A stretch of DNA of 64,000 bases from the IMG/VR virus record IMGVR_UViG_3300027779_000022; one strand, 5' to 3'. The notes below the pieces were generated by a model that worked only from the letters and a program-made list of their open reading frames with translations, did not search any database and was not told the origin of the DNA. Shown here one piece after another: positions 1 through 64,000 of the stretch. A program made the position numbers and the translations under genes. Within the stretch, counting starts at the first letter, position 1, and each line of letters opens with the position of its first letter. This DNA is from an uncultured virus (IMG/VR IMGVR_UViG_3300027779_000022). Its lineage: Duplodnaviria > Heunggongvirae > Uroviricota > Caudoviricetes.

Positions 1-2
1 CC

Positions 3-161
3 AGCCGCTTCTCGACCACCGGTCCTGATCCCCAAGATGCGCTAACAACTGATGACTTATTTAAGTTATTTAACGCTGGCATCAACCCTGCGGATTTGCG
101 TGATGTAGACAATTCTAATCTCTCGCCTGAAATGAAAAGTATTCTTGGGCGCCCAGTATAA
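3..161 (+). CDS. 3' end of a hypothetical protein (truncated by window edge)
   Basis: Open frame from position 3 to TAA at 159-161, overlapping the next ATG (TAATG). Confidence 0.6.
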   Translation, partial: SRFSTTGPDPQDALTTDDLFKLFNAGINPADLRDVDNSNLSPEMKSILGRPV

Positions 162-451
162 TGAATTGGTTAAAAGCACTTTGGAGCAAACTTGTAAACA
201 AGACTGCGGTTTCCGTAACAACTGTCGAGGCTGAGGAAGAATCAGTTATTGAGATTCTTACAACTATATTAGTAGAATCCGGCGTTAGTGAGAGTTATGT
301 ATCAGAACATGTAGCAGCGCGCTTTGAAGAGTCATACGATGGAGAAGCAACCATAGAAGCCGTAAAGGTCGCACTGAATGCTTTTACTGAGGCAAATCCA
401 GGAATAGGCCGAGCCATGAGTAAACAACAAGTCAAAGCCAGATTAAAATGA
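161..451 (+). CDS. hypothetical protein with amphipathic N-terminus
   Basis: 96 aa ORF coupled to both neighbours (TAATG, ATGA); starts MNWLKALWSKLV. Confidence 0.7.
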   Translation: MNWLKALWSKLVNKTAVSVTTVEAEEESVIEILTTILVESGVSESYVSEHVAARFEESYDGEATIEAVKVALNAFTEANPGIGRAMSKQQVKARLK

Positions 452-690
452 AACTCACTAAGTCCAAACTCAAGTTGATCATTAAAGAAGAAATGGAACA
501 GATGGAGTTGCAGGACTTGCAGCCGCAGGTTGACGCAATTTATAATATTCTGCAATCTGAGATGGAGAAGGTTCCTCAAGAGGTCCGCGGAATTGTTTTA
601 CAAGCAGTGACAGCTAAGATGGGCGAAGCGTCTAAAGACTCAGAGCAGTTAGAAGAGGCCGGAGAGAACAATTCTTACGGAGGTGGATAG
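448..690 (+). CDS. putative internal head protein
   Basis: N-terminal MKLTKSKLKLIIKEE motif shared with other head-module ORFs; acidic. Confidence 0.55.
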   Translation: MKLTKSKLKLIIKEEMEQMELQDLQPQVDAIYNILQSEMEKVPQEVRGIVLQAVTAKMGEASKDSEQLEEAGENNSYGGG

Positions 691-890
691 TGATGGCGAA
701 AGCAGAAGCCTTTGTTGATGGTTGGCTCGCAAAATTAACCTCAAGAAAGCTGATGGTGTGGTTAACTGCCACGGCACTAACTTTAGCTGGACATGTTACC
801 AGCGAAGATTGGGTAATCATTTCAGCAATATATATTGGCGGCCAAACGGTTATCGATGGTATAGCGCGCTTGAGAGGTTACAATGATTAA
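690..890 (+). CDS. putative holin
   Basis: 66 aa, two hydrophobic segments after basic KLTSRK; GGAGG SD; followed by spanin-like ORFs. Confidence 0.5.
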   Translation: MMAKAEAFVDGWLAKLTSRKLMVWLTATALTLAGHVTSEDWVIISAIYIGGQTVIDGIARLRGYND

Positions 891-1266
891 GAAGCAATTA
901 CTAGAATTTGCACTCAAGAACTGGAAAGCAATACTAATCGTGTTGCTTTCTTTAGTTGTGACAATGAAAGCACATCATGATTATAGTTTAATGCAAAAAG
1001 CATATGAGATACAATCGGATTCCCACAAGGCACAAATCGAGGGATTGAAAGAAATACACAAACAAGAGATTCAAGCCAAACAATTGCTCATGGAAAGTCA
1101 TTTAGAATCCATTGCTGTGATTGAAGAAGAATACGAAGAAGCTTTTAAACAGCTTGAAAAACTTCGAGAGAAAAAGAATAACGAATATAAAAGAAAGTTC
1201 AGACATGATAAGGAAGAATTAATTAAAGATATAGAGACTAAATTTGGTATTGAATATGTTCCTTAA
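883..1266 (+). CDS. putative inner-membrane spanin-like protein
   Basis: N-terminal TM (AILIVLLSLVV) followed by a long coiled coil. Confidence 0.45.
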   Translation: MIKKQLLEFALKNWKAILIVLLSLVVTMKAHHDYSLMQKAYEIQSDSHKAQIEGLKEIHKQEIQAKQLLMESHLESIAVIEEEYEEAFKQLEKLREKKNNEYKRKFRHDKEELIKDIETKFGIEYVP

Positions 1267-1675
1267 ACTCCTCCTAATGTTCAGTCTTTCGGCAAATGCA
1301 ACCGAGCCGGCCAAGTTTACTATTTTAAAATACAAGGCGCCGGCCCCGTTTGCTGGTGTAATCTTTGATGAGAAAGCTATGGCAAAAATGCTAGCACGCT
1401 ACGATCTTGCTTTGTACTCTTGTGATATACAAACCGAATACCAACTAAAGATTCAAAAAGAAGAATATAGTTTTAAGCTAGATAGTTTAAAAATTGAGCA
1501 TAAATCCTTAACAGATGAATACGATTTGTTTATAATACAAAAGGATATGGAGATTAGCTCCCTTGCAGATTCACTAAAAAAAACTTCCCCGGGCTACAAA
1601 TGGTTGTATTTTGCTGGTGGGATCCTTATTGGCACTGCAAGTTCATACGGCGTATATAAGGCGATAAATGACTAA
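1244..1675 (+). CDS. secreted/membrane coiled-coil protein (spanin-like)
   Basis: Signal peptide ending ANA, coiled coil, C-terminal hydrophobic segment WLYFAGGILIG. Confidence 0.45.
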   Translation: MVLNMFLKLLLMFSLSANATEPAKFTILKYKAPAPFAGVIFDEKAMAKMLARYDLALYSCDIQTEYQLKIQKEEYSFKLDSLKIEHKSLTDEYDLFIIQKDMEISSLADSLKKTSPGYKWLYFAGGILIGTASSYGVYKAIND

Positions 1676-2063
1676 AAAAGATTTGAACTATATTGCATCG
1701 GTTGAAAAGGCAATCGCTGAAAAATATGGTAAAGAAACAATCCAGAACCCAATGAAAGATTGGGACGAAGAAAAAGAAAATCAATATATCTCTCAAATGA
1801 AAGAGCTATATGCAAAAAACTCTTCTAACTCTTCGTGGCAAGAGAAAATTGATATAAATGGTATAAAGGTTACAAAAAAACTACTTAATAAGGAGCCTTT
1901 ACATACATGTCCTATCTGCGGATCCTTTCCAAAGAAATCTATGGATGATGTTTGTCTTCTAAAATTCGATTGTTGCAATACTTGTTATATTCAATATATT
2001 GAAGGTAGAGAAGAAAGATGGCAAAAAGGTTGGAGACCAAATTTAAAAGAGGAAAATGAATAA
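1668..2063 (+). CDS. hypothetical protein with Cys motifs (possible Zn finger)
   Basis: CPIC...C...CCNTC; coupled to neighbours. Confidence 0.65.
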   Translation: MTKKDLNYIASVEKAIAEKYGKETIQNPMKDWDEEKENQYISQMKELYAKNSSNSSWQEKIDINGIKVTKKLLNKEPLHTCPICGSFPKKSMDDVCLLKFDCCNTCYIQYIEGREERWQKGWRPNLKEENE

Positions 2064-2626
2064 TGGCTACAGTTTACGAAATAGTGCAAGGGCTTTCACA
2101 AGCAGCTGCAAACGCTTACGATGGCGCTTTAAATGAAGATGGCGAGCAATTAAAAGCTGGCTTGCAAAGAGAGGAAGGGGACCCAATTCTCGATAAGAGA
2201 GTGATGGACGGGTTCAATGTAAAATTCCATGGCAATATTATGTGTCTAAATTATATGTCTGAGGTTCAGCTTAAAGAAGTTTATGCGGCAGGCTTTGAAA
2301 CTGAAGTGGAGCAGAGGATGACCGATATCACCTCGTTCCTCAAGAAAGAATATAAGAAGATTACAGGCAACTCTGTAACTCTGACCAAAGAGGGAGACAT
2401 CGATGTTCTCGTTCAAAATTCTTCTCGCGTTCGAAGCTGGGTGCAAGCTATGATGGACTTTAAAGTCGGCGGACTCAATGAGGACAATGCCGTCGCAGCC
2501 GACGCCGACACAAAGCCTGAAGCTAAGTGGGAATCATTTGTTTCCCAAGGCGGCTGGAACGGCAAAGGTGGCACACGCCCAAGCAATGATACAAGAAAGA
2601 AAGACAAGGATACGCCTAAGAAATGA
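2063..2626 (+). CDS. hypothetical phage protein
   Basis: 187 aa ORF, GAGGA SD, TAATG coupling. Confidence 0.7.
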   Translation: MATVYEIVQGLSQAAANAYDGALNEDGEQLKAGLQREEGDPILDKRVMDGFNVKFHGNIMCLNYMSEVQLKEVYAAGFETEVEQRMTDITSFLKKEYKKITGNSVTLTKEGDIDVLVQNSSRVRSWVQAMMDFKVGGLNEDNAVAADADTKPEAKWESFVSQGGWNGKGGTRPSNDTRKKDKDTPKK

Positions 2627-3447
2627 ACATTTCTAGAAATAGACTTCAGAAAATTGTTTTAGAAGAATATCTGAAAGAAGAGGGTATTCAACTTGAGGCA
2701 TTAAGTCAGGAACGCTATCAAGATTTTATGGATTGGATTCAAAAGAATGGTCCGAAACCAGCTTGGCTAGATGACTATGCCAAAAGTACGAAAAGTCCTC
2801 CTCCTCCACCAGAAGTCCCAGGCTCTCCGGTATCAAATATAAACACGGCAGAAACAATGCCTTTCCCGATTGCGGCCGCCGAGCCTGATTCGTCGAGTGA
2901 AACTCGCCCAATGGATATTCCGAGTGATGATGCCCCGGAGAGTGAATATTCTGGATTCCAAGATCGCTCAGGTCCTCCCGAGAATCCCGAGCAAGCTATT
3001 TTGGGCATAGTTAGTGCCATGCAACCTGATGAAATGGTTGATTTGTTTAACAATATTATTGGACAAATTGCACCAGAATACCTCCAAGAACCTTCGGGGA
3101 ACCCCATCGGATTCAGAGAAGACCTTACAAACAAAGTTTACGATAAATTATTGGAAATGGGCGGTACTATGTATAGAGGCATGGGAGCAGCATATAATAG
3201 AGATATAGATACTGGCGAAGAATACATGGGCACCACTGAGCTTCAAGAAGAAGAGGTCGAAGATTTAGCCGATAAGTTCGATGTAGAGGCTACTGTTGAA
3301 ACAGCAAACGATGGGAAACCGGCGATTTTAGTATGGCACCAAAACGGTGATGTATCTGCATATCATGACGCAGAAGAGATGTACCGAGATTTAGCTAGCA
3401 GGCAAGAAATGAATGAAGAAGTTATAGCGACCCTGAAAAATGTATGA
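2623..3447 (+). CDS. acidic Pro-rich putative internal head protein
   Basis: N-terminal MNISRNRLQKIVLEE motif; low-complexity acidic body. Confidence 0.55.
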   Translation: MNISRNRLQKIVLEEYLKEEGIQLEALSQERYQDFMDWIQKNGPKPAWLDDYAKSTKSPPPPPEVPGSPVSNINTAETMPFPIAAAEPDSSSETRPMDIPSDDAPESEYSGFQDRSGPPENPEQAILGIVSAMQPDEMVDLFNNIIGQIAPEYLQEPSGNPIGFREDLTNKVYDKLLEMGGTMYRGMGAAYNRDIDTGEEYMGTTELQEEEVEDLADKFDVEATVETANDGKPAILVWHQNGDVSAYHDAEEMYRDLASRQEMNEEVIATLKNV

Positions 3448-5027
3448 GTTTTCAATTAGACAAAAAGCAAAGAGTTAACGAAATACTTAAATGCGGTAAA
3501 GACCCCGTTTATTTTCTTAAATCCTATGCAAGAATTTCTCACCCCTTGAAGGGGTTGATTCTTTTTGATACCTATGATTTTCAAGATAGTCTTATGAAAG
3601 ACTTCAATGATTATCGTTTTAATGTAATCTTGAAGGCACGCCAGCTTGGTATCTCTACAATCACTGCTGGCTACGTCGTGTGGTTAATGTTGTTTCACCG
3701 AGATAAATCCATCCTAGTCATGGCAACGAAGTTTGCGGTTGCAGGAAACTTAGTAAAGAAAGTCAAAAACATCATGCGAAATCTTCCGTCTTGGATTAAG
3801 ATTGCAGAAATCTCCGTTGATAACCGCACTTCTTTCGAATTATCAAATGGCTCATCGATTAAGGCAGCTTCTACTTCTGGCGATGCTGGTCGTTCTGAAG
3901 CGCTGTCTCTTTTGGTTCTCGACGAGGCAGCACACATTGAGGGTCTTGAAGAGCTATGGACGGGTCTATACCCCACTCTTTCAACGGGCGGCCGCTGCAT
4001 CGCCCTCTCCACACCCAATGGTGTAGGTAACTGGTTTCACAAGACATGTGTAGATGCAGAGGCAGGAGCAAATAATTTTCATTTAACAGATTTGCCTTGG
4101 GATGTACACCCAGACCGCGATGCCGATTGGTACAACAAGGAAACAAGGAATATGTCCAAACGACAAATTGCTCAAGAGTTAGAGTGTAACTTCAATACTT
4201 CTGGGGAAACGGTTGTGGATCCTGAGTGCCTGGAATGGCTCCTTGCAAATGTGCGCGAACCCAAGCACAGGACAGGCTTTGATAGAAACTTTTGGATTTG
4301 GGAAGAGTTTGATCCAACGTGCAATTATCTCATGGTTGCTGACGTCGCGCGCGGCGACGGTGAAGATTATTCTACATTTCATATAATAAAGCTTGAAACT
4401 TTAGAGATCGTTGGAGAGTATCAGGGCAAAGCAACATTAGATATGTTCGCGAACTTACTTAATCAGGTCGGCCGTGAGTATGGAGACTGCATGTTGGTTG
4501 TTGAAAACAACAATATTGGTTACTCTGTTCTTGATAAATTACTTGAATATGGATATCCAAATATTTATCATTCTATAAAATCAACACACGAATATATCGA
4601 ACAACATCAAGCCGAAGCAATGAACTCTGCAGTCCCAGGGTTTTCCACAACTATGAAAACTAGACCGCTTATCGTAGCAAAATTAGAAGAGTTTATCAGA
4701 AATAAACTAATTACCATATATTCCTCTCGTACAGTTAACGAGATGAAGACCTTTATTTGGAGAAATGGCAAACCACAAGCGATGAAAGGGTACCACGATG
4801 ATCTCATTATGGCACTTGCAATCGCATGCTGGGTGAGAGATACAGCACTTCAGTCCAGCGCAAGAGATTTAAACTATCAAAAAGCTTTCTTGGGTGCTAT
4901 CTATACATCTAAAACCACAATGAATACACAAATTAAAGGGCAAGAAGGCTACAAAAGAAACGATATCTTTGATAAAATGAGTGAAGCAGATAAAATATAT
5001 GACCAATACAAATGGATCATAAAGTGA
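3444..5027 (+). CDS. terminase large subunit (T4 gp17-like)
   Basis: Walker A KARQLGIST, Walker B LLVLDEAAHI, STPNG motif, nuclease ADVARG and HDDLIMA. Confidence 0.95.
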   Translation: MSFQLDKKQRVNEILKCGKDPVYFLKSYARISHPLKGLILFDTYDFQDSLMKDFNDYRFNVILKARQLGISTITAGYVVWLMLFHRDKSILVMATKFAVAGNLVKKVKNIMRNLPSWIKIAEISVDNRTSFELSNGSSIKAASTSGDAGRSEALSLLVLDEAAHIEGLEELWTGLYPTLSTGGRCIALSTPNGVGNWFHKTCVDAEAGANNFHLTDLPWDVHPDRDADWYNKETRNMSKRQIAQELECNFNTSGETVVDPECLEWLLANVREPKHRTGFDRNFWIWEEFDPTCNYLMVADVARGDGEDYSTFHIIKLETLEIVGEYQGKATLDMFANLLNQVGREYGDCMLVVENNNIGYSVLDKLLEYGYPNIYHSIKSTHEYIEQHQAEAMNSAVPGFSTTMKTRPLIVAKLEEFIRNKLITIYSSRTVNEMKTFIWRNGKPQAMKGYHDDLIMALAIACWVRDTALQSSARDLNYQKAFLGAIYTSKTTMNTQIKGQEGYKRNDIFDKMSEADKIYDQYKWIIK

Positions 5028-5037
5028 GAAATTAAAA

Positions 5038-6984
5038 ATGGCAGAGAAAAATCCAAGAAATACCCAATCCCAATTATTTAAAGCATTAACCAGATTGTTT
5101 TCTGGGCCGATCATAAATTATCGATCGCAGTCCGGCAGGAAGATTAGACGTCAACATCTGGACAAGTTTTCATCTAGGTTTAAATCGGCATCTGGTCAGC
5201 AGTTTAAAAAGTCGCTTTACAATCCACTAGATACCCTCTCTGCTAACGCGATGCAAAACCAACGCCGCGTGGAGCGTTATGTAGATTTTGATCAGATGGA
5301 GTATATGCCAGAGATCGCCTCTTCAATGGATATCTATGCCGATGAGATGACAACTTATTCCGATTTGCGCCCCATGCTCAACGTTAAATGTTCTAATGAA
5401 GAAATTAAAGCAGTACTTGAAAACCTTTATTCTAAGGTATTGAATATTGATTATAATCTTTTCGGCTGGGCTCGGACAATGTGTAAGTATGGAGACTTCT
5501 TTCTCTATCTTGACATCGATGATAATTATGGCATCCAATCAGTAATCTCATTACCGATAGCTGAGCTTGAAAGGTTAGAGGGGCAAGACTCCACAAATCC
5601 AAATTATGTACAGTATCAATGGAATGGTGCAGGCATGACTTTTGAAAACTGGCAGATAGCACACTTCAGAGTCTTAGGAAATGATAAGCATGCACCGTAC
5701 GGTACCTCTATCTTAGACCCTGCCAGAAGAATTTTTAGACAATTAACTCTCGTAGAGGATGCAATGATGGCCTATAGAGTTATCCGCTCATCTGAGAGAA
5801 AATTATTCAAGATCGATGTTGGTGCAATCCCTCCCCAAGATGTTGAGCAATATATGGAAAAGATTGTTACTCAGCTTAAACGACATTCGGTTATTGATGC
5901 CACCAGTGGTCGAGTCGATATGAGATATAACCCCATGAGCATAGAAGAAGATTACTTCATTCCTGTGCGCCCGGGCTCAGCCACAGAAATTACTAATCTT
6001 GCCGGCGGCCAAAACACAACAGCGATTGATGATGTTAAATATCTTCGTGATAAATTGTTCTCCGCCCTCAAAATCCCCCAAGCATACCTCGCTATGGGAG
6101 ATGGTGCAGCCGAAGATAAAACAACTCTTGCCCAAAAAGATGTTAGATTCGCTAGAACAATCCAGAGATTACAGAGAGTGATTACATCTGAGCTTGAAAA
6201 AATTGGAATCATTCACCTTTATACTCTCGGCTTCCGCGGAGATGATCTGGTTAACTTCAAAATAATACTAAATAACCCTTCCAAAATATCAGAACTGCAA
6301 GAGATCGAGCACTGGAAACAGAAGTTTGATATTGCGGCTTCTGCGACAGAAGGATTCTTTTCTCGCCGATGGGTGTCTGAAAATATATTTGGAGTTTCAC
6401 ACGAAGAGTTTATACGGAACCAAAGAGAAATGTATTATGATCGCAAACATGATGCCAATCTCCAAGCTGTTGCAGAAGCCGCGGCAGCAGGAGAGACAGC
6501 CGGCGCAGTAGGCGGCGGAGACATGGATATGGGCGGCGGAGAGATGCCGGCAGAAATGCCTGCTGATGATATCGGCGCCGATCCTGCCGCGGATGTGGGA
6601 GGCGGTGGAGAAGAGTCTTCATTGCTCGCAGTACCGCCTGGATCACGTAATGCTCCCCGGCTTACTCCCGGAGCAAAAGGAAAGGTTTACCACCCAGTAA
6701 GAAATGATTCTCGTAAGGACAGTGGGCCTAGAACCAGAAATTATCAGGCCCAATATAATTCTGAAAAACGTGGGTCATCCAACAGGGCCAAGTTCCCCGG
6801 AGCAGAAATTGCTTCAATTCCAAGCATTGCAAAAGGTATTTATGAAGAAGATGTTTCTATTTATAGTTTGAAAGAGTCTATCGAAGAAAAGAAGCTTTTT
6901 GAAGTGAACGATTCTTTACATAGTTTAATAACTGAATTAGAAAATAAAAATAAATTAATTACGGAGCAAAAAAATGAAGATTAG
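5038..6984 (+). CDS. portal protein (T4 gp20-like) with acidic C-terminal extension
   Basis: EDAMMAYRVIRSSER, FKIDVG, EEDYFIPVR, DDVKYLRDKLFSALKIP motifs; follows terminase. Confidence 0.93.
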   Translation: MAEKNPRNTQSQLFKALTRLFSGPIINYRSQSGRKIRRQHLDKFSSRFKSASGQQFKKSLYNPLDTLSANAMQNQRRVERYVDFDQMEYMPEIASSMDIYADEMTTYSDLRPMLNVKCSNEEIKAVLENLYSKVLNIDYNLFGWARTMCKYGDFFLYLDIDDNYGIQSVISLPIAELERLEGQDSTNPNYVQYQWNGAGMTFENWQIAHFRVLGNDKHAPYGTSILDPARRIFRQLTLVEDAMMAYRVIRSSERKLFKIDVGAIPPQDVEQYMEKIVTQLKRHSVIDATSGRVDMRYNPMSIEEDYFIPVRPGSATEITNLAGGQNTTAIDDVKYLRDKLFSALKIPQAYLAMGDGAAEDKTTLAQKDVRFARTIQRLQRVITSELEKIGIIHLYTLGFRGDDLVNFKIILNNPSKISELQEIEHWKQKFDIAASATEGFFSRRWVSENIFGVSHEEFIRNQREMYYDRKHDANLQAVAEAAAAGETAGAVGGGDMDMGGGEMPAEMPADDIGADPAADVGGGGEESSLLAVPPGSRNAPRLTPGAKGKVYHPVRNDSRKDSGPRTRNYQAQYNSEKRGSSNRAKFPGAEIASIPSIAKGIYEEDVSIYSLKESIEEKKLFEVNDSLHSLITELENKNKLITEQKNED

Positions 6985-7804
6985 GCACAATAAAAAACGA
7001 AACACAGCATTTGTTTATGAGGCCCTTATAAGAGAGGGTACGTCGGCTATCTTACAAGATGATGATATGCGAAAAAACAAAGTGGTAAACATAGTTAAGA
7101 AGCACTTTAAAAATAATTCGCTACTTAAGAAGGACCTAGACTGTTATAGATCCTTATATGAAGGCCAAGATCTGAATCTCGATGATTGTCTCCGCATAAT
7201 CAAAGAAGCGAAGTTACAGAAGAGATTAATTGATCCAGCAGCCTTATTTAAGAAGCAGTCTGATTTCATTCGCGATGTAAATAAAGAATTTGATGCCAGC
7301 ATCTTTAACAACTTTGTCCCAAACTACAAATCACTTGCTAATATTTATCAAATGTTTTCTAAGGAAACCTCTCCTAGAGATGCAGTCCTATTAGAAAAAT
7401 TAGTCTTAGACACAATGGGTAGCGAAGAACCAGCTTCGGAGTTATCAGACGTCGACAACATCGTAATAAACTCATTTGTTGAAAAATTTAACACCAAATA
7501 TGATGAACAGCTTTTTGAAGAGCAAAAAAATGTTCTTAATCTTTATATCAGATCTTTTGTGGACAATTCGGTTGAGTTTAAAATGTTTTTAAACGAAGAG
7601 ATTACGAGATTAAAGAGCCAGATTGAATCAGCGAAGGGAAATAAATACATTTCCGAAGATAAAGACATGATTGAGAAAACTAATCTAATTGCCAACAAGC
7701 TTGAGAGTTTGAAGGCAACAGAAATCAACGAAGAGATACTGTCAACAATTCTTAAAGTGCAGTCTCTTGTAAGGGAAACAGTGGAAAATGGCAATAATAA
7801 TTAA
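6974..7804 (+). CDS. hypothetical head-module protein
   Basis: 276 aa helical ORF immediately after portal; GGAG SD. Confidence 0.7.
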   Translation: MKIRHNKKRNTAFVYEALIREGTSAILQDDDMRKNKVVNIVKKHFKNNSLLKKDLDCYRSLYEGQDLNLDDCLRIIKEAKLQKRLIDPAALFKKQSDFIRDVNKEFDASIFNNFVPNYKSLANIYQMFSKETSPRDAVLLEKLVLDTMGSEEPASELSDVDNIVINSFVEKFNTKYDEQLFEEQKNVLNLYIRSFVDNSVEFKMFLNEEITRLKSQIESAKGNKYISEDKDMIEKTNLIANKLESLKATEINEEILSTILKVQSLVRETVENGNNN

Positions 7805-8330
7805 AGTTGGCGAAAAAGCCAACCAAAAGAAAGTTAAATTAGAATTAAATGCCCGCCAAACCTTATCTGGCGACGTAATGATTTTTGATCATGGCGATAT
7901 CGATATCGTCTTGTCCCCAACAAACAAAAAAGTAGTTGTGTTTCCCAAGGATACTATGTCTGATTTAGTCTATGGTGCACAAAATCGACTAATGACTCAC
8001 TTGATTAAAAGGGGAATCCTTATACCAGAGAGTGTCCAAGCCGGTTCATTCTACGGAGCGATGGAGGGCACGATACAAGAATCGGCAAAGCCAGAAATAT
8101 CCGGCCCAAAGCTCGCTTTGATAAACATTTCGAATTTTATCGATGAAGAACGCCCATACTTTGAAAATACCGAGGCAATCATTTCTATGCAAGATGATGA
8201 TTTGATACACCCGGATAACACAGATTCTACAGAACTAGGTGAAGTTCCACAGGCAACTGAAAAGGGTTCGATGAAACATTCGTATATCAGAGACCCTTAT
8301 GCGTTAAACTATATGTATACTTTTGAATAG
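7788..8330 (+). CDS. hypothetical protein
   Basis: 180 aa ORF in operon. Confidence 0.7.
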   Translation: MAIIIKVGEKANQKKVKLELNARQTLSGDVMIFDHGDIDIVLSPTNKKVVVFPKDTMSDLVYGAQNRLMTHLIKRGILIPESVQAGSFYGAMEGTIQESAKPEISGPKLALINISNFIDEERPYFENTEAIISMQDDDLIHPDNTDSTELGEVPQATEKGSMKHSYIRDPYALNYMYTFE

Positions 8331-8336
8331 GAAATC

Positions 8337-8645
8337 ATGGAATTATTAACATTTATATTATGTGCTTATGGGCTTACTCAAATTATAGTATACGGTAAAG
8401 TTTTAGATAGCGTAAGGCCAACGAAAGGAAAACTTGGAGCACTGTTTAAATGCCCAATGTGTGTGGGATTTCATATAGGTTGGTTTTTATTGTTGCTTTC
8501 TCCGTTTACAGAACTATTTAATTTTGACGTTTCTGTTGCTAATTTCTTTATTTTAGGATGGTTATCATCTGGAACATCATATATTTTTAACATGATATTT
8601 GGAGACGAGGGAATAAAACATGAACACAAACATTTGGATAGATAA
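8337..8645 (+). CDS. small membrane protein with CPMC motif
   Basis: Three hydrophobic segments; CPMCVGFHIG. Confidence 0.65.
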   Translation: MELLTFILCAYGLTQIIVYGKVLDSVRPTKGKLGALFKCPMCVGFHIGWFLLLLSPFTELFNFDVSVANFFILGWLSSGTSYIFNMIFGDEGIKHEHKHLDR

Positions 8646-8693
8646 GTGGATGCTTCAACCTGTCCGTCATTGCTGCAAAGGGAGTTAGCTAAA

Positions 8694-9155
8694 ATGAAAA
8701 TCACAGAAAATCAATTAAAACAAATTATCGATGAAGAGATTCAGACGATGGTTGACAATGGAGAGATCGATGAGGGAATGCTCGATCGACTTAAGGCACG
8801 TGGATCAAGTGCGCTGTCCAAAGCTGGCAGTGCCGTCAAAGGCGCCGGCCAATCGCTTGGCGCGAAGTATACTGGCGCCAAAGCCGCTGGCGCCGAATTC
8901 CTTGGCGGCGATGTCAAGAAACTGAGAGGCCAACAAGCAGATCAGGAAAAGGCTGCTGCCGATACAAAGACACAAGGTGCTGATAAAGCAGAGGCAACGA
9001 AAACTTTATCTATCTTAAATTCTCACCTTAAAGCAATGGTGAACGATTTAACAAAGCTTGGTATCGATTTAAACCAGCCCGGAGTCAAGGGTGCAGTACA
9101 CAATCTGCAGAAAGCAGTTAGTGGAACAATCTCAAAGAGGGCCGCCGAACAATGA
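8694..9155 (+). CDS. putative internal head protein
   Basis: Start moved from 8646 to 8694 (GGAG upstream), giving MKITENQLKQIIDEE; Ala/Lys/Gly-rich. Confidence 0.6.
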   Translation: MKITENQLKQIIDEEIQTMVDNGEIDEGMLDRLKARGSSALSKAGSAVKGAGQSLGAKYTGAKAAGAEFLGGDVKKLRGQQADQEKAAADTKTQGADKAEATKTLSILNSHLKAMVNDLTKLGIDLNQPGVKGAVHNLQKAVSGTISKRAAEQ

Positions 9156-9763
9156 GCCAAGTTCTCTTACGCGAATATTACGAGTTGTGCGAAGGCGGTG
9201 TCTGTCAAGATTTATTGACGGAGGCCGAAAAGCGTTATGTCTCTGAAGGTGGCATGATTTTGTCTGGCGTAATGCAAAAGTCAGATACACAGAATGGTAA
9301 TGGTCGCGTTTATCCGCACAATGTATTGATGCGCGAAGTAGAACTCTACAAGAAGCTTGTTAAGGAACGTCGTGCCCTCGGTGAGTTAGACCACCCCGAT
9401 GATTCGGTTATTAATCTTAAGAATGCCTCCCACATGGTCACCGATGTGTGGTTCGAAGGCAAAAGCGTTATGGGCAAAGTACAGGTACTTGACACACCAT
9501 CAGGTAACATACTTCGCTCGTTAGTGGATTGTGGAGTCAAGCTAGGGATTTCATCCCGCGGCATGGGTTCCGTAAGTGAGTCGCAAGGCTCTACAGTTGT
9601 AGAAGACGATTTTCAATTAATCTGTTTTGATTTCGTCTCAGAACCTTCAACGCCGAATGCATTTATGATGCGCGAGGCAAAAGAGTTTGGGAATACTAAC
9701 GTATTCAACAAAGCAGATAAAATCAATAGACTAATTAATGATATCATTGGAGATTTTAAATGA
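9152..9763 (+). CDS. prohead protease (T4 gp21-like)
   Basis: NGNGRVYP, ALGELDHP, GISSRGMGS, DFVSEPSTPNA. Confidence 0.95.
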   Translation: MSQVLLREYYELCEGGVCQDLLTEAEKRYVSEGGMILSGVMQKSDTQNGNGRVYPHNVLMREVELYKKLVKERRALGELDHPDDSVINLKNASHMVTDVWFEGKSVMGKVQVLDTPSGNILRSLVDCGVKLGISSRGMGSVSESQGSTVVEDDFQLICFDFVSEPSTPNAFMMREAKEFGNTNVFNKADKINRLINDIIGDFK

Positions 9764-11577
9764 GTACTAAATTAAACAGGCAGCAAGTTTCTGTCTTAAT
9801 CAAAGAAACTATCGAGAACAAATTATTTGAACACAAATTGACAGAAGAAATTGGCAGTATTTATGAGTCACGCCAGGATCTACAAAGCGTCATATTACTT
9901 AGTATAATGGAAGAACTGTCTGGCAAAAAGATTCCGGACCCCACAATACTTGATGAAGGTATATGGGAAAAGGCCAAGCATATGCTATCTAAGATTAGAC
10001 TCAGTAAGAGCACAGGCGCATCCGCCCAGCGCGACAAACTTCAAGCTGCAGCAGACAATGCCGCAAACGCAGAGTTTGGTGAGATGTTCTCACAACTTAA
10101 GCAAGCACCCGGGTTTGATCAATTTCCTAACAATGAAAAGGAAGAAGAATTCCTCGGTATCAATATTGGTATTCACGCAATGTATACCGCGGTCAAGGAG
10201 GCACACAAACAAGGTATGCTCGAAACCGACACCGCAAACGATTTAGTATCAAAAATTAAAGGATACGTAGACGGTCTTGAAGGTGACTTGTCTTATTCCT
10301 ATAGATATGTTAATGAAGAAGTTGATGAAGCCGAAGAGCTTAACGAAAGAGTGGCTACAAACTATAATAGAGCGCTAAAGTTGTTTAAGTTGGCCAAAGC
10401 CGGCGAGATTAAGCCTAGGCAAATGAAAGCGCTCGATAAGATTAGAAATGGTTTAGAAAAAGAATTCCAGAAACGCGGCGGCACCAAGGGGATGACGAAC
10501 AAAGAACAAGATCTTCTCGGTAAGTTCTCAAAAGAATCAGACGTTTTTAAACAATACGACGCCAAAGGAAACTGGACTCCCGAAGTTGACAAGTTATCCC
10601 CTGGTTCTGACGCACCCGGCGGAGGCGGCGGAGGCGGAGGCGGAGGCGGCGGAGATTTAGGACCGGAACTAGGACCAGAGATGGACCCATCGATGCCTGA
10701 CGAATTTGGAAACTACAGTGATCCCGGACCCGAAGGCAATTTTGGGCAATCAATGCCCAACCCACAGGGCGCCACCTCAACTGGCATCGGCGACATCGGC
10801 GGTGTTCAAGATTTAGGTAGACTCTACCAAAAAGCTGGTAGCCTAAGCACACTTTCAACTTGGCTTGGCCCGGGCTTCCTTAAATCAGTAGCAGGCTTTG
10901 CACTTCCAGCGGCAGCAATTGGCGCCATTGGTATTTTAGTCGGCAAGAGATTGATGGGCAAGTCACGCGAAGGCGGACTTAAGAACTTATCGAAGATGAT
11001 TATACCGGTCGACCCTTCCGAACAAGAGACTAAGCCAGTGAGCGGCGATCCGCAAGGCCCGGATGATGGTGAAGGACAGGGCGGCGACCCAGATACCGGA
11101 GGCACACCAGGCGGCACCCCGGCCCCCGATGGTGGCGGCGGCGGAGCACACTTTCAGAAGTGGATTGCAGCCGGCGAGCCGCCCATGGAGGAATGGGTGA
11201 AACAGTATAAAGGTAAAATTATCTCCGTTACCGGAGATGCTGACAGTTATGTCTCGGATTCTGACCCAGATGGTCCGCCACCCGATGGTGGTCCGATCGG
11301 ATCTTTATTAGTGCCGAAAGCTCTTGAACTGGCCAAACTTCAATTAGCATACAAAGAAAAAAATCCAAATACACCGATGAGAGGACCTCTTCCCGTTCTT
11401 AAAAAGGCGATCGTAGACACTGAGGGCGCCCCATATGGTGAAGAAGAGGAAGAAACAATTTCTGACGATGAGCTTACTACGGGTCTGAACACCGGCGGTG
11501 GCCCTGGCCATGGCAATCAGAATCTAGCCGAAACTATTAATAGGTGGCAAAAGATTGCAGGAATTATCAAGGGGTAA
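9760..11577 (+). CDS. large low-complexity virion protein (possible ejected/internal protein)
   Basis: Gly12 run, Pro/Gly/Asp tracts, one hydrophobic segment, C-terminal RWQKIAGII resembling the scaffold C-terminus. Confidence 0.55.
   Translation: MSTKLNRQQVSVLIKETIENKLFEHKLTEEIGSIYESRQDLQSVILLSIMEELSGKKIPDPTILDEGIWEKAKHMLSKIRLSKSTGASAQRDKLQAAADNAANAEFGEMFSQLKQAPGFDQFPNNEKEEEFLGINIGIHAMYTAVKEAHKQGMLETDTANDLVSKIKGYVDGLEGDLSYSYRYVNEEVDEAEELNERVATNYNRALKLFKLAKAGEIKPRQMKALDKIRNGLEKEFQKRGGTKGMTNKEQDLLGKFSKESDVFKQYDAKGNWTPEVDKLSPGSDAPGGGGGGGGGGGGDLGPELGPEMDPSMPDEFGNYSDPGPEGNFGQSMPNPQGATSTGIGDIGGVQDLGRLYQKAGSLSTLSTWLGPGFLKSVAGFALPAAAIGAIGILVGKRLMGKSREGGLKNLSKMIIPVDPSEQETKPVSGDPQGPDDGEGQGGDPDTGGTPGGTPAPDGGGGGAHFQKWIAAGEPPMEEWVKQYKGKIISVTGDADSYVSDSDPDGPPPDGGPIGSLLVPKALELAKLQLAYKEKNPNTPMRGPLPVLKKAIVDTEGAPYGEEEEETISDDELTTGLNTGGGPGHGNQNLAETINRWQKIAGIIKG
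10618..10653 (+). repeat. GGC/GGA microsatellite encoding Gly12
   Basis: Read directly from sequence. Confidence 0.9.
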
Positions 11578-11580
11578 TTT

Positions 11581-11979
11581 GTGAAGAAATCAGATTTAAA
11601 ACAACTCATTAAACCTCTCGTTAAAGAGTGTATACACGAAGTCCTTCTTGAAGAAGGGCTTCTTTCCAATGTCGTGTCTGAGGTAGCAAAAGGGTTACAA
11701 ACCCAGAGCTTAATTGTAGAATCACAAAGAATTACCCCAGCACAGCCCAAGGCACAGAAGCAAAGGTCACCAGATGCCGGCGCCCAAAGAAAGAAGCTGT
11801 TGGATGCAATTGGCAAAGATTCCTTTAATGGAGTGGATCTGTTTGAAGGCTCTACACCAGTCCCAGCTCAACGAGAGACAACTGCCGGCACAGTAGATTT
11901 AGGTGACCCCGGAGATTCGGGCGTGGACATTAGCAATCTTGTCGGCAACTCCGCCAAGATGTGGGAGATGATGAAATAA
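11581..11979 (+). CDS. hypothetical head-module protein
   Basis: GTG start; KKSDLKQLIKPLVKE N-terminal motif. Confidence 0.65.
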   Translation: MKKSDLKQLIKPLVKECIHEVLLEEGLLSNVVSEVAKGLQTQSLIVESQRITPAQPKAQKQRSPDAGAQRKKLLDAIGKDSFNGVDLFEGSTPVPAQRETTAGTVDLGDPGDSGVDISNLVGNSAKMWEMMK

Positions 11980-11980
11980 G

Positions 11981-12229
11981 ATGGCAAGAAAGAAAGCAAA
12001 TGTTTTAGTAACCTCGAAAGAATGCCGCGGCAATCACGAAAGAATGATAAAAAGGTTTATCAAAAAAACTAAAAAAGAAAAAATTATAGAAGAAGCTAAG
12101 GATAGGCGATATTATAAAAAGCCATCTGACAAGAAACGAGAAGAAAAAGCGAAAGCTGAAAGAAGAAGAATCCGAGACGAATTAAAAGAACAAAGAGCAG
12201 AAGAAAGACGCAATAGAAAGAATAGGTGA
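11981..12229 (+). CDS. rpsU: phage-encoded 30S ribosomal protein bS21
   Basis: ERMIKRFIKK...IIEEAKDRRYYKKPSDKKREEK matches the bS21 pattern (alkRFkk...e.r.RefYeKPs..r). Confidence 0.85.
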   Translation: MARKKANVLVTSKECRGNHERMIKRFIKKTKKEKIIEEAKDRRYYKKPSDKKREEKAKAERRRIRDELKEQRAEERRNRKNR

Positions 12230-12236
12230 CTATTTA
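12229..12236 (+). promoter_or_regulatory. putative late promoter ACTATTTA
   Basis: Same motif at 14158, 16150, 19474, 24307, 27505, 32239, 62555; ACTACTTA at 22598, 24788, 57226; ACTAGTTA at 30471. Confidence 0.7.
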
Positions 12237-12267
12237 CTTTTGAATAATAAATTATGGAGATTTAAAA

Positions 12268-12693
12268 ATGGCCGAACAAAACTTTACCACCAGCTGGAAA
12301 TTTAGTGCAGGGCTTAATCATGCCCCTGCTTATCAAGTTAGTGGAGCCCCTTACGCAAAAGCCGCGATTGATTCATTGAACGGTCCAGGGCCCGCAGTCG
12401 TACACTTTCCGTACGTAACTAAATGGGTGCAAATTATTAACAATGATACCTCTAACGCCGTTAAAGTGGCATTTTCAGTTAGAGGGCTTGAATCTGAGAA
12501 CAACTATTTTACAGTTGGTAAAGGCGCGGCCGGCATTCCTGTCTCGACACAAGTACTGGATATGAAGGTTACCGAGGTATATCTGACTGGCTCTGTGAGC
12601 GTCGACATTGTTGCGGGTCTTACAAGCATCAAACCTCAGAGTGCAGCAACGACATTCGGTCCTAACTGGTCAGGCTCAGCAGGGGTCGGATAG
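12268..12693 (+). CDS. putative virion structural protein
   Basis: Late motif and GGAG SD; beta-rich 141 aa. Confidence 0.6.
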   Translation: MAEQNFTTSWKFSAGLNHAPAYQVSGAPYAKAAIDSLNGPGPAVVHFPYVTKWVQIINNDTSNAVKVAFSVRGLESENNYFTVGKGAAGIPVSTQVLDMKVTEVYLTGSVSVDIVAGLTSIKPQSAATTFGPNWSGSAGVG

Positions 12694-12696
12694 CAG

Positions 12697-13365
12697 ATGG
12701 CTCAGTTTGGTTGGGCATATGTAAACTGTTCAAGCTCGGGCACGGCGGTAGGTCCCACCGGCTCAGTTCAGTTTTTAACCGGTGCGGGGAATACCTCCGG
12801 ATCGGCTAACTTTATGTGGTATACCGCATCTGACGTCCCTTATACTGCTAACACACTGTTGGTTAAAGGTACACTTCATGTGTCCGGAGCAATCACCGCT
12901 AGCCATTATCACATTGAGAATGTTACCCAAATTGATGTTAGTGGTTCTACTTTCATGGGTAACACAAATGACGACCGCCATATTAGAACTGGTAGCTTAA
13001 CGGTTGTTAAAGCAGATGGCACCATATTGATGGATGTCGACAACACTAACGAAACTGTACAAGTCCGAGGCTTCCGCGGCCTTTACGAGCCAGTAACTGT
13101 AAACCACAGCACTGCATCAGCACCTTCATATATTATTGGCGTCAGGCACACTTCAAACGTTCAGGTATTAATCCCAAGCGCTTCAACGTACGGATCCGGT
13201 GCGATTATAATTGTTAAAGATGAAGTAACCGACCGCGGCGGTACTAATATAATATTAACCGCTTCTGCCGGTTACACAATTGATAACACGGAATCATATA
13301 TTCTCACTGGCTCGATGCCCGCAATTAGTTTATATTCTAATGGCGCGAACTGGTTTGTCTTCTAA
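12697..13365 (+). CDS. fibre-like virion protein, paralog 1
   Basis: Ser/Gly/Thr-rich; C-terminal domain IVKDE...TID...LYSNGANWFVF. Confidence 0.6.
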   Translation: MAQFGWAYVNCSSSGTAVGPTGSVQFLTGAGNTSGSANFMWYTASDVPYTANTLLVKGTLHVSGAITASHYHIENVTQIDVSGSTFMGNTNDDRHIRTGSLTVVKADGTILMDVDNTNETVQVRGFRGLYEPVTVNHSTASAPSYIIGVRHTSNVQVLIPSASTYGSGAIIIVKDEVTDRGGTNIILTASAGYTIDNTESYILTGSMPAISLYSNGANWFVF

Positions 13366-13411
13366 TTACTATTGATATATATCAGTCTAATAATAGTAGG
13401 GGTAAAACAGT

Positions 13412-14137
13412 ATGGCGTTCAATGCGATGTCTGGAACGGTTATCATGGGTGGTACTTTCGAGCTGCCTGCCGGCGGTATCCTGTCGGGAAACCTTAGTAC
13501 TTCCGACGCTGCAAACGTCGTTAATGTGCCCCGCGTCTCAAACGCTACGAACAATGCGATTATTACGAACATTGGTGGAGATGCCAATACATTAACATGC
13601 GAGAGCAACCTTACCTTTGACGGTACGATTTTAAATGTAACAGGGCACGTTACAGCAAGCTTGGGGCTTTCAGCCTCTTTTTTATACGGAGATGGGAGCA
13701 ACCTTATCAACGTTAAAGCAGATCATGTTGTAGCAGAAGGTCCCGCATATTCTATTCAGTTTCACGATTCTTCTGATGGAGATTTAACTGGCTCTTCAAA
13801 TCTTATATTTTCTAGCAATGTTCTTTCTGTATCTGGCGGGATAGTCTTTAATCGAATCCAGACGACTGCAAATATGACGGCTTCCGCAACAGATTATTTC
13901 ATTGCAATCAACACAAATAGCAACCCGGTTGATGTAAGGCTTCCTAGTGCTGCGCTTCTTGCAAGCGGGCAAACTTATGTAATAAAAGATGAAGGCGGCG
14001 CCGCAAGTTCGAACAACATAACAGTTTTAGCTTCAGGATCACAAACAATTGATGGCCAAAATTCGATAGTTTTAGAGTCGCCTTATGCATCGATTCAGCT
14101 TTATTGCAACGGCTCAGATAAATACTTTATCTTCTAA
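13412..14137 (+). CDS. fibre-like virion protein, paralog 2
   Basis: C-terminal domain VIKDE...TIDG...LESPYASIQLYCNGSDKYFIF. Confidence 0.6.
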   Translation: MAFNAMSGTVIMGGTFELPAGGILSGNLSTSDAANVVNVPRVSNATNNAIITNIGGDANTLTCESNLTFDGTILNVTGHVTASLGLSASFLYGDGSNLINVKADHVVAEGPAYSIQFHDSSDGDLTGSSNLIFSSNVLSVSGGIVFNRIQTTANMTASATDYFIAINTNSNPVDVRLPSAALLASGQTYVIKDEGGAASSNNITVLASGSQTIDGQNSIVLESPYASIQLYCNGSDKYFIF

Positions 14138-14170
14138 AAAAAAACGTCAAACTCGTCACTATTTATAATG

Positions 14171-14192
14171 AACGAGGCTTATGTGCCTCGTT
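14171..14192 (+). promoter_or_regulatory. 5' leader hairpin after late motif
   Basis: AACGAGGC-ttatgt-GCCTCGTT, 5 nt after ACTATTTA at 14158. Confidence 0.5.
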
Positions 14193-14263
14193 TGCTATTG
14201 ACAAACAATTTAATAATTTAATTGCTTGTTCTATAAAACTTAATATATGGAGGGTTTTAAACT

Positions 14264-16087
14264 ATGGCTTATAAATTTCAAACTGGGGACGCTATTCTTA
14301 GCGGTTCCCTTACACGAGAAGGTTCGACGATTATCACCAACGATGCTGGCGCAGAAGTCGGTGTCTTTGATAATGGCGGAGTTCTCTCGGCATCTGCCGG
14401 CGCTACCGCCGCAAGTTTCACTTGTGATGGTGCACTCACCGCTGCCACGGCTGCACTCACGTCTCTTACAGCTTCTTCCGGTCTAAAAGCCGGCGAGGTA
14501 CAAGCAACTGGTCACGTGATTGCCCCGGCACTCATTTCTACCAACATCGTTTCCGGTTCTGGTCTTGCTTCTTTCGAGAGCCTAAGACTTGGCGGCGGTA
14601 CTGCTACTGTTAGCAACCTAGGTGCTGCAGTTTTCGGCGGTTCTGTAACTGCGGTCGGTTCTTTCGTTATCGGCAGCGCTGATCTCAACGAGGCCGATCT
14701 CGAAAAACTCGACGGTATCACTAACGGTACCGCTGCTGCATCTAAGGCTCTTGTTGCCGATGCAAACATCGACATCTCTGGTCTTCGTAATCTTACTGCT
14801 ACTGGCGTCATTTCGGCTGCTGGTATAACACTCGGTTCTGCCGTGCTTGTTGAAGCTGAGTTAGAAATGCTTGACGGCATTACTGCTGGTACTGCTGCTG
14901 CATCTAAGGCTCTCGTTGCTGATAGTAACATCGACATCGCTGGCCTTCGCAATGTAACTGGCACTGGCGCTATCACCGCCGGTACTTCGTTCATCATCGG
15001 TTCTGCCGACTTGAATGAAACCGATTTAGAGAAGCTTGACGGCATCACTAACGGTGCTGGTGCTGCAAATAAAGCTCTTGTCCTTGATGCAAGTGCTGAT
15101 GTGGCCTCCGGTCTACGTAATCTCACCGCTGGCGGTGCTTTAAACACAGCAACTCTTTCTGCATCTGGTGATGCGGGCAGCAACCGATTTTATGTCGGTG
15201 GTCCAAACTTTGGTGCCGCAAGCTTCAAAATTGACGACGCTGGTGTTATGGTCACAAACGCGATCCTTGGAACTAGTTTCTCAGGTTCAAGTTTTGTTTC
15301 GGCTTCTCACCTTTCTATCAACAACAACAACGCAAGCATTTCTGCATTAGGCGATGCTAGCTTCGCTGCAGTAACTGTTGGTTCTCTTCTCAAGATGCCT
15401 GACAACACATCTACCAAGTTTCTTGTTGCCGATGGCACAAGTTATCAAGAAGTGGCGATGAGTGGTGATGCTACTATGGACAACACTGGAGCAATAACAC
15501 TTGCTAACAACTCTGTCTCAAATGCCCAACTCGACAACGATGCAGTCACCGGCGCCGAACTCGCCGACGATGCTGTTGACTCCGAACACTATACAAATGG
15601 TTCTATTGATCTCATTCACATGAGTGCAAACTCTGTTGATTCAGATCAGTATGTCGATGGCTCTATTGATCTCATTCACATGAGTGCAAACTCTGTTGAT
15701 TCAGATCAGTATGTCGATGGCTCTATTGATGATGTACACCTTTCCGATGGTGTTGCAACTGGTTTAGCCGGCGCTGGTCTCTTGGCCACCTCTGGTGTGC
15801 TTTCTGTCCAAGGTAACGCTGTTGCTCTTGGTACGGATACTGTTATCCTTTCCGAAGGTTATAACTACTTCACTGGTTCAGCGACTGCTGTTTGCACGTT
15901 GCCTTCTGGTTCTATCGGTGATGTTGTCATTGTTAAGGCTGGTCCAACCGGTGCTGGTAACACAATTACCATTAGCAGGTCTGGTTCTTTAGATACAATT
16001 GATAACAGTACTACTGTTGTCCTTGAATCACCATATGCTGCTGTTTCAATGGTATATGTTACTCACGGCGACTGGCGAATCGTATAA
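14264..16087 (+). CDS. long fibre-like virion protein, paralog 3, with internal repeats
   Basis: Three ~57 aa repeats (LEKLDGITNGTAAASKALV), 20 aa repeats, C-terminal LESPYAAVSMVY..GDWRIV. Confidence 0.65.
   Translation: MAYKFQTGDAILSGSLTREGSTIITNDAGAEVGVFDNGGVLSASAGATAASFTCDGALTAATAALTSLTASSGLKAGEVQATGHVIAPALISTNIVSGSGLASFESLRLGGGTATVSNLGAAVFGGSVTAVGSFVIGSADLNEADLEKLDGITNGTAAASKALVADANIDISGLRNLTATGVISAAGITLGSAVLVEAELEMLDGITAGTAAASKALVADSNIDIAGLRNVTGTGAITAGTSFIIGSADLNETDLEKLDGITNGAGAANKALVLDASADVASGLRNLTAGGALNTATLSASGDAGSNRFYVGGPNFGAASFKIDDAGVMVTNAILGTSFSGSSFVSASHLSINNNNASISALGDASFAAVTVGSLLKMPDNTSTKFLVADGTSYQEVAMSGDATMDNTGAITLANNSVSNAQLDNDAVTGAELADDAVDSEHYTNGSIDLIHMSANSVDSDQYVDGSIDLIHMSANSVDSDQYVDGSIDDVHLSDGVATGLAGAGLLATSGVLSVQGNAVALGTDTVILSEGYNYFTGSATAVCTLPSGSIGDVVIVKAGPTGAGNTITISRSGSLDTIDNSTTVVLESPYAAVSMVYVTHGDWRIV
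15602..15730 (+). repeat. perfect 60-bp tandem duplication
   Basis: 15602-15661 is identical to 15662-15721, plus a partial third copy. Confidence 0.95.
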
Positions 16088-16113
16088 TTCACCACAACCT
16101 TTGGTTGTTTCCT

Positions 16114-16144
16114 GGATGCCCTCCTTGTGGGGGCATCCTTTTTT
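16114..16144 (+). terminator. intrinsic terminator
   Basis: GGATGCCCTC-cttgt-GGGGGCATCC followed by T6. Confidence 0.85.
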
Positions 16145-16192
16145 ATTAGACTATTTAAAACTATAAAGCTATTTACTGGAGATAGGATAACT

Positions 16193-17320
16193 ATGGCATA
16201 TAATGTATTAAAAGGAAAGGTTGATGGCTCAGTCGATCAGTACGGCGATCAAGAGATTGGTGGCGTTAAAATATTTAAGAGCGCTATCAGTGCAAGCGTC
16301 TTCTACGACACCGATGCTATGAGCCCTTGTGCCACAATGAAAGACGTTGCAATAACAAAAATTGTTGGTGGAACAAAGGAGAATCTTTTAACTTACGAAG
16401 GTGATTCAGAAATAAAAGCTCATCATGATTTAACATATGATGGTGTAACTTTACAGTCTCATCACATAAGATCAAAACTTTTTATGGGTTCTGGAAAATC
16501 CCTAACGGATTTACCAGCAAATAAATTCTATGAAAAGATAAATGCAGTAAATTTGAATTTTGGAAGAGGCTTGCATAACGTCAGAAAAGAATTGCAAGTT
16601 AAAGCTATCAATGGATTAGAAGTAGATGAAGATGGCGTCGGCATATCTTTGTCGCCCACCTCTGGCTTATCAATTCGTTCAAAGAATCTGGTGGTTGACC
16701 CAACTAAAATGGAAGCGATAAACCTAGGTGGACAAAATCTTAGTGATCAAGATCTTCTAATGGTTTCAGACATATCTAAAGGTTCTACTAAGAGCACAAC
16801 ACTAAAGAATCTTTACGACAGTTACATTAGTATTAAAATGCACAGACCCTCTGGCAAGAAAAACGAGATTCAATGGATGGGATCGAATGAGTTTGATTCA
16901 TCTCCTAATCTTACGTACGATGGACAATCAGATACATTAGCGGTTGATGGAAAAATCAAAACTAGTAATTTAAAAGTAGATTCAACAATCGTATGCACCG
17001 GAGCAGTATACTATAACATAAACAAGGTCACTTCCGCGGAATATAATGTTCAATCGGAAGATTACACAATTCTTTGCGACGCCTCACAAAATAAAATTAA
17101 AGTTATTTTACCTCCCGCGGTAAACAACAATGGAAGAATTTTGATAATCAAGAAGGCAAACTCTGATAAATACAAAATAAATTCCAATCAAGTTGATGTA
17201 CTCTGTAAAGAGGGCCGAATAGATATTAATGACACCATGCCAATAAAAATGAATTATTCATCCAGAACTCTTCAATCAGATGGAGAAAATTGGTGGATTA
17301 TTGGAACTAAGGGTTCCTGA
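16193..17320 (+). CDS. fibre-like virion protein, paralog 4
   Basis: Start moved to MAYNVLKG (16193); C-terminal IIKK...LQSDGENWWII. Confidence 0.6.
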   Translation: MAYNVLKGKVDGSVDQYGDQEIGGVKIFKSAISASVFYDTDAMSPCATMKDVAITKIVGGTKENLLTYEGDSEIKAHHDLTYDGVTLQSHHIRSKLFMGSGKSLTDLPANKFYEKINAVNLNFGRGLHNVRKELQVKAINGLEVDEDGVGISLSPTSGLSIRSKNLVVDPTKMEAINLGGQNLSDQDLLMVSDISKGSTKSTTLKNLYDSYISIKMHRPSGKKNEIQWMGSNEFDSSPNLTYDGQSDTLAVDGKIKTSNLKVDSTIVCTGAVYYNINKVTSAEYNVQSEDYTILCDASQNKIKVILPPAVNNNGRILIIKKANSDKYKINSNQVDVLCKEGRIDINDTMPIKMNYSSRTLQSDGENWWIIGTKGS

Positions 17321-17353
17321 AAGATACTTATACATAACGGAGACTATTACTAA

Positions 17354-19435
17354 ATGGCTTATAATTCCTCAAAAGGACCACAACAACACGGCGACGTAAA
17401 ATTTGAAGACGATCCCGAAGATACTCAGATTGATTTCGAAAACGATTTTATAGCTTTCAAAACCAACGGTATCCAAAGATTCATAATCAACGGTTCACAT
17501 ATCACAGCATCGATATCCTTATCCTCTTCTGCGGCCGCAGACTTCAAAAGCTTAAATATTAATGGGGCCCGGGCAGCAATCAGCGAGGCGGGAGCGATCA
17601 CCACTGTTACCCTTACGGCTTCACAGGGTATCAGAGCGAATGAATTTTCAGCTGTTGGTCATATACAAGCCCCGGCATTTATTGCTGCAGGCGGCGCCGG
17701 CATTATTTCCGGCTCTGGCCAAGGATCTTTCGAGAATATAAGTATCGGCGGAGGTAGAGCGTCCGTTAGTAATGTTGGAGTAGTTACCGCAGTAAGCCTC
17801 ACGGCATCTGCTGCTGGTCATTTCCAAAGTTTACAAATTAATGGTAACCATGCATCTATTGATGCCAATGGGGCTATTACCGTCCGCGAGGTTACAGCCT
17901 CGGCAGGAATTAAAGCGGCTTCTGTATCTGGTTCAGGCGCCGGCGCCTTTCAAAGTCTTGCAATCCATGGCGGCGTGGCTTCTATTTCTAATGCCGGCAC
18001 TGCAGTCTTAGCTGGAGTTACAGCAACAAGCGTAACTTCATCGGGAGCCGGAGGATTCCAAAGCCTTACAATAAATGGCAACCATGCTTCGATAGATGCG
18101 AATGGAAAAACTATTCTAAGAGAGCTGACTGCATCATCTGGTATTATGGCTGTAAGCATATCCGCTTCTGCAGCTGGCGCTTTCCAAACCTTGGCGATCA
18201 ATGGTAATCGTGCGTCAATCAATGCCACCGGTGCAGCTACATTTAGAGAGATTACGGCTTCTGCTGGAATCAAAGCGGTTTCGGTATCTGGTTCGGGCAC
18301 TGGCGCTTTCCAGACATTAGCTATAAATGGCAACAGAGCCTCGATCAATGCACTTGGGGCAGCTACGTTTAGAGAAATTACATCCTCTGCTGGCATTAAA
18401 GCCACTACGATATCCGGCTCTGGCTTGGCATCGTTTCAGCTGTTAAACATAAATAACAATACTATGACTGTTGCTGCTGACGGAGCTATAGGCGTTAACG
18501 AAGAGCCCGGTATCGGTTGTTGTTTCAAGATTAAAGCACCCGCCGACGAAAGTTCCATGATCTTTAAGTTTCCCAGTCATGAGGTAGTTCTTGGCATAAC
18601 CGGCTCAGGGCAGGTAACAGTCGGTGGCCTTCTTTTAAATGCGAAACTAAATGTCACTGGCTCAGACTTAGATATGCTCTTTGAAGCTAAGAGCAATACA
18701 AGAATCCCTGCATTTCGAGTTGAAGGAAGTGGGCAGACCTTTATCTCCGGAAGTTTAATCCTTAAAAACACGGAGCCTACAATTTACTTTAGCTCATCAC
18801 ACAATCCTGGCACCCCATTGGGACAAATAGGTTATAATTCTTCGGACAATATTTTAATTCAAAACGATACGATCAACAAGCACATTGTATTGAAGGTCAA
18901 TGACGGCGGTGTAACTCGGGAAGGATTCAGAATTAATGGTTCAGTACCAGAAGTTGTTGTCAATGAGGGTTCTGACTCTTTAGTTGATTTTAGAGTCGAA
19001 AGCACTAACAACACTCACATGTTGTTTGTTGACGGCAGCACCGACAAGGTTGGAATAAATACAGCCACTCCGGGAGATTCCCTCAGTGTTGTAGGATCAA
19101 CTCACATGAGCGGATCGGTTAGACTTCATACTGCTTTGAAAACAGCTAACTATACCTTAACGGCTACGGATCGAGTGGTTATATTCAACCCCACGAATGG
19201 TACCACAGCTTCTTTACCAGCCTTGTCTAATGCGACTGTAGGTTTAACGTATACAATTAAAAATCTTTCACCTCATGTGATTCAAGTTTCCGCCAGCAGC
19301 GCACAAGAAGACTTTATTGATGGGTTATCGACACATGATTTGGCAGCGTCGACGGCGGGCTCTGGCTCTTTTATAACTGTATGTGGATTTGCTATTGGAG
19401 CCGGCTTTGATTGGGCAGTTATTGCTAAAAACTAA
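17354..19435 (+). CDS. long fibre protein, paralog 5, with ~39 aa repeats
   Basis: Repeated FQTLAINGNRASINA.GAATFREITASAGIKA; DFRVES...VGINTATP fibre-type motifs. Confidence 0.65.
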   Translation: MAYNSSKGPQQHGDVKFEDDPEDTQIDFENDFIAFKTNGIQRFIINGSHITASISLSSSAAADFKSLNINGARAAISEAGAITTVTLTASQGIRANEFSAVGHIQAPAFIAAGGAGIISGSGQGSFENISIGGGRASVSNVGVVTAVSLTASAAGHFQSLQINGNHASIDANGAITVREVTASAGIKAASVSGSGAGAFQSLAIHGGVASISNAGTAVLAGVTATSVTSSGAGGFQSLTINGNHASIDANGKTILRELTASSGIMAVSISASAAGAFQTLAINGNRASINATGAATFREITASAGIKAVSVSGSGTGAFQTLAINGNRASINALGAATFREITSSAGIKATTISGSGLASFQLLNINNNTMTVAADGAIGVNEEPGIGCCFKIKAPADESSMIFKFPSHEVVLGITGSGQVTVGGLLLNAKLNVTGSDLDMLFEAKSNTRIPAFRVEGSGQTFISGSLILKNTEPTIYFSSSHNPGTPLGQIGYNSSDNILIQNDTINKHIVLKVNDGGVTREGFRINGSVPEVVVNEGSDSLVDFRVESTNNTHMLFVDGSTDKVGINTATPGDSLSVVGSTHMSGSVRLHTALKTANYTLTATDRVVIFNPTNGTTASLPALSNATVGLTYTIKNLSPHVIQVSASSAQEDFIDGLSTHDLAASTAGSGSFITVCGFAIGAGFDWAVIAKN

Positions 19436-19515
19436 TAGGGTCCTCAAAAAAAGGGTTTTTTGGGTTGCTGAACACTATTTATTTTGAATTATAAAGTTAA
19501 TTTAGGAGACTGTTC

Positions 19516-20670
19516 ATGTCAAACTTGCTTAATGAAGCTATTATCGATGCCAAAGCGCTTCGTGAGGCGGCACTAAAGAATGCCGAAACCATTGTGATTG
19601 AAAAATATTCCAATGATGTAAAGAAAACATTAGAGAAACTTTTAGAACAAGAAGATGATCTGGATGCTATGTTGGGTGGCGCTGACCCCGCCGCCGACCC
19701 CGCCGCGGAAGATCCCGCCGCGGCTGTTCCAACAGAATTAACAGCCGATCCTGCTTTAGAAGAAGAAGCAGAGCCTCAAGAGGACATCTCCGAAGATGAA
19801 ATCCCCTTGGCCGCAACAGATGACTTTTCTGAACTTGATGGTAAGAATTTAAACTCTTTTTTAGAAAGTGGTCAAGAGACCGAGATTAGTATAGACCTCG
19901 GCGCCCTTCAAGAAAATTTAGATGCTTTATCTTCTGAAATTGAAGAAGCCAATCTCGAAGAAGATGAAGAAATAGATTTTAACGCAATGTCTCTTGACGA
20001 AATGTTGTCTGATGATGAAGATGATGGCGCATCAGCAGAAGCGGCCGAAACAGAAGCAGCAGCTGATGAGGATGCTGAGGCATCTATGGAAGAAGACGTC
20101 GATTTTGATGCTCTTGCCGACGCCATCATGGAAAAACTTACTGTTGATATGGGCGCCGACCTATCTGGTTGGGCCGGCCGGTCGTCAGGTGACAAAAAAT
20201 ATCAAATTGAAAAAGAATTAGCACATCGTCGTAGTACAGATGTGCAAGAAGAATTGGAAGCATTGAAAAAAGCTCAAGAAGAATTGGTTTTCGAAAATAA
20301 CCAAATCAATGGGCAGAACAATGAGTATAAGCAAGCCTTCCAAGAGCTTAAGGAAAACTTACAAGATGTAAATCTTTCTAACGCTCGCTTGCTTTACACG
20401 AACCGTGTATTAAGAAATACCTCCTTGAATGAGCGGCAAAAAGATAAAATTGCCGAAGCGATTTCTAGTGCTGGTTCTGTAACAGAAGCAAGGACGATCT
20501 TTGAGACGCTTCAAAGCACAGTGGAGGGTTCTTCTAAAAAGACGAAGAGTCCAAAATCACTGAGCGAAGCAATTGGTCGTCGTTCTACTGTTCTTCGGGC
20601 AACTCGCCAAGAGACGCCCGCATTTGATCCGTTGCAAGATCGAATGAAAAAACTAGCTGGAATAAAATAA
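19516..20670 (+). CDS. prohead scaffold protein (gp22-like)
   Basis: Acidic coiled coil directly before the capsid gene; C-terminal DRMKKLAGIK. Confidence 0.8.
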   Translation: MSNLLNEAIIDAKALREAALKNAETIVIEKYSNDVKKTLEKLLEQEDDLDAMLGGADPAADPAAEDPAAAVPTELTADPALEEEAEPQEDISEDEIPLAATDDFSELDGKNLNSFLESGQETEISIDLGALQENLDALSSEIEEANLEEDEEIDFNAMSLDEMLSDDEDDGASAEAAETEAAADEDAEASMEEDVDFDALADAIMEKLTVDMGADLSGWAGRSSGDKKYQIEKELAHRRSTDVQEELEALKKAQEELVFENNQINGQNNEYKQAFQELKENLQDVNLSNARLLYTNRVLRNTSLNERQKDKIAEAISSAGSVTEARTIFETLQSTVEGSSKKTKSPKSLSEAIGRRSTVLRATRQETPAFDPLQDRMKKLAGIK

Positions 20671-20703
20671 TCATAATTTATAAAAAAAAGGAGGTGATTT
20701 AAA

Positions 20704-22512
20704 ATGTCTAGTATAATCGAAAGGTTAACCGAAGGAGTTGTTAACCGTGATATGCGCGCCGAAAGCCACGCTCTTCTTACCAAATGGGAGAAGACCGGTC
20801 TTCTAGAGGGTCTTACCAAAGACCGTCAGAAGGGAGCTATGGCTCGCTTGCTTGAAAACCAAGCAAAAGAACTGCTTCGCGAGAGCAGCAGCATGAGCGC
20901 TGGTGATGTTGAGGGCTTTGCAGCCGTCGCGTTCCCCATCGTACGTCGTGTATTCGCAGGCCTGATCGCAAATGATCTTGTCTCTGTTCAGCCCATGAGT
21001 TTACCCTCGGGTCTGATTTTCTTCCTTGACTTCGTGTATTCCCCGAACCTTGGAAGTTCTTCAAGCCTTGCTGATCGTTTTGGTAACACAGCTAACGAAT
21101 CCATCTATGGTGGTTCTGCAACTGGTGCCGAGATTACCGGTGGTGTATCATTGGTCGGAGCTATGGGTCAGGACCTCTCTGGTCCACGTACAGTTGGTGC
21201 TAATGGTTACGCGTATTCGTCGCCAACCGCATCATTCGCTGTTACTTCTAGTGGCATGGTAGCACGTGGTTTCCTCATTGGTAACGGTACTCATGCACAA
21301 AACAAGTTGATCGAATACGATCCTGACTTGTTGGCGCTTAGTGGGTCCTCTCGTTATGTTATCTCTCTTGAGATAACTAAGGCCACCGTTGCAGCTGCTG
21401 GTGCTGGTTCTCAAGTTGACTATAACAACCTCGGTGCGTTCTCTTGTTCCATCGATTCGTTACGTCAGGTCTTGGGCGATTCTGGTCTTACGACTGCTGC
21501 AACCACACAGATTCGTCGTCTGACTAACATTACCACTGGTAGTAATAATCAATCTGCGGGTCGTACCGATGGCAATCTTAACCTTGTCTTTGTTACCACT
21601 GACAGTAGTAGCCCGGCCGTCACCGCGGTCGGTACACAATACCTCTCCATGAGTGCTCCACAGGTTGATGATATCACCACTGGTGGCGCAATTGGTTCAG
21701 TTATTGGTCAGACTGAGTGGGGCCTTGAGGGTAATGAAAACATCCCTGAGATCGACATAAAGGTTGACAGCATTGCTGTTACTGCACAAACCAAGAAGCT
21801 TAAGGCTAAGTGGACTCCGGAGTTAGGTCAAGACCTTAACGCCTACCACAACCTTGATGCTGAGGTTGAGTTGACTAGCATTCTCTCTGAGCAAATTGCT
21901 CTTGAGATTGACCGTGAGATCCTTGGTGATCTTATTAACGGCGCAAAAGCTAGTACACTTTACTGGTCTCGTTCCCCCGGCTTGTTTGTCGATAAGGGAA
22001 CCGGTCAAGAAATTGGAGCGTCTTCGGCTGCTCCTGACTTCACCGGAACGGTATCAGAGTGGTATGAGACCCTTGTTGAGACTATCAATGATGTCTCGGC
22101 TGCTATTCACCGCAAGACTCTTCGCGGCGGAGCTAACTTCATTGTCTGCGGACCTGAAATTGCTAACGTCCTTGAGTTCACCGCTGGATTCCGTGCTTCC
22201 GTCACCCATGACGATGAGAGCGGTTCTGTTGGTGCTGTGAAGGTTGGTGCCCTGAGTAAGAAGTTCGACGTCATTGTTGACCCGTACTTCCTCCGCAATG
22301 TGATTCTTATTGGTCGCCGCGGCTCCTCTTTCCTTGAAAGCGGATACGTGTACGCCCCGTACGTCCCACTGCAGACCACACCAACAATCTTCGGACCAGA
22401 AGACTTCGTACCTCGCAAGGGTGTGATGACTCGTTACGCGAAGAAGATGGTGCGTCCTGATATGTATGGCCTTGTGGTTGTACGCGGACTTCTTGGAGAA
22501 GCTGGCGGATAG
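20704..22512 (+). CDS. major capsid protein (T4 gp23-like)
   Basis: VSVQPMSLPSGLIF, KLKAKWTPELGQDL, LEIDREI, YAPYVPL, PRKGVMTRY. Confidence 0.96.
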   Translation: MSSIIERLTEGVVNRDMRAESHALLTKWEKTGLLEGLTKDRQKGAMARLLENQAKELLRESSSMSAGDVEGFAAVAFPIVRRVFAGLIANDLVSVQPMSLPSGLIFFLDFVYSPNLGSSSSLADRFGNTANESIYGGSATGAEITGGVSLVGAMGQDLSGPRTVGANGYAYSSPTASFAVTSSGMVARGFLIGNGTHAQNKLIEYDPDLLALSGSSRYVISLEITKATVAAAGAGSQVDYNNLGAFSCSIDSLRQVLGDSGLTTAATTQIRRLTNITTGSNNQSAGRTDGNLNLVFVTTDSSSPAVTAVGTQYLSMSAPQVDDITTGGAIGSVIGQTEWGLEGNENIPEIDIKVDSIAVTAQTKKLKAKWTPELGQDLNAYHNLDAEVELTSILSEQIALEIDREILGDLINGAKASTLYWSRSPGLFVDKGTGQEIGASSAAPDFTGTVSEWYETLVETINDVSAAIHRKTLRGGANFIVCGPEIANVLEFTAGFRASVTHDDESGSVGAVKVGALSKKFDVIVDPYFLRNVILIGRRGSSFLESGYVYAPYVPLQTTPTIFGPEDFVPRKGVMTRYAKKMVRPDMYGLVVVRGLLGEAGG

Positions 22513-22533
22513 GCAATCAAGTAGTCAAATAAG

Positions 22534-22567
22534 AAACCCCCCTTGTTTTGGCAAGGGGGGTTTTTTT
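22534..22567 (+). terminator. intrinsic terminator after capsid gene
   Basis: AAACCCCCCTTG...CAAGGGGGGTTT plus T run. Confidence 0.9.
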
Positions 22568-22628
22568 GTTTATGCTTGTCTTAAACGCGTTGGAAAAACT
22601 ACTTATATTTGACTTGAGAGTTTTCTTC

Positions 22629-22711
22629 GAGGTCGGGGCCACTGACCTTTAAAGATTTATAGCCGAAGTGGCTGGCTATATTTTGTGATTATAATCAGGT
22701 TATCGATAACC
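22629..22711 (+). ncRNA. putative structured leader RNA with kissing loops
   Basis: Two hairpins with complementary loops (GCCAC/GTGGC), then two palindromes, between a late motif and the SD. Confidence 0.45.
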
Positions 22712-22747
22712 ATATCAAATAACATACCTTGAAGGAGGAAACAAATT

Positions 22748-23605
22748 ATGGGAAATAGAAGAATGGGCTTAGCCAGAATGGACGCCCTTTTAGAAAAACT
22801 AGATAGAGATATAGATCTCACGAATTCAACATTAACAGACTGCACCATCACAACTAGTGCTGCAGCAACATTTACAGGTGCACATGCCATCAGCGGTACT
22901 GGCACACATACGATATACGGACAGGACCAATACAACAGTGGTATTCATACCACAATGTTTGGATTGCATCCACAATGGAGCGCCAACTTCGGCGAACCCA
23001 AATTCCAGGGTCTCGACCCAGCCGCAGGTACCGACGATGTAGTAACATCTGGCAACGTTGCGTTAAACCTCTCTAGAGCTTTGGAATACATCGCCGGCCT
23101 TTCGGCTGTACCTACTGTCGCCCACGCAGCCACCGTTTTTGGCGGATCAGGGGTTCTTGGAGTTGATGTTGCTATAGGAACGACCGGCGCCCCCGGGCAA
23201 ACCCCAACTGTCACCCAGAGAATCGCTAGATTAACTGGTAATGTCAGTGGAACGGTTGTCATGACCGTCGGCGCCGACTTAACAACAGCCGGCGACGAAT
23301 GCCTAATTTTGTTTACGGGTAACACATTTGGATCGTCTGGACTTCTTAAGCTCACGATGCACGCCAACAACTCCCTAGACGCAGAGTCCGGAGAAGTTTG
23401 GTGTACAACGGATGGAACGGATCTTTTGACTCGTCAAGGCGCCTTCACCGATGGTAGAAATCTCATACTATTAACCGACACGGGCGACAGTACTATATTG
23501 GCAGGTTCTTACTTGTATTTCCATGCTGGTAATGACTCCAATGTTATGTGCGTCAAAGGGGTTATTAGAACCACTGGCGGAACAATCGCGGTAACAGACG
23601 CTTAA
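22748..23605 (+). CDS. putative capsid decoration/virion protein
   Basis: Own late motif, AAGGAGG SD and terminator; Gly/Thr-rich. Confidence 0.55.
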   Translation: MGNRRMGLARMDALLEKLDRDIDLTNSTLTDCTITTSAAATFTGAHAISGTGTHTIYGQDQYNSGIHTTMFGLHPQWSANFGEPKFQGLDPAAGTDDVVTSGNVALNLSRALEYIAGLSAVPTVAHAATVFGGSGVLGVDVAIGTTGAPGQTPTVTQRIARLTGNVSGTVVMTVGADLTTAGDECLILFTGNTFGSSGLLKLTMHANNSLDAESGEVWCTTDGTDLLTRQGAFTDGRNLILLTDTGDSTILAGSYLYFHAGNDSNVMCVKGVIRTTGGTIAVTDA

Positions 23606-23628
23606 TAATAGCGACTGAGAATATATAT

Positions 23629-23661
23629 AAAACCCCCTTTCTTTATTAGTTGGGGGGTTTT
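23629..23661 (+). terminator. intrinsic terminator
   Basis: AAAACCCCC...GGGGGTTTT. Confidence 0.75.
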
Positions 23662-23673
23662 TATTTTTAATTA

Positions 23674-23702
23674 TTGACAAGGTGATGCAAACCTGTTATA
23701 AT
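23674..23702 (+). promoter_or_regulatory. sigma70-type promoter
   Basis: TTGACA-17-TATAAT with TG extension. Confidence 0.85.
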
Positions 23703-23743
23703 AAAAACAATAAAATTATGATTGTTACAATATAGGAGAACAA

Positions 23744-23932
23744 ATGAGTAATGAAAAAGAAATTGTAGAAGAGAAAAAAAGCGATAAAGAGAGGATCGAA
23801 ACTCTTGAGTCTCAGGTGGCAGAACTATATGGGCTGAATAAAAGAACAATAGAAAACTTTCGGGAACTAGTTCAGTTAAACATCTTTGATAATCTTCGAT
23901 CGCAATCTTTTAGGAACCCTTCCGAAGAATAG
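23744..23932 (+). CDS. small coiled-coil protein, paralog A
   Basis: AGGAG SD and own promoter; similar to 24041 ORF. Confidence 0.75.
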   Translation: MSNEKEIVEEKKSDKERIETLESQVAELYGLNKRTIENFRELVQLNIFDNLRSQSFRNPSEE

Positions 23933-23983
23933 AATTATTCCGACACCCTTTGAATCCCCTCCCAACCGTCTAGGAGGCTTTTC

Positions 23984-24012
23984 TTGACAAACCAAACTTA
24001 ATATGTTATAGT
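23984..24012 (+). promoter_or_regulatory. sigma70-type promoter
   Basis: TTGACA-17-TATAGT with TG extension. Confidence 0.8.
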
Positions 24013-24040
24013 AAACCAGACCGGAACACTAGGAGAAAAA

Positions 24041-24223
24041 ATGACGGACCCAACAATTAGCGCCACAGAATGCAAAGAGAAAGGACCCACCTTGGAAGAT
24101 AGAGTTGAGTACCTCGAGCATATGACTAGGGAACTCTTAGGGCGCCATAAAGATATGCTAGGCCACTTCCGTGAAATGGTAGTGGCTGTCACAGAGATCT
24201 CTGGGGAATCTTCGGACGAATAA
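24041..24223 (+). CDS. small coiled-coil protein, paralog B
   Basis: AGGAG SD and own promoter; similar to 23744 ORF. Confidence 0.75.
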   Translation: MTDPTISATECKEKGPTLEDRVEYLEHMTRELLGRHKDMLGHFREMVVAVTEISGESSDE

Positions 24224-24336
24224 GGCAATTCAATTTTTTTTATTTAATATGCCGATCTCTCAAATTTTTTCCTCGGCAAATTTTTGAGATTTTTACATAG
24301 GTTATAACTATTTACTGTGACACATAGGAGCCCAAA

Positions 24337-24735
24337 ATGGGAAAAAAGAGAAGATTATTAGCTGCTAAAGGCAAGTTTGGAAATAAATTTAGCGCCCATC
24401 CTAGATATAAAGTTCAGGATGTTGTACCAACATTGAAAGTCGATCACGATCTGAAGATTATTGCCAAGAAGATTGAGACTATTGAAAGCGAAGTTATTAA
24501 AACTCAAAGTGAAGTAGAAAAGGTTGTCGTTGAAGCAACCCCTTCACCAGAAGTGGATAAACCAGAGGTGGTAGCACCGGTGGTAGTACCAATTGTAACC
24601 GCAGCGCCAGTCTCGGTTACAAAAATTGCCAAAGTTAAGAAAAAGTCGCCAACAAGAAAGTCTGCGACAATAACTGCTACAAAAAGAAAAAGCACAACAA
24701 AAAGAAATACTACTAGTACAACTGCAAAAAATTAG
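24337..24735 (+). CDS. basic Lys/Thr-rich late protein
   Basis: Late motif at 24307, AGGAG SD; basic N- and C-termini. Confidence 0.65.
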   Translation: MGKKRRLLAAKGKFGNKFSAHPRYKVQDVVPTLKVDHDLKIIAKKIETIESEVIKTQSEVEKVVVEATPSPEVDKPEVVAPVVVPIVTAAPVSVTKIAKVKKKSPTRKSATITATKRKSTTKRNTTSTTAKN

Positions 24736-24813
24736 CTGTTGTTTGTTAACTGGGCATGATTATGGACGGGGTTTTGTTTGTGAGATTACTACTTAAGATG
24801 TAGGAGTCTTTTA

Positions 24814-26079
24814 ATGCCAACAAACCTTAATCCCAAATCAACGACCAGTGCGGTAATACTTACTTCGACTGGTTCAGCAGCAAATGTTGCTGCAGCCGTA
24901 CCATTTGGTATTTATACTGCCTCAATTGACTTTTTGAGCGGAGCATCCCTTCAGGTTGGCTATGTTTATAAGAAACTTGGTGGTGATGTAATTGATATTG
25001 AACTTACGCCAGCCAATGTTTATTCAGCATATGAAGAGGCTGTCCTAGAATATTCATATACGATTAACCTGCATCAAAGTAAAAATGCTCTAAGTGATGC
25101 CCTGGGTGATGTAACTGGGACGTTTGATCACAAGGGTGAGATAAAATCCGGGTCTGCGACGAACTTGAAGTTCCCCAGATTCCAAGCCTCTTATGCACAG
25201 CGCGTAGGTGATGGCTTAGCAACACTGGGTAATCTCGGTGGCACTACTACAATATATTCTGCTTCATTTGCACCAGAGTCGAGTAAGCAAGATTACGATT
25301 TACAAGAAATTGTCGAAAGCGCTTCTCTTTCAGGATTAGATCATGATGGCAGGTCGGTCGACTATTCAGGCTCAGTCGCCGGCAAGAGGATCTTTGTGAC
25401 AAAGGTGTTCTATAAGTCTCCGCGCGCCATGTGGAGATTCTACGGCTATTATGGAGGGGTTGGTGTTGTAGGGAACGGTTCCACGTATGGTCAATTTGCT
25501 GATGACTCAACATTTGAGGTGATTCCCACGTGGCAGAACAAAATGCAAGCTGTTATGTATGAGGATTCTATTTTTACAAGAACTTCTCACTATTCTTATG
25601 AATTGAAAAACAATAAACTGAGGCTTTTTCCGATCCCTTCACATTTTGGATTCCAAGATGATGCGATGTGGTTCCAATTTTATATCAAGTCAGATTCAAC
25701 GGCAGATAATAGCGGGTACGACGACGGCGTTAATGGGGTAAATAATCTCAATACGTTACCATATTCTAATATTCCATACCAAAATATCAATTCGATTGGT
25801 AAACAATGGATCAGAAAATATTCTTTAGCATTGTGTAAAGAGATGCTGGGGCAAATCCGCGGCAAGTTTACCACAATCCCGATTCCTGGAGAGAGTGTAA
25901 CTCTAAATCATAGCGAGTTACTCTCTCAAGCAAAGGAAGAACAGCAGCAATTAAAAGAAAAGCTAATGGAAATCTTAAAAGAGACGGAATATCAGGAATT
26001 AGTGAGAATATCGTCCGAGAAGGCTGATTCTGTTGCTAAAACTTACGCCTTCTCTCCCTTGCCAATATTTGTGGGTTAA
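24814..26079 (+). CDS. neck/head-tail adaptor (gp13-like)
   Basis: KKLGGDVIDIEL, WIRKYSLALCKEMLGQIRGKF, C-terminal PLPIFVG. Confidence 0.85.
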   Translation: MPTNLNPKSTTSAVILTSTGSAANVAAAVPFGIYTASIDFLSGASLQVGYVYKKLGGDVIDIELTPANVYSAYEEAVLEYSYTINLHQSKNALSDALGDVTGTFDHKGEIKSGSATNLKFPRFQASYAQRVGDGLATLGNLGGTTTIYSASFAPESSKQDYDLQEIVESASLSGLDHDGRSVDYSGSVAGKRIFVTKVFYKSPRAMWRFYGYYGGVGVVGNGSTYGQFADDSTFEVIPTWQNKMQAVMYEDSIFTRTSHYSYELKNNKLRLFPIPSHFGFQDDAMWFQFYIKSDSTADNSGYDDGVNGVNNLNTLPYSNIPYQNINSIGKQWIRKYSLALCKEMLGQIRGKFTTIPIPGESVTLNHSELLSQAKEEQQQLKEKLMEILKETEYQELVRISSEKADSVAKTYAFSPLPIFVG

Positions 26080-26085
26080 TAAATT

Positions 26086-26574
26086 ATGTCAAAAAAATGG
26101 GATAGACCGGAACAGCCGCCACCACCACTCTTCTTAGGCAAGAAAGAGCGGGATTTGGTAAAACAGGTAAATGATGAGCTTATTGAGAAGGTCATTGGTC
26201 AACAGATCCTTTATTATTCAATTGATATGGAAAGAACCAATTTCCATGATCTATATGGAGAGGCTATTGAAAAAACTTATCTGGCACCAATCAGAGTATA
26301 CGCTTTGATAGAGTGGAAAACAGAAGCAACGGATTATATGGAAGGTGTTGGGATTGATCGTCAATGGGAAATCACAGTCCACTTCCATAAAAGAAGATTA
26401 ACTGAAGATCAGGATCTCTATGTCCGAGAAGGGGACTTCGTTTTATACAACAAGCATTATTACGAAATAACGAACACATCAGAACCCAAATTGCTGTTTG
26501 GTCAGGCTGATAACGATTTTGAAATAGCTGCAACTTGCAAACGAGCAAGAAAGGGATTATTCGATGCTACCTGA
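26086..26574 (+). CDS. head closure protein (gp14-like)
   Basis: DLYGEA, VREGDF; synteny after gp13. Confidence 0.7.
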   Translation: MSKKWDRPEQPPPPLFLGKKERDLVKQVNDELIEKVIGQQILYYSIDMERTNFHDLYGEAIEKTYLAPIRVYALIEWKTEATDYMEGVGIDRQWEITVHFHKRRLTEDQDLYVREGDFVLYNKHYYEITNTSEPKLLFGQADNDFEIAATCKRARKGLFDAT

Positions 26575-27448
26575 TAACTTTGATTTTACCATGATTCCAG
26601 ATTTACCAAGGACCGGTTCTGTAGGGCTTAAAGAAATAGGAATGCTTGAATCTACGATTGAAGACATTGATTATGCGATAACCTCTTGGTTAAAAGAGGA
26701 TCTACACCTTGAGGCAAACACGAATGAAGGCCGAACGAAAGTACCTGTCCTCTGGCAGACACCGGAGAGAGCATTTCAAATTAAAAATGAAAAGGAACTC
26801 CGTGAAGATAACGGCGCCATTAAATTACCGGTCCTTAGTATCGAAAGAACAGGGATTACTAAAGATCCTGAACGCAAAGGATCATATCAGGCACATACAT
26901 ACTCAGATAGAAAAGACGGCCGAACCGGCCGAATGACGATTGCACGCCGAATTGTTAAAGACAAGACAAGAAATTTTGCAGTAGCAGCATCGATGCGATC
27001 ACTTCCAAAAGAGGCAACTTTCCAGAAATATTATCCGAGAGTTAACAAGAAAGTAGTTATCCAAACTTTAACTATACCAATTCCCGTATATATCAATGTG
27101 GACTATAAGATATTAATTAAATCTGAATACCAGCAGCAAATGAACGACCTAATAGCTCCCTTTATCGCGCGCACAGGTCAGATCAACGCCTTTAATCTAA
27201 AAAGGAATGGCCATTCATATGAAGCCTTTATAGATCAGTCCTTTACACACAGCAACAATGTCTCCAATTTGAGTGAAGACATGAGAATGTTTTCAACCGA
27301 GATTAATATAAAGATTTTAGGTTACTTAGTAGGTGAGGGAAACAACGATGATCGCCGTATCGTTAGAATTGACGAAAATGTCGTAGAGGTTACGTTTCCA
27401 AGAGAATCCGAGCCACTTCCGGGCGAAATCACATTTGTTAAAGATTAG
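26564..27448 (+). CDS. tail terminator/sheath stabiliser (gp15-like)
   Basis: KLPVLSIERTG, PIPVYINVDY; precedes sheath. Confidence 0.7.
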   Translation: MLPDNFDFTMIPDLPRTGSVGLKEIGMLESTIEDIDYAITSWLKEDLHLEANTNEGRTKVPVLWQTPERAFQIKNEKELREDNGAIKLPVLSIERTGITKDPERKGSYQAHTYSDRKDGRTGRMTIARRIVKDKTRNFAVAASMRSLPKEATFQKYYPRVNKKVVIQTLTIPIPVYINVDYKILIKSEYQQQMNDLIAPFIARTGQINAFNLKRNGHSYEAFIDQSFTHSNNVSNLSEDMRMFSTEINIKILGYLVGEGNNDDRRIVRIDENVVEVTFPRESEPLPGEITFVKD

Positions 27449-27574
27449 TTCCTGAACTGCGACCATTTTTCTTTGTACAGATGAAGACTTTTGAAAATGG
27501 TTCTACTATTTACTGATGATTAACTTATAATTATTTAATTATAATAAAATAGTAAAAATGAGGATATAACCAAA

Positions 27575-30457
27575 ATGTCAGTTAAAAACTTTAAGTTCGT
27601 TTCGCCCGGGGTGTTTATCAATGAAATTGATAACTCCTTCATTCCTAGGGCTCCGGATCAAATCGGCCCAGTCGTGATTGGAAGATCAGCGAAGGGATTA
27701 GCCGGTCAGCCAACAAAAATTGAGTCTTTCTCTCAATTTGTAAATCTCTTCGGAGATACCGTCCCCGGTAATGCCGGTGGAGATATCTATCGCGATGGTA
27801 ATTTCCAATCGCCAATGTACGGAACATACGCTGCAAAAGCGTTCCTGAACTCGAACGTGGCACCGGTTACCTATGTTAGATTGCTCGGCGAACAAACTTC
27901 TGCCGGAAGCGCTGCAGGTACAACCGCTGCAGCCGGCTGGTCGACCGACGGCTCACCCGTTGGTAAAGCTGTTGCTGAAACAAGCAATGGTGGCGCCTGG
28001 GGACTTTTCCTGTTCACTTCATCAAGTGCAACTTCAGGAGATCTCGGCACTGGAAAATGTGCAGCTATTTGGTATTTGCAAAACGGTATAATCCAGCTTT
28101 CGGGTACGCTCTGGGGCTCAGAGGGTTCTATAACCTCATCTGCCGGCGCGTTTATTTCGTCTGATTCAAGCGGAAACCACAAAGTCTTAATTAATGGAAC
28201 TGCGACAGGCGACGAAACGTTTCTTTTCAACTTTGATAACCATTCTGAAAACTTTGTCCGTAACCAGTTTAACACCAATCCTCAATTACGTAGTGGCAAC
28301 ACTAAAACATTTTACCCAACCGCAGCACAAAAAGATTACTGGCTTGGGGAAACCTTTGAACAAGATGTAATTAACGCTGGCTTTCACACTTCTGCTAGTG
28401 TTGGTTGTATTGTAGCTCTTGGATATGGCACCGCCGCCGCCGGCGTCGGACCCTCCAAGATGAAAACACAGGCATCGAGAGAAGCGATCGCTGGTTGGTT
28501 TATCTCGCAAGACGTTGGTGTCGCGACAAGCTATCAGCCTGCAAACATGCAAAAGCTTTTCCGCCTTGTTGGCCGCGGCCACGGTGAGTGGTTACACAAA
28601 AACCTCAAGGTGTCAATCGAAAGAATTAAACAGTCAAACACGAATACAAGCCCATTCGGCACGTTCTCGGTTGTTTTAAGAAATATAACTGATACAGATA
28701 ACAGAGTTGAAATTGTTGAGAGATTCGACAACTGCAACTTAAATCCTGCGTCCCCTAATTTTGTTGCTAGAAAACTTGGTGACAAATATAATCAGTGGGA
28801 TACATCGAACAGGCGCCTTAGAGCATACGGCGAGTACAACAACAATTCTAAATATGTTAGAGTTGAGATGAATGCTGATGTTGAAGCCGGCGCGACTGAC
28901 CCCGCACTGCTTCCATTCGGTTATTATGGAGCGCCGCGCTATGCTCAGTATAACAACGCATCCACGGCCGTGGCGCCGTCAAACACTTCAATTTTCTACG
29001 ATAAGGGCTACCGCAGTTTCGGCGGTTCTGCCGGCTTGATGCTTCTGGGTGGAGTGGACAACGGTTCCGGTGCGACTAGTTATGTCACCGGAACCTTCGC
29101 GTTCCCAACTAGTCTCTTGCGCTCGTCCTCTATTGATGGCGGTCTGACTAACCAAACAGACGCATATTTTGGATTCCGTTCAACCCGAACTTCCGGTAGC
29201 ACGACGCCCGTTGAAGGCCTCGGTGATTTACACAGGCTTCTATACGCCGGCTTTCCCGACGATCCCACAAACGCCACAGTGTACGGTGTACAACCATACG
29301 CCTACATCTTTAGTTTAGATGATGTCAGAAAAGAGTCCTCAACGTTTAATTACGCATCAGGATCCAGAAACCTACAAAAATCAGTCACTGGAACAGGCAC
29401 GGGAAGCTACAAGACTCTTCTTGATGAGGGGATTAACAGATTCACGGCTCCGTTCTGGGGCGGATTTGATGGATTCGATATCACGAAGCCTGATCCGCTA
29501 GCTAATAGTTTAATGTCCGACGGTTCGACGAAAGACAATAGCTATGCTTACGCTACATACCTAAGAGCGATTGATACAGTTGCAGATCCTGATTTACTGG
29601 ATATGAACCTTCTGTCAGCCCCGGGCCTGACTGTGCCTTCTCTTACAAATCACATGATTAATATATGTGAAGACAGAGCAGACGTCATGGCCCTGATTGA
29701 TCTGCCTGATGTTTATACGCCTCCGCACGAGGAGTATAAGACAAAGCCAAATCGTATCAACAAGAACGCAGTTGGAACAGCCAACACTCTTAAAGACAGA
29801 AGAATTGATTCCTCATACGGTGCTTGTTTCTATCCGTGGGTACAGACCCGCGATGAAAGAACAGGTCAACTTGTCTGGATTCCGCCATCCGTCGCCATGA
29901 TGGGTGTCCTGGGCTCTTCCGAGTCTAAGTCTGCAGTCTGGTTCGCACCAGCCGGCTTCAACCGCGGCGGCCTCAGTGAAGGCGCCGCAGGGATCCCAAT
30001 TACAAATGTTTCCGAGAGACTTTCTTCCAAGGAGCGCGACACGCTGTATGATGCGCGAATCAATCCAATTGCTTCGTTCCCTTCAAACGGTATCGTTGTC
30101 CTCGGTCAGAAGACTCTTCAGGAACGCCAATCAGCGCTTGATAGAATCAACGTACGCCGCTTAGTCATCTACCTCAAGAAGCAAATCTCGGTCCTTTCGA
30201 CTCAGATCCTCTTTGAACAAAATGTGCAAGCGACATGGGACAGATTTAAGGGACTTATTGAGCCGTTCTTGGCAAACGTCAAGACCAGATTTGGTATCAC
30301 CGATTATCGTTTGATTCTCGACGAGACCACAACTACTGCTGACCTTATTGATCAAAACATTCTTTATGCCAAAATCATGGTTAAACCCGCCAGAGCAATT
30401 GAGTTCATCGCAATTGACTTCGTAATCGCATCAACTGGTGCATCTTTCGATGACTAA
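27575..30457 (+). CDS. contractile tail sheath (gp18-like)
   Basis: SPGVFINEID, WFAPAGFNRG, DRINVRRL, KPARAIEFI. Confidence 0.95.
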   Translation: MSVKNFKFVSPGVFINEIDNSFIPRAPDQIGPVVIGRSAKGLAGQPTKIESFSQFVNLFGDTVPGNAGGDIYRDGNFQSPMYGTYAAKAFLNSNVAPVTYVRLLGEQTSAGSAAGTTAAAGWSTDGSPVGKAVAETSNGGAWGLFLFTSSSATSGDLGTGKCAAIWYLQNGIIQLSGTLWGSEGSITSSAGAFISSDSSGNHKVLINGTATGDETFLFNFDNHSENFVRNQFNTNPQLRSGNTKTFYPTAAQKDYWLGETFEQDVINAGFHTSASVGCIVALGYGTAAAGVGPSKMKTQASREAIAGWFISQDVGVATSYQPANMQKLFRLVGRGHGEWLHKNLKVSIERIKQSNTNTSPFGTFSVVLRNITDTDNRVEIVERFDNCNLNPASPNFVARKLGDKYNQWDTSNRRLRAYGEYNNNSKYVRVEMNADVEAGATDPALLPFGYYGAPRYAQYNNASTAVAPSNTSIFYDKGYRSFGGSAGLMLLGGVDNGSGATSYVTGTFAFPTSLLRSSSIDGGLTNQTDAYFGFRSTRTSGSTTPVEGLGDLHRLLYAGFPDDPTNATVYGVQPYAYIFSLDDVRKESSTFNYASGSRNLQKSVTGTGTGSYKTLLDEGINRFTAPFWGGFDGFDITKPDPLANSLMSDGSTKDNSYAYATYLRAIDTVADPDLLDMNLLSAPGLTVPSLTNHMINICEDRADVMALIDLPDVYTPPHEEYKTKPNRINKNAVGTANTLKDRRIDSSYGACFYPWVQTRDERTGQLVWIPPSVAMMGVLGSSESKSAVWFAPAGFNRGGLSEGAAGIPITNVSERLSSKERDTLYDARINPIASFPSNGIVVLGQKTLQERQSALDRINVRRLVIYLKKQISVLSTQILFEQNVQATWDRFKGLIEPFLANVKTRFGITDYRLILDETTTTADLIDQNILYAKIMVKPARAIEFIAIDFVIASTGASFDD

Positions 30458-30500
30458 AATAAAATTATAAACTAGTTAAATTCAAGGGAGAAAACTAAAA

Positions 30501-31097
30501 ATGCCATTCTGGTCAACAAATTTTGGAGAGGACACAAACCTCAAAGATCCAAAGCGTCAATTTAGATTTACGGTTAGTATTACAGGTATTAACTCTGATA
30601 ATGGAGGCCCATTACTTTGGTATGCCAAGTCAGTTACAAAGCCGACTTTTACAGTTGCTGAAGCTGAGCACAAATATTTAAACCACACCTTTTACTACCC
30701 GGGCTCCGTTTCGTGGAGCGAATGTGATATTAAAATGGTCGACCCAGCGGGTGACCCTGATGCGGCCGCAACATTGGCTGCAATCGTACAAGCCAGTGGT
30801 TATAAACCTCCTACAAAGGCTTCGAGCGAAGACTTGACAAGTATGTCTAAAGCGAAGGCGGCGGGCGCCCTTGGCACTGTTGTGATTACACAAATTGATG
30901 CCGACGGAAAACCCCTTGAAACTTGGACTCTTTGGAACTCGTTCGTGAAAGAAATCGATTTCGGTGGCTCTTTAGAGTACGGAACTGACAATTTAAACGA
31001 AATAAGCTTAAAGATTCGTTACGATTGGGCTAGAATACAAACAGTTGCCGGCTCTTCTGCCGTCGCGCTTCAAGGAAACGAATTCTTCAATTCCTGA
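30501..31097 (+). CDS. tail tube protein (gp19-like)
   Basis: DPKRQFRF, YYPGSVSW, ETWTLWN, IRYDWA; follows sheath. Confidence 0.85.
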   Translation: MPFWSTNFGEDTNLKDPKRQFRFTVSITGINSDNGGPLLWYAKSVTKPTFTVAEAEHKYLNHTFYYPGSVSWSECDIKMVDPAGDPDAAATLAAIVQASGYKPPTKASSEDLTSMSKAKAAGALGTVVITQIDADGKPLETWTLWNSFVKEIDFGGSLEYGTDNLNEISLKIRYDWARIQTVAGSSAVALQGNEFFNS

Positions 31098-31133
31098 GAT
31101 ACAATACAATTACAATAAACAGAGAGGTGTATA

Positions 31134-31979
31134 TTGTCGAGAAATAAAGATCGAGTTGGTGTAGGAACGCCAGCTCCACAAACAGATGCTCCGATAGCTC
31201 ACGCAGCAGCTTCTTCCGAACAACCATTTTCATTCGTTGTTCCTACGGAGTTCGTTGAACTACCATCAAAGGGTAAATTCTATTCCCCGGGCCATCCGCT
31301 CCATAACCAAGAAAATATTGAGTTGAAGCAGATGACAGCCAAAGAAGAAGATATTTTAACTTCCGTGTCGCTTCTAAAGCAAGGTGTCGCAATCGATCGT
31401 GTTTTACAAAGCATTATCATGGACAAAAGAGTCGATGTAGGATCGCTTTTGGTTGGTGACAAAAACGCACTTGTTATTGCCTCCAGGGTATCCGGATATG
31501 GCAACGAATATAATACGACAGTTGGGTGTCCATCTTGCGAGACAAAACAAGAGTATTCTTTTGATTTAAATCTTGCTTCGGTTACCGAAGGTAATAGCGA
31601 TATTGCTCAATACAACGGCGATGGCACGTTCAACACGGTTCTTCCGAATAGTAACCTAGAGATCAAATTTAAGCTGTTAAACGGATATGACGAAAAGAAG
31701 ATTTCCACTCAAAAGAAGAGGGGAGCTGGAAAAGGCGATAATATCATTACTAGACAACTCCGCGCTATGATAATTTCAGTCAATAATAACGAAGAGAATG
31801 ATGCGCTTAATTATGTTGCCGAAAATCTTCCTTCATTGGATTCCGCTTATCTAAGGAAAGCATATAAAGCATGCGCTCCGAATATAGATTTAACCCAGCA
31901 CTTTAGCTGTGAAAACTGCGAGTATGAGCAGGACATGGAGGTTCCGTTAACCGCGGACTTTTTTTGGCCTGACGCCTGA
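31134..31979 (+). CDS. baseplate hub assembly/tail chaperone (gp26-like)
   Basis: VELPSKG, MTAKEEDIL, two CxxC pairs, C-terminal DFFWP. Confidence 0.8.
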   Translation: MSRNKDRVGVGTPAPQTDAPIAHAAASSEQPFSFVVPTEFVELPSKGKFYSPGHPLHNQENIELKQMTAKEEDILTSVSLLKQGVAIDRVLQSIIMDKRVDVGSLLVGDKNALVIASRVSGYGNEYNTTVGCPSCETKQEYSFDLNLASVTEGNSDIAQYNGDGTFNTVLPNSNLEIKFKLLNGYDEKKISTQKKRGAGKGDNIITRQLRAMIISVNNNEENDALNYVAENLPSLDSAYLRKAYKACAPNIDLTQHFSCENCEYEQDMEVPLTADFFWPDA

Positions 31980-31983
31980 GTAT

Positions 31984-32211
31984 ATGGAAAGTGTTTATGA
32001 AGTATTTTTCTTCATGAAGTACTCCGGAGGTTGGTCATTTGCGGAAGCTTATAGTTTGCCAATCGGTCTAAGAAAATGGTTTTCTGAGAGGCTTGTAAAA
32101 CAGCTTGAAGCTGAGAAAGAAGCAATGGAAAATGCAGGCAAATCTAAGAATTCAAAAACGCAAACATTGTCCGCCTTCAATCAACCCGAAATGCCGAAAC
32201 AATTCGGTTAA
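31984..32211 (+). CDS. tail assembly chaperone C-terminal part (possibly reached by frameshift)
   Basis: GGWSFAEAYSLPIGLRKWF; +1 frame open from 31951 across a T7 run. Confidence 0.65.
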   Translation: MESVYEVFFFMKYSGGWSFAEAYSLPIGLRKWFSERLVKQLEAEKEAMENAGKSKNSKTQTLSAFNQPEMPKQFG

Positions 32212-32214
32212 TAG

Positions 32215-32238
32215 AAAAGCCCATCTTTTTGGGCTTTT
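32215..32238 (+). terminator. intrinsic terminator-like hairpin
   Basis: AAAAGCCCA-tctttt-TGGGCTTTT. Confidence 0.7.
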
Positions 32239-32266
32239 ACTATTTATTGTGTAAAGGAATATAATT

Positions 32267-34810
32267 TTGGCTTCATCAACTAACGATATAATTGCCGCGA
32301 TTGAGCGTGGGTTTGCTAATGCTAGCAAGGGAAGAGTCTCGAAAGGCGAGAATGTAAATGTCAATATTTCATCGGAAGAAATAGAAAAAACAAACTCCCG
32401 TGTAGCTGGACTTAGAGGAGAGATTACAAAACTTCAACAAGACGTAAAGAATGCAACCGAAGGAACGGTTGAGCACACAGAGGCATTAGCAAAACTTTCT
32501 GTTAAACAACAAGAATATACCGCACAAGTTAAGAAAACGTCTGATGCCCTAGATAAGAACAACAAACTGTGGGAGAAAGCCAAAGACAGTATTGTTGAGA
32601 TGTCTAGTAATATAAACGACGTCCAAAGTTACGCCCGCGAATTAGAGAGAACAGGTAAAGTATCTGCAGATCTATCACGAGTCTCGATTCGACTAGGGGA
32701 TACGTTAAAAGTATCCGGCGTCGGCTATGAGCAAATGACCGAAGCAGTAAACAGTTTGGTGTCGGGGGTGTCTGACTATACAATGCTGAGTGCAGACATG
32801 CAAAAGAGTCTTTTGAGCGACGCTGCTCTTTTTGCTGAAGTTGGTGTATCAAACGAGCAATACACCCAAGGTTTACAATCGGGTATCAAAGGTATGGGAA
32901 TGACCGCAGATACAGCAGCAGACACCATGAGAGATTTGAGAAGAACCGCTCTCGCGATGCAAGTTCCAGTTGGAGAACTAACTGATGACTATGTTGCTCA
33001 AGCAGATAAACTGGCTCAATTAGGTGACACCGCAATCCCCACGTTTAAAGAAATGGCTAGAATTCAAAAGGTCACAGGGCTTGAAATGGGCAAATTAATC
33101 CAAATGACGGATAAATTTGACACATTCGAAGGCGCCGCAGAACAAGCAGGTAGCTTAAATGCGGCATTGGGTGGCAACTTTGTTGATTCGATGTCCCTAA
33201 TGATGGAAGATGATCCAGCAGAAAGATTCAAGATGATCCGTGACGCTATTGAGGATTCCGGTGTCTCTTTGCAAGACATGGGCCGCAAGCAGAAGATGTT
33301 TATGGCAAATGCTGCCGGCTTTGGAGATGTTTCTGATTTTGCTGCAGCTATGAGTGGTGACTTAAGCGCGCTTGAAAAAGAAGCGGCTGGCTCCGATGGC
33401 ACAGATGCCGTTAAAACTCTTGAAGATGCGGCAACAAATATTCGCTCACAAACGGAATTAGCCGTTAATGCCGCAAAAGCCATTGAGCCTGCATACGGCA
33501 CTCTCGCTGCAAAAGCAATGACAGTCGTGGATGAATTTGCTCCGGGATTGATGGACGCTGCGAAAGTGCTCGCAGACTATAACCAAAAAGCTTATGAAAG
33601 GATCCCCGATGAAGCTGCAGCTTTTTTCGGCAGCCTTGAAAGTCTCAATGATTTATGGCAAAAAGCTAAAGATATTTTAGAGACCTTTCAGGGGCTTGTT
33701 CTGGGACTAATTATGTTTCCCGGAAAAATGGTCAAAGCCGGAAAAGCACTCTGGGGATTTTTTGGAGGAATTAAGACAAAAATTGTTGATGCATTCGGAT
33801 GGCTTACCGGTAAAGGAAAATTCGCGAATAAGTTAAACCTTTTCGAGAAGATACAATTTAAGGGTATGCAGTTTGCAGAGTTTATGGGTAAACTTAAAGG
33901 AAAAGTCGGTAGTATCTTTACGAAGATAAAAGGCTTTGGTTCCACAGCCATGAAGCCAATTTCAAAGCTCATGACCCTTGGGAGCAAGCTTGGACCAATG
34001 CTTGGCCGCGGCTTAAAAATGATGACTAAGTTTGGAAAAACAAATCCAATAACAATTGCTTTAGCTGGTATGGTAGAGGGATTTATAAAAGTCAAAGCCG
34101 CAGGTGGCGACCTTGCCGATTATATTGGCGGAGGCCTTATAGGCGCATTTGGGGCTTTTGCAGAGCTTGGCGACTTCCTGCTTGGTGGTTTTATTGGTTC
34201 AATTGGCAGGCTATTTGGTGTTGATCTAGGCGATACTGGTTTGCTAAATATTATCGGAAAAGGTATCAATAAGATGATCGGTGGTGTTGAGATGGGCTTT
34301 CAAGAAGCTTGGGAAGCACTAGATTGGGGCTTTATTGGCGAAACATTTGAGTATATGTGGAATGGTGTTGTAGATTGGGTATATGACTTTTTAGGAATAG
34401 CCTCTCCCTCGCAAGTATTTATGGACATTGGTAGTTCCATAATGGATGGAATCACCAGCATGCTAGATGCTGATTCTTTAATGGCCGCGGCACAAATGAT
34501 GGTTGATGCGCTCTTGTTTCCGTTCACAAGCCTTGGTAGTCTATTGATGGATCTAATTGGAGGGGCGTTTGACCTTGTTCCTGACTCGATTAAGAGCTTT
34601 ATGGGCTTTGAGACGGACTCTACATCAGATACAGCGACAAAGCTAGCAGGCGCCACTACAGGTGGTGTTACGGCGAAAGCTGGAGCATCCGCTGGTAACA
34701 ACAACTCCGATCCCTATGTTATCAACCTTTCCATGAATTTAGATGGTAAAGAAATTGATAAGAAGGTAATTAATATTGTAGGCGGCATAGCGAAACAGGC
34801 TACTTTATGA
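32267..34810 (+). CDS. tape measure protein
   Basis: 847 aa helical, Ala/Gly-rich with hydrophobic C-terminal half; follows tail chaperone; TTG start with AAGGA SD. Confidence 0.85.
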   Translation: MASSTNDIIAAIERGFANASKGRVSKGENVNVNISSEEIEKTNSRVAGLRGEITKLQQDVKNATEGTVEHTEALAKLSVKQQEYTAQVKKTSDALDKNNKLWEKAKDSIVEMSSNINDVQSYARELERTGKVSADLSRVSIRLGDTLKVSGVGYEQMTEAVNSLVSGVSDYTMLSADMQKSLLSDAALFAEVGVSNEQYTQGLQSGIKGMGMTADTAADTMRDLRRTALAMQVPVGELTDDYVAQADKLAQLGDTAIPTFKEMARIQKVTGLEMGKLIQMTDKFDTFEGAAEQAGSLNAALGGNFVDSMSLMMEDDPAERFKMIRDAIEDSGVSLQDMGRKQKMFMANAAGFGDVSDFAAAMSGDLSALEKEAAGSDGTDAVKTLEDAATNIRSQTELAVNAAKAIEPAYGTLAAKAMTVVDEFAPGLMDAAKVLADYNQKAYERIPDEAAAFFGSLESLNDLWQKAKDILETFQGLVLGLIMFPGKMVKAGKALWGFFGGIKTKIVDAFGWLTGKGKFANKLNLFEKIQFKGMQFAEFMGKLKGKVGSIFTKIKGFGSTAMKPISKLMTLGSKLGPMLGRGLKMMTKFGKTNPITIALAGMVEGFIKVKAAGGDLADYIGGGLIGAFGAFAELGDFLLGGFIGSIGRLFGVDLGDTGLLNIIGKGINKMIGGVEMGFQEAWEALDWGFIGETFEYMWNGVVDWVYDFLGIASPSQVFMDIGSSIMDGITSMLDADSLMAAAQMMVDALLFPFTSLGSLLMDLIGGAFDLVPDSIKSFMGFETDSTSDTATKLAGATTGGVTAKAGASAGNNNSDPYVINLSMNLDGKEIDKKVINIVGGIAKQATL

Positions 34811-34824
34811 TGAGGGCCCTTTAA

Positions 34825-35844
34825 ATGGCAGATTATCGCGACGATACTAACTTTTTTTGGCAATCAAAATATGGAAGAAGCGAAAGAAACCAGCACATAG
34901 TTGATGGTTCAGATGCTTTAGCCAATGGTGGCAAGTTTGTAATCTCATTTCACCACCTGCCGTCAGGTAGAGAAGTCTTTTTCAAAGCTTTCATAACAAA
35001 TTATTCAGAAAACTTTAACTCAGAGTGGAAAGGTGAAACAGTATTTGGCAGAACGGACCCAATTTATACTTATAGCAACACAAAAAGAGTTATAAGTTTG
35101 GCTTTCGACGTCCCCGCGTCTTCAGAACAAGAAGCGTATGAAAACATGGGCAGATTACAGAAGCTAGCTCAATTTCAATACCCTTCATATTTTGTAACCA
35201 ATGAGAGCTTTACGGGCACCCCAGCCGGTAACGAACACACTATTGGGCAATCCCCGCTTGTTAGGATTAAGATGATGAACCTTATACAGAAAACTAACAT
35301 TCCAGGACCTGATTATGTCGGAGGCGAAGCAGAAAATGAAAGCAACAGAACAAGAACTTATGGCAGATACGGCTCGGAAATATCTTCTGAAGCAAATCAA
35401 GGATTATTAGCAGCTATTAACAATATATCCTTTAATACTGATTTTAAAAACCATGCCATATTTGAAAAGCGCGCAGGCACTATCATGCCGCAAAATTTTG
35501 AAGTTTCGGTAGATTTTAGCGTAATTCACGAACAAACGATTGGTTTTGATGAGGCCGGCCGGCCCCTGAGTCCCGGAATGATGTATGACGTCGTTTTGAA
35601 GGAACCAACGGCAAAAGAGAAAGTTAATAATAGGGCGCAATATGAAAAACGAATCCAAATGGAGCGAGATCGCCAGGCTGCAGAAGATAATGCGAGGACT
35701 CGATTTATGGGAGCGCTTGGCGGTAAAAGAGCACAAAAGTCAATTGACCGCTATAATAGAAAAGCCGGCAAAGGTAAAGCAAACGATTACGATGAAGCCA
35801 TGGCAGACGAAGCTCAAAGTTATCTGGACTCAAGGGACGAATGA
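34825..35844 (+). CDS. baseplate tube-initiator-like protein (gp48/gp54-like)
   Basis: FKAFIT..SENFNSEW...FGRTDPIYTY.NT.R.ISLAF; synteny. Confidence 0.65.
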   Translation: MADYRDDTNFFWQSKYGRSERNQHIVDGSDALANGGKFVISFHHLPSGREVFFKAFITNYSENFNSEWKGETVFGRTDPIYTYSNTKRVISLAFDVPASSEQEAYENMGRLQKLAQFQYPSYFVTNESFTGTPAGNEHTIGQSPLVRIKMMNLIQKTNIPGPDYVGGEAENESNRTRTYGRYGSEISSEANQGLLAAINNISFNTDFKNHAIFEKRAGTIMPQNFEVSVDFSVIHEQTIGFDEAGRPLSPGMMYDVVLKEPTAKEKVNNRAQYEKRIQMERDRQAAEDNARTRFMGALGGKRAQKSIDRYNRKAGKGKANDYDEAMADEAQSYLDSRDE

Positions 35845-35853
35845 GGGTTTTAA

Positions 35854-36186
35854 ATGCGTTATAAGAAAATGAAAAAATTTGCAAATGATGAGGAGTATTA
35901 CTCTTATTTAAGAGAGAAACGGAATGTTGGCTCAATCACTCATTACGAAACACCGATTTTAAAAAACCCAACGATCTCAGACCGCGCATCTCTTGTGACC
36001 CAACAGCACATATGGAAATACGGCGATCGACTTTATAACCTGTCATATCAATATTATGGAAATGTCACCTACTGGTGGGTAATCGCATGGTATAACGGAG
36101 TTGCCTTGGAATCTGATATATTCAATGGAGATATCATAGAAATTCCAGTAGATCTAAGGTTAACGTTGAAAGTTTTAGGAGTTTAA
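35854..36186 (+). CDS. baseplate wedge LysM-like protein (gp53-like)
   Basis: GDRLYNLSYQYYG...WWVIAWYN...GDIIEIP. Confidence 0.8.
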   Translation: MRYKKMKKFANDEEYYSYLREKRNVGSITHYETPILKNPTISDRASLVTQQHIWKYGDRLYNLSYQYYGNVTYWWVIAWYNGVALESDIFNGDIIEIPVDLRLTLKVLGV

Positions 36187-36187
36187 G

Positions 36188-39100
36188 ATGTCTGGTTACC
36201 AACTGCGTGAATATGACGAATCGGAGCCAATGACTTCCGGAGAGTTAACCCTCGCTATAAACAACTTTATTGGCGGCGTACGAGACGGGTGGGACAACAA
36301 ATCCGGTGACGTCGCCTTTGAGGACGACAACGGTGATCCCATTGCGGTCGGCGGCATTCTTGACTGGTCAGACGACTTCGCAGGAAGTCAAAAATATGGC
36401 GCCATGGTAGAAAAATTCGAAGCTCTAAGTTCTGGGCTCGAGGAAACGGAGATTAGAGCGCTTTACGGTACCAAAACTAATTCTGCAGAAGCGGGGGATG
36501 TATGGGTAACCAAATTTCTTGTAGATATCCAACATATTGTTGACCCGGAAGCCGCACCCGCCGGCACGGATCTCACAGCCGCCGACATTGAAGAACAAGT
36601 CTCAGAGCAACCCGATCAGGAAGCGATCAATACCAATGCTCGACGAAGTGATGCCGCCGCACTTGAAAAAGCTGAGCAAGCAGCATCTGGATCGGCTGGA
36701 AGTTCAACCGCCGACTCTTTTAGTTTCAAAGAACAGTGTTTCTTAACTTCAAAGATGGTCGACATAATCAAACACAAAGATAAAACCATAAGTAAATACA
36801 AGAAGCTGCCTTATGTTGCCGGCAGCCCTCAAACAAATGATACAGTCTCCAATGCATGTATTTTGGTTCATGATGATCCTTTCCATTTTGTAAATAGGCT
36901 TTTAGTATATCCAGACACAGAAGCATATTTTGATATGCGTTCCGAAGAGATCGCCAACCTTCAACCAGAAATCAGATTTTTTAAAACAGTGTTTGATGAG
37001 CAAGCCGGCGAAAACATAAATACAGAGATAAAGTTTGATACGGCATTTACCGGACCAAACGAAGTTGGATCCACGGGCCTGCCGGGCTCATCAGATCTGA
37101 TTAGCATGCTGATAAACAAAAGAAAACGAGCAGCCGGCACGGGTATAAAACAATTTGATATATCCTTTATTGGTACTGATCCTTTTGCTGCTAAGAAGGA
37201 CCTGCGCGCAACGCTGAAGATTTATACAGCCAGCATGGAAGAACTATTTAAAGTCCGCGGAAGCAACGGTATTCCCTACCGATACATAGATTTAGCATTA
37301 AAAACTGTAACAACGAAAGGCAAAGGCAAAACAGCATCGTCTTCAGTCAGCAAAGCCGCCGATGAAAATTCAAATATGCCAAGAGCCGGCTCCACCGTAG
37401 ATGACGTTACAAGAATGGATTTTGCAATTAAAGCGAAAGTTGGCGTTCGTGCCCCCATGAAAACAGTGGCCGGCAACACGGACCTTCATTCGGCAATCTC
37501 AAGAAACTCTGTAACCGTACAAATGACCCCTGTTACCCATGAGTTCAATTTTCAACCGAATGGATCTTTGGAGTTCGTTATTCATTACGTTCCATTTATA
37601 GCCGATCATTTTAATACCTCTACTTTTGATGTTTTGGCCGGCGATATTATGAATTCGGAAGATCTTAATCATAAGATCAATAATAAAATGCTTACTGCGA
37701 TGTGCGATGATGAAGCCAAGGAAAAAGAAAGAGAAATGCATATTTCAATGCGACGCGAGCTGAGGGAAAAAAAGCTTCCTTATCTAATCAAGAGGCTACA
37801 CTTAAAGCAACAAATACATTATCTTTCGATCCCTCCGTCTGTTGCAAAAGCGTTCAACGCCAGTGGGCCCGCCGCAGACATTAGCGAAGTTTTCGGGACC
37901 TCCAAAAAGAAAGAGAATAACGAAGAGAAAAAGACTGAGGACGAGATAAAACAAGAGGCAACATTAAAGAAAGCCGCAGATGAAGCTGCGCGCATCGTTA
38001 TAAAAACCACGGCAGGAACCCCCGTCAGCATACAAGAAAACAATATACCGTATTTCTATCTAGGGGATATTGTGGATGTCGCTATGGAAAATATTGAAAC
38101 AACTTTACAGCCTAACGAAATGACCCTAGCGGCAATAAAAAAGAAACATGAGGCCTACGCACTAGAGAAAGGCGCACCGACCGCGGCACGTGCTTTTGTG
38201 GAGGCCGGCCACCTGGATGAGATTCTGGGTGATTATATAACCAAAATGAAAGAGTCTCACGAAGCGTATAAGCACTACAGGGTTATTCTGGGTCCATTGG
38301 AAATTGTAGATCCAAAAAATCCAAAAAAAGTGATTGTAGCGAGCTTGGGAGATGTACCGATTTCCCTAAGATACTTTCAGGAATTTTTGACTCATGAGAT
38401 CCTCGCAAACGATAGGACAAGGCTCCCGCTAGCGGCCTTCCTTCAAAAATTAATACAGAAGATGCTAAGGAACTTTTTAAATAACGATACATGTTTTGGT
38501 GGTGCGGTAAAACACAAAGCCAGACTTAATAAGACCGAAGCTGTTTGTTATAACGTCAGTCCTGATTTAGATGATATAACACATCGTATCAAAACAGCGC
38601 GCTACAACACTATTCAGCTCACTAAGGGAAAAGTAGATGCAGATGACAAAATACCAGTCGTTGATCGGTTGATGGCATCATACTATGATCAGCCTATATT
38701 GCACCCGGTCGGTTTCGGTGGGGAAGATCTAGTAAACGGAAAACCGTCCAAAACTTATAATTATCTTATTTTTTATGCTTCTCGGACCTCTGCCATCCGT
38801 GGCTATCAGGGTGACAGAGCAGAAGATAGCAGAAGAGGCGTCCACCATTATTCAGTCGGTCGCGACCGGGGTATAATTAAGAACATAAAACTTAACCGGG
38901 ATAAACGCCCGATGATGAAAGAAGCGCGCTTTGAAGCAGAAGGTTTTGATGGATTACAACAACTTAGAGAAGTCTATAATGTAGATGTAGATTGTTATGC
39001 TAATTTTAATGTATTTCCGGGCGCTAAAATTTATGTCGACGGTACCGGCTGGGTTCCAACGCTGGATGAAGACACATTAGCCGCCATTGGTTCGTTTGAT

Positions 39101-39529
39101 AATCTGACCGAGCTTGGGATTGGTGGTTATTACGATGTTACGAAAGTGAGTCACACATTCGGGCCCGGAACATTTGATACTTCATTTACTGCGTATTGGA
39201 CGAATGGTATTGGAGAACAGGCAAAACCCCCGGGCGGTAATCCCAACAAAAAAGAAACTAGCAAATGTAAGTCGACCGTAGAGGCTCCAGAAACAGATAA
39301 CGATGGCTCAAGTAAATCGGGCGCTTCCACATCAGAAGATATTAATGCAGCAAGAAACATGGCGCTAGATAGTCCGAATCTGCTGCAGGATATCGGTGCA
39401 GCTATGGGGATTGACGTTGAGCTTACCCCCGAGCTGAGCCGGTTTGGGGCTCTGTTCGATTACTCGGCCGACAGCATAATGTCAAAAATATTTTCAACAG
39501 AGGGAGTCCCCAGCGCTAACACCGATTAA
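36188..39529 (+). CDS. large baseplate hub-like protein
   Basis: C-terminal PG...GGYYDVTKVSHTF..GTFDTSF typical of hub (gp27/Mu gp44-type) folds; synteny. Confidence 0.55.
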   Translation: MSGYQLREYDESEPMTSGELTLAINNFIGGVRDGWDNKSGDVAFEDDNGDPIAVGGILDWSDDFAGSQKYGAMVEKFEALSSGLEETEIRALYGTKTNSAEAGDVWVTKFLVDIQHIVDPEAAPAGTDLTAADIEEQVSEQPDQEAINTNARRSDAAALEKAEQAASGSAGSSTADSFSFKEQCFLTSKMVDIIKHKDKTISKYKKLPYVAGSPQTNDTVSNACILVHDDPFHFVNRLLVYPDTEAYFDMRSEEIANLQPEIRFFKTVFDEQAGENINTEIKFDTAFTGPNEVGSTGLPGSSDLISMLINKRKRAAGTGIKQFDISFIGTDPFAAKKDLRATLKIYTASMEELFKVRGSNGIPYRYIDLALKTVTTKGKGKTASSSVSKAADENSNMPRAGSTVDDVTRMDFAIKAKVGVRAPMKTVAGNTDLHSAISRNSVTVQMTPVTHEFNFQPNGSLEFVIHYVPFIADHFNTSTFDVLAGDIMNSEDLNHKINNKMLTAMCDDEAKEKEREMHISMRRELREKKLPYLIKRLHLKQQIHYLSIPPSVAKAFNASGPAADISEVFGTSKKKENNEEKKTEDEIKQEATLKKAADEAARIVIKTTAGTPVSIQENNIPYFYLGDIVDVAMENIETTLQPNEMTLAAIKKKHEAYALEKGAPTAARAFVEAGHLDEILGDYITKMKESHEAYKHYRVILGPLEIVDPKNPKKVIVASLGDVPISLRYFQEFLTHEILANDRTRLPLAAFLQKLIQKMLRNFLNNDTCFGGAVKHKARLNKTEAVCYNVSPDLDDITHRIKTARYNTIQLTKGKVDADDKIPVVDRLMASYYDQPILHPVGFGGEDLVNGKPSKTYNYLIFYASRTSAIRGYQGDRAEDSRRGVHHYSVGRDRGIIKNIKLNRDKRPMMKEARFEAEGFDGLQQLREVYNVDVDCYANFNVFPGAKIYVDGTGWVPTLDEDTLAAIGSFDNLTELGIGGYYDVTKVSHTFGPGTFDTSFTAYWTNGIGEQAKPPGGNPNKKETSKCKSTVEAPETDNDGSSKSGASTSEDINAARNMALDSPNLLQDIGAAMGIDVELTPELSRFGALFDYSADSIMSKIFSTEGVPSANTD

Positions 39530-39543
39530 GCGAGGATACAAAT

Positions 39544-40734
39544 ATGTCAAGATTTTACAGAAAAACTAACTTTGAATCAACAATAGACCTTTTTGAAAAA
39601 AAGCTAATCTACAACCTAAAAGCCAAAATGACAACAAGTCAGAAAAATTTGGTAAATTTCACTTTTGCTGAAAAGCAATTATACGGCAGAGTCGACAGGC
39701 TTTATCTGCCAATTGTCCCCAGCAACGTTGGGGCCGCATTAAAAGATATTCCAACCAGCGGCGATGATCGTGCCCGGGCCCTAAATTTTGTTGTAGATGC
39801 CTTTGAAGCTCTGGCGCTCCAGTTTCGAAAAAAGCTTCTTGTGAATGAAATATCGAAGAACGAAACGTACCTATCAGGTCTTGTAGCTCATAGCGCCTAC
39901 GTTCCACCGAACGCGGCGTACAATAGACATATTGCAATGTATTTCAGAGCGTTTGAAAGAGTAATAAGAGAAAATAAAATAAAATTTGTCAATTTCAACG
40001 ATTTCGCAATTAAAATAATGCCCTATATCCTACAGGCAGCAAAGAAAAAGCCATTCACGTACCCCGCTTTTGTTAAAAGCAAGTTTTGTCCTATGGAGTG
40101 CTCTGGTCTCGTCATAGATATATCGGATATTAAATTTCAAAATGATGAAAAGAAAATTGAGCATTTTTACGAAAGTAAAAACTGGGAATTCTACGTAAAT
40201 GCCTGCGCTAGCTATGGATTTATGATAGACAGGAACAACCCAAGCCGTATGGTGGCTGACATCGCTTCAGGGGACATGTTGAAATATGCGGAAAACTATG
40301 GCATTCTGTCGACAGATCAAATATTAAACGTAGCCTACAATAAGGCTCATTTTAAATATTTAGATACCTTTAGAGTGATTCTCTTTAAAATGTATGATAA
40401 GTTTAAACCGGTGCGGCTACATAGAAGCGCCGAGATCTCTTCGGGTCAAGTGAAAAATGTTGTCACGACTCCAATCAAATACACCATAGAAAACTTGAAA
40501 GAAGAATATAGTGAAGCGTATTTTTTAGACTTATACTGTCGAATTAGGTTTGCGGAAGAAGAATCACAGTTTGGAGAAGGGGAGGTCTATTCTTTGATAA
40601 ACAATACAATCGAAATGAGCTACAACAGCTTAACCAAGGCCCTAAACTCTTTTGAAATTATTATCAATAAAACGTTTGACTACAACGGCTCTCTGAGTTA
40701 TAATAAAAGGAAGGCAGACAAACTGAGGAAATAG
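39544..40734 (+). CDS. hypothetical protein
   Basis: 396 aa ORF with GAGGA SD. Confidence 0.7.
   Translation: MSRFYRKTNFESTIDLFEKKLIYNLKAKMTTSQKNLVNFTFAEKQLYGRVDRLYLPIVPSNVGAALKDIPTSGDDRARALNFVVDAFEALALQFRKKLLVNEISKNETYLSGLVAHSAYVPPNAAYNRHIAMYFRAFERVIRENKIKFVNFNDFAIKIMPYILQAAKKKPFTYPAFVKSKFCPMECSGLVIDISDIKFQNDEKKIEHFYESKNWEFYVNACASYGFMIDRNNPSRMVADIASGDMLKYAENYGILSTDQILNVAYNKAHFKYLDTFRVILFKMYDKFKPVRLHRSAEISSGQVKNVVTTPIKYTIENLKEEYSEAYFLDLYCRIRFAEEESQFGEGEVYSLINNTIEMSYNSLTKALNSFEIIINKTFDYNGSLSYNKRKADKLRK
40676..40704 (+). promoter_or_regulatory. sigma70-type promoter
   Basis: TTGACT-17-TATAAT inside the 3' end of the upstream gene. Confidence 0.75.
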
Positions 40735-41936
40735 TGTACTTTCAAGCGCTTGATGATAAAAGAGACTGTATCGGAATTTATACAGATGGCCATCTCATTT
40801 TTGATGATGATAAAATGCCAACAGACTTCAAAGATGCCAGAACGTGGAAATATTCTGGCTCTGTGGTTGATGACTCTATTAGTTATGGATGGTTCTTAGT
40901 GAACGGTAAAGCTCTAGAAGAGGTTTGTCCGGACCACTTAATGGAAGATCTAAACAAAAAGCAGCAGAAAATGCGGGCTTTTAGAAAAGCTTTTGAAATT
41001 GCTAAGATCGATTTTAGGGAACATTGCTTCTTTGATATTGTACCTCACGATTTTTTGGAGTCCTTTTTAGATTTGAAAAACAAGATAACTCAATACGTTT
41101 TTGAGAACTTTGAAAAACCTCCGACGTATAGCCATTTAGTAGAAGTTGAAAAATTGCTGTATAAGATTCGATACCAAAACTTGAATGTCAACAACAAAGA
41201 TTGCCGTTCTCTTTTTGTTAGTACAGGCACCCGCCACGCGGCAAAAAAGATTTTAAATGGACCAGCGTTCGTCGATTACAACATCTTCGGAACGAAAACT
41301 GGCCGCCTAACAACCCACCCGGGTTCATTCCCAATACTAACCATGAAGAAACAGCTCAGAGCACTTGTAAAGCCCGTGAACGACTGGTTTATATCCTTCG
41401 ATTATAATGGCGCTGAAGCGCGCACAGTCTTGGGTCTCTTAGGAATAAAACAACCCTCTTACGATGTTCACGAGTGGAACATCGATAACATGTTTAAAAA
41501 CATAGGTATTACTAGTCGCGACCGTGCAAAAACAGCATTTTTTGCTTGGTTGTATAACCCAAATTCAGATAAGATTAAAAACTCTATATATGATCGCGAC
41601 GCACTCCTTCAACAAAATTATGATGGAGATTTTGTAAAAACTATCTTCGGAAGAAAAATGTTTGTTGACAAAGAGAGAGCATTGAATTATCTTATTCAGA
41701 GCACAACTGCAGACCTTGTAAATGAGCGAGCAGTTACAATCGATCATTTCCTAGAAGATAAGAAGTCGTTTGTATCACACATAATTCATGACGAGTTGGT
41801 TATTGATATGCCAAACGATGAAAAATACCTGATCCCGGAATTAAAAGAAATGTTTTCACAAAATAAATTAGCAACGTTCAGAACCAACCTACAAGCTGGA
41901 AAAGATTACTATAATCTCGGAGAGCTTAATTTATGA
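40734..41936 (+). CDS. minimal family A DNA polymerase-like protein
   Basis: TKTGRL, motif A DYNGAEAR, motif B RDRAKTAFFAWLY, NYLIQST, motif C IHDEL. Confidence 0.8.
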   Translation: MYFQALDDKRDCIGIYTDGHLIFDDDKMPTDFKDARTWKYSGSVVDDSISYGWFLVNGKALEEVCPDHLMEDLNKKQQKMRAFRKAFEIAKIDFREHCFFDIVPHDFLESFLDLKNKITQYVFENFEKPPTYSHLVEVEKLLYKIRYQNLNVNNKDCRSLFVSTGTRHAAKKILNGPAFVDYNIFGTKTGRLTTHPGSFPILTMKKQLRALVKPVNDWFISFDYNGAEARTVLGLLGIKQPSYDVHEWNIDNMFKNIGITSRDRAKTAFFAWLYNPNSDKIKNSIYDRDALLQQNYDGDFVKTIFGRKMFVDKERALNYLIQSTTADLVNERAVTIDHFLEDKKSFVSHIIHDELVIDMPNDEKYLIPELKEMFSQNKLATFRTNLQAGKDYYNLGELNL

Positions 41937-42790
41937 TTTCGGTTATTGGGATAGGCAACGCGGCATCGGCGATAGTGGAGAAATTCAAAACTCAAAAGAA
42001 TTACAAAGTCTATCAGCTTGGTAGCGACCTGGAGAAGACAAACCACGTATACCCGCTGCTTACGCACAGTGAGCCAGAAAATTATGAGGCAAATATACCA
42101 AAATTGAAGAACTTCTTCAAGGGGATTACCAATGATGTGCAGGTATTCGTTGTTGGCGCCTCCTATAGTTCAAATTACACTTTGGGGATATTAGAGCAAA
42201 TTAAAGATAAGTCAATAGAGATATTCTATATTAAACCTGATACAGAGTTGCTTACAGGCATGCCCAAGCTAATGGAAAATGTCTTATATGGCGTCCTGCA
42301 GGAGTACGCGCGTTCTGGTCTCTTTAAAAATATCACTGTGTTTTCAAATCTTGAAATGGAGAAAAACATGTTAGATATTTCGATTAAGAATTATTATGAT
42401 TCACTCAACACTACTATTTTTTCCACAGTTCACTATCTAAACTTCTTCACTCACACAGAACCAGAAATTGGCCAGATGGCCCGGCCGGCGCCTGTAAACA
42501 GAATTCGCTCAATAGGGATCTTAGACATTGATAAAATTCAAGAAAAATGGCTTTTTGAGCTTGACACCCCCCGGGAGATATGTTATTATATATGTATAAA
42601 TGATGAAAGATTAGAACAAGAAATAGGACTACATAAACAAATTGTAGATAAGTTGAAACAAAAACCAAGGAACGCTTTTAAGAAGATCTCTTATGGTATT
42701 TGGGAAACTCATCTACATGACTTTGGGTTTTGCGTTGCCCACACTAACGTAATACAAAAACAAACTCTTGACAAGCTAGGACAAGAGTAA
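41933..42790 (+). CDS. degenerate tubulin/FtsZ-like protein
   Basis: N-terminal VIGIGNAASAIV resembles the FtsZ T1 loop; secondary-structure spacing fits; GGGTGSG signature absent. Confidence 0.5.
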   Translation: MISVIGIGNAASAIVEKFKTQKNYKVYQLGSDLEKTNHVYPLLTHSEPENYEANIPKLKNFFKGITNDVQVFVVGASYSSNYTLGILEQIKDKSIEIFYIKPDTELLTGMPKLMENVLYGVLQEYARSGLFKNITVFSNLEMEKNMLDISIKNYYDSLNTTIFSTVHYLNFFTHTEPEIGQMARPAPVNRIRSIGILDIDKIQEKWLFELDTPREICYYICINDERLEQEIGLHKQIVDKLKQKPRNAFKKISYGIWETHLHDFGFCVAHTNVIQKQTLDKLGQE

Positions 42791-42796
42791 TATATT
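42768..42796 (+). promoter_or_regulatory. sigma70-type promoter
   Basis: TTGACA-17-TATATT upstream of ssb. Confidence 0.75.
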
Positions 42797-42848
42797 AGAT
42801 ATCAAGGAACGCTTGGTATACTTTAGACATTAATTAAAAGGAGAAAAT

Positions 42849-43610
42849 ATGTCAATTAATATGGAACTAATGAGAAAGAAGCTCGCCCAACTTAAGGGTG
42901 ACGAATCGGAGGATTCAGTTTGGTTTCGCCCACAAGAGGGTGACACTGATATTAGAATCGTGCCAATGGGAGATGGAGATCCTCTAAAGGAAATGCATTT
43001 CCATTATAACATTGGAGAAAGAAAAGGCGGGATTATGTGCCCGAAGCGAAACTTCAGCGAACGCTGCGGAATTTGCGATTTTGCTTCCTCGCTGTGGAGA
43101 GAGGGAGTTGAGAAGAATGATGATGATAGCAAGAAGCTTGCCAAGTCTTTGTTCGTACGACAACGATATTTTTCACCCGTTGTTGTTCGTGGACAAGAAG
43201 AAGCTGGTATCAAATTTTACGGATACGGCAAGAAGGCGTATGAGCTTTTGCTGGGCTACATCTTGGATCCAGAATATGGAGACATTACGGATGCCCTTGA
43301 AGGGACAGATATCTCTCTTACGTATACCCCGCGTACACACGCTGGGACATTTCCACAAACAAATCTAAAAATGCGTCGTAGCACGTCTACGTTGCTGGAA
43401 GACACTGAGGCTATCCCTGCCCTCCTTGATCGTATGCCCGATTTTGATAGCCTCTTTGAGCGTCTGTCCCCCACAGACATCGATGCAATTCTTGACGAGC
43501 AACTTTCAGGTAACGCTAGCGCTGAAGAGCGTTCATCTGAGACAGGAAAATATAATGTTGATACCAAAAATCCGGTAGACAAGGCATTCGACGAACTTAT
43601 GGCTAAATAA
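42849..43610 (+). CDS. single-stranded DNA-binding protein (gp32-like)
   Basis: WFRP..G...IRIVP, HY...CP......CGIC Zn motif, DPEYGDITD..EG.D, acidic C-terminus. Confidence 0.85.
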   Translation: MSINMELMRKKLAQLKGDESEDSVWFRPQEGDTDIRIVPMGDGDPLKEMHFHYNIGERKGGIMCPKRNFSERCGICDFASSLWREGVEKNDDDSKKLAKSLFVRQRYFSPVVVRGQEEAGIKFYGYGKKAYELLLGYILDPEYGDITDALEGTDISLTYTPRTHAGTFPQTNLKMRRSTSTLLEDTEAIPALLDRMPDFDSLFERLSPTDIDAILDEQLSGNASAEERSSETGKYNVDTKNPVDKAFDELMAK

Positions 43611-43693
43611 GTAATAGATTTGTTTGATGCCGCTGGCAGACCGGTATTATAAATAGTCTGCCACAATTTTCTATAAACAAAAAGGAGAATGTT

Positions 43694-43939
43694 ATGGAAT
43701 GGTTAAAATCCTTATGGGCCCGCTGGAAGGTTCAAGTTAGCGTTGTTGGAGGCGTGCTTATTGTCGCAACCGCATATGGAACTTGTTCCGTTGACCCGGC
43801 TACTGTATCTGATAATAGCACAACAGAGACGATCCCGATTATCAATGAGATTGTTGAGGTTTCTGCTATCACAGAGACACCAGAGGCAACCACCACCGGT
43901 GACACAACTACTGAAACCACCGCAACTACAACTGAGTAG
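43694..43939 (+). CDS. small membrane-anchored protein with Thr-rich tail
   Basis: AAGGAG SD; hydrophobic VSVVGGVLIVATAYGTC then Thr/Glu-rich. Confidence 0.75.
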   Translation: MEWLKSLWARWKVQVSVVGGVLIVATAYGTCSVDPATVSDNSTTETIPIINEIVEVSAITETPEATTTGDTTTETTATTTE

Positions 43940-43998
43940 TAAACAAAGCCGCTGGCAGACCGGTAAAAAGTCTGCCGCCACTTTAAAGGAGTAACAAA

Positions 43999-44184
43999 AT
44001 GCAAGATGAAATCAATATGTTGGAAGACATGATCGAACTGTTAACTGCCACTCGAGCAGATTACAGTAAATTCTATAATGAAGGTAACGGCGCAGCCGGC
44101 ACCCGTTTGCGTAAGGTTATGCAGGAAGTCAAGACTTCTGCTCAAACTTTGCGTCTGCATGTACAAGAAACAAAGAACACTTAA
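43999..44184 (+). CDS. histone H1-like (Hc1-family) small protein
   Basis: KFYNEGNGAAGTRLRKVMQEVK resembles the Hc1 N-terminal domain; AAGGAG SD. Confidence 0.7.
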   Translation: MQDEINMLEDMIELLTATRADYSKFYNEGNGAAGTRLRKVMQEVKTSAQTLRLHVQETKNT

Positions 44185-44244
44185 ACCTGTTCTACAAACC
44201 CGCCGGCAGACCGGTAAAAAGTCTGCCATTATTAAGGAGAGAAT

Positions 44245-44352
44245 ATGAGACTCGTTCTACCAATCCTTGCCGTAACCCTATTAATGGCTTGCGGGGATAA
44301 GGATGAAGACACCGCGGCTGACACCGCTAGCTCTACTGATACAGCAGAGTGA
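44245..44352 (+). CDS. 35 aa lipoprotein (absent from ORF track)
   Basis: MRLVLPILAVTLLMAC GDKDEDTAADTASSTDTAE; AAGGAG SD; lipobox LMAC. Confidence 0.75.
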   Translation: MRLVLPILAVTLLMACGDKDEDTAADTASSTDTAE

Positions 44353-44411
44353 AAACAGCCGCTGGCAGACCGGTAAAAAGTCTGCCGCTATTTATGTCTT
44401 AAGGAGGGCAC

Positions 44412-45560
44412 ATGGCGAAGAAAACAACAGCTAAAGCCGGTCGAGTAGACCTGCAAAGCTTAATGAAAATAGTTAATAAAAAGGCCGGACAAAATGTGGC
44501 ACACAACTTGTCTGGCGATAACCCCACATCCGTTAAGGAGTGGATCCCGACCGGCTCCCGCTGGCTCGACTCCATCATCAGCAAAGGCAAGTTGACAGGA
44601 ATTCCAGTAGGCAAGATCACAGAGATCGCGGGATTAGAATCAACCGGTAAATCATATATGGCAGTACAAGTGGCCGCAAACGCCCAGAAAACAGGCAAGG
44701 TTGTTGTTTACTTCGATTCTGAGTCTGCCATCGACCCAGCCTTCTTGGAGCGAGCAGGGTGTGATCTAGACCAGTTGATGTATGTTCAAGCAACCTCTGT
44801 CGAGTTTGTTTTGGAAACCATTGAAGAACTGCTTGGAGCGACTGACGAACAAATAGTATTTATTTGGGACTCGTTAGCCTTCACTCCTTCTGTTTCAGAT
44901 GTTGAGGGAGACTTCAACCCACAATCTTCAATGGCGGTGAAGGCACGCATTCTCGCGAAGGGAATGTCAAAGCTTGTTATCCCGATTGCGGACAAACAAG
45001 CAACCTTAATTGTTCTTAACCAACTTAAGACCAATATCCCACAAGGCCCAAATGCAAGAATCGTTGCAATGACGACACCCTACACAACCCCAGGCGGCAA
45101 AGCGATGCATTATGCATACTCGCTTCGCATCTGGCTGACTGGACGTAAAGCTAAGGCTGCGTTCATTGAGGATGAGAAAGGGTTTCGCATTGGCTCCGAA
45201 GTCAAAATAAAACTTGAGAAGTCTCGCTTTGGAACACAAGGTCGTTCATGTGCCTTCCGCATTATGTGGGGTACTGATGATGTGGGTATCCGCGATGAAG
45301 AATCTTGGTTTGATGCCATCAAGGGATCCGAACATCTTTCCTCTGCCGGCGCTTGGTATACTCTGTCTACACCAGATGGTTACTCAAAGAAGTTCCAACC
45401 ATCAAAATGGACTGAGACTATAAAGAGCGACGAAGAATTTCGGAAAAGAATTATCCAGATTATGGATGAAGAGATTGTCCAGAAGTTTGATAAACGCGAA
45501 GGCGATGCCAGCGTTTTCTATGAAGATCCAGAGGATCTCACAGTTCCAGTAACTGACTAA
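44412..45560 (+). CDS. recA: RecA/UvsX recombinase
   Basis: GLESTGKS Walker A, FDSE, IVLNQL, TPGGKA, KSRF. Confidence 0.92.
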   Translation: MAKKTTAKAGRVDLQSLMKIVNKKAGQNVAHNLSGDNPTSVKEWIPTGSRWLDSIISKGKLTGIPVGKITEIAGLESTGKSYMAVQVAANAQKTGKVVVYFDSESAIDPAFLERAGCDLDQLMYVQATSVEFVLETIEELLGATDEQIVFIWDSLAFTPSVSDVEGDFNPQSSMAVKARILAKGMSKLVIPIADKQATLIVLNQLKTNIPQGPNARIVAMTTPYTTPGGKAMHYAYSLRIWLTGRKAKAAFIEDEKGFRIGSEVKIKLEKSRFGTQGRSCAFRIMWGTDDVGIRDEESWFDAIKGSEHLSSAGAWYTLSTPDGYSKKFQPSKWTETIKSDEEFRKRIIQIMDEEIVQKFDKREGDASVFYEDPEDLTVPVTD

Positions 45561-45567
45561 AAGGTAC

Positions 45568-45596
45568 TTGACTTTAGTGTCAAGACGTATTATAAT
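45568..45596 (+). promoter_or_regulatory. sigma70-type promoter
   Basis: TTGACT-17-TATAAT. Confidence 0.8.
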
Positions 45597-45619
45597 AAAA
45601 CCAGGGGTAGGTACAAAAT

Positions 45620-46585
45620 ATGAGTGAGAAGAAGAGAGTATTGGTTATCGATGCGTTGAATATGTTTATTCGCGCCTATATCGTTGATCCTTCGTTGTCC
45701 ACAAACGGACAACCGATCGGAGGTATCAAGGGCACCATTAAGATATTACAAACGTTAACAAGATTAACAAATCCTAATGAAATCGTCATTGTCTGGGATG
45801 GACCAAATGGTTCAATGAAGCGCCGAGCAATTGATAAAGGATATAAAGAGGGCCGCAAGCCGCTGCGTCTAAATCGAGCAGTACATAACTTAACCGATGA
45901 TGAAGTCATACACAATAAAATCTGGCAGCAGTCACGCGTTATTGAGTACTTCAATGAAATGCCGATAGTGCAAACAATGATTCCTGAGATTGAGGCAGAC
46001 GATGTTATATCGTATGTTACTCGGATGAGCTATTACGATGGTTGGGAGAAGGTCATTGCGTCTAACGATAGAGACTTTTTGCAACTTTGTGATGCAGAGA
46101 CAGTTGTATATAGACCCACCAGTGGTGATCTTATGAACAAGAAAAGAATCATAGAGGAAATCGGAATACATCCAAGAAACATGGCCCTTGCGAGAGCCAT
46201 TGCCGGAGACTCATCTGACAACCTGCCAGGCATTAAGGGAGCCGGCCTACCAACCGTAAAGAAACGACTTTCTTTTTTGGCTTCTGAAAAAGACTATACT
46301 ATCGACGAGGTCGTCGATTTTTGTGAAAATGCATCTACAAAATTGAAATTTTTTACAAATATAGTTGAGGGTAAAGAAGTTATTAAGCATAATTATAAGA
46401 TGATGCAGCTTTATTCACCCATGATGTCAATTCAATCTAAGAATTTCGTTAAAAATTCTGTTGAAAATTTTGAGTGTACGTTCAACCAGACGCATATAAT
46501 TGGCCTGATGCTAGAAGATGGCTTCGGGGAAATAAACTGGGAAGATCTCAAAGCGGTACTGAATAGAATAAAATTAGATTGTTAA
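45620..46585 (+). CDS. 5'-3' exonuclease / flap endonuclease (T4 RNase H-like)
   Basis: VIDALN, WDG, YKEGR, EADDVI, SNDRDFLQL, GDSSDNLPGIKGAG. Confidence 0.93.
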   Translation: MSEKKRVLVIDALNMFIRAYIVDPSLSTNGQPIGGIKGTIKILQTLTRLTNPNEIVIVWDGPNGSMKRRAIDKGYKEGRKPLRLNRAVHNLTDDEVIHNKIWQQSRVIEYFNEMPIVQTMIPEIEADDVISYVTRMSYYDGWEKVIASNDRDFLQLCDAETVVYRPTSGDLMNKKRIIEEIGIHPRNMALARAIAGDSSDNLPGIKGAGLPTVKKRLSFLASEKDYTIDEVVDFCENASTKLKFFTNIVEGKEVIKHNYKMMQLYSPMMSIQSKNFVKNSVENFECTFNQTHIIGLMLEDGFGEINWEDLKAVLNRIKLDC

Positions 46586-46616
46586 TTGACAATCATCAAG
46601 TTGGTAGCATAACAAC

Positions 46617-46644
46617 TTGACATCTAGAGAATAGATGTTATACT
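46617..46644 (+). promoter_or_regulatory. sigma70-type promoter
   Basis: TTGACA-16-TATACT with TG extension. Confidence 0.7.
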
Positions 46645-46665
46645 TATAAAACAAAGAGGCATAAG

Positions 46666-48036
46666 TTGGGCGAAAAAGTAGACTTTTCAAAGTTTGGAAA
46701 AACATTTCAGGATGGACTAGTTCATCTGATATTGACGGAGCGAGCCTTCGCAGATCAGATCTTTGAAGTCCTTGATATCTCCTTTCTAGAAATTGAATAT
46801 TTGAGAGTCTTCACCAGAAAGATTTTAAATTATAGAGACCGATACTCGACCCACCCCTCATTCCAGACCATCAAAACAATACTTGACACCGAACTTGAGG
46901 CGGAAGATGAGATTGTAAAACAGCAGATATCTGAGTTTTTTAAGCTTATCTGCAATTCGGAAGTGGTCGACGGTGAATATATTAAGGAGCAATCTCTTGA
47001 TTTTTGTAGAAAGCAAAATCTGAAGGGAGCAATGCTTAAGTCGGTTGATTTATTGCAAAGTTGCTCTTTTGATGAAATTTCAACAATAATTAATGACTCG
47101 CTGAAGCTTGGCTCAGAGACTGACTTTGGATATGAATATCTTACTGATTTCGAAGAAAGATATGTTCCTAAGTTTCGAAACCCGGTCACGACCGGTTGGC
47201 AAGATGTCGACACTATTTGCGGCGGTGGTCTTGGTAAGTCAGAGTTGGGTGTGGTAATTGCCCCAACAGGCGCCGGAAAGTCGATGGTTCTCGTCCACCT
47301 TGGATCCGAGGCGATCAAAGAAGGTAAAACGGTTGTTCATTACACTTTAGAACTACAGGACACAGTGATTGCGAAAAGATATGATAGCTGTATCACTGGG
47401 TATCCATTGTCAGAGCTAAATTCCTTTAAACAAGAAGTTTATGATAATATTAAAGATATCGATGGTAAACTTATTGTTAAGGAATACCCCACGAAATCAG
47501 CGTCAACCAATACAATCAAAAACCATCTTAACAGGCTGGCCAAAAGGGGAATTAAACCCGGGTTAATTATTGTTGATTATGCCGATTTATTAAAGCCCGT
47601 TGTGATTAGGAAAGAAAAGAGAAATGAGCTTGAGTCAATTTATGAAGAGCTTCGCGGCCTGTCGACTGAGTACCAGTGTCCGATCTGGACGGCTTCTCAA
47701 ACTAACCGATCTGGACTCAATGCGGAAGTGATTACGATGGAACAGATTTCCGAAGCATTCAACAAATGCTTTGTCGCTGATCTCATTTTCACAGTGTCCC
47801 GAACGATCGAAGATAAACAGAACAACACGGGAAAAGTTTTTATAGCTAAAAATAGAAATGGGCCCGATGGGATGATTTATAATATGTTTATGGATACATC
47901 GAATGTAAATATTAAAGTGTTGCCGAATAATATAGGTAGTAATAATTCAGTAGCCACATCACCGGTTGTCTTAACTGCACCAATGCAAAGAGATTTACTA
48001 CATAACAAATATCAAAAATTTAAAGGAAAACGATAA
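46666..48036 (+). CDS. replicative helicase (gp41/DnaB-like)
   Basis: APTGAGKS, TLEL, VKEYPT, IVDYADL, TASQTNR, KNRNG. Confidence 0.92.
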   Translation: MGEKVDFSKFGKTFQDGLVHLILTERAFADQIFEVLDISFLEIEYLRVFTRKILNYRDRYSTHPSFQTIKTILDTELEAEDEIVKQQISEFFKLICNSEVVDGEYIKEQSLDFCRKQNLKGAMLKSVDLLQSCSFDEISTIINDSLKLGSETDFGYEYLTDFEERYVPKFRNPVTTGWQDVDTICGGGLGKSELGVVIAPTGAGKSMVLVHLGSEAIKEGKTVVHYTLELQDTVIAKRYDSCITGYPLSELNSFKQEVYDNIKDIDGKLIVKEYPTKSASTNTIKNHLNRLAKRGIKPGLIIVDYADLLKPVVIRKEKRNELESIYEELRGLSTEYQCPIWTASQTNRSGLNAEVITMEQISEAFNKCFVADLIFTVSRTIEDKQNNTGKVFIAKNRNGPDGMIYNMFMDTSNVNIKVLPNNIGSNNSVATSPVVLTAPMQRDLLHNKYQKFKGKR

Positions 48037-50003
48037 TGAGAACAATTGAAAACATACGCAGATTTAGACTTTCAGACACTTTTGTTGATCCCTACAAAGG
48101 ATTGGAGGTTCCATGGGGACCACTTGGATATGTAACCTTTAAACGTACATACTCCCGACGCTTGAATGAATTTGATCCAGACGCCACCGGCACAGAAGAA
48201 TGGTGGCAAACATGCCGTCGTGTTGTTGAGGGGATGTTCAATATGCAGAAACAGCATGTCTTCATGCTTGGTTTAGAATGGAATGATGCAAAAGCACAAA
48301 AGACTGCAAAGGATGCTTACGACCGATTATTTAACTTAAAATGGACCCCGCCCGGCCGCGGCCTGTGGATGATGGGGACGAAATTTATTGAAGAGAAAAC
48401 CGCTGCAGGTTTATTCAATTGCGCTTTCCGCTCCACGCGCGACCTGTCTACAAAGGGCGGCTATCTGTTCGCCTGGATGATGGATGCACTCATGGTCGGC
48501 ATTGGAGTAGGTTTTGATACGGAAGGCGCCCAGAGTCTAAATATCCAAGAGCCCCAATATACCAACGATGTGATGGTTATCGATGACTCACGAGAAGGCT
48601 GGGTCGACTCAGTTCACATGCTCTTAGATGGCTTCTTCTTCGGCGCAAAGGTGCCTAAATTCGATTATTCAATAATCAGACCACTAGGAGCCGAGATTAA
48701 AGGCTTCGGCGGAACATCTTCTGGACCCGAGCCCCTCATGGAACTTCACAAGAGCCTTAAAGAGTTATACTCGCCAAAGATTGGCGCCGCAATTAGTTCC
48801 GTTGACATCGTAGATACTGAAAACTTAATTGGCCGCTGTGTGGTTGCAGGAAACGTACGCCGCTCAGCAGCTTTAGCGATGGGTCGCTACGATGATACAA
48901 AATATTTGGAGATGAAAAATGATCAAGAGAAGCTCTACCATCATCGATGGGGATCTAATAACTCTTTTAATGCCAAAGTGGGAATGGATTATACCTGGCA
49001 TGCTGCTCAGAGCCAGAAGAACGGTGAGCCCGGATATATCTGGTTAGAGAATGCACGCACCCGCGGCCGCTTCAAAGATGGCCCCCGCTACGATGATATT
49101 AATGTAGCCGGCTTTAACCCATGTGTTGAACAGCAATTAGAGGATGCAGAATTATGTTGTTTGGTGGAGACATACCCAGCAAAGCATGATGATTTAGAAG
49201 ACTATTTGCGTACGTTGAAGATCGCCTATCTTTATGGTAAGACGATCACACTTTCAAATACACACTGGCCAGAAACAAATGCCAAAATGCTCAAGAATCG
49301 CCGGATTGGTTTATCTCAATCTGGAGTTATTCAAGCCTTTAACAAGCACGGCCGTCGCGAGATGTACAATTGGTGTGATAAGTCTTATGAACACGTTAAA
49401 GTATTGGATGAAGAATACTCAAACTGGCTTTGTATTCCAAAGTCTGTTAGAATGACCTCTATCAAACCATCTGGTACCGTATCATTATTGAATGGCTCAA
49501 CCCCGGGCATACACTATCCAGAGGACGAGTATTATATTAGACGTATTAGGTTCTCTAAAACTTCAAAATTACTTCAAACTTTAAGCGAAGCAGGTTATAC
49601 TATAGAAGATGATAAATACTCTCCGAATACTGTTTGTGTCGAGTTTCCTGTACATGAGCCCTATTTTTCAAAAGGAAAAAAGGATGTATCGATGTGGGAA
49701 CAACTTGAAACTGCAGCCCAGTATCAACATTATTGGGCGGATAACTCAGTGTCTATTACGGTCACTTTTAAGCCAGACGAGGCAGAACAAATTAAAACTG
49801 CGCTTGAATTATACGAAACGCGACTCAAAGCAGTCTCCTTCTTAAGATACGAAGAAACAGGTTATGAACAGGCTCCCTATGAACCGATTAGTAGGGGCGA
49901 GTATGTAAGCATGAGCAGAAATATAACACCTGTTGATAAATTTGAAGATGACGAGGGTGGAGTCGGGTCGAAGTTTTGTACCAATGACACATGTGAAATA
50001 TAG
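48036..50003 (+). CDS. nrdJ: class II (AdoCbl-dependent) ribonucleotide reductase
   Basis: PPGRGLW, GNVRRSA, NPCVEQ, IKPSGT, C-terminal C.NDTC; no small subunit gene adjacent. Confidence 0.88.
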   Translation: MRTIENIRRFRLSDTFVDPYKGLEVPWGPLGYVTFKRTYSRRLNEFDPDATGTEEWWQTCRRVVEGMFNMQKQHVFMLGLEWNDAKAQKTAKDAYDRLFNLKWTPPGRGLWMMGTKFIEEKTAAGLFNCAFRSTRDLSTKGGYLFAWMMDALMVGIGVGFDTEGAQSLNIQEPQYTNDVMVIDDSREGWVDSVHMLLDGFFFGAKVPKFDYSIIRPLGAEIKGFGGTSSGPEPLMELHKSLKELYSPKIGAAISSVDIVDTENLIGRCVVAGNVRRSAALAMGRYDDTKYLEMKNDQEKLYHHRWGSNNSFNAKVGMDYTWHAAQSQKNGEPGYIWLENARTRGRFKDGPRYDDINVAGFNPCVEQQLEDAELCCLVETYPAKHDDLEDYLRTLKIAYLYGKTITLSNTHWPETNAKMLKNRRIGLSQSGVIQAFNKHGRREMYNWCDKSYEHVKVLDEEYSNWLCIPKSVRMTSIKPSGTVSLLNGSTPGIHYPEDEYYIRRIRFSKTSKLLQTLSEAGYTIEDDKYSPNTVCVEFPVHEPYFSKGKKDVSMWEQLETAAQYQHYWADNSVSITVTFKPDEAEQIKTALELYETRLKAVSFLRYEETGYEQAPYEPISRGEYVSMSRNITPVDKFEDDEGGVGSKFCTNDTCEI

Positions 50004-50011
50004 GAGCAAAA

Positions 50012-50239
50012 ATGAATTTCAATCACTTGATGGGGAGAAATATCTCCAAGAGAAAATGCAAAGCTAACAATGAACTGTGCTATTATATTCCGGTTGGGAA
50101 CATCCGCTCCACTCACGGAGAAAATGTGCACATGACGATGGTGTGTAAAAATTGCAGCACCAGAGAAGAAATATTCCTCACTAAAGAGCAGTATTTCACA
50201 CAACAAAAGCTTATACTAAAGGAGATAAGAGATGTTTAA
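50012..50239 (+). CDS. small Cys-containing hypothetical protein
   Basis: AGGAG SD; CKNC. Confidence 0.65.
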   Translation: MNFNHLMGRNISKRKCKANNELCYYIPVGNIRSTHGENVHMTMVCKNCSTREEIFLTKEQYFTQQKLILKEIRDV

Positions 50240-50504
50240 ACCAGTAAATAGACACATTTTGGTTGATTTAGATCAAAGGTCGGAAGAACAGAAATCTTTA
50301 ATTGTTCTCCCTGAAGACTATAAGCCCGTACAACAGAAGCACACAGTCGTCTCGGTATTAAATAAGTCAGATGATGTAAAACTTGATCTAAAGCAGGGAT
50401 CTAAAATTATAGTTGACGCGTCCATGATCGACGAAATAGTGGTAGAGAAGACTACTTATAGTGTAATTTTGGAAAATTATGTCGTAGGGGTTTTGTTACC
50501 CTAG
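50232..50504 (+). CDS. groES: co-chaperonin GroES-like
   Basis: KPVNRHILV...SLIVLP...ILENYVVGVL, 90 aa. Confidence 0.7.
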   Translation: MFKPVNRHILVDLDQRSEEQKSLIVLPEDYKPVQQKHTVVSVLNKSDDVKLDLKQGSKIIVDASMIDEIVVEKTTYSVILENYVVGVLLP

Positions 50505-50512
50505 GGGACAAC

Positions 50513-51421
50513 ATGGATAAAAATTTCTACAATGAAGCCTCCGCCAAAAAATTAGGGTGGGAGCCATCATGGTTTGGAGAGAAATATTTTGATGATAAAC
50601 TTGTCAGGGCAATCAAAAAATGGCAAAGAATTCGCTACTTAAAAGCTGACGGACTCTGCGGCCCAATGACTTTTCGAAGATTGTGGACTGAAAGACAAGA
50701 GGTGGTAGGTGATTATTGTCATGACGAACCACCTAACAACTCTAAATACATTGTCTACAATGGTGACTTCTATCCAATTAATTGGGATAAATTTGTACTG
50801 TGGTCTTCCGATGGTGGGCTTGAATCCAAGAGGGGTAACTACTACGACTACTCCGCGAGACCAAAAAGGTCTATCAGGTATTTCGTAAACCATTGGGATG
50901 TTTGTCTAAGCTCCACATCTTGCCAGAGTGTTCTAGATAAAAGGGGAATCTCGGTCCACTTCCTAATTGATAATGATGGGACCATCTACCAGACTATGGA
51001 CATGCAACATGCAGCATGGCATGCCGGATCTGCCCGGGCAAACCGGGCGTCTGTTGGGGTAGAGATTTCTAATGCATATTATCCTAAATATCAAGATTGG
51101 TATGTCAAAGCAGGCCATGGCGAAAGACCGATGATCGATGATGCCTGGGTTCACGGAACGAAACTGGAACCATTTATGGGATTTTATCCAAAACAGATCG
51201 AAGCCCTCAAGGCTCTCTGGAAAGCAATTCACGCTGCAACAGGAATTCCCTATCAAGCACCAGAAAATCAGTTTGGCAAAATATCTACAAAATATGTGCA
51301 AGATGTCCCTTATGGTAAATTTTCTGGATTCGTTAGCCATTACCATGTAAGTAAAGCAAAAATAGATTGTGCCGGCCTGGACATAGTTTCTTTACTTGAA
51401 GAAATAGAAGAAGAAGATTGA
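50513..51421 (+). CDS. N-acetylmuramoyl-L-alanine amidase endolysin with peptidoglycan-binding domain
   Basis: AIKKWQ..LKADGLCGPMT, SVHFLIDNDGTIYQ, AWHAG, SVGVE, SHYHV..KIDC. Confidence 0.88.
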   Translation: MDKNFYNEASAKKLGWEPSWFGEKYFDDKLVRAIKKWQRIRYLKADGLCGPMTFRRLWTERQEVVGDYCHDEPPNNSKYIVYNGDFYPINWDKFVLWSSDGGLESKRGNYYDYSARPKRSIRYFVNHWDVCLSSTSCQSVLDKRGISVHFLIDNDGTIYQTMDMQHAAWHAGSARANRASVGVEISNAYYPKYQDWYVKAGHGERPMIDDAWVHGTKLEPFMGFYPKQIEALKALWKAIHAATGIPYQAPENQFGKISTKYVQDVPYGKFSGFVSHYHVSKAKIDCAGLDIVSLLEEIEEED

Positions 51422-52308
51422 TATTTGAGCATGATAAGGTGGTTGTAGGGGGTTCTCTTACAGCATTAATGTACGCTTTCATAAATAATTTTCCAATATT
51501 ATTTGCAGATCCTGATCCTCCTAATAGATTTGATTATCTCTCCCCGGACACGGACTTGTCATTTCTAAAATTAGAAAACCATAGAAGAGAGATAAAAACT
51601 TTTAACGAAAGTAGGGAAATTGGCCTCCCGAAGATATTGCTTTGGGAAAGACTAAGCTTTCTTATGTCTCTCAAGGGTCTCATGCCACTGTCGAACATAT
51701 GCCACAGCATGAGACTCCAAGATAACATAATAAAGTGCTCCAATGAGTACTCAAAGATTGCAGAATTTAGGTTTAATCAGTGTTTATATTTTGGGGATAA
51801 AGCCACTTCAGGGTTTATAGAGAAAACAAATCTTGACGAAGAGACCTATATATGTTATGATCATATAGCATTCAACAGTGGAGGAAAGCATGAAATTGAT
51901 TACATCACAACAAATGATGATTTTGTCAGCCAAATATGGTTTTATAGTTCCGACCGTATTGATGGAAATACTCCTGTTAGAGATGCTTGTGCGGTATCAA
52001 GGATAACACGCGAGCAGCTTTTGGATTTTGATTTTTCACAAACAATGGCAAAATTTAAAACAATACAAACAATGAAAGATAATGGGATGAGAGGAAAATT
52101 TAATGGATTCACAAAGAAAGGAACACCTAGGCACTATGATTTTAGAACAACTAGCATACGCCGCGAAACAAGCAGCACAGCGACACACAGGAAAACAAAA
52201 TCCGATTGTGTTGAAATTAAGAAAGAAAATGAAAGTGGCTTGTTATCACACCTTAAAGACAATATCGACACCTACGATAGAATTTTAGAAGGACTCGATG
52301 CCGCCTAA
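51418..52308 (+). CDS. hypothetical protein with degenerate Rossmann-like N-terminus
   Basis: DKVVVGGSLTAL; TTG start. Confidence 0.55.
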   Translation: MIFEHDKVVVGGSLTALMYAFINNFPILFADPDPPNRFDYLSPDTDLSFLKLENHRREIKTFNESREIGLPKILLWERLSFLMSLKGLMPLSNICHSMRLQDNIIKCSNEYSKIAEFRFNQCLYFGDKATSGFIEKTNLDEETYICYDHIAFNSGGKHEIDYITTNDDFVSQIWFYSSDRIDGNTPVRDACAVSRITREQLLDFDFSQTMAKFKTIQTMKDNGMRGKFNGFTKKGTPRHYDFRTTSIRRETSSTATHRKTKSDCVEIKKENESGLLSHLKDNIDTYDRILEGLDAA

Positions 52309-53185
52309 AACACATTTGTCTGGAATTATTCCCATTGCAAATTATGATTCTGATATTGAGGTGAACTTTCCATCGGTATTGTTACCGGTTTGCAATGGAT
52401 TTAACTTAGTGCAGAGATCGGTTTTTGAATGTGCCATGGCCGGCTGTGACACGATATGGATCGTGGCAAACGAGGACCTCGCGCCGGCAGTTAAAAACAC
52501 AATTGGTGAGTGGGTGTACGACCCCGTATATTATAAAAGAGACTTCTCCAGTAAATTTTATTCTGAACTTAGAAAAGAAGTGCCTATTTACTATGTCGGT
52601 ATAAAACCAAAAGATTTAGATAGGAGAGACAGCTACGGATGGTCAGTGTTGGAGGGTATATACTCTGCATACATGACTTCTTACAGAATTTCAAAGTGGC
52701 TCGCGCCAGAGAAATATTTCATTTCGTTTCCGCTGGGGATCTGTGATCCACACCAGATTAGAGAACATCGGAAAGAAATAAGAAATATAAAAGCTAATTT
52801 TTTCTACAAGTTCCTAGGTAATACCGTCAAACAAGATCTATTATTACCATTTACAATGACAGGAGAAGATTTTAAATTATGTCGAAGAGCGATAAACAAA
52901 AAGACAACAAGGGAATATTTACCCCCTTCACCGAGCCAGCAATATCCAGACCAAAAGCTGCCACTCCACGAGAGATGGTCAGCCCGGCACTTCAGTTTCA
53001 GTGAAATTTTTGAAAGCGTAAGCGAGGATAACGCGTCCTTTAAAGACTTGTCGTGGTTTCATGACGCGTCTACTTGGGAAAATTATGTCCGCTATATCGG
53101 TTCGGAAAATATTATAATAAAACCCTTTGAGGGCTTGACAAAGCCTCATAAACACGTTAAGATACCATATGATTCGGAGGGATAA
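52298..53185 (+). CDS. nucleotidyltransferase-like (GT-A) protein
   Basis: GIIPIA...LLPV...ECAMAGCDTIWIV resembles sugar-phosphate NTase N-terminus without GxGTR. Confidence 0.5.
   Translation: MPPKTHLSGIIPIANYDSDIEVNFPSVLLPVCNGFNLVQRSVFECAMAGCDTIWIVANEDLAPAVKNTIGEWVYDPVYYKRDFSSKFYSELRKEVPIYYVGIKPKDLDRRDSYGWSVLEGIYSAYMTSYRISKWLAPEKYFISFPLGICDPHQIREHRKEIRNIKANFFYKFLGNTVKQDLLLPFTMTGEDFKLCRRAINKKTTREYLPPSPSQQYPDQKLPLHERWSARHFSFSEIFESVSEDNASFKDLSWFHDASTWENYVRYIGSENIIIKPFEGLTKPHKHVKIPYDSEG
53135..53163 (+). promoter_or_regulatory. sigma70-type promoter
   Basis: TTGACA-17-TAAGAT upstream of dnaE. Confidence 0.7.
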
Positions 53186-56100
53186 TGAGTCGTATTAATT
53201 CTAAAATTAAATTTGTAGGTCTGCACGCACACAGCGTTGCGGGTTCTATTTTTGATGCCCTAGGGTATCCGCAAGACCATATGGATTTTGCATATGAAAA
53301 CGGGTGTGATGCACTCGCTTTAACAGATCATGGAAACATGAACGGCCTAGCTTACCAAGTGCTACATGCCAAGAAGATGCATGCGGAGGGTAAGGCTTTC
53401 AAGCCTATTTTTGGCTGTGAGGCGTACTTCACGCCTTCGATTGCAGACTGGCATGATGCATATAATCAGGCCATGGAAGACAAGAAGAGGGCCCGCTCGA
53501 TCAAAAAAGACGAACAGTCGGGCGCCACCGTCGAAGATGAAGGTGATAGCAAGAGAATCCAAGGCATCCTTAAACGCCGGCGACATCTGGTTTTGTTAGC
53601 TCAAAACCAGACAGGTCTGAGTAACTTGTTTAAACTTATTTCAGAATCCTATCAGCCAGAAAATTTCTATCGATATCCACGTATTGACTACTCGCTATTG
53701 AAGAAATACAATGAGGGTATTATAGCCTCGTCAGCATGCCTAGGCGGCGTTTACGCTGGTAACTACTGGGAACACCGGGAGGAGGGCGAAGAAGCTGTCC
53801 TAGAGGCGATGAGAGAGTCTACGCGGCAAATGGTTGATATCTTCGGAGATCGCTGGTATGCCGAGATTCAATGGAATAATATTAAAGAGCAACATGAATT
53901 AAACCAATACGTTATTCAAGTTGCCGAAGAGTTTGGCGTCGAACTGGTGACGACCGCTGATAGCCACTATCCCACCCCTGATGCCTGGAAGGATAGAGAA
54001 CTCTACAAGCGCCTTGGCTGGCTCGGCAAGGGCCGACCATCTTGGGCTGAGGATGAGTCACAACTACCTGAAGGTGTTGAAGAAATCGGCTATGAGCTGT
54101 ATCCGAAGAACGGCGATCAAATGTGGGAGAGCTATAAGCAATACTCAAAAGAGCAGGGCTTCGAATATAACGACAGCTTGGTTATGCGAAGCATTGAAGA
54201 AACACACAGAATTGCGCACGAACGTATCGAAGCGTTCTTGCCGGACAACACTGTACGGCTTCCAAACTTTGTTGTTCCAGCAGGATTCACCGACACACAA
54301 GCGTTGGTAAACTATGCCCTAGAGGGCCTCAAGGACAGGGGATTACACACTAACAAAGAGTACACTGATCGTCTTCGGCATGAGTTGCATGTTATTGATG
54401 AGAGGGGGTTCTCCAAATATTTCCTGACCATGAGGTCTGTAGCAGACTTGGCAACGGGGATGATGTTAGCCGGCCCGGGCCGCGGCTCTGCTGCCGGCTC
54501 CCTAGTGGCATATGCTCTAAACATTACACAGGTAGATCCGATTAAGCACGGCTTGTTGTTCTCTCGGTTCCTGCGCTCAGATGCCACAGATTATCCTGAT
54601 ATCGATTACGATGTATCTGATAGTATGTCGTTAAAAGAAAAATTAGTAGAGAAGTGGGGTGAAGATTGTGTTGCTCCGATTTCCAATTGGAACACTTTGC
54701 AATTGAAATCCCTCATTAAAGACATCTCAAAATTATATGGGATTCCTTTCACAGAGGTTAACACGGTCACGTCAGTTATGCTTCGCGAAGCAACACCAGA
54801 CGCCAAGCGCAAGCATGGCATTAAAGCTGGGGTATATGTTCCGACATGGGAAGAAGTGATCGAGTTTTCTCCAGCACTCAAGACATATTTGAATAAGTAC
54901 CCACAGGTTAAAACGCACGTTGAGGGTTTAGTGGGACAGGTTCGCTCTTGCTCCCGGCATGCCGGCGGCGTTGTGATCGGAGAAAACTTAGATAGCCACA
55001 TGCCATTGATTAATTCTGGTGGAGTACGACAGGCTCCGTGGGCAGAGGGACAGAACGTCCGACATCTTGAGCCGATGGGTTTCATCAAGTTCGATCTGCT
55101 TGGGTTATCTACCTTAAAGATGATGGAGGGTTGCATCGAACACATCCTTCGTCGTCACCATAGTGTGGAGAACCCAACGTTTGCACAGATAAAAGGCTAT
55201 TATGACAGGTATTTACATCCAGACATTATTGATCTAGATAATTCTGAGGTGTATGAGAATATCTTTCATGCTGGAAAGTGGGCCGGCATCTTCCAGTTCA
55301 CCGAGCAGGGCGCCCAGAAGTTCTGCGTTCGTGCAAAGCCACGCAACATTATTGATGTCTCAGCTGTCACCTCCATCTATCGCCCGGGCCCTTTGTCTGC
55401 AAACGTTCACGACGAATATGTAGACGCCAAGGAAAGCCCACATCATATTAAATATCTGAATGATGACTCTCATGAGATCACCCAGGAGACCTTTGGCTTC
55501 TTAATCTTCCAAGAACAAATTGCACTGCTAGCTCATAAGTTAGGAGGCTTGACCCTCGATGAAGGTAACATGCTTCGCAAAGTGCTTACGAAAAAAGGAA
55601 CAGGTAAGGGTTCGGTTAAAGGCAAACTACATGATAAGTTTATTGCTGGTTGCCTTAAAAACAATATTGTACGAGATGAAGCACAATCACTGTGGGACAA
55701 GTTTGAATTCTTCTCAGGCTACGGATTTAATAAATCACATGCTGTATCATATAGCATTATCTCTTTTCAGTGTGCCTGGTTATTTAACTACTATCCCTCT
55801 GAGTGGATGGCAGCGTTTTTGGACAAGGAACCAGAGAGCCGAAAAGAGAAGGCAATCAATATCGCAAAGCAATATGGTTTTGAAATAGCTCCGCTCGATG
55901 TAAATAAGTCAGGTACAGTGTGGGAAATTAGTGAGGATGGAAAAACCCTCATTCAACCACTGACGTCTATTAAGGGCTTAGGTATGGCCGCCATCGAACA
56001 GGTTCTTAATAATCGACCGTTCCTTAATGCAGAAGATCTGCTCTTTAGGGAGGGGGTTTCCTACAGTAAGTTAAATAAGAAGGCAATGGATGCTCTATGC

Positions 56101-56616
56101 AGGGGCGGCGCCCTAGATAATATCGTGGATGATCGATTCACCGGCCGTAAACATTTTTGGTCTACGTGTGTTGTCGAGCGCCCAAAGAGTCTTAAAAAGT
56201 TTAATGACAATCTAGAATTATATGAACCAGAAGGAGATTTTTCACAAGAAGAGATCATTCAGTTTAAAACGGACCTCACAGGGGTATTCCCAATCAACTT
56301 GGTTATTAGTATAGAAACCATCGAAAGGTTGCGCGACAAGCATATACCACCAATTTCAGAATATGATGAAGAGTTACAGGTTTGCTGGTTTATTCCGAGA
56401 GAGGTTACAGCTAGAAAAACAAAAAATGGCAAAGACTATTGGATTGTAAATGTCATTGACTCAAACAACGAACTAACTAGAATAAGGTGTTGGGGAGTAA
56501 AACCTCATAAAGATAAAATACATTTAAACCGGCCATACCTGGCACGTTTAAACTATGATTCGAATTGGGGATTCTCGACCTATGCCATTGGAAAAACATT
56601 CAAACTACTAGGATAA
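53185..56616 (+). CDS. dnaE: DNA polymerase III alpha subunit
   Basis: PHP LHAHS/TDHG/DSHY, GPGRGSAAGSLV, PDIDYD, HAGG, KFDLLGL, YGFNKSHA. Confidence 0.96.
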   Translation: MSRINSKIKFVGLHAHSVAGSIFDALGYPQDHMDFAYENGCDALALTDHGNMNGLAYQVLHAKKMHAEGKAFKPIFGCEAYFTPSIADWHDAYNQAMEDKKRARSIKKDEQSGATVEDEGDSKRIQGILKRRRHLVLLAQNQTGLSNLFKLISESYQPENFYRYPRIDYSLLKKYNEGIIASSACLGGVYAGNYWEHREEGEEAVLEAMRESTRQMVDIFGDRWYAEIQWNNIKEQHELNQYVIQVAEEFGVELVTTADSHYPTPDAWKDRELYKRLGWLGKGRPSWAEDESQLPEGVEEIGYELYPKNGDQMWESYKQYSKEQGFEYNDSLVMRSIEETHRIAHERIEAFLPDNTVRLPNFVVPAGFTDTQALVNYALEGLKDRGLHTNKEYTDRLRHELHVIDERGFSKYFLTMRSVADLATGMMLAGPGRGSAAGSLVAYALNITQVDPIKHGLLFSRFLRSDATDYPDIDYDVSDSMSLKEKLVEKWGEDCVAPISNWNTLQLKSLIKDISKLYGIPFTEVNTVTSVMLREATPDAKRKHGIKAGVYVPTWEEVIEFSPALKTYLNKYPQVKTHVEGLVGQVRSCSRHAGGVVIGENLDSHMPLINSGGVRQAPWAEGQNVRHLEPMGFIKFDLLGLSTLKMMEGCIEHILRRHHSVENPTFAQIKGYYDRYLHPDIIDLDNSEVYENIFHAGKWAGIFQFTEQGAQKFCVRAKPRNIIDVSAVTSIYRPGPLSANVHDEYVDAKESPHHIKYLNDDSHEITQETFGFLIFQEQIALLAHKLGGLTLDEGNMLRKVLTKKGTGKGSVKGKLHDKFIAGCLKNNIVRDEAQSLWDKFEFFSGYGFNKSHAVSYSIISFQCAWLFNYYPSEWMAAFLDKEPESRKEKAINIAKQYGFEIAPLDVNKSGTVWEISEDGKTLIQPLTSIKGLGMAAIEQVLNNRPFLNAEDLLFREGVSYSKLNKKAMDALCRGGALDNIVDDRFTGRKHFWSTCVVERPKSLKKFNDNLELYEPEGDFSQEEIIQFKTDLTGVFPINLVISIETIERLRDKHIPPISEYDEELQVCWFIPREVTARKTKNGKDYWIVNVIDSNNELTRIRCWGVKPHKDKIHLNRPYLARLNYDSNWGFSTYAIGKTFKLLG

Positions 56617-56618
56617 AC

Positions 56619-57224
56619 ATGAATATAATCAAAACATTTAGTCCGTTATTAAAAGAAGCAAAACTAATTGACGATCTTCCGATCGTCATTAGGCTTAGAA
56701 AATTCGATGAGCCATCAGCAAAAGAATTCAGTTCACTGATAGCTAAGGCACAAAACACAGGACAGCCTGTAGTACCCATAATTATTGATAGTTATGGTGG
56801 CCAAGTATATAGCTTAATGTCGATGATATCTGATATTAAACATTGCAGGATCCCAGTGGCCACAATTGTACAAGGCAAAGCCATGTCTTGTGGCGCTATA
56901 CTATTTAGCTTCGGCACTGAAGGTTATAGATACATGGACCCTGATGCAACGCTCATGATTCACGATGTGAGTTCAATGGGTTGGGGGAAAGTAGAAGAGA
57001 TTAAAGCCTCCGCGGAAGAGACAGACCGGCTTAATCAAAAGATTTACACTATGATGGCAGAGAACTGTGGAAAGCATAAAGAATATTTTCTAGACATTGT
57101 ACACGATAAAGGACACTCTGATTGGTTTTTAGAAGCAACAGACTGCAAAAAGCACAATCTTGCAAATCATTTACGTATTCCGGAATTAAAAATAGATACC
57201 CGGGTTAAGATCGAATTCAAATAA
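56619..57224 (+). CDS. clpP: ClpP-family protease
   Basis: IDSYGG, GKAMSCG (catalytic Ser), LMIHD (His); start moved to 56619. Confidence 0.85.
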   Translation: MNIIKTFSPLLKEAKLIDDLPIVIRLRKFDEPSAKEFSSLIAKAQNTGQPVVPIIIDSYGGQVYSLMSMISDIKHCRIPVATIVQGKAMSCGAILFSFGTEGYRYMDPDATLMIHDVSSMGWGKVEEIKASAEETDRLNQKIYTMMAENCGKHKEYFLDIVHDKGHSDWFLEATDCKKHNLANHLRIPELKIDTRVKIEFK

Positions 57225-57237
57225 AACTACTTAGTTT

Positions 57238-57942
57238 ATGCTTTCATCAAAAAAATTAAAATGGCGTAGGGTTATTAATGAGCTAGAGTATCTGTATGAT
57301 GAATATGATATAGTTAGCGAACTTACAAAACAAACTGGCATCGAATTTGAAATATATTATAAAACATATTGCGCAAAGAATAACATTGATAGAGACCGCC
57401 TCAATAAAGAGAACGAAGAGAGACTAGAAGAATTGTACGGCCGGCCACCTCAAAAAGATGAGGAAGAGGTTTCATGCGCTTCAGAATACTCAGGAAGCAC
57501 AGAACTTGTGGTAACCGAACCGGAACCAGAAGAAGAATATGAAGAATTTATAGATGATGATGATTTCAAAGATTTACATAGTGAATTTAATAAGTTGTTT
57601 AAGAAGTTAGCCTTACTCCTACATCCAGATAGAATTGAAAACCACACATCCGATGAAGAGTACAAGCGTAAATTAGCTGCAGATTTCTCAAAAGCAAGAC
57701 AAAGTTTAGAGAAGAAGAGATATTTTGAACTGATCAAACTTGCAAAAAAGTATAATGTCTTTATACCAGAGAATTATACTATTCAAGTTAGATGGTTTAA
57801 AAAAGATAAAGAAGGTATTATGACCGAAATTAACAAAACCAAAAAAACATACAACTATAAATTCTCGGAATGTGAAAGCGATGAAGAGCGTGATGCATTG
57901 ATAAAGAGCTTCATTTCACAAGTCTTTCGAATAAAAAAATAA
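57238..57942 (+). CDS. J-domain-containing protein
   Basis: FKKLALLLHPDR HPD motif. Confidence 0.65.
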   Translation: MLSSKKLKWRRVINELEYLYDEYDIVSELTKQTGIEFEIYYKTYCAKNNIDRDRLNKENEERLEELYGRPPQKDEEEVSCASEYSGSTELVVTEPEPEEEYEEFIDDDDFKDLHSEFNKLFKKLALLLHPDRIENHTSDEEYKRKLAADFSKARQSLEKKRYFELIKLAKKYNVFIPENYTIQVRWFKKDKEGIMTEINKTKKTYNYKFSECESDEERDALIKSFISQVFRIKK

Positions 57943-57957
57943 ATCGATAGAATCCGG

Positions 57958-57986
57958 TTGACAGGCGCCTCCTAAGTTGTTATAAT
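57958..57986 (+). promoter_or_regulatory. sigma70-type promoter
   Basis: TTGACA-17-TATAAT with TG extension. Confidence 0.85.
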
Positions 57987-58012
57987 ATTAGTGTAGTCAC
58001 AAGGAGGTTTAG

Positions 58013-58270
58013 ATGGCTAATACAAATGAAGAGAAGAAGAGATACATTAAGGAATATATTCGTTCGTTGCGCGCAATTGAAGACGCAATAGAACCATACA
58101 AGAGCCAGAAGAGAGATCTGCGCAGTGAATACCGTGAGAACGGCTGGCTCGATACAGACGAGATCCGGACAGCAGTTAAGGCATACCGCTTGTTTACTGG
58201 AAAGGTCAACATCGATGAGGTTGTTGAGAGTTTTGAGTTGATCACTGGTGGAGAAAATAATGATTCTTGA
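58013..58270 (+). CDS. small dsDNA-binding protein (T4 DsbA/GapR-like)
   Basis: YI..LRAIE...K..KRDL..EY...LD.DEIR.AV pattern; AAGGAGG SD. Confidence 0.5.
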   Translation: MANTNEEKKRYIKEYIRSLRAIEDAIEPYKSQKRDLRSEYRENGWLDTDEIRTAVKAYRLFTGKVNIDEVVESFELITGGENNDS

Positions 58271-58715
58271 ATATGCAAAAATGCGCCAGAATGCGGTTAG
58301 CCCCGAGAGGGCCAACCCATCAGACGCCGGCCTAGATGTCTTCTTCTCACCAGAAGAACCGATATCTGTGGTTCTAAATCCGGGCGATAGCAAGGTTTTA
58401 TCAACAGGTCTGAAGTTCGGAGTACCACACGGTTATATGCTGGAAGTGAAGAACCGCAGCAGCGTGGCGGCTAAACGTTCCCTTATTGTTGGGGCGTGTG
58501 TTGTTGATTCAGGTTATGATGGAGAAGTATTCATCAATTTACACAACGTTGGGAACACCCTGCAGGTCCTTTCAACGGGAGACAAGATTGCACAGTTGGT
58601 GATGACACCAGTTGTCCACTTTAGACCCCTGGAGACTGCAGAAGACACCCTGTACAGCTATCCGATGACGATTAGTAACAGAGGCGCCGGCTCACTAGGG
58701 AGTACCGATGAATAA
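58260..58715 (+). CDS. dut: dUTPase
   Basis: DAGLD, RSS, VDSGYDGE, GDKIAQL, RGAGSLGST. Confidence 0.93.
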   Translation: MILEYAKMRQNAVSPERANPSDAGLDVFFSPEEPISVVLNPGDSKVLSTGLKFGVPHGYMLEVKNRSSVAAKRSLIVGACVVDSGYDGEVFINLHNVGNTLQVLSTGDKIAQLVMTPVVHFRPLETAEDTLYSYPMTISNRGAGSLGSTDE

Positions 58716-59832
58716 AGTAACTAATATAAGAAACTACGGTGCGCTGGCCAGTGCGCTGGCCCCACAGGTGCCGGCCGCAATGAAAGCTCGCGAAAATAGA
58801 AACGTTTATTGTCCTGTTAGAAACAAGATAGTGACAGAATATTTGTACCACCATGGTGAACTAATGCGCATTACTCGCCCGGGCCAGGCTCGTGTGGAGG
58901 ATAGCAAAAACGAAGATGTGGCCTTATTGTCGACTCAGTTAAAGGACGAAGGGCAGTATCTCGGCGCATGTATTCTGGTCACAGAAGAAGGGAACGTCAT
59001 TCTTTGGGGAAACACCAGACACAGATCGACTGTTCGCCTAAGCACCGAGGGTTCCTCAATTAAAGGTATCCCATCCGGTTATTTGTGGGCTAGCCGCTAC
59101 AACGAGCCGCACAAGTTAATTTCACAATATCAGGCTATTGAAAACAACATACATCCTCACTCAAAGTTAGCCACAACATCAGACAACGTAAAGTCGCTTC
59201 AAACAATGATTGAAGATGGCCTATTGGCTCACGATGATGGCAGACTTTTCTCGGAACTTGGTGATGTTGAGATGAAAGCCCAGGTTATTGCTGCAGCAAA
59301 ACGATGTCACATACGATCATCTACACACAAGGCTTTATGGAATCGTGTTAAAAAAAGCACAGCCGCTGTGCAAGAAAAGATGAGAAGCTGGGAAAAACAC
59401 GAATTGGCTTCTTATTTTGGCAACAACAACGATTATGGTTTGAGCGCCGAAAAATTAGTTAATTTTAAGCAGTCGTGCGGGTGGATTCTTGAAACCACTG
59501 ATGGACGCAAAATTGGTTTATACTTTATTCTCAACACTGCTTCTGCAACTGCAACATTATCACAGTGTCACAAAAAGCGCAACATTAATAAAAAGGTTGA
59601 TGAAATTGTAATTGTTGCGAGCATCAACGGGGTCAACTCAAAAGGCATTACCAAGGCCCGAGCGATAGTTATTGACAGCATTAAGGAGTGGAACCCCACC
59701 GTAAAAGGAGATATTACTGTTGATCGTGTTATGTTCGTTCCGCAAACCGAATCAGAACAAAATACAGAGATGATTAGCGGTCATTTTATTTTAGATACCA
59801 AGCTTGGTAAGAGTGGTAAGAACAATGAATAA
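58708..59832 (+). CDS. hypothetical protein, possible ParB/Srx-like N-terminal domain
   Basis: ILV...VILWGNTR resembles the ParB/Srx GxxR motif. Confidence 0.45.
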   Translation: MNKVTNIRNYGALASALAPQVPAAMKARENRNVYCPVRNKIVTEYLYHHGELMRITRPGQARVEDSKNEDVALLSTQLKDEGQYLGACILVTEEGNVILWGNTRHRSTVRLSTEGSSIKGIPSGYLWASRYNEPHKLISQYQAIENNIHPHSKLATTSDNVKSLQTMIEDGLLAHDDGRLFSELGDVEMKAQVIAAAKRCHIRSSTHKALWNRVKKSTAAVQEKMRSWEKHELASYFGNNNDYGLSAEKLVNFKQSCGWILETTDGRKIGLYFILNTASATATLSQCHKKRNINKKVDEIVIVASINGVNSKGITKARAIVIDSIKEWNPTVKGDITVDRVMFVPQTESEQNTEMISGHFILDTKLGKSGKNNE

Positions 59833-60298
59833 AACAACACAAAAGACAATGTTCAGCTCTGCCACCGGCAACTGGTCAACCCCGCAAGATTTTTTCGACA
59901 AGCTAAATTGGAGATTTGGGCCCTTTAACCTGGATCCCTGTGCCAGTCCACATAACACTAAATGTGCAAACTTCTTCACAGAAGCTGAGAATGGCTTGGA
60001 AAAAGATTGGGAAGGATTTACCTGCTTTGTTAACCCTCCGTATGGAAGAGGCATTGACAAGTGGATTGCAAAGGGTTATAATGAAGCAATGAAGAATGAG
60101 ACCAAAGTTGTCATGCTCATCCCGGCCCGCACCGACACAAAGTACTGGCACAATTATGTAATGAAGGCTTCAGAGATCTATTTTATAAAAGGTAGGTTGA
60201 AGTTTGGAGATAGTAAGAATAGCGCACCATTCCCATCTGCTGTCGTAATTTTCGACGGTGGTGATGGCCTGTGGCGCACAGAAAGCATTAATAAATGA
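59825..60298 (+). CDS. phage DNA N6-adenine methyltransferase (Dam-like)
   Basis: WSTPQ, LDPCA, FVNPPYG, LIPARTDT, GRLKF, SAPFPS. Confidence 0.9.
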   Translation: MNKTTQKTMFSSATGNWSTPQDFFDKLNWRFGPFNLDPCASPHNTKCANFFTEAENGLEKDWEGFTCFVNPPYGRGIDKWIAKGYNEAMKNETKVVMLIPARTDTKYWHNYVMKASEIYFIKGRLKFGDSKNSAPFPSAVVIFDGGDGLWRTESINK

Positions 60299-60552
60299 GT
60301 AAGTTGATGAATCGCAAGCACCGCCGTTCAATGAAAAAGACGATGGGTGCTGATGCAACCGAGACCCTCTCAAACAAGATGTCACAGTTTGGTAAATTAC
60401 CAGAACATTGTAACACTTGTCAAGAGGACTTTGATAAACAGGACAAAGAAATGATAAAATCTTGGAGTGTGGTTGTTAAACAAGACGTTGTGAGATTGTT
60501 TTGTCCAGAATGTATAAGAAAAACACAGGAGGCTTTGGATGCCAGTTACTAG
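60295..60552 (+). CDS. small Zn-ribbon protein
   Basis: CNTC...CPEC. Confidence 0.65.
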   Translation: MSKLMNRKHRRSMKKTMGADATETLSNKMSQFGKLPEHCNTCQEDFDKQDKEMIKSWSVVVKQDVVRLFCPECIRKTQEALDASY

Positions 60553-60913
60553 AATATCAAAAGAATCCCTAGAGGATTTACTAAGAGGGAAAGTTAAGGA
60601 AGATGCCACGTGCGTTCTAAAATTTTACTCTAATGACTGCCATCTCTGTCATGCGCTGCAAGATTATTTTGTTGGTATTTCTGAACTAGAGAAGTATAGC
60701 GACCTACATTTTTTTGCATACAATATAGATGACAATCCGAAAATCGAGAAAGAACTCGGGTTTAAGGGTGTTCCCACGATCTTCGTAATCCATTCAAATA
60801 TTGGAAATCGCCCCGCAACCCTGAGATTACTCCCGGAACCAGAAAAGCCGAATGATGTGACATGGTACAAAGTTAGAGACATCAAGAGTTTCATCGACAA
60901 GGAGGCTTTATGA
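60539..60913 (+). CDS. thioredoxin-like protein
   Basis: FYSNDCHLC, GVPTI. Confidence 0.8.
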   Translation: MPVTRISKESLEDLLRGKVKEDATCVLKFYSNDCHLCHALQDYFVGISELEKYSDLHFFAYNIDDNPKIEKELGFKGVPTIFVIHSNIGNRPATLRLLPEPEKPNDVTWYKVRDIKSFIDKEAL

Positions 60914-61950
60914 GAAAAGCCTTATCATATGATGATGTGCTGCTATCGCCGGCATACTCAGATATTCGAAGTAGAAGCGACATCTCAATTGAAACCGATC
61001 TCGGAAAAGGGCTTAAGTTACGCTTTCCAGTCATTGCATCTCCGATGGATACAATATCGGAAGCCGCCATGGCAATCGAATTGGGGTACCTAGGCGGTAC
61101 CGCTGTGATTCATCGATATAATACAATTGAGATGCAAGCTAGAAATGTTAGCATGGCAAAAGATTTTGGCAAAGAAAAATACAAAGTTGAAATAAATGTC
61201 GGTGCAGCTATCGGAGTTAGTGGTGACTTTATGAAGAGAGCCACCGCTTGTGTTGACTCTGGAGCCACCTTCCTGTGTGTTGATATTGCACACGGACACC
61301 ACATATTAATGCAAGAAGCGCTAACCTCTTTGAGAAACTTGTTTGGCTATGATTTACACATCATGGCTGGTAACGTTGCCACCCTTGAGGGTATCAACTC
61401 TCTAGCTGATTGGGGCGCAGATAGTGTCCGGTGTAATATTGGCGGCGGCTCAATATGCTCTACGAGAGTACAAACAGGCCATGGTATGCCAGGTCTTCAA
61501 ACAATTATAGACTGCGCCAAGACTGATCGCGACGTAGCAATCATCGCAGATGGTGGCATTAGGAATTCCGGCGATATTGTTAAAGCTTTGGGTGCGGGTG
61601 CAGATGCAGTTATGTGCGGGTCGCTATTGTCGGGTACCGATGAGACACCAGGGAAGGTTTTTGAAGAAGCTGACGGGACTAGGTGGAAAACGTATAGAGG
61701 CATGGCCTCCAAAGAAGCTCAAGTTAATTGGCGCGGCAGCTATTCTTCGTATGAGGGAGTCTCGGCCCGCGTCCCCTACCGCGGTACGGTAAAGAGTATT
61801 TTGTTCGATCTTGAGAAAGGGATACGCTCGGGGTTTTCCTATAGCGGCGCACGAAGCGTCACAGAGTTTCAAGCGAAAGCAGATTTTGTTGTTCAAACCT
61901 CTGCCGGCATGGGAGAGAGCAGAACCCACATAATGGGGAGGAAATGGTGA
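60910..61950 (+). CDS. IMPDH/GMP reductase family protein
   Basis: [35 protein letters not shown]; no CBS domain. Confidence 0.9.
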
Positions 61951-62282
61951 ACCCTATAGAAACAGGCGAATCTTATGGAACGAATAACAAGAGAATTGTT
62001 TTTACAGAGTCGGATCATAGACATGCCAAGCTAATTTTAAAATTAAAAGGCGATGGATTAACGCAAGCTAAATTCTTTAGAAGTGTTATAACAGGTTATT
62101 TAGATGGAGATAAAAGGATCCGAGACTTTGTTTTCGAACACAGCAGCTTTTCTCAAAACAAAAAGAAAAAGATAGAAAAGTTGAAAGCCAAAGGTGATGA
62201 AACCTTAAACGAGCTTGGACTAAATGAAGATCAAATAGATGATCTTTTCGACGTCATCTCGATGGAGTTCCCGGATTTATGA
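61944..62282 (+). CDS. hypothetical protein (possible ribbon-helix-helix)
   Basis: KRIVF...LILKL...TQAKFFRSVI. Confidence 0.55.
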   Translation: MVNPIETGESYGTNNKRIVFTESDHRHAKLILKLKGDGLTQAKFFRSVITGYLDGDKRIRDFVFEHSSFSQNKKKKIEKLKAKGDETLNELGLNEDQIDDLFDVISMEFPDL

Positions 62283-62536
62283 AAAAAGATGGTCTACTGC
62301 CATGTAGCAGAAAGTGTATGAAAAACAAGAAGATCTGTGGTTCAACCGATTGTCGGCATTACATTAATTTCAAAGAAGAGTACAATTGTACGCTGATCGC
62401 TATTTATGAAAATGGCGCAATGACTTTAAGAGAAATAGGTGATAGGCTCGGCATTTCTTTTGCGAGAGTAAAACAAATAGAGTCTCAAGCACTTAAAAAA
62501 ATTAAACACTCTAGCCTAAATTCATTTTTAAACTAG
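62279..62536 (+). CDS. stand-alone sigma70 region 4 HTH with Cys-rich N-terminus
   Basis: MTLREIGDRLGISFARVKQIESQALKKI; five N-terminal Cys. Confidence 0.8.
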   Translation: MKKDGLLPCSRKCMKNKKICGSTDCRHYINFKEEYNCTLIAIYENGAMTLREIGDRLGISFARVKQIESQALKKIKHSSLNSFLN

Positions 62537-62596
62537 CGTAATCAAAAGATAGATACTATTTACACTAGGAATTTTATTCAATAAGGAGAATTTTAA

Positions 62597-63205
62597 ATGT
62601 CCCGTAAAACTTTATTAACTGAAGCTGAAGTAAGACAGTTTCTTAAACTTGCTAACCTTGGCTCTATCGGTGACGCTAGAATTCAAGAAATGTATAACCC
62701 AGAAGACGAAGAGCCTGTAGAGATGCAGGAAGAAGAAGACATGGAAATGGATGTCGAAATGGCGCCCGGAGATGAGATGGGCGGCGATGAGATGGATATG
62801 GAGATGGGCGCCGAAGGCGACGAAGATATGGATGACTTAGGCGGCGATGAGATGGATATGGATGCCGGCGGCGAAGGTCGTATGGTTGATGTTGAAGACT
62901 TCATGGGAGCGCTTGAGGCAGCCCTTGAGGATGTTCTTGGAGAACCTGTCTCAACTGAGATGGATGACGAAGAAGATGCCGAGATGGATGACGAATTAGG
63001 CGATGAAGAAGCAGACATGGGTGACATGGGTGCCGAAATGGGCGCCGAAGCCGAAATGGGCGCCGAAGAGGAAGAGCCCATGATGCAAGAAAAAACCATC
63101 AACGAAATTGCCAAGCGTGTAGCTGATAGATTGAGCAAAGCAAAGAGCAAAGATGTGATGGTCGACAAGTTGGCTGAGAGAATCATGAAAAGGTTAACCA
63201 AGTAG
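62597..63205 (+). CDS. very acidic Met/Asp/Glu-rich late protein
   Basis: Late motif at 62555, AAGGAG SD, low complexity. Confidence 0.7.
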   Translation: MSRKTLLTEAEVRQFLKLANLGSIGDARIQEMYNPEDEEPVEMQEEEDMEMDVEMAPGDEMGGDEMDMEMGAEGDEDMDDLGGDEMDMDAGGEGRMVDVEDFMGALEAALEDVLGEPVSTEMDDEEDAEMDDELGDEEADMGDMGAEMGAEAEMGAEEEEPMMQEKTINEIAKRVADRLSKAKSKDVMVDKLAERIMKRLTK

Positions 63206-63206
63206 G

Positions 63207-63235
63207 TTGACAAGCTAAAGCATTTATGTTATTAT
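63207..63235 (+). promoter_or_regulatory. sigma70-type promoter
   Basis: TTGACA-17-TATTAT with TG extension. Confidence 0.65.
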
Positions 63236-63263
63236 AACCACCACATGCTGGTGGTTATTTTTT
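63235..63263 (+). terminator. terminator-like hairpin
   Basis: TAACCACCA-catgc-TGGTGGTTA plus T6. Confidence 0.65.
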
Positions 63264-63272
63264 GGGGTTATA

Positions 63273-63671
63273 GTGGAAAGCTGGTTGCTACATATTTTAG
63301 TGTTTATTTTTGGTTATGTTACTTGCACAACGTTTTATTTTCTAAGAGCAAACAGGCTTAGCCTTTCTTTGATTAAACTGTCTCATGTGGTATACCTTTC
63401 TTGTGTTATAAAAGCTATTGAAACTCTTGTGAATGCGAGAGAAGCTGCCAGAAAAGAGTATATTGAATCAGATGCTGACAAGAATTCGCTAATCAGCCTT
63501 GAAAATAGAGTAGATAGTGAAATTAAAACACTAAAAGACAATTCTATCGCATACTTATTACAGGCTCATCCTAAATTTTATCGAGAAGCATTGAAGTTTG
63601 ACAATTGGCAATCCTCAATGGTATATCTTAAGGAAAATAAGGCTGCGGTTTTTAAATTTTGGAATAAATAA
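63273..63671 (+). CDS. membrane-anchored hypothetical protein
   Basis: N-terminal hydrophobic segment; GTG start. Confidence 0.6.
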   Translation: MESWLLHILVFIFGYVTCTTFYFLRANRLSLSLIKLSHVVYLSCVIKAIETLVNAREAARKEYIESDADKNSLISLENRVDSEIKTLKDNSIAYLLQAHPKFYREALKFDNWQSSMVYLKENKAAVFKFWNK

Positions 63672-63672
63672 A

Positions 63673-64000
63673 ATGCTAAATAAGATCAAAGACCTTCTTA
63701 ACGAAGTAACATCCACCGACAAGGGCGACAAAAATATCAAGACTCTAAAAATGGATGAGGAAACGTTAGAAGAAGTCATGGCGATACTGGCTGCCCAGCA
63801 GACCGAGCCAGATATGAGAACTATCGGACTTTTCACTGACGTGGCAGAAGAGAAGATTGCAGAATTAGCACACGCGATGCTATACCTGCAGGAACTTAAC
63901 AGGCTCGACACCACCGGAAAAAATCAGAAACCAATAGAGTTTTATATTTCTACGTATGGTGGCTCGGCCGATGATATGTTCGCTCTCTATGACATCATGC
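63673..64000 (+). CDS. second ClpP-like protein (truncated by window edge)
   Basis: Manual translation: RTIGLFTDV...AMLYL...KPIEFYISTYGGSADDMFALYDIM. Confidence 0.75.
   Translation, partial: MLNKIKDLLNEVTSTDKGDKNIKTLKMDEETLEEVMAILAAQQTEPDMRTIGLFTDVAEEKIAELAHAMLYLQELNRLDTTGKNQKPIEFYISTYGGSADDMFALYDIM

Follow-up and report, generated by a model that had tools for sequence, protein, structure and literature searches.

Sequence comparison indicates that a family of uncultured ocean phages has maintained a real folded RNA, absent from catalogues, ahead of an optional gene for a putative virion-surface protein. The window, a stretch of 64,000 nucleotides, is part of a T4-like phage genome (Uroviricota record) in which a gp23-type capsid gene is followed by neck, sheath and tube genes. 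The leader RNA at 22611-22711 was established by comparison of homologs as a three-way junction composed of a closing helix and two hairpins with pairing loops; the junction, the loop-loop pairing, the folded strand and the fixed place between a late motif and a gene were all demonstrated in this way. We give about an even chance to the view that it serves as a two-fold cis translational leader of the MS2 maturation type, which would control an accessory virion-surface gene and possibly use dimers as a trigger.

Genome setting and structure of the leader RNA

The upstream neighbor of the leader is the major capsid protein gene (20704..22512, + strand; gp23 type, Pfam PF07068 with E 7.8e-73; phrog_138). 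Its intrinsic terminator at 22531..22567 (+ strand) consists of a 16-pair stem and a U run. Cultured phages offer only distant relatives of this capsid protein, the closest being those of Flavobacterium immuto phages at 45% and of RM378 at 42% over roughly two thirds of its length. A late-promoter-like motif, ACTAHTTA, is found at 22598..22605 (+ strand), where it reads ACTACTTA. The window contains 19 copies on the + strand and one on the - strand, and many sit shortly 5' of genes. Because of this strand bias and the frequent location directly before genes, ACTAHTTA is probably the late promoter of the phage clade. Reading the motif as the T4 consensus TATAAATA on the opposite strand was rejected since the middle base is variable and the motif points to genes on the + strand. 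The leader lies between the capsid terminator and a 285-aa ORF starting at 22748. Each of four large viral records with the RNA has a single copy of it, and two of these records are complete (192-195 kb); the nearest record (G001, a 13.5-kb fragment) is without it.

Several other features were observed in the window. A run of fibre-like genes at 13412-19435, several with similar short C-terminal domains, is located 5' of the scaffold and capsid genes. Inside the late region, two near-perfect sigma-70 promoters (12/12 and 11/12) at 23674-24223 lead into two small ORFs of 62 and 60 aa, both acidic. At 24240-24300 lies a conserved AT-rich motif in which a short inverted repeat surrounds TTTTTGAGATTT; the motif is present once in the window, directly 5' of a late motif. 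It is found in 27 of the 63 relatives having at least 2 kb after the capsid gene and is possibly an origin, a packaging site or a protein-binding site. The 132-aa ORF at 24337-24735 has a basic N-terminus, a lysine/threonine-rich tail and its own late motif upstream; ORFs with a similar basic start are found downstream of the capsid gene in many relatives.

The preliminary description of the leader reported two hairpins with complementary loops, two palindromes and a Shine-Dalgarno (SD) sequence, and all of its coordinates were correct on re-reading. Hairpin 1 (22629-22649) and hairpin 2 (22658-22680) each have a 7-nt loop, with GCCAC at 22638-22642 and GTGGC at 22668-22672, respectively. The palindromes are at 22686-22697 and 22698-22711, GGAGG is at 22734-22738 and the ATG at 22748. 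Two elements had been missed, the closing helix P1 (22611-22617 paired with 22695-22701) and an anti-SD stretch (22620-22628). All features are on the + strand. The P1a 5' strand (22611..22617), whose first base is a purine in 96/97, is the probable 5' end of the transcript, and P1 starts 4-5 nt after the late motif in 94/97 homologs. The anti-SD stretch, which comprises the P1b 5' strand and the base of P2 (22620..22628), pairs with 22731-22742 in the minimum-energy fold. Hairpin P2 (22626..22652; loop L2 at 22635-22643, loop-pairing bases 22638-22642) is 98.5% paired with double changes at 3/4 counted pairs; hairpin P3 (22653..22686; loop L3 at 22665-22673, loop-pairing bases 22668-22672) has double changes at 6/8 counted pairs. 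In the fold of 22611-22712 the P1 3' strand occupies 22687..22701. The sequence and the fold place the SD region at 22731..22742. Only one of the two palindromes stands as an element of its own. The first occurs in 1/98 sequences and is in fact the 3' strand of P1, and the second (22698..22711) is a conserved self-complementary segment overlapping the last 3-4 P1a pairs, as a weak hairpin or a dimer site.

Covariation across relatives, which had been proposed as a check on the structure, was found in the stems. Base pairs were counted on 98 aligned sequences, in which 96.1% of cells are paired, compared with 84.3% in shuffles and 29-47% in slid controls. The two variable pairs of the loop-loop interaction (the kiss) show 14 and 15 double changes, and such changes are numerous in P2 and P3. 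In P1a 99.1% of cells are paired, but the variation is one-sided and runs only through G-U, so this helix provides weaker evidence. The single-sequence folding score is modest by itself (z -2.5 and -2.3). In the paired columns G-U was counted 285 times versus 8 for A-C, and therefore the + strand RNA is the folded strand. A compensatory change from C-G to U-A is seen at the P2 base in the lineage of the window. The junction strands are not uniform, with two or more lengths and sequences (AUU/GU/GC), and nearly all of their bases can pair; the linker between the hairpins is mostly UAGAAAG, UUGAAG or UUAAAG.

Complementarity of the loops was scored on sets of homologs selected in several ways. 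A pattern with the two central bases of each loop left free matched at least 120 viral stretches; among the matches listed, window included, the loops are complementary in 99/99 distinct sequences (84 GCCAC/GTGGC, 14 GCGGC/GCCGC and 1 GCCGC/GCGGC). With all three central bases free, complementary loops were found in 48/48 matches having both stems, versus 4/72 below the stem cut-off, two of which are true members. A set of 167 distinct members (T4-like phage and metagenome contigs) was then chosen by stems alone, with metagenome matches added. The preliminary description had staked its proposal of a novel RNA with a conserved kiss on conservation of the loop complementarity, which was retained in 167/167 members (139 CCA/UGG, 21 CGG/CCG and 7 CCG/CGG); together with the covarying stems and the lack of an Rfam family, this bears the proposal out. 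A fourth loop version, CCC/GGG, is present in L072. On a quick tree of 163 members (four short rows skipped), built without the kiss bases, the three loop types require seven changes, and well-supported branches force at least two for each minor type; therefore the loop compensation arose more than once. Both loops share the consensus G-R-R-G-n-n-n-C-U. The two loops are separated by 21 or 22 bases in 162/163, a tight geometric constraint. A kiss of odd length cannot form between two identical loops, which leaves L2-L3 pairing as the only option, and the covariation is compatible with a kiss inside one molecule or between molecules.

The second segment provides, on present comparisons, the better sequence evidence for multimers than the kiss does. 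It is a perfect palindrome of at least 10 bases in 165/167 members, and the remaining two are self-complementary with G-U. The centers are UGCA (115), UCGA (45), ACGU (4) and UUAA (1); the search patterns had fixed four or five bases of the 5' half and left the center and 3' half free. Nothing in a hairpin calls for self-complementarity of its loop, and in the corresponding hairpins of sister leaders, taken as a control, the loop is self-complementary in 0/36. The palindrome variants are predicted to form hairpins of 0 to -3.4 kcal/mol and duplexes of -9 to -23 kcal/mol; for the variant in the window the values are -2.2 and -20.7 kcal/mol. Its maintenance through four different centers reads as a signature of RNA-RNA dimers. 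In OLE and GOLLD, palindrome-to-palindrome switches marked intermolecular bridges (bioRxiv 2024.12.08.627333). Dimers are plausible here because of the preserved self-complementary centers, the duplex energies and this precedent, and dimerization through the palindrome would plausibly strip the end of P1a. Some predicted dimers arose by stem exchange instead. A DNA operator was also considered for the palindrome and rejected: the distance between its half-sites is not fixed, differing by 2 to 6 or more bases, and a dimeric DNA-binding protein is therefore unlikely.

Downstream gene and distribution of the RNA

The 285-aa accessory gene (22748..23605, + strand) is predicted to encode a protein with a conserved basic N-terminal arm and a beta-sandwich C-terminal part (model pLDDT 88.7). 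The protein belongs to no Pfam or PHROG family, and a Foldseek search against PDB gave no match at E 0.001. Its best matches among solved structures are weak (Z 4.2-5.5, rmsd 2.9-6.8, 98-110 aligned) and are chains of phage baseplates, tailspikes and capsid spikes; the other structure matches are uncharacterised viral proteins only, and the Atlas neighbors are hypothetical. The C-terminal part weakly resembles phage virion spike/fibre, tailspike-anchor and baseplate domains. In the gene family the N-terminus R/K-R-x-G-x-x-R-L is conserved and the remainder is variable. The RNA lies directly 5' of this same gene family in 166/167 members. A capsid gene is recognizable upstream in 146/167; 15 members have too little upstream sequence, and another 6 either have a different location or escaped the test.

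Starting from the capsid protein, 80 loci were fetched, 75 of them with at least 200 bases downstream. The RNA is found at this position in 10/75 of these nearest capsid relatives. On a quick capsid tree it is scattered, with 9 changes for 10 rows, three of them forced by strong branches. RNA and gene together appear from this distribution to be an exchangeable accessory cassette. Sister phages have simpler leaders before the same gene family, or lack the gene. A GUU...RAC-AYRAU core near the SD is common to the sister leader types. Other structured leader types after the capsid gene (L202-L321) have a 5' hairpin and a GUU/GAC stem before the same gene family, and in some of them two hairpins, their stems showing compensation, take the place of a simple loop on the GUU/GAC stem. 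Among 91 distinct leaders, the sister two-hairpin leaders showed no consistent loop complementarity that would point to a second kissing class.

One contig departs from the usual arrangement. L564 (236-524, minus strand) carries a tandem duplication of promoter and RNA. Its first copy is intact but diverged (75% identity as aligned to its neighbor) and has no SD or ORF, with a terminator directly after it. The duplication spans terminator to palindrome; its spacers are nearly identical, unlike the two RNA bodies, and it may therefore have arisen by recombination. Three pattern matches in viral contigs were inspected for further tandem or gene-less copies and none scored as a member. No cellular copy or host clue was obtained from pattern matches in species genomes scored with the model (0/64). 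In four metatranscriptome runs (contigs), coverage fell only on the capsid gene of relatives, with one trace on the leader and its gene; these data are uninformative and do not speak for a lack of expression.

The earlier proposal of either a cis-regulatory RNA or a small ncRNA thus divides unevenly: the cis part is backed by the gene linkage in 166/167, and the ncRNA part has L564 as its one supporting case. A released or stand-alone small RNA that multimerises by its loops (head to tail) and its palindrome, and that acts in virion assembly as a scaffold or in the manner of a pRNA, would account for that gene-less copy and for an anatomy like that of phi29 pRNA (a helix, a three-way junction and two complementary loops; PMC4707685). 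With the RNA at this position in only 10/75 capsid relatives, it is not an essential pRNA. In 166/167 members an ORF rather than a terminator follows, and L564 is one contig, possibly a recombination relic, with no second tandem case among the viral contigs; we consider this reading distinctly unlikely. The leader might also be chiefly an anchor at which recombination exchanges the variable gene, with PeSL cassettes as precedent (PMC2839356). The scattered distribution and the L564 duplication fit such an anchor, which would need sequence identity and not compensated base pairs and which is at odds with the single copy in each of the four large records. This reading strikes us as scarcely credible.

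Alternative folds and a proposed translational switch

The 5' strand of P1b together with the P2 base reads UUCUCC(U) and is complementary to the SD. The four anti-SD core positions are able to pair with GGAG in 97/97. The folding model contains no term for the kiss or for junction stacking; with it, the nascent RNA cut before the SD forms P1a in 140/161, and the full leader forms the SD-anti-SD pairing in 111/161 and P1a in 38/161. The SD-masking fold is the minimum-energy fold for the leader in the window, and the median gap between the two folds is 2.0 kcal/mol (97 sequences). One anti-SD U is kept in 91/92; its P1b partner pairs in 55/92 and its SD partner in 88/92 (5/97 unparsed). Covariation of the anti-SD:SD flanks is above shuffles at 2/11 offsets only, largely in one lineage, and the core is nearly invariant. 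The conservation of this U, the folds of nascent versus full leader and the linkage to one gene family support a switch.

In the proposed switch, transcription would start at P1. During synthesis P1 would close and the kiss would lock the junction, so that the UUCUCC stretch is hidden and ribosomes can load. Once the SD is made, the leader would refold, with UUCUCC pairing to the SD and translation shut; in the shut fold the downstream palindrome would capture the 3' end of P1a. Dimerized messages, or a protein bound at the palindrome, may pull P1 open and favor the shut fold as transcript accumulates. Dimers would do so because pairing between two copies of the palindrome is predicted to be far more stable than its hairpin. 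The net outcome would be a limited amount of a low-copy virion part.

Several points count against the switch. The energy of the kiss and junction stacking, for which the folding model has no term, could hold the leader permanently in the open fold. Pairing within P1b and P2 already accounts for most of the anti-SD bases, and a CUCC will pair with whatever SD is present. The slight flank covariation, tied largely to one lineage, also speaks against the switch, as does the fact that the search patterns had fixed part of the 5' half of the palindrome. Sister leaders stand before the same gene family without the domain, which shows that the gene can do without such control. In L564 the gene-less copy has kept the anti-SD and has no SD.

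Two rivals bear directly on these folds, and with the two that involve a released RNA or a ligand they rank after the switch in the order stabilizer, protein operator, released multimeric RNA and riboswitch. The leader may be a static, compact 5'-end domain that guards the late transcript against nucleases and leaves the SD accessible; the anti-SD match would then be a by-product of pairing between pyrimidine and purine strands. The start of P1 right after the promoter motif agrees with this, other leader types likewise open with a hairpin at that place, and the kiss could add several kcal/mol (the 7-pair duplex is -10.1 as a free duplex). A plain hairpin, however, does the job in relatives, and the conserved unpaired anti-SD U and C and the palindrome are left unexplained; we regard the static domain as unlikely. 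Alternatively, the arginine-rich N-terminal arm of the unassembled downstream protein could bind the GUU/RAC hairpin or the junction and stabilize the shut fold as an autoregulation operator. An N-terminal motif conserved beside a variable remainder fits such an operator, and so does the core directly 5' of the SD shared with other leader types. The arm could equally anchor the protein on the capsid, and linkage alone explains the co-occurrence; we rate the operator as slightly less likely still than the static domain.

If the translational switch includes the dimer step, the message would in effect take a count of itself, and RNA structure work would gain a small scaffold of natural origin. 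A bolder formulation is that this natural phage RNA of about 100 nt, with head-to-tail kissing loops and a foot palindrome, the two handles by which engineered pRNA is assembled, lets the message sense its own concentration by dimerising and shut the ribosome-binding site, or that the released domain builds RNA arrays late in infection and can exist gene-less as in L564; we hold it to be a speculative proposal and not a likely one. Post-transcriptional control of late structural genes is little described in T4-like phages, and the leader is a small RNA in which covariation is strong and compensatory variants exist in nature. Even if the basic reading alone is true, it represents a new Rfam-grade family in widespread marine phages.

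Comparison with known RNAs

The leader RNA appears to belong to none of the families tested. Rfam 15 gave 0 matches at the gathering threshold in the window, and at E up to 10 the matches were at chance level and nearly all on the terminator; the preliminary description had likewise recognized no known riboswitch, and no Rfam riboswitch matched. The hammerhead ribozyme has the catalytic core CUGANGA and GAAA at its junction; it was rejected in view of the lack of CUGANGA at the junction in the parsed alignment and of an Rfam match. No description of this RNA was found in the literature searched, including passages and tables of Fremin 2023 (PMC10690425), although it may be present in the alignments of that study as an unnamed candidate.

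The leader resembles the purine riboswitch aptamer (add; PMC12282948) in having a P1-P2-P3 junction with an L2-L3 interaction in a 5' leader, and a P1 that competes with the expression fold. Unlike the aptamer, the leader has longer P2 and P3, a Watson-Crick kiss of 5-7 pairs, a short variable junction and no metabolic gene. The purine consensus and pocket junction were absent, with no such row at E up to 10 and a junction of variable length and sequence. A metabolite- or ion-sensing riboswitch with its pocket in the junction would share this topology and the P1-versus-SD switch, but the junction strands of at least two lengths and sequences are almost fully pairable, the gene is virion-like and not metabolic, and neither an Rfam riboswitch match nor a member among the 64 pattern matches in cellular genomes was found. 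We consider it very improbable.

The bacterial SRP Alu domain (PMC4231752) has a three-way junction and a five-pair loop-loop pseudoknot within one molecule, so an intramolecular kiss is possible in general. The leader differs from it in having longer helices, no conserved UGU between the hairpins and no S domain, and Rfam gave no SRP match. Kissing loops, and loop changes that leave a palindrome intact (GC to CG), are shared with OLE, ROOL and GOLLD, and the phage context with ROOL and GOLLD (bioRxiv 2024.12.08.627333); those RNAs are large and ornate, whereas the leader is about 100 nt and is joined to a coding sequence. The leader shares with phi29 pRNA (PMC4707685) the closing helix, the three-way junction and two mutually complementary loops, and its natural palindrome sits where engineers add 'foot-to-foot' palindromes to pRNA. 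It differs in being from a T4-like phage, in its location within an mRNA leader and in its accessory distribution, not that of a core component of all related phages.

The closest likeness in action is to the MS2/Levivirus maturation leader, in which delayed SD masking serves a low-copy virion protein (PMC4615214). The likeness is one of working, not of shown homology, and on the side of the leader it is drawn from in silico folds only. The leader belongs to a late transcript of a DNA phage and its early fold is a kiss-locked three-way junction, where MS2 has a small hairpin. In both systems an upstream stretch complementary to the SD can pair with it across three hairpins, an earlier fold hides that stretch (in silico for the leader), and the gene encodes a virion part.

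What the first reader, a model, noticed from the sequence alone, without database searches (positions are those of the whole stretch)
43626..44411. Array of H-type pseudoknot repeats heading mini-gene cassettes between ssb and recA
Seen: four copies (43629, 43948, 44199, 44358) of GCCG-CT-GGCAGAC-CGGT-AAAAA-GTCTGCC, each shortly after a stop codon and 6-20 nt before an AAGGAG. They precede an 81 aa membrane protein, an Hc1-like protein, a 35 aa lipoprotein and recA. The order S1(GCCG), L1, S2(GGCAGAC), S1'(CGGT), A-rich L3, S2'(GTCTGCC) is an H-type pseudoknot. Copy 1 extends S1 to GATGCCG/CGGTATT and lengthens L3 to 7 nt, as the geometry would require; copy 3 has only a 3-bp S1. Known: T-even gene 32 mRNA uses a pseudoknot of similar architecture to nucleate gp32 and repress translation. 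Inference: either a multi-gene SSB-responsive translational operator covering recA, or RNA processing/stability elements; the repeats may also let cassettes be gained and lost by recombination.
Basis: partly seen in the sequence, partly recalled or inferred. Interest (0 to 1): 0.88.

Follow-up and report, generated by a model that had tools for sequence, protein, structure and literature searches.

The report
Widespread phage RNA boundary pseudoknot
Four copies of a tiny RNA knot follow the single-strand-binding-protein gene and three small genes of an uncultured phage; the same knot recurs in many unrelated phages, most likely marking and protecting RNA ends so that upstream genes are made more abundantly than downstream ones, and it also serves as a swap point for small genes.

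Summary
The four copies are real (0 in 100 shuffles) and the pseudoknot is well supported. Stem 2 covaries among 80 SSB-orthologous loci. Stem 1, invariant in this clade, covaries in distant phages: with one side forced to change, the free partner compensated in 56 of 64 and 17 of 20 flank clusters. The core is sequence-specific: scrambling stem 2 or changing loop 1 cut hits from >118 to 2 and 1. No Rfam match.

The gene-32-type operator reading is not supported. The element lies after ssb, not in its leader. Its subtype tracks the upstream gene, and a U-rich tail follows. Elsewhere it follows SSB, annealing, capsid and tail-tube genes, lies 4-9 nt before tRNAs, and abuts some TnpB omega-RNA scaffolds.

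Best reading: a leaky terminator or pause whose knot caps the upstream RNA's 3' end (inferred; no RNA-end data). Cassette gain and loss at the repeats is supported (9 of 9 chosen pairs; one chimeric copy). This scan noted the element before on other genomes. The tRNA spacing, omega-RNA context and controls are my additions, and leave room for a more general nuclease-barrier or processing role.

The parts
42768..42796 (+). sigma-70-like promoter (TTGACA-17-TATATT) heading the ssb to recA unit
   Evidence: 11 of 12 matches; promoter-like sites overall not above shuffles, 4 vs 5.8; similar site in the 7 relatives printed
42799..42819 (+). ssb leader hairpin with GAA(A/C)G loop; a simple hairpin, no pseudoknot
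   Evidence: covarying 7-bp stem with this loop in 69 of 77 relatives
42849..43610 (+). gp32-like single-stranded DNA-binding protein, 253 aa
   Evidence: PF08804 E 2e-14; phrog_1192
43626..43662 (+). pseudoknot copy 1 (ssb type: long loop ending AAATA). S1 43626-43632/43642-43648, L1 43633-43634, S2 43635-43641/43656-43662; U-rich tail to about 43672
43694..43939 (+). 81-aa ORF, hydrophobic N-terminus and Thr-rich tail; cassette 1
   Evidence: no Pfam or PHROG hit; Atlas nearest cluster unnamed, 0.87, lead only; relatives in many loci
43948..43976 (+). pseudoknot copy 2 (mini-gene type, loop TAAAAA)
43999..44184 (+). Hc1-like 61-aa protein; cassette 2
   Evidence: PF07432 E 2e-17
44200..44227 (+). 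pseudoknot copy 3 (L1 = CC, 3-bp S1)
44245..44352 (+). 35-aa ORF with signal-like N-terminus and LLMAC lipobox-like motif; cassette 3
   Evidence: only weak PHROG hits, E >= 0.03; lipoprotein call read from sequence
44358..44386 (+). pseudoknot copy 4, followed by GC and a U-rich tail
44412..45560 (+). RecA/UvsX-like recombinase, 382 aa
45568..45596 (+). next sigma-70-like promoter, before the 5'-3' exonuclease gene

Best explanation
A roughly 27-33 nt sequence-specific H-type RNA pseudoknot (NCG-(C/A)U-GGCANNN-CGN-loop ending in A-rich bases-NNNUGCC) that belongs to the RNA upstream of it and forms or protects its 3' end. Shown: the fold (covariation), its placement, the pyrimidine/U-rich tail, and that cassette indels break at the copies. 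Inferred: RNA polymerase pauses on the GC plus U-rich tail. Stem 2, lengthened by pairing the two bases after it with L1/S1, then acts as a leaky intrinsic terminator hairpin, or the transcript reads through. The released or trimmed RNA keeps the tight knot as a barrier to 3'-5' exonucleases. Each copy steps expression down, so SSB exceeds the mini-genes, which exceed RecA, from one promoter. As a by-product, near-identical copies act as crossover points that add or drop mini-genes.
For: Subtype follows the upstream gene: after ssb, 43 of 47 distinct copies have a loop of 7 nt or more and 43 of 47 end in ATA/GTA, whatever follows (81-aa, 35-aa, Hc1, recA); after mini-genes, 2 of 57 and 3 of 57. 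Tail: 4.8 T vs 2.0 A in the next 9 nt of 201 distinct clade copies, with GC at +1/+2 in 117 of 201. In 88 distant phage copies T is 38-49% at +3..+8 vs 21% background and G is 2-14% at +2..+9 vs 27%. Copies just before a sigma-70-like promoter have stronger tails (6.3 T, n=11) than copies before an RBS (4.65, n=156), p 2.5e-5. Upstream genes are abundant-protein genes: of 68 ORFs scanned, 28 had a functional name, 15 SSB from five PHROG families, 3 RecT-like, 4 major capsid, 3 phrog_290 (tail tube by Pfam), 3 other. 9 of 271 distinct copies lie 4-9 nt before a same-strand tRNA, where RNase P cleavage would leave the knot at the upstream RNA's 3' end (RNase P role from established knowledge). 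A second, different knot-like element fills the same post-ssb slot in relatives: 82 of 106 distinct copies follow an ssb hit.
Against: No RNA ends were observed: the two RNA runs give short contigs inside ssb only. The tail is short and offset by 2-3 nt; the terminator scanner called none of the four S2 hairpins, only one other-register hairpin at copy 4. The RU end of the GC(U)7RU strong-terminator motif is not enriched. In IS200/IS605 omega-RNA loci the knot has no U tail, lies inside the tnpB frame in five loci and is kept in a gene-less copy, so it cannot be a plain terminator there. In L400 it starts 0 nt after a tRNA. In Bradyrhizobium L378 a canonical-looking terminator follows it. The promoter comparison is confounded by relatedness and by A/T tracts upstream of -35 boxes.
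Confidence: 0.55

Rival explanations
1. A passive but very stable boundary fold, a nuclease roadblock that can face either way (a bacterial counterpart of exonuclease-resistant RNAs), with no real termination. Ends are made by host nucleases, RNase P at the tRNA, or TnpB, and are trimmed back to the knot.
For: The knot abuts the 5' side of omega-RNA scaffolds with no U tail, where related elements carry a plain hairpin instead (4 exact and 1 variant knot, 6 hairpins, 2 other types among 13 scaffolds shown from 32 loci). A gene-less copy shares sequence with the others only from the knot onward. Tight spacing to tRNAs.
Against: Does not explain the U-rich tail in two independent sets, or its strengthening before promoters.
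Confidence: 0.2
2. SSB-responsive control: SSB nucleates on the knot, as gp32 does on the gene 32 pseudoknot, and represses translation of the next gene or shifts termination or decay.
For: 18 of 28 functionally named upstream genes are SSB or annealing proteins, more than capsid plus tube (7). The second element is also SSB-linked. Stem and loop sizes resemble the T2/T4 knot (sizes recalled, not from a call).
Against: No knot in the ssb leader: the 7 of 77 upstream hits carry a motif at the end of the previous gene that lies before the promoter in the one printed, L175. Subtype tracks the upstream gene. Spacer to SD only 6-24 nt. Occurs after capsid and tube genes, before tRNAs and in omega-RNAs. 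It would need five SSB families and RecT to read one RNA.
Confidence: 0.1
3. An active processing site: a very small self-cleaving RNA, or an acceptor-stem mimic (7-bp stem starting with G, U at -1, R-C after it) cut by RNase P.
For: Strict need for a pyrimidine before GGCA (1 hit vs >118) and for the S2 sequence (2 vs >118). It sits between units in mRNAs, tRNA arrays (L400: 0 nt after one tRNA, 4 nt before the next) and before omega-RNA. A search listing notes that RNase P can cut a pseudoknot (PMC12710915, listing only).
Against: 27 nt is smaller than the natural ribozymes I recall. A cut 4-9 nt before a tRNA would be redundant. RCC after the stem is not conserved in distant copies (C at +2 43%, at +3 39%). 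No Rfam ribozyme match.
Confidence: 0.07
4. A DNA-level element (folded single-stranded recombination site, attC-like) whose main job is cassette exchange.
For: Cassette indels break at copies in 9 of 9 chosen pairs; L173 holds a chimera of two L171 copies. SSB and RecA lie beside it.
Against: Strand-fixed placement after stops with a one-sided U tail; single copies after capsid genes and in tRNA arrays; G-U-type changes tolerated in both stems. I did not look for an integrase. Plain homologous recombination between repeats explains the indels.
Confidence: 0.05
5. A ligand-binding aptamer (riboswitch) switching between the knot and the extended terminator hairpin.
For: Sequence-conserved core; two mutually exclusive pairings of the S1 G (folds the extended hairpin in copies 2 and 4). 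The strand order resembles the fluoride riboswitch (recalled).
Against: No Rfam riboswitch hit; downstream genes share no function; subtype follows the upstream gene.
Confidence: 0.03

Closest known systems
T4/T2/RB69 gene 32 translational operator pseudoknot (PMC535899, PMC3014915; passages read)
   Same: Compact H-type knot with coaxial stems, near a gp32-like ssb gene.
   Different: The T4 knot is in the 5' leader of gene 32, followed by a >40-nt unstructured UUAAA-rich segment. This one is 3' of ssb, repeated, 6-24 nt from the next SD, and also found beside capsid genes, tRNAs and omega-RNAs.
PeSL cassettes of T4-like phages (PMC2839356, PMC4122927; abstracts read)
   Same: Repeated intergenic elements with terminator activity that bound small variable genes and mediate their gain and loss by recombination.
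   Different: PeSLs join a strong sigma-70 promoter to a stem-loop. Here the element is a pseudoknot, and only 12 of 246 copies have a promoter-like site just downstream and 2 upstream. It is confined to one junction in each related record searched.
Intrinsic terminators with partial read-through after highly expressed phage genes (T7 T-phi after the capsid gene is recalled; GC(U)7RU motif from bioRxiv 10.64898/2026.05.29.728758, abstract and section 6 read)
   Same: GC-rich 7-bp stem after a stop codon, GC then a U-rich tail, after abundant-protein genes.
   Different: The loop pairs with upstream bases to form a covarying second stem, the core sequence is conserved across unrelated phages, the U tract is short, and some contexts have none.
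STAXI motif, Rfam RF01728 (PMC2864571; passages read)
   Same: Repeated simple pseudoknot near ssb and other DNA-handling genes.
   Different: STAXI is tandem within one spacer, often has UUCG loops and is enterobacterial. No RF01728 match here. Copies here are mostly single per spacer (tandem seen in L079 and L171).
TnpB omega-RNA pseudoknot (PMC10097598; passages read)
   Same: A pseudoknot associated with an IS200/IS605 omega-RNA.
   Different: The ISDra2 knot joins the scaffold's far 5' part to bases beside the guide. The knot seen here is a separate local fold directly 5' of the scaffold and is optional among relatives.

Membership tests
H-type pseudoknot | Stem 2 pairs and covaries | tested here: met
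   Anchoring only on CCG-MY-N7-CGG in 80 SSB loci, 102 of 118 distinct anchors have a full 7/7 complement 3-18 nt on, 37 with a changed 3' arm; 0 of 39 control anchors do.
H-type pseudoknot | Stem 1 pairs and covaries | tested here: met
   3' base forced non-canonical, partner free: pair 1 Watson-Crick in 72 of 82 distinct copies, 56 of 64 flank clusters (shuffle mean 25.8, 0 of 10,000); pair 2 in 19 of 23, 17 of 20 clusters (4 of 10,000); pair 3 C-G in 6 of 9, U-G 2 (shuffle test uninformative). Both sides free in genomes: 58 of 93 clusters vs 33. In the window's own clade S1 is almost invariant.
H-type pseudoknot | Knot forms in the RNA (probing or structure) | not testable with these tools
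   ViennaRNA folds only the S2 hairpin, in copies 2 and 4 with a 2-bp extension; it cannot model knots.
Gene 32 translational operator | Pseudoknot in the 5' leader of the ssb gene itself | tested here: not met
   the leader holds a simple GAA(A/C)G hairpin; 7 of 77 upstream knot-like hits carry a motif from the previous gene's end, before the promoter in the one printed.
Gene 32 translational operator | >40-nt unstructured A/U segment with UUAAA repeats between knot and RBS | tested here: not met
   SD offset 6-24 nt in 156 of 158 copies; feature.
Gene 32 translational operator | gp32 binds and represses | not testable with these tools
   Needs binding and toeprint assays.
Intrinsic terminator | GC-rich hairpin followed by a U tract | tested here: inconclusive
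   U-rich tail present (T 74-96% at +4..+6, 71% at +7), GC at +1/+2 in 117 of 201, but short and offset; scanner did not call the S2 hairpins.
Intrinsic terminator | RNA 3' ends map to the tail | tested here: inconclusive
   Only assembled contigs were available; they cover 43369-43586 and do not reach the element.
PeSL cassette | Promoter joined to the stem-loop | tested here: not met
   12 of 246 downstream, 2 of 246 upstream; none at the four window copies on the + strand.
PeSL cassette | Indels of small genes break at the repeats | tested here: met
   9 of 9 chosen pairs; chimeric copy in L173 vs L171.
STAXI (RF01728) or any Rfam family | Match to the covariance model | tested here: not met
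   (E up to 5 and 10): only chance-level hits, best over the element RF01107 at 15.3 bits vs cut-off 39. No match over the element at gathering score in 51 further loci.

The most novel reading that the evidence does not exclude
The knot is an unrecognised, portable RNA boundary device of about 27 nt with a sequence-specific core: a bacterial exonuclease roadblock or a minimal processing site. Phages and IS200/IS605 elements across many phyla use it to cut long transcripts into units: abundant mRNAs, tRNAs, small RNAs and TnpB guide RNAs. Termination would be secondary.
Probability: 0.2. Interest if true: 0.9.

Novelty: new variant of a known kind. Interest (0 to 1): 0.62.

Why it matters
It is a small RNA family with strong two-stem covariation, found in unrelated phages and in genome records of many phyla, with no Rfam match and no description in the searches I ran. 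If it is a knotted leaky terminator or 3' cap, it is a new design for stepping expression down an operon and an easy system for asking how a pseudoknot in the RNA exit channel affects termination. If the omega-RNA and tRNA contexts reflect a nuclease barrier or cleavage site, it would be a new minimal RNA processing element, useful for stabilising guide RNAs and mRNAs. It also shows an RNA signal doubling as a recombination anchor for phage mini-genes.

Tried and rejected
No whole genome is held for the window; related records were used instead. RNA runs X1 and X2 hold 5-6% of sampled words; two contigs match the 3' part of ssb without differences but stop 44 and 67 nt short of copy 1, so they say nothing about ends. 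An orientation test by ORF tiling was swamped by spurious antisense ORFs (30 of 73 and 25 of 52 called 'inside') and was not used. BLAST of copy 4 against cultured phages gave only weak partial hits, best E 0.04 in an unannotated record. Stop-codon read-through (stop, spacer, knot) was rejected: the spacing is 5-34 nt, all three stops occur, and double stops are seen. The reverse-strand fold was rejected on geometry (a 2-nt loop would have to cross the 7-bp stem's minor groove; established knowledge) and on the one-sided tail. The hand-picked alignment A1 (99% paired, 8 of 11 pairs with double changes) is illustrative only, as I chose its rows. The SSB tree (61 distinct of 80 rows) needs 11 changes of the first downstream gene, but 16 of 58 branches are unresolved and 5 rows are truncated or unassigned. 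The relaxed finder includes some false hits in its 'other-other' class, which I did not use. Literature searches found no description of this motif. Six supplementary files of PMC10690425 lacked three motif strings, but three files were not searched, and the supplement of PMC5737381 could not be read; either may hold it as an unnamed candidate. The Minerva preprint passages did not describe it.

Full report
Observation. They are the only four matches of a relaxed pattern in the window, with none in 100 shuffles. Promoter-like sites lie before ssb and after recA, so ssb to recA reads as one unit. The neighbours (PolA-like polymerase, 5'-3' exonuclease, DnaB, B12-dependent reductase) indicate a large phage. 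A related record classed as complete is 194 kb. Rfam gave no meaningful match.

The fold. In 80 loci fetched by SSB protein alone, 65 have a copy within 40 nt of the ssb stop. Of the other 15, ten carry a different element and two a degenerate copy; I did not examine the last three. Anchoring only on the S1 motifs, 102 of 118 distinct anchors have a full stem 2, 37 with a changed 3' arm, against 0 of 39 control anchors. S1 is almost always CCG/CGG in this clade, so I tested it in the wider collection by forcing one S1' base away from the consensus and leaving its partner free. The partner compensated in 72 of 82, 19 of 23 and 6 of 9 distinct copies. After clustering by flanks the counts were 56 of 64 (shuffle mean 25.8) and 17 of 20 (mean 10.0); the third test is uninformative by shuffling. 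With both sides free in prokaryotic genome records, 58 of 93 clusters paired against 33 expected; that set includes chance hits. Scrambling S2 cut hits from more than 118 to 2, and a purine at the second L1 position cut them to 1. So this is a pseudoknot with a sequence-specific core. That it forms in RNA is inferred from covariation, not probed.

Which gene does it belong to? After ssb, 43 of 47 distinct copies have a loop of 7 nt or more and 43 end in ATA/GTA, whether the next gene is the 81-aa, 35-aa, Hc1 or recA gene. After mini-genes the counts are 2 and 3 of 57. These rows are related, so this is a pattern rather than independent trials; the SSB tree needs 11 changes of the first downstream gene, with weak resolution. 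In distant phages I scanned 68 upstream ORFs chosen from the 172 rows. Of these, 34 had no hit, 6 only unknown-function families, and 28 a name: 15 SSB in five PHROG families, 3 RecT-like, 4 major capsid, 3 tail tube, 3 other. Among 28 upstream ORFs from genome records, named hits were 2 capsid, 2 SSB, a tail tube, Bbp16, 3 sigma-factor-like, a TnpB end, an aldehyde dehydrogenase, a solute-binding protein and DUF3846. A U-rich, G-poor tail follows in 201 clade copies and in 88 distant copies. It is stronger in the 11 copies that precede a promoter than in the 156 that precede an RBS, with the caveats of relatedness and promoter A/T tracts. Against a classic terminator: the tail is short and offset, the scanner does not call these hairpins, and only the GC edge of the GC(U)7RU motif is matched.

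Non-coding contexts. Of 271 distinct copies, 17 have a tRNA within 300 nt, all on the same strand (one call is doubtful). Nine lie 4-9 nt before a tRNA, and in L400 the knot fills the gap between two tRNAs. One follows a drum RNA (L208). Seven loci hold the knot directly 5' of an IS200/IS605 omega-RNA-like scaffold, recognised by the TnpB domain upstream and by a right-end layout that I recalled. There it has no U tail, lies inside the tnpB frame in five loci, and S1 reads GCG/CGC or CGG/CCG, or AGG/CCT in L494 (read by eye; the finder did not call it). Among 13 scaffolds shown from 32 loci, 6 close relatives have a plain hairpin there instead, and a gene-less copy shares sequence only from the knot onward. 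These cases rule out a purely translational role, and they are not explained by simple termination.

Cassettes. The ssb-recA distance ranges from 76 to 3,695 nt among relatives, with many gene arrangements. In 9 of 9 pairs that I picked for differing content, alignments break at copies. L173 has one copy with the 5' flank of one L171 copy and the 3' part of another, and lacks the 290-nt cassette between. This fits homologous recombination between repeats, as described for PeSLs (abstracts), but no promoter is built in. In four related records with matches the element occurs only at one junction, two copies each; the fifth record, a 13-kb fragment, had none.

Comparison. The gene 32 operator is defined by a knot in the ssb leader plus a >40-nt unstructured segment (passages). 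Both features were tested and not met. STAXI (passages) shares the repeated-knot-near-ssb theme but not the model. No search described this motif; unread supplements of PMC10690425 and PMC5737381 could hold it. Three earlier notes of this scan describe the same element on other genomes and read it as a 3'-end module. Before that look-up I favoured RNA end formation or processing; the notes narrowed this to the upstream 3' end and pointed me to capsid and tube genes, which I then checked. They are leads, not support.

Verdict. A real, widespread pseudoknot family, not found in Rfam or in my searches. Most likely a leaky terminator or pause that caps the upstream RNA and steps expression down (0.55). 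Next, a termination-independent nuclease barrier (0.2), SSB-responsive control (0.1), an active processing site (0.07), a DNA element (0.05) or an aptamer (0.03). Structure and context are shown; the mechanism is inferred.

Noticed in passing
window 42799-42819; 69 of 77 relatives: The ssb leader starts with a covarying 7-bp hairpin whose GAA(A/C)G loop is conserved, followed by an A-rich stretch to the SD. It is a better candidate than the knots for SSB autoregulation or 5' stabilisation.
   Followed up: partly
L141, L158, L161 after ssb; L533-L652: A second element, CCC(A/G)CAGG-GAGGCAY-(A/G)GGG-loop-RTGCCTC plus a pyrimidine tail, fills the post-ssb slot in relatives; 82 of 106 distinct copies follow an ssb hit. 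No Rfam match in the four loci scanned. In L537 it seems to sit in tandem with the first element.
   Followed up: partly
L347, L382, L390, L415, L419, L422, L425, L494: The same knot directly 5' of TnpB omega-RNA scaffolds, optional among relatives and kept in a gene-less copy.
   Followed up: partly
L364, L386, L433, L479 around the match: In Lentisphaerae/Victivallaceae records (L479's title not shown) the knot ends a conserved non-coding stretch of about 60 nt after a -10-like box: a candidate small RNA with no Rfam match in the three loci scanned.
   Followed up: no
L378, L375, L414: Copies after apparently chromosomal or plasmid genes in Bradyrhizobium (aldehyde dehydrogenase) and Methylocaldum (solute-binding protein), with short 3-4 nt loops.
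   Followed up: no
window 41933-42790: 285-aa ORF before ssb has an FtsZ/tubulin-like N-terminus by eye (recalled motif) but no Pfam, PHROG or NCBIfam name.
   Followed up: no
L145, L150, L171 between copies: A further 66-aa cassette protein (starts MSDNKNG) rides between two copies in some relatives; larger 240-400 aa inserts occur in L128 and L136.
   Followed up: no
L396, L421, L434 upstream ORFs: Three copies follow sigma-70-like factor genes.
   Followed up: no
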